A stretch of 24,000 nucleotides of DNA, from assembly GCF_004363215.1 (NCBI RefSeq), contig NZ_SNYS01000009.1, positions 70,047 through 94,046 on the forward strand, read 5' to 3'. This document shows, in pieces, positions 1 to 24,000 of this stretch. How positions within the stretch are numbered: the stretch's first letter is position 1; each line of letters starts with the position of its first letter. The position numbers were made by a program, and so were the translations under genes. The notes under the pieces were generated by a model. The model did no database searches, was not told where the DNA came from, and worked only from the letters and a program-made list of their open reading frames with translations. The DNA is from Methanimicrococcus blatticola (GTDB taxonomy: Archaea; Halobacteriota; Methanosarcinia; Methanosarcinales; Methanosarcinaceae).

Positions 1-9
1 AGAGCAGAT

Positions 10-69
10 GCAAGCGGCAAAGCAAGCGGCAAAGCAAGCGGCAAAGCAAGCGGCAAAGCAAACGGCGAC
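10..69. repeat. 12-bp tandem repeat GCAAGCGGCAAA (4 perfect copies at 10-57, one degenerate copy at 58-69)
   Basis: Read directly from the sequence. A period of 12 keeps all three plus-strand frames open. Frame 1 reads (ASGK)n and stays open to TAG 157-159; frame 2 reads (QAAK)n to TAA 83-85. It may be the repeat-encoded C-terminus of a CDS that starts left of the window, but the frame cannot be decided from this fragment. Confidence 0.85.
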
Positions 70-203
70 GCGAACAGCAACGTAACCAACGACGCAGCGG
101 CAATGCAAACAGCGAGGCAGACGCACAATAAAATCCAGGGCGATTCTAATAAAAATTAGAAAAAAACCGTCACTTGTTTTTTGCTGTATCGGGGGGTACG
201 AAT

Positions 204-260
204 CCGCAAATTTCCGTTTTTTCTCTTCGCTTCGCTCCGTTCAAAAACGAAAATTAGCGG
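204..260. repeat. Imperfect inverted repeat (18-nt arms, 16/18 complementary, 21-nt spacer); possible terminator or structured RNA
   Basis: CCGCAAATTTCCGTTTTT (204-221) pairs with AAAAACGAAAATTAGCGG (243-260). The left arm ends in a T-run. It lies in the convergent intergenic region. Confidence 0.6.
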
Positions 261-319
261 GTGGTTGCTTTGGTTTTTCTTCTAATTTTAATCAGCGGTT
301 CCTAACAATTAAAACAAAA

Positions 320-411
320 ATAAAACAAAAAATAAGACAAAGATAAAACAAAAAATAAGACAAAGATAAAACAAAAAATAAGACAAAGATAAAACAAAAA
401 ATAAGACAAAG
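320..411. repeat. 23-bp tandem repeat ATAAAACAAAAAATAAGACAAAG x4 (perfect), flanked by degenerate partial copies (311-319, 412-450)
   Basis: Unit starts at 320, 343, 366 and 389 are identical. There are no spacers, so it is not a CRISPR. On the minus strand each unit reads CTTTGTCTTATTTTTTGTTTTAT, i.e. oligo-T tracts immediately 3' of the nfnB-like gene. Confidence 0.9.
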
Positions 412-449
412 ATAAAACAAAAGATAAAACGAAAAACAAAGCAGAAAAT

Positions 450-497
450 AAGTTGAAAATAAAAATTAAAAAAGATGAGAAAGCTCATTTTCTCATC
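450..497 (-). terminator. Stem-loop overlapping the stop codon, followed by a T-rich run (3' end of the nfnB-like gene)
   Basis: GATGAGAAA (474-482) and TTTCTCATC (489-497) form a perfect 9-bp stem with loop GCTCAT. On the minus strand it is followed by TTTTTTAATTTTTATTTT (473-450). Confidence 0.5.
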
Positions 498-1960
498 AAA
501 TATTTGTCCATTTCAGCCGCCGCTTTCTTTCCCGCGCCCATCGCAGAAATGACGGTCGCAGCACCGGTGACGACGTCGCCGCCTGCAAAAATGTTTTCTT
601 TCGTGGATCTTAAATCGTCATCGACGATAATTGTTCCGCGTTTGGTTTTCTCAATGCCTGTCGCGCCGATGTAAATCAACGGATTCGGGGCGGTGCCGAT
701 TGCGATAATCACGACATCCGCGTCAATCATGAATTCCGATCCCGGGACGGGTTTCGGGCTTTTTCTGCCGGATTCGTCGGGTTCGCTGAGGTCCATTCTG
801 ATACATTCGACGGCTTTGACATCGAATTTTCTGCCCTGCGGCGTTCCGTCGCCGTAATCGCCGATGATTCTTGTCGGGTTGGCGAGCAAACAGAACTCAA
901 TGCCTTCGTGCTTGGCATGTTCGATTTCTTCGCGGCGGGCGGGAAGTTCCGCGTCGCTTCTGCGGTAAACGATTGTTACGTTTTCCGCGCCGAGGCGGAG
1001 TGCCGAGCGGGCCGCGTCCATTGCAACATTTCCACCGCCGACAACGACAACGTTTTTGCCTTTGCGAATCATTGTATCGGCATCGGCTTCATACGCTTTC
1101 ATCAAATTCACGCGGGTGAGAAATTCATTGGCGGAATAAACGCCGTTTAAATTTTCACCCTCGATGCCCATGAAATTAGGAAGGCCGGCCCCTGTTCCGA
1201 GGAAAACGGCATCGTATTCTCGGGCAATTTCATCCAATGTTTTGATTCTGCCGATTACGTAATCGGTTTTCAGTTCGACGCCGAGTGCCAAAACATCATC
1301 AATTTCCGCTTTCACAATACTCTTAGGTAATCTGAACCCCGGAATGCCGTATGTTAAAACACCGCCCGGGAGGTGGAGTGATTCAAAAATCGTTACTTTG
1401 TGACCGGCTTTGGCAAGGTCTGCTGCGGCGGTTAAGCCGGCAGGGCCTGCGCCGATGACGGCAGCGGTTTTTCCGGTCGGTGCGCTGATGCAGCCGGCAC
1501 CGGGGACGCCTTCTTCAATTTCCGTTCCGTCGCCGATTTTACAGCTTCTGTTTCCGACAGCGCGCGCTTCGTCGGCTGCATATCTCTCCAAGCGGCCGAT
1601 CGCAATCGGCTCACCCTTCTTGCCGAGAATGCACAGCTCTTCGCACTGCGTTTCCTGCGGGCAGACACGGCCGCAGATGGCGGGAAGCATGTTTGTCTCA
1701 AACAATTTCTCGGCAGCGCCTTCGGGATTTCCTTCGGCGATGAATTTGATAAATTTGGGAATATTCACGTTGACCGGACAGCCTTCAACACAGCGCGGCA
1801 CACGGCATTGAATACAGCGCGACGCCTCAGCAATCGCTTCTGCGGCAGTGTAGCCGAGCGCGACTTCATCAAAATTGTGCCGACGGACTTTTGCCGGCTG
1901 TTCCGGCATGGCCACCCTGCCGGTTCTTTCCTTTTTATTAAATAATGTCATAAATTCCAA
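485..1960 (-). CDS. GltD-like NAD(P)H/FAD oxidoreductase, large subunit of an NfnAB/SudAB-type complex (family often annotated as glutamate synthase (NADPH), homotetrameric)
   Basis: 491-aa ORF. It has N-terminal Cys clusters CIQCRVPRCVEGCP and CGRVCPQETQCEELC, dinucleotide-binding motifs VIGAGPAGL and VVVGGGNVAMD, and a C-terminal FAGGD. It sits directly downstream of a PyrK-like partner. ATG at 1951 (MTLFNKK...) is a likelier start than TTG at 1960. Confidence 0.85.
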   Translation of the reverse strand: MEFMTLFNKKERTGRVAMPEQPAKVRRHNFDEVALGYTAAEAIAEASRCIQCRVPRCVEGCPVNVNIPKFIKFIAEGNPEGAAEKLFETNMLPAICGRVCPQETQCEELCILGKKGEPIAIGRLERYAADEARAVGNRSCKIGDGTEIEEGVPGAGCISAPTGKTAAVIGAGPAGLTAAADLAKAGHKVTIFESLHLPGGVLTYGIPGFRLPKSIVKAEIDDVLALGVELKTDYVIGRIKTLDEIAREYDAVFLGTGAGLPNFMGIEGENLNGVYSANEFLTRVNLMKAYEADADTMIRKGKNVVVVGGGNVAMDAARSALRLGAENVTIVYRRSDAELPARREEIEHAKHEGIEFCLLANPTRIIGDYGDGTPQGRKFDVKAVECIRMDLSEPDESGRKSPKPVPGSEFMIDADVVIIAIGTAPNPLIYIGATGIEKTKRGTIIVDDDLRSTKENIFAGGDVVTGAATVISAMGAGKKAAAEMDKYLMRK

Positions 1961-1965
1961 TCCTT

Positions 1966-2850
1966 TTAAATTTTAGAGCAAATGCCGCCGGCACAGTCAT
2001 CATCATATTTTTGAGACGCGGCCAATTCATCTTTCTTGTAAATCATCAAACGGTTCATAACGGTATCAAAATCAACCAACCGACCGTCAAATTCCGGACC
2101 GTCGACGCAAGCGAATTTAACCTCGCCGCCGACAATCACACGGCAGCCGCCGCACATGCCTGTTCCGTCCACCATCATGGAGTTGATGCTGACAACAATT
2201 TCAACATCCGGATAATCTTTCATCATGTCCGTTGCGACTTTCATTAAAATCGGAGGGCCGATGACGACAACGCGGCCGATTCTTTCGCCTTTGTATTCGC
2301 CTGCGTTTTGTTTGTCCAAAAGATCTTTGACAACTTCGGTCACAAAACCGTGGCGGCCTTTTGAACCGTCATCCGTTGTCACATAATGTTCGTCACTTGC
2401 CGCTTCAAATTCCTTTTCCATCATCAGCAAGTCTTTATTGCGGGCCCCGATGATTGTAATCACGCGGTTGCCGGCATCTTTGTACGCTTTAATCTGCGGA
2501 TAAATCGGCGCGATACCGACACCGCCGCCGACAAGGATGACCGATCCGATCTTTTTGACATCGGCCGGTGTTCCGAGCGGACCGACAAAATCCTGTAAAC
2601 TTTCGCCGACTTCCATTTTGGTAATCTGCTTTGTTCCTTTTCCAAGTGCCTGCACTGACATCATAATGGTTCCTCTCTCACGGTCGATGTCGGCAATTGT
2701 CAGCGGAATTCTTTCACTGTCATCATATGCGCGAACGATGACGAATTGGCCGGCTTTCGCGGCGGCAGCAACATCGGGCGCGTCGATTACCATCTTCCAG
2801 ACGCCGGATGCCATCTCTTCTTTTTCTAAAATTTCAAAAGGCATTTTCAA
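1966..2850 (-). CDS. PyrK-like FAD/[2Fe-2S] ferredoxin-NADP reductase-type small subunit (NfnA/SudB-like)
   Basis: 294-aa ORF. Motifs are RIPLTIAD (FAD binding), LVGGGVGIAP (NAD(P) binding) and the C-terminal cysteine motif MCGGCRV...KFACVDGPEF. It is tightly linked to the GltD-like gene, which is the canonical pairing. Confidence 0.85.
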   Translation of the reverse strand: MKMPFEILEKEEMASGVWKMVIDAPDVAAAAKAGQFVIVRAYDDSERIPLTIADIDRERGTIMMSVQALGKGTKQITKMEVGESLQDFVGPLGTPADVKKIGSVILVGGGVGIAPIYPQIKAYKDAGNRVITIIGARNKDLLMMEKEFEAASDEHYVTTDDGSKGRHGFVTEVVKDLLDKQNAGEYKGERIGRVVVIGPPILMKVATDMMKDYPDVEIVVSINSMMVDGTGMCGGCRVIVGGEVKFACVDGPEFDGRLVDFDTVMNRLMIYKKDELAASQKYDDDCAGGICSKI

Positions 2851-3113
2851 TCACAAAAATTAATTTTCGGTTACGGTTTTATTAAAGTTTCCGTATTGCT
2901 TTGGTTTAAAATCGAAAAAAGCAACATGATTCTCTTTACTTTTAAGTTTTTACATTTATGAAAGACAAGAATCTTAAAATCCGATTCCTTATTATATACA
3001 TTCCTCTTTTTAAGACCTCCAAAAACCCAAAACAAACTCGTGAGGCAAAACATATAAATACAACAAATATGTTTGTAGGTTCTGCTTCAGATACGACAAA
3101 CAATTTCCAAACG

Positions 3114-3190
3114 GGGCCCATAGCTCAGTCAGGCAGAGCGACTGGCTTTTAACCAGTCGGCCTAGGGTTCAAATCCCTATGGGCCCGCCA
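3114..3190 (+). tRNA. tRNA-Lys (anticodon UUU), CCA encoded
   Basis: Manual cloverleaf:
- acceptor stem GGGCCCA/TGGGCCC;
- D arm GCTC-AGTCAGGCA-GAGC;
- anticodon arm ACTGG-CTTTTAA-CCAGT (anticodon TTT);
- variable loop CGGCC;
- T arm TAGGG-TTCAAAT-CCCTA;
- discriminator G, then CCA, followed by a T6 run. Confidence 0.93.
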
Positions 3191-3390
3191 TTTTTTCATA
3201 TTTGACAATTATGCCGGAATCGTGCTTGTCATTTTGTTTTAAATCGATGTTTGACGGTATCGTTTCGCACCCGAATCAAAAATAAAATGAAAAATATAAA
3301 AAGGCGATTCCAAAAAAAGTGTCGTTTACCGCAACTTGCGGCTGCAGCAATCAAATATGAACCAACTATCTTTCTCACGGAGGAAAAGAT

Positions 3391-3633
3391 TTGACATTTA
3401 AACTTCTTGATCATGAATCGGTCCCCCATCATGAAATTATTGAGGGAGAGGAAGTGGCGGTCTTACTCGAAAAGTACGCCATTGACAAGGAACAGCTCCC
3501 CAAAATCAGATTTGATGACCCGATTGTCCTTGAAATCGGCGCAAAAATCGGCGATGTCGTGAAAATTTCACGCAAAAGCCAGACTGCCGATGAATCTTTC
3601 TACTACAGACTCGTCATCGACGCCGTCGTTTAA
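3391..3633 (+). CDS. rpoH: DNA-directed RNA polymerase subunit H (Rpo5)
   Basis: 80 aa. The sequence LLDHESVPHHEII...QLPKIRFDDPIV...IGDVVKISRKSQTADESFYYRLV matches the RpoH/Rpb5 C-terminal domain pattern. It has a TTG start, with GGAGG 7 nt upstream. Confidence 0.9.
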   Translation: MTFKLLDHESVPHHEIIEGEEVAVLLEKYAIDKEQLPKIRFDDPIVLEIGAKIGDVVKISRKSQTADESFYYRLVIDAVV

Positions 3634-3972
3634 AAACGCTGACAGATTTATTTTGATATTGTTTGAAAATAAAGGGAAAATTAATCTATTATAATCGCCC
3701 GCATTCCCGCCAACCGACCTGCCAAAAAACTCAATATTATATACATCCGTAAAATGCCGCTGAAGCACGGCATCGTATAACGTTTTTCGGCCCGGCGCTT
3801 TTCTTTCTTTTTGTCGTTTAATGCCGGCCGATTTGTTATTGCGGATTTATATTTCCGGTTGAGTCAGTCAAGCCGACGCGGCGTATCAAACAATATCGTT
3901 TATTTGATCACATTTATTTACAAAATATCAAACAATTGAACAGACAGACGAATAAAATTACTCAACAAGAGG

Positions 3973-5694
3973 GTGCTAACTATTACATTAGATACACGTG
4001 TCCTGACGAAATATTATTTCACACAAGATAAAATTGTACAACATCATATCGATTCGTTCAATAAATTCTTGGATACAGGACTTCAAAAAATTATAGATGA
4101 ACAACAAATCATCGAGACGGATATCGAAGGAACTTATCTGAAGCTCGGCAAGATCCGCGTCGAAAATCCGGTTGTCAATGAAGCCGACGGTGCGACCCAC
4201 AGACTTTTCCCCAACGAAGCGCGTCTTCGAAATCTTTCTTATTCCGCGCCGTTATATCTTGAAATGTCCGTCGTTAAAGAAGGGCAGGACACACAGGACG
4301 AACCGATTGAAGCAAAAATCGGTCAGCTTCCGATTATGCTCAAGTCCAAAGTCTGCAACTTAATCGGCATGACAGATGACGAAAAAATCTCAAACGGCGA
4401 AGATCCGCTTGACTGCGGCGGTTATTTCATTGTCGGCGGCACTGAACGTGTCGTTATGACGCTTGAAGACCTCGCGCCGAACAAGATTCTCACCGAATAC
4501 GGTGAACGCTACGGCGACAAAATCGAAGTCGCGAAAGTCTTCTCTCAAAAGAAAGGCTACCGTGCGCTCGTTGTCGTTGAGCGCGGACGCAAATCTTTGC
4601 TTGAAGTTTCCTTCCCGTCCATCACCGGAAGACTCAACTTTATCACACTTATCCGCGCGCTCGGTATCGTCACTGATCAGGATGTTGTGACAGCCGTTTC
4701 AAGCGACCCTGAAATTGTCAAATTCATGCTTGAAAACTTAGATGAAGCTGAAGTTGACACCATGCAGGACGCGATTGAAAAAATCGGTATGCGCGTTGCA
4801 GCAGGGCAAGCCCGCGAATACCAAATCAAGCGTGCCAACTATGTTTTGGACAGATACTTGCTGCCCCATCTCGGCGACAAACCCGAAGACCGCGTTTCAA
4901 AAGCCAATTTCCTTGCCAGAATGGCAGAATCATGCTTTGAATTAGCCCTCGGAAAACGCAATGAAGATGACAAAGACCACTACTCCAACAAACGTCTGAA
5001 GCTTGCGGGCGACCTCATGGAAGATCTCTTCCGTGTCTCTTTTAACAAACTTTCCCGCGATATTAAATATCAGTTGGAGCGTGCCAGCATGAGAAACCGT
5101 GAACTCAACGTTGCCACAATCGTTCGTGCCGACGTTTTGACAGACCGCTTACAGCACCCGCTCGCCACCGGCAACTGGGTCGGCGGCAGAACCGGTGTCT
5201 CACAGCTTTTGGACAGAAACGATCACATCTCAACGCTTTCACACCTTCGCCGCGTGATTTCTCCGCTTTCCCGCGCTCAGCCGCACTTCGAAGCGCGTGA
5301 CTTGCACCCGACACAGTGGGGACGTCTCTGCCCGTCAGAAACCCCTGAAGGTCCGAACTGCGGTCTTGTGAAGAACTTTGCCGAAATGGTGGAACTCTCA
5401 ACAGGTGTTGACGACACAGATCCCATCAAACAGGCGCTTTACAACTTAGGCGTTGAGAAATTCCAGTTTATCCAGCCCGAAATCATTGAAGTCGAATACG
5501 ACAGTGCCGAGAAAGAAGAATTCGAAAGCGAATTCGAGGAAAAAGCCATCGGCATTAAGAAGACGGAAGGCGAATTCAGTGAAGAAGAAGACGCAACTTC
5601 AGAATCACACGCCGTGCCTGTCGAAAAGGAACACGACGACATGGATGACGACTTCTTAGGCGGCATCGACTACGACGGGGGAATTGACGAATGA
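3973..5694 (+). CDS. rpoB2: DNA-directed RNA polymerase subunit B'' (N-terminal half of split Rpo2), with an acidic C-terminal extension of about 75 aa
   Basis: 573 aa. Conserved RpoB N-terminal blocks are present: [53 protein letters not shown] and [16 protein letters not shown]. It has a GTG start. Its stop overlaps the rpoB1 start (ATGA at 5691-5694). Confidence 0.93.
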
Positions 5695-7529
5695 TGAACA
5701 GATCTAAAATTTTCTTAGACGGCGAATTGATCGGAACGCATGATGATCCGATTACACTCGTTTCCAACATCCGCGAAATGAGAAGAAAAGGTTACTTCTC
5801 AAAGCAGGTCAACGTGGCTTTCCTGGAACACACCGGCGAAGTCATTATTTCCGCCGACATCGGTCGTGCCAGAAGACCGCTTTTGATTGTTGAAAACGGT
5901 GCTCTTCTCGTTACAGAAGAACATATTGAAAAATTAAGAACCGGTGAATTGAGCTTTGAAGATTTGGTCGACCTCGGCCTCATCGAATATCTTGATGCCG
6001 AAGAAGAAGAAAACGCTTACGTGGCTCTTCGCGAAAGAGAATTGAACGAACGCCACACCCACATGGAGCTGTCACCCGATTTGATTTTGGGTATTTGTAC
6101 CGGTATGATTCCGTATCCGGAACACAATGCGGCCCCGCGTTGTACAATGGGCGCGGCCATGATTAAGCAGTGTATCGGTGTTTCAACTGCAAACCACAAA
6201 CTCAGACCCGACACGCGCGCCAACATTTTGCATTATCCGCAGCGTGCCATGACCTACACGCAAACCTGCGAGTCCATCGGTTTCGATGACAGACCCGCCG
6301 GTCAGAACTTCGTTGTCGCCATTCTCTCTTACGAAGGCTACAATATTGAAGACGCTCTTGTTTTCAACAGAGGTTCCATTGAAAGAGGTCTCGGCCGCAG
6401 CCACTTCGTTCGTACGTTTGAAGGCGAAGAACGCCGCTACCCCGGCGGTCAGGAAGACAAGTTCGAAATCCCCGACTCCGAATACCGCGGTGCCAGAAGT
6501 GCCGAAGCTTACGCCGAACTTGATGAAGACGGTTTGGTTAACCCCGAAACATATGCCGCTCCGAATGCGGTTTTGATCGGCAAAACCAGTCCGCCCCGTT
6601 TCCTTGAAGAAAACACCGGCGGCCTTGATTCCGGTTTCAGCCAGCAGAGACGTGAAAGTTCCGTCACAATGCGCTCGAATGAAAAAGGTGTTGTTGACAA
6701 CGTTATTTTGACAGAATCCATCAACGGTACAAGATTGGCCAAGGTCAAAGTCAGAGACGAACGTATTCCCGATATCGGTGACAAGTTCGCTTCAAGACAC
6801 GGTCAGAAAGGCGTTATCGGCTTGAAAGTTAACATCGCCGACATGCCGTTTACCGAATCCGGTTTGTCACCCGACTTGATGATTAACCCCCACGCAATCC
6901 CGTCCCGTATGACTGTCGGTCACGTTCTTGAAATGATCGGCGGTAAAGTCGGTTCCATGGAAGGACGCCGCATTGACGCAACAGCCTTCTCCGCTGCCGA
7001 AGAAAACGGTGACGACGAAGAAAAACTCAGAGAAACGCTTCAGAAATACGGCTTTGCCCACACCGGCAAAGAAGTCTTCTATGACGGCGTGACCGGAAAA
7101 ATGATTCCGGCTGATGTTTTCGTCGGCGTGATTCTTTATCAGAAACTTCACCACATGGTTACTTCAAAAATGCACGCCAGATCCCGCGGTCCCGTTCAGG
7201 TGCTTACCAGACAGCCGACAGAAGGACGTGCAAGAGAAGGAGGTCTTCGTTTCGGTGAAATGGAGCGTGACGTTCTCGTCGGTCACGGCGCAGCAATGTG
7301 TCTCAAAGAAAGATTATTGGAAGAGTCCGACAAGGATGAAGAATACGTCTGCAGCAACTGCGGTATGATTGCCACATTTGACAGACAAAGAAACATGGCG
7401 GTTTGCCCCAACTGCGGTGCCGATACCGACATTTACCTTGTTGAAATGAGTTATTCCTTCAAGCTCCTGCTTGACGAAATTAAATCCCTCGGTGTTGCGC
7501 CGAGAATGGAACTTGAGGATGCGGTGTAA
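5691..7529 (+). CDS. rpoB1: DNA-directed RNA polymerase subunit B' (C-terminal half of split Rpo2)
   Basis: 612 aa. Conserved blocks include [64 protein letters not shown] and [11 protein letters not shown], plus the C-terminal zinc ribbon CSNCG...CPNCG. Confidence 0.95.
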
Positions 7530-7531
7530 TC

Positions 7532-10180
7532 ATGATGTCAAAAAGAATTCAACAGATTCCGAAAAGAATTTCCGCCATCAAATTCGGTTTACTTTCCCCG
7601 AAAGAAATCAGAAACATGAGCGCGACAAACGTCATCACCGCAGACACATATGATGAAGACGGTTTCCCGATTGAAATGGGTCTCATGGACACGCGTCTCG
7701 GTGTGATTGACCCGGGATTGAAATGTAAAACCTGCCACTCCAAGGCAGGCGAATGTCCCGGTCACTTCGGTCACATTGAACTTGTCGTTCCGGTTATTCA
7801 CGTCGGTTTCAACAAAACCATCCGCAAGTTGCTCCGCTCTGTTTGCGGTAACTGCAGCCGTTTGCTTTTGAATGAAACGCAGAAAGAAGATTATTTGGCG
7901 CAGCTTAATGCCGTTAAAGGCATCGGTCACATGCCCGATGACTTAATCAATGAAGTCTACAAGGAAGCGGCCAAAGTCAAGAGATGTCCGTACTGTGACG
8001 CGGAACAAAATGACATTAAATTCGAAAAGCCGACCGAATATCTCGAAAACGGTGAACGTTTAACACCGACTGAAATTCGTGACCGCTTTGAAAATATTCC
8101 GGATGAAGATATCCGTGTCATCGGCATGGACCCTGAAAACGCGCGTCCCGAATGGATGGTTTTAACCGTTTTGCCGGTGCCGCCGGTTACCGTCAGACCG
8201 TCCATCACACTCGAATCCGGTCAGCGCAGTGAAGACGACTTGACACACAAGTTGGTCGATATTATCAGAATCAATCAGAGATTCCAGGAAAACAGAGACG
8301 CAGGCGCTCCCCAGCTCATTATTGAGGACTTGTGGGAACTCTTGCAGTATCACGTCACTACTTTCTTTGACAACTCCGTCTCAGGCATTCCGCCGGCCAG
8401 ACACAGATCAGGTCGCCCGCTCAAGACGCTTTCTCAGCGTTTGAAAGGAAAGGAAGGCCGTTTCAGAGGCAGTTTGTCCGGTAAACGTGTTAATTTCTCC
8501 GCCCGTACCGTTATTTCTCCGGATCCGGACTTGAGCATCAACGAAGTCGGCGTGCCGCTTCCGATTGCGCTCATCTTAACCATTCCGGAACACGTGACAG
8601 AACGTAACGTTGATTTCTTAAAAGAACACATCCGCCGCGGTCCGGCAAACTATCCGGGCGCGAATTACGTTATTCGTTCCGACGGCGGCCGTATCAAAAT
8701 TACGGACATCAACCAGGAAGATTTGTGTGAAAAACTCGAATACGGCTGGATTGTCGAAAGACACCTCCGTGACGGCGATGTTGTTCTCTTCAACCGTCAG
8801 CCCTCTTTGCACAAGATGAGTATTATGGCACACAGCGTCAAGGTTTTGGACGGCAAAACGTTCCGTATGAACCCGGCCGTTTGTCCGCCGTATAACGCTG
8901 ACTTTGACGGTGACGAAATGAACATGCACGTGCTGCAAACCGAAGAAGCAAGAGCGGAAGCAAAGATTCTGCTTCAGGTTCAGGAAAACATCCTGTCTCC
9001 GCGTTTCGGCGGTCCGATTGTCGGCGGTATTCACGACCACATTTCCGGTATGTTCCTTTTGACAAGAAAAGACAACCCTGTCACGGGCCGTATCAACAAA
9101 GACGATGCGCTCGACTTGCTCCGAAAGACGGATATCCGTGAACTTCCCGCGCCGGCAGGCGTTGATGAAAACGGTGAAGAATACTGGACCGGAAAACAGA
9201 TTTTCAGTCAGATTCTCCCCGAAGGTCTCAACATTTCATTCTCTTCCAATGTCGGTACAAAAGACATGGAAGAAGACTTGAAGAACGACGCTTATGTTGT
9301 TATCGAAGACGGTGAACTGATTGCCGGAACAATTGATGAAACGGCAATGGGCGCTTTCAAAGCACAGATTTTAGACACAATTATTAAAGAATACGGCACA
9401 ACTCGCGGCGCGCAATTCGTTGACGATGTCACGAAACTTGCGATTCGCGCGGTCATGAGAACGGGTCTTTCATTCGGTATTGCCGATGAAGACATCCCCG
9501 AAGAAGCCAAGATTCAGATTGACATGGTTTTAACAACCGCCGAGGACGAAGTTCAGAAGCTCATTCAGGCTTACAAAGATGAAGAACTCGAACCGCTCCC
9601 CGGAAGAACGCTTGATGAAACCATTGAAATGCGTATCATGCAGGAACTTGGTCGTGCTCGTGACAAGTCCGGTAAGATTGCCGACGCGCACATGGGTCTT
9701 GAAAACCCTGCTGCGATGATGGCCCGCTCCGGTGCTCGTGGTTCTATTTTGAACATTACGCAGATGGCTGCTTGTGTCGGTCAGCAGGCCGTTCGTGGTG
9801 CCCGTATCAACAGAGGTTACCGCGAAAGAACGTTGCCGCACTTTGAACGCGGTGACTTGGGTGCTGACGCGCACGGTTTCGTTAAGTCCAGCTACAAGAG
9901 CGGTTTGAACCCGACGGAATACTTCTTCCACTCGATCGGTGGTCGTGAAGGTTTGGTCGACACGGCCGTTCGTACGTCTCAGTCCGGTTATCTCCAGCGC
10001 CGTTTGGTCAGTGCGCTTCAGGATTTGGAAGTTCAGCCTGACTACACCGTTCGTGACACCCGCGGCGTGATTGTACAGTTCCTTTACGGTGAAGACGGTA
10101 TTGACCCGACAAAGAGTGACTTCGCTAAACCCGAAGCAATTCACCGTATTTTCAGAAACGTTACCGGAAAGGAGGTCTGA
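7532..10180 (+). CDS. rpoA1: DNA-directed RNA polymerase subunit A' (Rpo1N)
   Basis: 882 aa. It carries the Zn motif [20 protein letters not shown], the catalytic [12 protein letters not shown], and the RQPSLHKMS and bridge-helix region blocks. It starts 2 nt after the rpoB1 stop. Confidence 0.95.
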
Positions 10181-10182
10181 TT

Positions 10183-17110: not shown

Positions 17111-18598
17111 ATGACTATTCAAAAAAAGCAATTAATTTTCATTCTTATCATCCTCTTGGCCGTTATTGGTCTCGTTGGTTCAGGATGTCTTAAGAACAAT
17201 GATGACGATTCATCGAATGGAACAGGTACAGGCGATAATTCTCAAAACAGTACCCCCCCGAGTAATAACAATACGTCAAATAACACGACAAATAATACAA
17301 ACAACACAACCAACACGCCTCCCACTTCCGGATTACCTGATGTCGTTTACGCAACTCCGGGCAGCGGCGGCGGACGCGGCAACAGCGCACCTACTGAAAT
17401 CACTTCAAAAGTGGGCGACCAAACAGTCGTTGTTGAAGAGTACGAAGGAGATGAACCAAATACTTACAATGTTTACGTCTATGTACCCGCAGCAGATATT
17501 GTAACAGATGACATATTGAGTATTACATTTTTGAAATCCGTTGACTCTGTTGTTGTTTCAGCGGGGTCCGAGTCTGTTCTTAAAGATGCTGTTTCTAATG
17601 GTAAAAGTGTGACTGTTAAAGCCGCAGTGGATGAGCCTGGTTTTGGTACATGGGACACTCCAAATCTTGAAGTTAAAATTGGTGATGATACTTACTACGT
17701 TTCATTCTTTGCTTCATCTGTATGGAATTTTGATGTTGCAAAAGGCGGTCAAGTTTCTATTGTTGAAACAGTCTATCTCGATAGGGATGATAAAATTGTT
17801 ACAGTCAAAGGCTCTGCCAAGAAAACTGTTGTCGCTGAACCCGGAGAAACGCGTATTACGATAAAGGCCGACAAAGGCATGGCAGGAGCATTAGTTATTG
17901 AAGACAGCGAAGGCAACCCGGTTGAATGTCGTGCGGAAGGGTATACTTCCATATTCACAGCAGAAAGTAAAATCTATTCCGTCAAAACAACTTTTGAAAC
18001 AGCTGTCAAAGCAAGTCTCATAATTGATGGCAAAAATCAAAACATCATTGTGGATCAGAATTTGGTTGAAAATGGAAATATTTTCCTTTATGTTCCTGCA
18101 GAAGATATTCTTGGTGAAAAAATTCTTTTGAAATTTAACTCTAATATTACATCTTTAACTGTAAGGGATAATCTTATTTTTTCTGGTGATGTTGCCGGTG
18201 TTAGGATTATCGGTTTTAAAGATATAGAAGCTACCATGAGTGAGACTAATAAAGTAACCCAAAAAGGTGGCGTTAATCCGAATACAATCAGTTTTGTAGT
18301 TGAAACTGAAAACGGCACATATAATGTTTACTTGCTGGCTTCAGCTCTTCTTAACTTTGAGATTCCGGAAGGCTACACTTTAACAGTTGACAATGCATTA
18401 GATTTGGAGGCAGGCAAACATAGTTTTGTAACTGATGTTGGCAAACAGCATACTTTTAGTTTCACTCCCGATGGTGAGAATAAATTTGTTTTAATTGGCT
18501 CTTCTGATGGTGAATTTATTGAATCGACCCCTCATGAATATACGTTTTTAAAAAGTCAAATCTATACAATAACAATTGTTGAACGTATCGTTGGCTAA
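17111..18598 (+). CDS. Secreted lipobox protein, paralogue 2 (two modules)
   Basis: It has the signal MTIQKKQLIFILIILLAVIGLVGSGC, an N/T-rich sequon linker and the motif TPPTSGLPDVVYATPGSGGG. Two modules follow: VYVYVPAADI...TYYVSFFASSV and IFLYVPAEDI...TYNVYLLASAL. The ATG at 17111 is preferred over the GTG at 17099. Confidence 0.7.
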   Translation: MTIQKKQLIFILIILLAVIGLVGSGCLKNNDDDSSNGTGTGDNSQNSTPPSNNNTSNNTTNNTNNTTNTPPTSGLPDVVYATPGSGGGRGNSAPTEITSKVGDQTVVVEEYEGDEPNTYNVYVYVPAADIVTDDILSITFLKSVDSVVVSAGSESVLKDAVSNGKSVTVKAAVDEPGFGTWDTPNLEVKIGDDTYYVSFFASSVWNFDVAKGGQVSIVETVYLDRDDKIVTVKGSAKKTVVAEPGETRITIKADKGMAGALVIEDSEGNPVECRAEGYTSIFTAESKIYSVKTTFETAVKASLIIDGKNQNIIVDQNLVENGNIFLYVPAEDILGEKILLKFNSNITSLTVRDNLIFSGDVAGVRIIGFKDIEATMSETNKVTQKGGVNPNTISFVVETENGTYNVYLLASALLNFEIPEGYTLTVDNALDLEAGKHSFVTDVGKQHTFSFTPDGENKFVLIGSSDGEFIESTPHEYTFLKSQIYTITIVERIVG

Positions 18599-18609
18599 TC
18601 ACAAGAATT

Positions 18610-18651
18610 AAGAACGATCTGCCGTTCTTATTTCTTTTTTATTTTTTGTCT
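18610..18651 (+). terminator. Stem-loop plus oligo-T terminator after paralogue 2
   Basis: AAGAACG (18610-18616) and CGTTCTT (18623-18629) form a 7-bp stem with loop ATCTGC. This is followed by ATTTCTTTTTTATTTTTTGTCT, the same 17-mer found after rpoA2. Confidence 0.6.
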
Positions 18652-18815
18652 GTTTCTTTTTATCTCTCTTTTCAATTCTATATCATTTCTGAAAATCTAT
18701 ATATTCAATAAGCGAATTATTTATTTAATGCCCATTTTATAAAAATTTCAAAATTGGCTGTAACAGCTGATGCAAATGGGTTTTCGTTAATTCATTAATA
18801 TGGTGGTTTAGAAAT

Positions 18816-20291
18816 ATGATAACTCAAAAGAAGCAATTATTTTTAATTTTTATAATTCTCTTTGCCGCTATCGGAATTGTCGGGGCCGGGTGCCTGAAAT
18901 CCGGTGACAGCGCAGCAAATGATACGGTAAATAACACAACAAACAATACCACAAACGACACAACAAACAACAATACAAATAACAACACGAATTCCAATAA
19001 CAATACCAATAACAACACAACAAATAATACAACGAACAACACGCCTCCAACTTCCGGATTGCCTGATGTTGTTTATGCAACTCAGGGCAATGGCGGAGGC
19101 GGCAAAAGCAACAGCGCACCCTCCTCCCCCGCAACATTAAATGGGAAAGAGGTCGTCGTAGACCAGTCTCCGGCTGTTGATGGTGTTGTGAAATGGTATT
19201 TCTATATTCCTTCAACTGAAATAATAGACGAAACCATTGTATTGACAATGCCCGGAGTAATTACTGATTTTAATGTCGAAACCACAAGTTTAATTGCTCC
19301 CATTGGAACTACAGAAACGAATTCTTCTTACGACGGTAAAGTTGCAAACATTTATTTCTCAGGTGATACAACAACACCCTGGAATACGCCTGACTTAACG
19401 ATCTCAGTCGGTGATGTTGAGTATAAAATTTCTTTCTATGCAACAGCTGCATGGGAAGCTTCTGCAACAGCAGGCGGCTCTTTTGAATTTGTTGAACTCG
19501 CAAATCCGGCTGATGCCGGCCGTGTGTTTAATATCGCAAGAATTAGTGCCGGCGCAACAAAATATTTTGTTTCTGAAGAAAGAGTTATTGAGTTTACATT
19601 AACGCCCAATAACGGATATACAGGATTCTTGGAAGTGACTGATTCAAACGGCGACCCGGTTGATTTGACTAAAAAAGACTCTAATACATACGAAACTTCA
19701 GCAGTTGTTACATCTCAAACTTATACGGTGAATGCAATTTTTGAAAAGAAAGCGGTTGCAACAGATGAAGACGGTAATAAACTCGTTGTAGACCAAAATC
19801 TGGTCGCAAATCGGAATATTTTCATTTATGTTCCTTCCGGAGAAATTGAAGATGAAGATATTTCAGTAGATATCGGAAAATCCGTTAGCGGGGCTGTTGT
19901 AATTAACTCATATGCTGTTGCTTCTGCAACACCTTCCGGCAATATTGTCACTATTACAATGGCATCCCCAATTTCCGGTTTAGAAAATGGTGGAATACCG
20001 GCTCCCTCTACTGTTACAGTTGAGGCAACAGCATCCGACGGAACTGTTTATAATATCTTTGTTTTAAAATCGGCAGTGCTTAAAATTACTGTGCCAAGCG
20101 GAGTTACATTAATTTCGGATGGAGGATTGGATTTAACTTCCGGAACATATTATTTCGTGACTGATATTAATTCTAAAGACCTGTTCACAGCATCCGCGGG
20201 AACTGTCTATATTGACGGCACTCCAGCTACGTCTGATTACACTTTCAGTGAAAGTAAAACATATGTGTTGACAATTGAACCAACAACTTAA
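18816..20291 (+). CDS. Secreted lipobox protein, paralogue 3 (two modules)
   Basis: It has the signal MITQKKQLFLIFIILFAAIGIVGAGC, a longer N/T-rich linker and the motif TPPTSGLPDVVYATQGNGGGG. The modules are WYFYIPSTEI...EYKISFYATAA and IFIYVPSGEI...VYNIFVLKSAV. Confidence 0.7.
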   Translation: MITQKKQLFLIFIILFAAIGIVGAGCLKSGDSAANDTVNNTTNNTTNDTTNNNTNNNTNSNNNTNNNTTNNTTNNTPPTSGLPDVVYATQGNGGGGKSNSAPSSPATLNGKEVVVDQSPAVDGVVKWYFYIPSTEIIDETIVLTMPGVITDFNVETTSLIAPIGTTETNSSYDGKVANIYFSGDTTTPWNTPDLTISVGDVEYKISFYATAAWEASATAGGSFEFVELANPADAGRVFNIARISAGATKYFVSEERVIEFTLTPNNGYTGFLEVTDSNGDPVDLTKKDSNTYETSAVVTSQTYTVNAIFEKKAVATDEDGNKLVVDQNLVANRNIFIYVPSGEIEDEDISVDIGKSVSGAVVINSYAVASATPSGNIVTITMASPISGLENGGIPAPSTVTVEATASDGTVYNIFVLKSAVLKITVPSGVTLISDGGLDLTSGTYYFVTDINSKDLFTASAGTVYIDGTPATSDYTFSESKTYVLTIEPTT

Positions 20292-20311
20292 ATTTTCAAT
20301 TAATTTTTCAT

Positions 20312-20350
20312 AGAATGGTTTTCATACCATTCTTTTTTTCTTTTTTTCAT
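20312..20350 (+). terminator. Stem-loop plus oligo-T terminator after paralogue 3
   Basis: AGAATGGT (20312-20319) and ACCATTCT (20326-20333) form a perfect 8-bp stem with loop TTTCAT. This is followed by TTTTTTCTTTTTTT. Confidence 0.65.
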
Positions 20351-20739
20351 GGATGAATAATTACTTAGTTGTCTCCTCATGCTTCTTATTTTTTTGAGAT
20401 TACATCATGTTCTTAAAACCATTAGGTCTGTATATTTTATATTTTTCTTGTTTAACTCAATCGATCAAATATTTTATTACAGTCCATCAACCATTCAACT
20501 TATATACTTTTTTTTATTTTGCCTTAGTTATGCTACCAATTTATTGATACTTTCACGGTATCAATTTGATGTTCGTTATTTTGTTGGTTTAATAGGGTCT
20601 TTGAAAAATGACGGGGTTGAATTATTTTTCAATATCCTTGTGAATCTTTAAGATATGGACAGAGTGTACGGTTTGTAATTGTCTTTCCTTTATATTATGG
20701 AAAACAAAATTATTGTTCGAAAATCCATAGAGGGGTTTT

Positions 20740-23700
20740 ATGAAATTTACACGAAATCAAATAATTATGATTGTTGCAATCGCCATTATTATTATCGGCG
20801 CCATTGCAGTTATGTTTGTCTATTATGGCAACAATGACAATGATTCACCTTCCGGGACCGGTTTCGGTCAGGATTTGAATCCGACTGAAACAAATGATTC
20901 TAACAAATCGGGACCCGATGATTCTAATGAACCTGAAAGTCCGAAATCTCCATCATCGGTCGGCGATGTTATCATTGCCACTCCCGGTAAAGGTGGCGGA
21001 AATAACAGACCTGCTTACAATATTACACTTAATACAATTGCAAACGGCGGAACAACTCCTGATTACGATGTGACTTACTACAAAGGAACAATTCCTGTTC
21101 ACACCGATACCAATAAAGTTCCTGTTCCGGTTCATCCGGATTCTTTGACTTTTGCAGGTTGGTATAAAGACCCTGATTATGGATCTGATAAATGGAACGA
21201 TGGTGTTGATGCTTTAACCGCACCTATTACTCTTTACGCCAAATGGGAAATGCCGATCACATTGGATGCCTCTAAATACGGCGGTAACGGCGGTAATCAG
21301 GTTTTAACTACATTTTTGACCGGCGATACTCTTGCAGATCACCTTTATGATTCCAATGACGTTCTTGTCTTTACTGATCTTAAAAAGCACACAAACGTTG
21401 ATCCTACGGGAACAACATCCGGAAAATTCAACGGCTGGTATCAGTCTTCTGATTTCGGTACATCATTCTCTGCAAGCGATATTATTCTTGAAGCAGACGA
21501 AGCCTCAACACGAATTACACGCACACCTAGCGGAAATACTCTTTATGCACGCTGGAACTTGGAAATGTCTGTTTACGGTAACCAGTTCGGTGGCGCAGGA
21601 ACAGCTGCAGAAACGATTTCTAAGCTTACGGGCGATACTGTTTCGTTTACCGATGTTTTGGGAACAAATGATGTCAAAACTCACACTTCATTATCATCAA
21701 TTGATGCAAATCTTTGGCAGGGCACAGGCAGTCCGGTAACATTTAATAATGCTTGGATTACTGCAACAAAATTAGATAATGATCAAGTCTTCTATACACG
21801 CTGGGAAGTCCCTGTTGCATGGGATGCTACAAAATATGGTGGCACCGGCAGTTCTAGTGCTTCCGGTAACAAGGTTTTAACCGGTGACCTCTGGAGCTCA
21901 GGTCTTCCTTCCAGTTCACCCGCACACACCAGTTTAACTTCCTTTGCCAACTGGTACACTTCTTCTGACAGTGGTGTTACTTTTGCTACATTACCTTATA
22001 CAGATGCAAAACTTAGTGCCGAACCTGCTACAGTGTATGCACGCTGGGAAGTCCCTGTTGCATGGGATGCCACAAAATATGGTGGCACCGGCAGTTCTAG
22101 TGCTTCCGGTAACAAGGTTTTAACCGGTGACCTTTGGAGCTCAGGTCTTCCTTCCAGTTCACCCGCACACACCAGTTTAACTTCCTTTGCCAACTGGTAC
22201 ACTTCTTCTGACAGTGGTGTTACTTTTGCTACATTACCTTATACAGATGCAAAACTTAGTGCCGAACCTGCTACAGTGTATGCACGCTGGCAAGCCCCTG
22301 TTACCTGGAAAGTTAATCACTTCGGCGGCAGCACTGTTGATTATACACAAAGTAATTTGTTAACCGGTGACACGCTTGCACTTCCGACCTTTTCAAATGC
22401 TGTTCATTCAAAAGGTCTTACCTTTGACGGCTGGTACACCGCTGCTGATGGTGGTATAAAGCATACTTCTGTTACAACTATTTCCGGTTTGACAGATGCA
22501 AGCGGTAAATTAATTGATTCTTCAACCGCAGCCGCTTACGCACGCTGGCAAGCCCCTGTTACCTGGCAAGTTAATCATTTTGGCGGTAGCTATAATATTG
22601 TAGAATCCTCTAAGTTAACCGGTGATGTTCTTACACTCCCTGCTACGGCAACTCATAGTCAAAATCTTATATTTGATGGTTGGTACACTGCTGCAGATAG
22701 TGGAACAAAATTAACTGATGCCAAAAGTATTTCAGATTTGACTGACGGCGACGGTAAACTGATTGGTTCTTCAACCACAGCTGCTTACGCACGCTGGAAA
22801 GCACATGCCAACTATTACTTCAACGCCCCGACATCGCCGGCATATTCCGGTACTGCATCAACATACTTCACGGATTATGCAACATACCTTACAGGTTCTA
22901 AAATTTCTTCACTTCCTACGTATACAGATGTCATCAGTAATTGGTCTGCTAATGTTTCTAATGTTGACAGTTCAGCAGTTCTTAAAGACGACCAGAATAA
23001 AAAATGGACTTTCGAAGGATGGTCTGAATCAGACACAGGTGCTGTTGTTTCAACAACTTCTGCTGTTGACAAAAATATGACCTTGTATGCAAACTGGACT
23101 CTTCACAATGCAATTAAAGTGAATGATAATACCGGTGATTCGGCACCATACACTTTTAAAACGGTTTATGCAACGACCACGTCAAATCTGACTTACAATA
23201 TCTCTGAAGCCGGTATTACTACGACTCAGATTAATACTGATTTAGCAGGCTGGACAAAGTTGAAAAGTGATACTTCATCTCTTTCTGATATAACATTCAG
23301 TTCGCCGAATATGGTATTTACGACTGCTCCGTCTAATAATGCCGAATATCATACAAGATGGAATTACACTCTCATTAAAAATGCAGATTACGTAGGTCCT
23401 GCTGATGTAACGCAGAAGGTTTTGACAGATGCTCCGGTTTCATTAACTAATCCATTTGCACGATCCGGTTATGATTTCAAAGGATGGAATAATAGCTCTG
23501 GTGGCACAGGTATTGATTATCTTGCTACAGCAACTCCGTCTTTCAAAGAACTTAAAATATTGTATGCTGTTTGGGACCCGGTCGCTGTTACTTTGACTTA
23601 TGACTTCAATGGAGGTTCAGGTACTATCGCCCCCGGCTCGGCTACGTATGGTTCACCGGTGACTTTATCGGATGGATCAGGGTTCACAAAACTCGGTCAT

Positions 23701-24000
23701 ACGGTAACTAGCTGGAATACTTATGCAGATGGTACAGGTACTTCCTACAGTCTGGGTCCAGCCATTACAACATCTGCATTTACGGATAATACAAGATTGT
23801 ATGCTATCTGGGAACCTGCCACTGTTACTTTGACATTCGATGCCGGTACCGGAACCGCGAATCCTCTTTTTACTAAGGATGCAACCTATGGGTCTGCTGT
23901 GGTTTTACCGGAGCCCGGGGACTCCGGAATAAATAACGTTTACTCAAAGGTCGGCTATAATTTAAGCGGTTGGAGTTCTGCTCCAAACGGCGGCGGTATT
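20740..24000 (+). CDS. Giant surface adhesin-like protein made of Listeria-Bacteroides (Flg_new / InlB B-repeat-type) repeats; 3'-partial, continuing beyond the window
   Basis: This gene is not in the ORF track. I translated frame 1 from the ATG at 20740 (GAGGGG ribosome-binding site 5 nt upstream) to 24000 and found 1087 codons with no stop. It has an N-terminal TM anchor (IIMIVAIAIIIIGAIAVMFVYY). At least 12 units of about 80 aa follow, of the form ...GGxxxx...G[YF]xFxGW[YN]...xLYA[RKI]W. Confidence 0.85.
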   Translation, partial: MKFTRNQIIMIVAIAIIIIGAIAVMFVYYGNNDNDSPSGTGFGQDLNPTETNDSNKSGPDDSNEPESPKSPSSVGDVIIATPGKGGGNNRPAYNITLNTIANGGTTPDYDVTYYKGTIPVHTDTNKVPVPVHPDSLTFAGWYKDPDYGSDKWNDGVDALTAPITLYAKWEMPITLDASKYGGNGGNQVLTTFLTGDTLADHLYDSNDVLVFTDLKKHTNVDPTGTTSGKFNGWYQSSDFGTSFSASDIILEADEASTRITRTPSGNTLYARWNLEMSVYGNQFGGAGTAAETISKLTGDTVSFTDVLGTNDVKTHTSLSSIDANLWQGTGSPVTFNNAWITATKLDNDQVFYTRWEVPVAWDATKYGGTGSSSASGNKVLTGDLWSSGLPSSSPAHTSLTSFANWYTSSDSGVTFATLPYTDAKLSAEPATVYARWEVPVAWDATKYGGTGSSSASGNKVLTGDLWSSGLPSSSPAHTSLTSFANWYTSSDSGVTFATLPYTDAKLSAEPATVYARWQAPVTWKVNHFGGSTVDYTQSNLLTGDTLALPTFSNAVHSKGLTFDGWYTAADGGIKHTSVTTISGLTDASGKLIDSSTAAAYARWQAPVTWQVNHFGGSYNIVESSKLTGDVLTLPATATHSQNLIFDGWYTAADSGTKLTDAKSISDLTDGDGKLIGSSTTAAYARWKAHANYYFNAPTSPAYSGTASTYFTDYATYLTGSKISSLPTYTDVISNWSANVSNVDSSAVLKDDQNKKWTFEGWSESDTGAVVSTTSAVDKNMTLYANWTLHNAIKVNDNTGDSAPYTFKTVYATTTSNLTYNISEAGITTTQINTDLAGWTKLKSDTSSLSDITFSSPNMVFTTAPSNNAEYHTRWNYTLIKNADYVGPADVTQKVLTDAPVSLTNPFARSGYDFKGWNNSSGGTGIDYLATATPSFKELKILYAVWDPVAVTLTYDFNGGSGTIAPGSATYGSPVTLSDGSGFTKLGHTVTSWNTYADGTGTSYSLGPAITTSAFTDNTRLYAIWEPATVTLTFDAGTGTANPLFTKDATYGSAVVLPEPGDSGINNVYSKVGYNLSGWSSAPNGGGI
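21801..22286 (+). repeat. Near-perfect in-frame tandem duplication, 2 x 243 bp (81 aa), inside the adhesin gene
   Basis: Copy 1 (21801-22043) and copy 2 (22044-22286) differ at only two positions: 21828 T vs 22071 C, and 21891 C vs 22134 T. Both changes are synonymous (Ala GCT/GCC, Leu CTC/CTT). Confidence 0.95.

What the first reader, a model, noticed from the sequence alone, without database searches (positions are those of the whole stretch)
17315..17392. Conserved N-terminal module D-V-[VI]-[YI]-A-T-[PQ]-G-x-G-G-G shared by otherwise different surface proteins
Paralogue 2 has TPPTSGLPDVVYATPGSGGGRGNSAP (17315-17392). Paralogue 3 has TPPTSGLPDVVYATQGNGGGGKSNSAP (19041-19121). These two stretches also look highly similar at the nucleotide level, whereas the rest of the two proteins is much more diverged.

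The unrelated giant Flg_new protein has SPSSVGDVIIATPGKGGGNNRPAY (20953-21015) at the same position: after the membrane anchor and low-complexity linker, and before the first folded domain. Paralogue 1 lacks it. A short motif held constant at the anchor-proximal end of different cargo proteins looks like a sorting, processing or attachment signal. It is unlike the C-terminal PGF-CTERM type, and I am not aware of a description of it.
Basis: seen in the sequence. Interest (0 to 1): 0.6.

Follow-up and report, generated by a model that had tools for sequence, protein, structure and literature searches.

The report
Mirror-image stalk motif in methanogen adhesins
A short peptide motif sits where the flexible stalk meets the working part of many unrelated membrane-anchored surface proteins of insect-gut methanogens, and proteins anchored by the opposite end carry its mirror image, so it probably marks a fixed position in the cell envelope rather than an enzyme's cutting or sorting site.

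Summary
Three adjacent genes (par2, par3 and a Flg_new giant) carry D-V-[VI]-x-A-T-x-G-x-G-G-G after an N-terminal anchor and a low-complexity linker; paralogue 1 lacks it.

- **Spread.** A fixed-spacing form, [LF]-P-[DP]-[VT]-[IV]-x-[AV]-[NT]-x3-G-G-G-[GS], occurs 66-106 residues from the N-terminus in at least 31 distinct proteins. They belong to at least 8 unrelated cargo families (Flg_new, GLUG, BspA-LRR, lipocalin-like, Ig-like) in Methanimicrococcus and Methanolapillus. I found it in none of the other 14 Methanosarcinaceae genera or about 350 other Halobacteriota genomes searched.
- **Conservation.** It is the best-conserved block of the par2/3 family, and it is held at the protein level, not the codon level.
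- **Structure.** AlphaFold, with a shallow alignment, does not dock it onto the cargo.
- **Mirror motif.** C-terminally anchored surface proteins across Methanosarcinaceae carry G-G-G-S-G-T-G-x-A-x-V-V-[DEN] at the cargo-stalk junction. Read from the membrane outward, this is the same order of elements. A matrix trained only on N-motifs from other genomes finds these sites in reversed sequences.
- **Stalk length.** Stalks of 28-66 residues match the tethers of this genome's S-layer-family proteins (42-50).

My best reading is a topology-defined junction "collar" at S-layer height; this function is inferred, not shown. No database model or paper searched describes either motif.

The parts
16145..16924 (+). 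Paralogue 1: a one-module lipobox surface protein with a short linker and no junction motif (internal negative control).
   Evidence: Translation. No regex or HMM hit. Its orthologue in G128 also lacks the motif (L011).
17099..18598 (+). par2 gene. The likely start is the ATG at 17111, giving 495 aa. It is an N-terminally lipid-anchored, all-beta, adhesin-like protein.
   Evidence: The identical 495-aa protein is on record. The AlphaFold model is all-beta, and Foldseek matches it to Gram-positive pilin/adhesin-like tandem Ig folds.
17111..17191 (+). par2 signal/anchor with a lipobox-like G-S-G-C-L.
   Evidence: G-x-G-C-L is nearly invariant across the family alignment.
17192..17332 (+). par2 N/T/S/D-rich linker (stalk), 47 residues, rich in N-x-S/T sequons.
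17333..17377 (+). par2 junction motif core, L-P-D-V-V-Y-A-T-P-G-S-G-G-G-R.
   Evidence: HMM A2 scores it 42.6 bits. A matrix trained on other genomes scores it 40.2 bits. In the par2 model these residues have pLDDT below 50 and no secondary structure.
18816..20291 (+). par3 gene (491 aa), a paralogue of par2 with 31-37% identity outside the leader.
19059..19106 (+). par3 junction motif core, L-P-D-V-V-Y-A-T-Q-G-N-G-G-G-G-K.
   Evidence: HMM A2 scores it 41.7 bits. The matrix scores it 36.5 bits.
20740..24000 (+). Flg_new (Listeria-Bacteroides repeat) adhesin-like giant. It runs past the window end to 1195 aa. It has an N-terminal TM anchor without Cys and no C-terminal anchor.
   Evidence: Flg_new, E = 8.6e-36; the C-terminus has no TM or PGF.
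20839..20961 (+). Flg_new protein D/S/N/P/E-rich linker (41 residues).
20962..21000 (+). Flg_new protein junction motif core, G-D-V-I-I-A-T-P-G-K-G-G-G. The first Flg_new domain starts 5 residues later.
   Evidence: HMM A2 scores it 38.6 bits. Five of the nine residues shared with par2 use different codons. The Flg_new domain starts at residue 93.

Best explanation
The motif is a short, disordered junction element (a 'collar') at the far end of the flexible stalk of membrane-anchored, non-S-layer surface proteins. It lies immediately before the folded cargo.

Architecture (shown). The order is N-terminal TM or lipobox anchor, then a 30-66-residue low-complexity linker, then [LF]-P-[DP]-[VT]-[IV]-x-[AV]-[NT]-x3-G-G-G-[GS], often followed by K/R, then the cargo.

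Distribution and selection (shown). It is specific to the arthropod-gut clade of Methanosarcinaceae (Methanimicrococcus and Methanolapillus) and is kept by purifying selection on many unrelated adhesin-like cargoes.

Mirror counterpart (shown). It is the mirror of an older, family-wide motif of C-terminally anchored proteins: cargo, K/R, G-G-G-S-G-T-G-x-A-x-V-V-[DEN], linker, then TM or PGF-CTERM.

Mechanism (inferred). Counted outward from the membrane, both versions present the same series: an acidic or polar residue, two beta-branched hydrophobics, Ala, 4-5 small residues, a Gly run, a basic residue, then cargo. They do so at the same chain distance as the base of the DUF1608 S-layer lattice. 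The element therefore probably works by position in the envelope. The short hydrophobic strand would sit at or under the S-layer. The thin Gly run, with its basic residue, would pass or hinge at the lattice, so that the cargo is displayed outside. It would not be the recognition site of a chain-direction-specific enzyme.
For: Recurrence.
- HMM A2 scores 34 sites in Methanimicrococcus (g1) and Methanolapillus (g11) above the best hit in any of the other 14 genera. 26 of these have E < 1e-3, and the best outside hit has E = 0.03.
- 16 of the sites were training sequences. The rest were new and lie in other cargo families.

Anatomy.
- There are 31 non-redundant instances with a fixed 3-residue gap before G-G-G (30/31, 27/31 and 27/31 at the three positions).
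- The motif starts 66-106 residues from the N-terminus, and the median linker is 47 residues.
- K/R lies within 12 residues of the Gly run in 23/31.

Cargo diversity. Pfam finds Flg_new, GLUG and LRR_5, and several cargoes have no Pfam match.

Selection.
- The motif and the lipobox are the only nearly invariant blocks in the 11-member par2/3 alignment.
- par2 and the Flg_new protein share the peptide but differ in 5 of 9 codons.

Not part of the cargo fold. The motif residues have pLDDT below 50 and no secondary structure in the par2 model.

Mirror motif.
- 10 of 12 regex hits in the genome lie 61-95 residues from a C-terminus; eight of them are followed by a linker and a C-terminal TM helix by the automatic check, a ninth by eye, and one ends without a TM helix.
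- HMM A7 finds it in 10/10 Methanimicrococcus genomes (1-14 matches each, four or more in nine), 3/3 Methanolapillus genomes and 8 other Methanosarcinaceae genera. There it sits on CobN-like, DUF4430/PGF-CTERM, GLUG and beta-helix proteins.
- It was found in no other family of the phylum sample.

Test of mirror symmetry. The matrix was fixed before scanning and trained on 28 N-motifs from other genomes. Run over reversed G000 ORFs, it gives 10 windows of at least 14 bits, in 8 sites. Six of these sites are C-junction sites 53-82 residues from the C-terminus. The forward scan gives one off-target window.

Height. C-linkers are 28-55 residues (median 42), N-linkers 30-66 (median 47) and DUF1608 protein tethers 42-50. 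The literature gives a tether of about 60 residues (PMC3361143, PMC12369344). DUF1608 proteins themselves lack both motifs.
Against: - No experiment or structure links the motif to the S-layer. Function is inferred from position and symmetry only.
- HMMER with composition correction does not find the mirror similarity significant (best E = 0.5). The unified regex was written after both motifs had been seen.
- The mirror is not exact. The Gly run is offset by one residue, and the [NT] next to Ala has no exact counterpart.
- A Gly run of 3-6 residues is too short on its own to span a lattice several nanometres thick.
- 13 of 16 anchor-plus-linker lipoproteins of this genome lack the motif.
- The G128 orthologue of the Flg_new protein has a degenerate version, S-I-S-R-S-G-G-G-G.
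- Four Methanimicrococcus MAGs gave no N-motif hit. The motif is therefore dispensable for many proteins.
- The AlphaFold model used only 3 sequences (mean pLDDT 65.9), so a disordered motif is weak evidence.
Confidence: 0.4

Rival explanations
1. The motif is the recognition site of an extracellular enzyme. This could be a maturation or shedding protease cutting at or next to the Gly run, a transpeptidase that attaches the protein, or a glycosyltransferase acting on the conserved N/T.
For: - It is a short, disordered, strongly conserved linear motif in exported proteins.
- The Gly run followed by K/R (23/31) resembles a protease site.
- 11 of 19 N-type motifs form an N-x-S/T sequon, and 7 of 11 T-type motifs are T-P.
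- A Gly run reads the same in both directions, so an enzyme specific for poly-Gly could serve both topologies.
Against: - Apart from the Gly run, the conserved strand part is mirrored in C-anchored proteins. A chain-direction-specific active site would not read a reversed peptide.
- N and T alternate between close orthologues (par2 has A-T-P; its 80%-identical orthologue has A-N-Q). The sequon is absent in 8 of 19 N-type motifs.
- I identified no candidate enzyme with the same phyletic pattern.
- The motif lies 30-66 residues from the membrane, unlike sortase, archaeosortase and signal-peptidase sites.
Confidence: 0.2
2. The motif is a passive hinge or insulator with no partner. A mini-strand, a turn and a Gly hinge would separate the disordered, possibly glycosylated stalk from the cargo. 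This would let any cargo fold and swivel freely. It recurs because it works with any domain.
For: - It occurs with at least 8 unrelated cargo folds and is not docked to the cargo in the model.
- [NT]-[PQ] followed by glycines is a typical turn-and-hinge composition.
- A similar strand-T-P-Gly-loop occurs after TM1 of some archaeal MacB-type permeases. This suggests a generic solution after a membrane stalk.
- Many stalked lipoproteins do without it.
Against: - A mere hinge would not need a conserved L-P-D-V-V-x-A strand with fixed spacing. Nor would it stay invariant while the cargo diverges to about 30% identity.
- It does not explain the mirrored order relative to the membrane, or the restriction of both motifs to Methanosarcinaceae in the genomes searched.
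Confidence: 0.22
3. The motif has no function of its own. It is a leftover of common descent of an N-terminal leader cassette, spread among surface-protein genes by duplication, recombination and gene conversion, and it may itself be the recombination junction.
For: - The three window genes are adjacent and share the derived A-T-[PQ]-G variant, whereas orthologues elsewhere have A-N-Q.
- The proportion of synonymous differences between par2 and par3 is lower in the motif block (0.40) than in the rest (0.65).
- Leaders and cargoes are shuffled. The lipocalin-like cargo occurs with both lipobox-type and Y-Y-S-G-type leaders.
Against: - Codon identity at conserved residues is not significantly higher in the motif (15/22 against 51/113, p = 0.06).
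- par2 and the Flg_new protein differ at 5 of 9 conserved codons.
- The linker between anchor and motif is hypervariable even between 80%-identical orthologues, while the motif is kept.
- Motif subtypes travel with cargo families across two genera.
- The mirror motif in C-anchored proteins cannot arise by recombination, because DNA inversion does not reverse a peptide.
Confidence: 0.08

Closest known systems
PGF-CTERM / archaeosortase A sorting signal (TIGR04126, PF18204)
   Same: It is a short conserved element of archaeal surface proteins, associated with a membrane anchor and a low-complexity stalk. It occurs in the same organisms, and some C-junction-motif proteins end in PGF-CTERM.
   Different: PGF-CTERM is C-terminal, directly abuts the TM helix and is cut by a dedicated enzyme. 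The window motif is N-terminal, lies 30-66 residues from the anchor and at the cargo end of the stalk, has no PGF, and matches no model. In C-anchored proteins the junction motif and PGF-CTERM are two separate elements.
Lipobox / lipoprotein signal peptide, and (from memory) the Bacteroidota lipoprotein export signal just after the lipidated Cys
   Same: 17 of 31 motif proteins have a lipobox-like Cys. The export signal is, like this motif, a short post-anchor motif proposed to decide surface exposure.
   Different: The motif is separated from the Cys by the whole linker. It also occurs on plain TM anchors without Cys, and most lipobox proteins of the genome lack it.
TM1-to-first-strand junction of MacB/FtsX-type ABC permeases (PF12704 + PF02687)
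   Same: Some Halobacteriota permeases read D-[IV]-I-x-V-T-P-x-[ST]-G-G-G-G just after TM1. This is nearly the Methanolapillus variant V-I-x-V-T-P-S-x-G-G-G.
   Different: These hits have E = 6e-4 to 5e-3 per genome, which is within chance for 401 genomes. In the permeases the strand is part of a folded periplasmic domain reached by a short helix. The genome's own six MacB-type permeases lack it. I treat it as a look-alike, not a relative.
Tether of the Methanosarcina S-layer tile protein (MA0829 family, DUF1608)
   Same: It is an acidic, low-complexity stalk of 42-50 residues here (about 60 in the literature) ending in a C-terminal TM helix. This is the same length range as the stalks that carry the motifs (PMC3361143; PMC12369344).
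   Different: DUF1608 proteins have neither junction motif.
Chance look-alikes: FG-GAP/VCBS repeats (F-P-D-V-V-V-A-N-x-G-x-G-G-G), short-chain dehydrogenases, the FtsZ G-G-G-T-G-T-G signature
   Same: They contain locally similar strings.
   Different: They are cytoplasmic or repeat contexts in unrelated, mostly high-GC organisms, with no anchor-linker architecture.

Membership tests
PGF-CTERM (archaeosortase A substrates) | The signal lies at the extreme C-terminus: a PGF tripeptide, a TM helix and a basic tail. | tested here: not met
   The motif lies 66-106 residues from the N-terminus. par2 and par3 end without a TM helix, and so does the Flg_new protein.
PGF-CTERM (archaeosortase A substrates) | Match to TIGR04126 or PF18204. 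| tested here: not met
   No hit in P0001-P0004 at E <= 1 in NCBIfam or E <= 0.01 in Pfam.
LPXTG-type sortase signals | A C-terminal L-P-x-T-G, a TM helix and a basic tail. | tested here: not met
   The motif is N-terminal. L-P-D-V-V is not L-P-x-T-G. Only a sub-threshold NCBIfam hit over the signal/linker region was seen.
Lipoprotein signal peptide (lipobox) | An N-terminal basic region, a hydrophobic region, then [LVI]-[ASTVI]-[GAS]-C. | tested here: inconclusive
   par2 and par3 read G-S-G-C-L and G-A-G-C-L, which have a small -1 residue but a non-canonical -3. This feature belongs to the anchor, not the motif. 14 of 31 motif proteins have no such Cys. No predictor was available.
MacB periplasmic core domain (PF12704) | Match to the PF12704 profile, followed by an FtsX C-terminal domain. 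| tested here: not met
   No PF12704 or PF02687 hit in P0001-P0004 or in nine other motif proteins. The genome's real MacB permeases lack the motif.
Flg_new / Listeria-Bacteroides repeat (PF09479) | The motif lies inside the repeat profile. | tested here: not met
   The first Flg_new match of P0003 starts at residue 93, after the motif (residues 75-87). Other Flg_new proteins of the genome lack the motif.
Any curated family or solved structure containing the motif | A profile or sequence match covering the motif. | tested here: not met
   Pfam, NCBIfam and PDB sequence searches gave nothing relevant. A strict 3-sequence profile run against 1.84 billion representative proteins found only the window's own three proteins at E <= 1e-3.

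The most novel reading that the evidence does not exclude
Methanosarcinaceae use a pair of mirror-image linear motifs as a chain-direction-independent address. One serves N-anchored and one serves C-anchored proteins. The address places the stalk-cargo junction of every non-S-layer surface protein at, or threads it through, the DUF1608 S-layer lattice. This would be a previously unrecognised rule for how archaeal adhesins are displayed outside a closed protein shell. The gut clade invented the N-terminal version when it acquired N-anchored adhesins.
Probability: 0.25. Interest if true: 0.8.

Novelty: new variant of a known kind. Interest (0 to 1): 0.62.

Why it matters
How membrane-anchored proteins reach the outside of an archaeal cell enclosed in a tight S-layer lattice is largely unknown. 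Only anchor signals (signal peptides, lipobox, PGF-CTERM) are described.

This work defines a sequence-level marker of the stalk-cargo junction that has these properties:
- It is shared by dozens of unrelated adhesin-like proteins.
- It comes in mirror-image N- and C-terminal forms.
- Its known range coincides with the family that builds DUF1608 S-layers.

That makes a concrete question testable in genetically tractable Methanosarcina: does the junction motif control passage through, or docking at, the S-layer?

It also gives a practical rule for annotating and engineering surface display in methanogens. It can flag the displayed adhesins of insect-gut methanogens that are thought to attach to the gut wall.

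Tried and rejected
- **Strict degenerate DNA pattern in 284 genomes of the order:** only the window's three sites matched. The pattern was too strict, because relatives use N where this genome has T.
- **The search for homologous proteins with the motif region and with the cargo region:** each returned only the protein itself and one 70-80%-identical Logan orthologue.
- **The search for related loci:** The single protein found no relative.
- **The DNA search in genome contigs for L-P-D-V-V-x-A-N...G:** Its only useful result was a locus from the Methanimicrococcus hongohii Hf6 chromosome, which named the genus.
- **Metagenome pattern scan:** 11 hits, all unrelated high-GC look-alikes.
- **Strict 3-sequence profile against 1.84 billion representatives:** only the window's own proteins at E <= 1e-3. 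Looser variants cannot reach significance in a library that size.
- **AlphaFold of the Flg_new N-terminus without an alignment:** failed, with pLDDT 32.8.
- **Descent from MacB permeases:** rejected, because the genome's own permeases lack the motif and the outside hits are within chance.
- **S-layer proteins carrying the motif themselves:** rejected.
- **HMMER search of reversed ORFs:** not significant, best E = 0.5.
- **Not attempted:**
  - I could not search other gut methanogens (Methanobrevibacter, Methanomassiliicoccales), because no handle outside the phylum was available.
Full report
**1. The observation**

The three quoted peptides are in the sequence. The third range, 20953-21015, is a few residues short of the quoted string.

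Each motif follows an N-terminal hydrophobic anchor and a low-complexity linker:
- par2 and par3 have G-[SA]-G-C-L, which is lipobox-like.
- The Flg_new protein has a plain TM segment without Cys.

Paralogue 1 has the same signal, a short linker and no motif.

A six-frame scan of the whole 1.78-Mb assembly finds D-V-[VI]-x-A-T-x-G-x-G-G-G only in these three adjacent genes. A loosened pattern adds one internal hit in a Gly-rich protein, and the reversed control pattern gives one hit.

**2. The organism**

The window lies on contig C5 of a 13-contig assembly.
- A congener genome, G124, is the Methanimicrococcus hongohii Hf6 chromosome: same length of 2,193,213 bp, and the record title is given.
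- The sister genus g11 has genomes of 1.97, 2.1 and 1.90 Mb. These match the three Methanolapillus species in Table 1 of PMC11362671, so this naming is an inference from size.
- The assembly's own 1.78 Mb matches the figure given there for M. blatticola. This too is an inference.

These are the arthropod-gut clade of Methanosarcinaceae. According to those authors they have an S-layer of MA0829 (DUF1608) homologues, no methanochondroitin and no archaella, and they probably attach to the gut wall. Thomas et al. (PMC9723798) describe the gain of Flg_new and GLUG adhesin-like proteins in M. blatticola but do not mention this motif.

**3. The motif beyond the window**

The strict pattern is unique to this genome among 284 genomes of the order. 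That turned out to be a matter of one residue.

Homologues of par2/3 in seven other Methanimicrococcus genomes read L-P-D-V-V-[YV]-A-N-[QH]-x-x-G-G-G-G at the same place. Unrelated proteins of Methanolapillus read [LP]-[PV]-[VI]-I-x-[AV]-[NT]-[PQ]-x-x-G-G-G.

I built a 28-column profile from 16 such segments (A2) and searched all 177 Methanosarcinaceae genomes:
- 34 sites in the two gut genera outrank the best site anywhere else. 26 of them have E < 1e-3; the best outside hit has E = 0.03 and lies in a 33-residue ORF.
- 6 of 10 Methanimicrococcus genomes (plus the window's own) and 3 of 3 Methanolapillus genomes have hits.
- One Methanolapillus contig carries at least nine motif genes in 20 kb.

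Sixteen of the 34 sites were training sequences. The others were new and lie in other protein families.

In 401 genomes sampled across the phylum only noise-level hits appeared. A strict profile of the three window segments found only the window's own proteins among 1.84 billion representatives at E <= 1e-3. A metagenome pattern scan returned only unrelated look-alikes.

**4. Anatomy**

Thirty-one non-redundant instances give this fixed-spacing consensus: [ST]-[SG]-[LF]-P-[DP]-[VT]-[IV]-x-[AV]-[NT]-x-x-x-G-G-G-[GS]-[SG].

| Feature | Value |
|---|---|
| Gly at the three run positions | 30/31, 27/31, 27/31 |
| Motif start from the N-terminus | 66-106 residues (median 81) |
| Linker length | 30-66 residues (median 47) |
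| Lipobox-like Cys in the anchor | 17 of 31 |
| K/R within 12 residues of the Gly run | 23 of 31 |
| N-type motifs forming an N-x-S/T sequon | 11 of 19 |
| T-type motifs reading T-P | 7 of 11 |

The cargoes are unrelated:
- the all-beta par2/3 family;
- Flg_new repeats;
- GLUG proteins;
- a BspA-type LRR protein;
- two families starting with a lipocalin-like I-V-G-x-W;
- a family starting I-Y-T-V-E-D-L-Y-N-V-R-N-N-L;
- further families with no Pfam match.

The same cargo family occurs behind two different anchor types, and the same anchor type occurs in front of two cargo families. The motif subtype follows the cargo.

In an AlphaFold model of par2 residues 70-499, the first 31 residues, which include the motif, have pLDDT below 50 and no secondary structure. 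The rest is beta-sandwich. The model rests on a 3-sequence alignment and has a mean pLDDT of 65.9, so this is weak evidence that the motif is not part of the cargo fold.

**5. What the motif is not needed for**

Sixteen proteins of this genome have an N-terminal anchor and a low-complexity linker, and only three carry the motif. So it is not required for export or lipidation.

The genome's other Flg_new proteins use cleavable signal peptides and C-terminal anchors, including PGF-CTERM.

The G128 orthologue of the window's Flg_new gene has a degenerate version that keeps only the Gly run. In that genome par1 is directly followed by the Flg_new gene, without par2/3.

**6. Selection or gene conversion**

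In an 11-member alignment of the par2/3 family at about 30% identity, the nearly invariant columns cluster in two places only: the lipobox and S-x-L-P-D-V-V-x-A...G-x-G.

| par2 against par3 | Motif block | Rest of the protein |
|---|---|---|
| Amino-acid identity | 85% | 31% |
| Nucleotide identity | 82% | 48% |
| Proportion of synonymous differences | 0.40 | 0.65 |
| Identical codons at conserved residues | 15/22 | 51/113 |

The codon difference gives Fisher p = 0.06. This is at most a faint trace of old conversion.

par2 and the Flg_new gene share nine motif residues but differ in five of the nine codons. A par2 orthologue that is 80% identical in the motif region and 70% in the cargo, from another sample, has a completely different linker. 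It keeps the motif, with A-N-Q in place of A-T-P.

Conservation is therefore at the peptide level.

**7. The mirror motif**

I looked at the C-terminally anchored surface proteins of the same genome. Right after the last folded domain they carry G-G-G-S-G-[TFI]-G-x-[AG]-x-[VI]-[VI]-[DEN]. A low-complexity linker, a TM helix and a basic tail follow.
- Ten of 12 regex hits in the genome lie 61-95 residues from a C-terminus. Eight of the ten are followed by a linker and a TM helix by the automatic check, a ninth by eye, and one (C2:86877) ends without a TM helix. The other two hits are the FtsZ signature.
- A profile of 12 such segments (A7) finds it in 10/10 Methanimicrococcus genomes, with 1-14 matches each and four or more in nine of them. 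It also finds it in 3/3 Methanolapillus genomes (1-2 each) and in eight other Methanosarcinaceae genera.
- In those other genera it sits on CobN-like extracellular proteins, DUF4430 proteins ending in PGF-CTERM, GLUG proteins and beta-helix proteins.
- It was not found in the 349 genomes of other families sampled from the phylum.

Read from the membrane outward, the C-terminal motif is [DEN]-V-V-x-A-x-G-T-G-S-G-G-G-(K/R)-cargo. The N-terminal one is D-V-V-x-A-[NT]-x-x-x-G-G-G-G-(K/R)-cargo. The order of elements is the same and the Gly run is offset by one residue.

To test this without tuning, I built a position matrix from the 28 N-motif instances of other genomes and scanned all ORFs of this genome.

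| Scan | Windows of at least 14 bits |
|---|---|
| Forward | par2 (40.2 bits), par3 (36.5 bits) and one off-target site; the Flg_new site ranks seventh at 11.8 bits |
| Reversed sequences | ten windows in eight sites; six sites are C-junction motifs 53-82 residues from the C-terminus (15-19 bits) |

One regex, written after both motifs had been seen, gives 3 of 6 forward hits at N-junctions and 7 of 11 reversed hits at C-junctions. HMMER with composition correction does not reach significance on reversed ORFs (best E = 0.5). The mirror relation is therefore supported by the matrix and by position, not by every measure.

**8. Height above the membrane**

| Stalk | Length in residues | Source |
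|---|---|---|
| C-linkers | 28-55 (median 42) | |
| N-linkers | 30-66 (median 47) | |
| Tethers of this genome's DUF1608 proteins | 42-50 | |
| Tether of the Methanosarcina S-layer protein in the literature | about 60, acidic | PMC3361143, PMC12369344 |

The DUF1608 proteins carry neither junction motif.

**9. Interpretation**

Shown:
- The motif is a conserved, clade-specific junction element on many cargoes.
- A family-wide mirror counterpart exists.
- Stalk lengths are similar in both topologies and match the S-layer tethers.

Inferred:
- A reversed peptide cannot fit a chain-direction-specific active site, yet it presents the same series of side chains along an extended chain. The motif pair therefore most likely works by position in the envelope.
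- I propose a collar at S-layer height. The short acidic-hydrophobic strand would lie on the membrane side. The thin Gly run with its basic residue would lie on the cargo side, as the segment that passes or hinges at the lattice. From memory, the Methanosarcina lattice is reported to have small, negatively charged pores.
- I give this about 0.4.

Rivals:
- an enzyme site (0.2);
- a partner-less hinge (0.22);
- an inherited or recombination leftover (0.08).

**10. Comparison with what is known**

No Pfam, NCBIfam or PDB entry covers either motif. The papers on these genera and on Methanosarcina surfaces do not mention them.

The motif fails the defining features of PGF-CTERM and LPXTG signals. 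It is separate from the lipobox.

The nearest look-alike is the TM1-to-first-strand junction of a few archaeal MacB/FtsX permeases. Those hits are within chance numerically, and this genome's own permeases lack the pattern.

I class the finding as a new variant within the general kind "conserved linear motifs of anchored surface proteins". Its function is unproven.

**11. Limits**

- Several gut-clade genomes are incomplete MAGs whose adhesin genes sit at contig ends.
- Other gut methanogen lineages could not be searched.
- The mirror relation was noticed after the fact, although it was then tested with a matrix fixed beforehand.

Noticed in passing
G000 contigs outside the window, e.g. C5:30223-30285(-), C6:10370-10426(+), C6:12806-12865(+), C7:64435-64494(+), C7:81804-81866(-): C-terminally anchored surface proteins carry G-G-G-S-G-T-G-x-A-x-V-V-[DEN] at the cargo-stalk junction, 61-95 residues from the C-terminus. 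The motif is family-wide in Methanosarcinaceae, including on CobN-like and PGF-CTERM proteins, and appears undescribed. It deserves its own follow-up.
   Followed up: partly
L066 (G162:C15:6500-26400): A 20-kb island in a Methanolapillus genome holds at least nine same-strand genes. All have an N-terminal anchor and a linker, and seven match the motif pattern while two carry a variant form. Most have a cargo that starts I-Y-T-V-E-D-L-Y-N-V-R-N-N-L.
   Followed up: partly
window 16145-24000, compared with L005, L011 and L021-L023: The par/Flg_new genes lie in a syntenic slot between the KaiC-like gene and a gene starting M-T-T-R-K-T-S. The slot holds one to four surface-protein genes in different Methanimicrococcus species, so it looks like a hot spot for adhesin gain and loss.
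   Followed up: partly
L117:5591-7999 (M. hongohii Hf6), compared with L055, L057 and L061: The motif protein with the cargo start W-L-A-S-V-S-N-P-F-I-G-T-W is a 346-aa ORF followed by a separate ORF of at least 446 aa in M. hongohii. In three other species it is one 998-1114-aa protein, of which the one scanned against Pfam (L055) has a GLUG motif. This is either a split gene or a fusion.
   Followed up: no
L070, L072, L075 (other Halobacteriota): MacB_PCD/FtsX permeases whose segment after TM1 reads D-[IV]-I-x-V-T-P-x-[ST]-G-G-G-G, a close look-alike of the Methanolapillus variant of the motif.
   Followed up: partly
G000:C5:186578-189997(-): A 1140-aa Gly-rich surface protein, possibly a beta-helix. 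It has internal A-T-G-G-K-G-G-G-G-G-G strings that are the only off-target hit to the N-motif, and it also carries the C-terminal junction motif and a TM anchor.
   Followed up: no
G000 contig ends (C2:1, C4:1, C9, C11, C13): Many Flg_new repeat genes are cut by contig ends. The assembly breaks in adhesin repeats, so counts of motif-bearing genes are lower bounds.
   Followed up: no
G000:C2:155748-156251(+): A small (~150-aa) protein with one Flg_new domain, a cleavable signal peptide and a clear PGF-CTERM-like tail (P-G-F-G-A-A-F...R-R-K-K-Y). It shows that the alternative anchoring route is used in the same genome.
   Followed up: no
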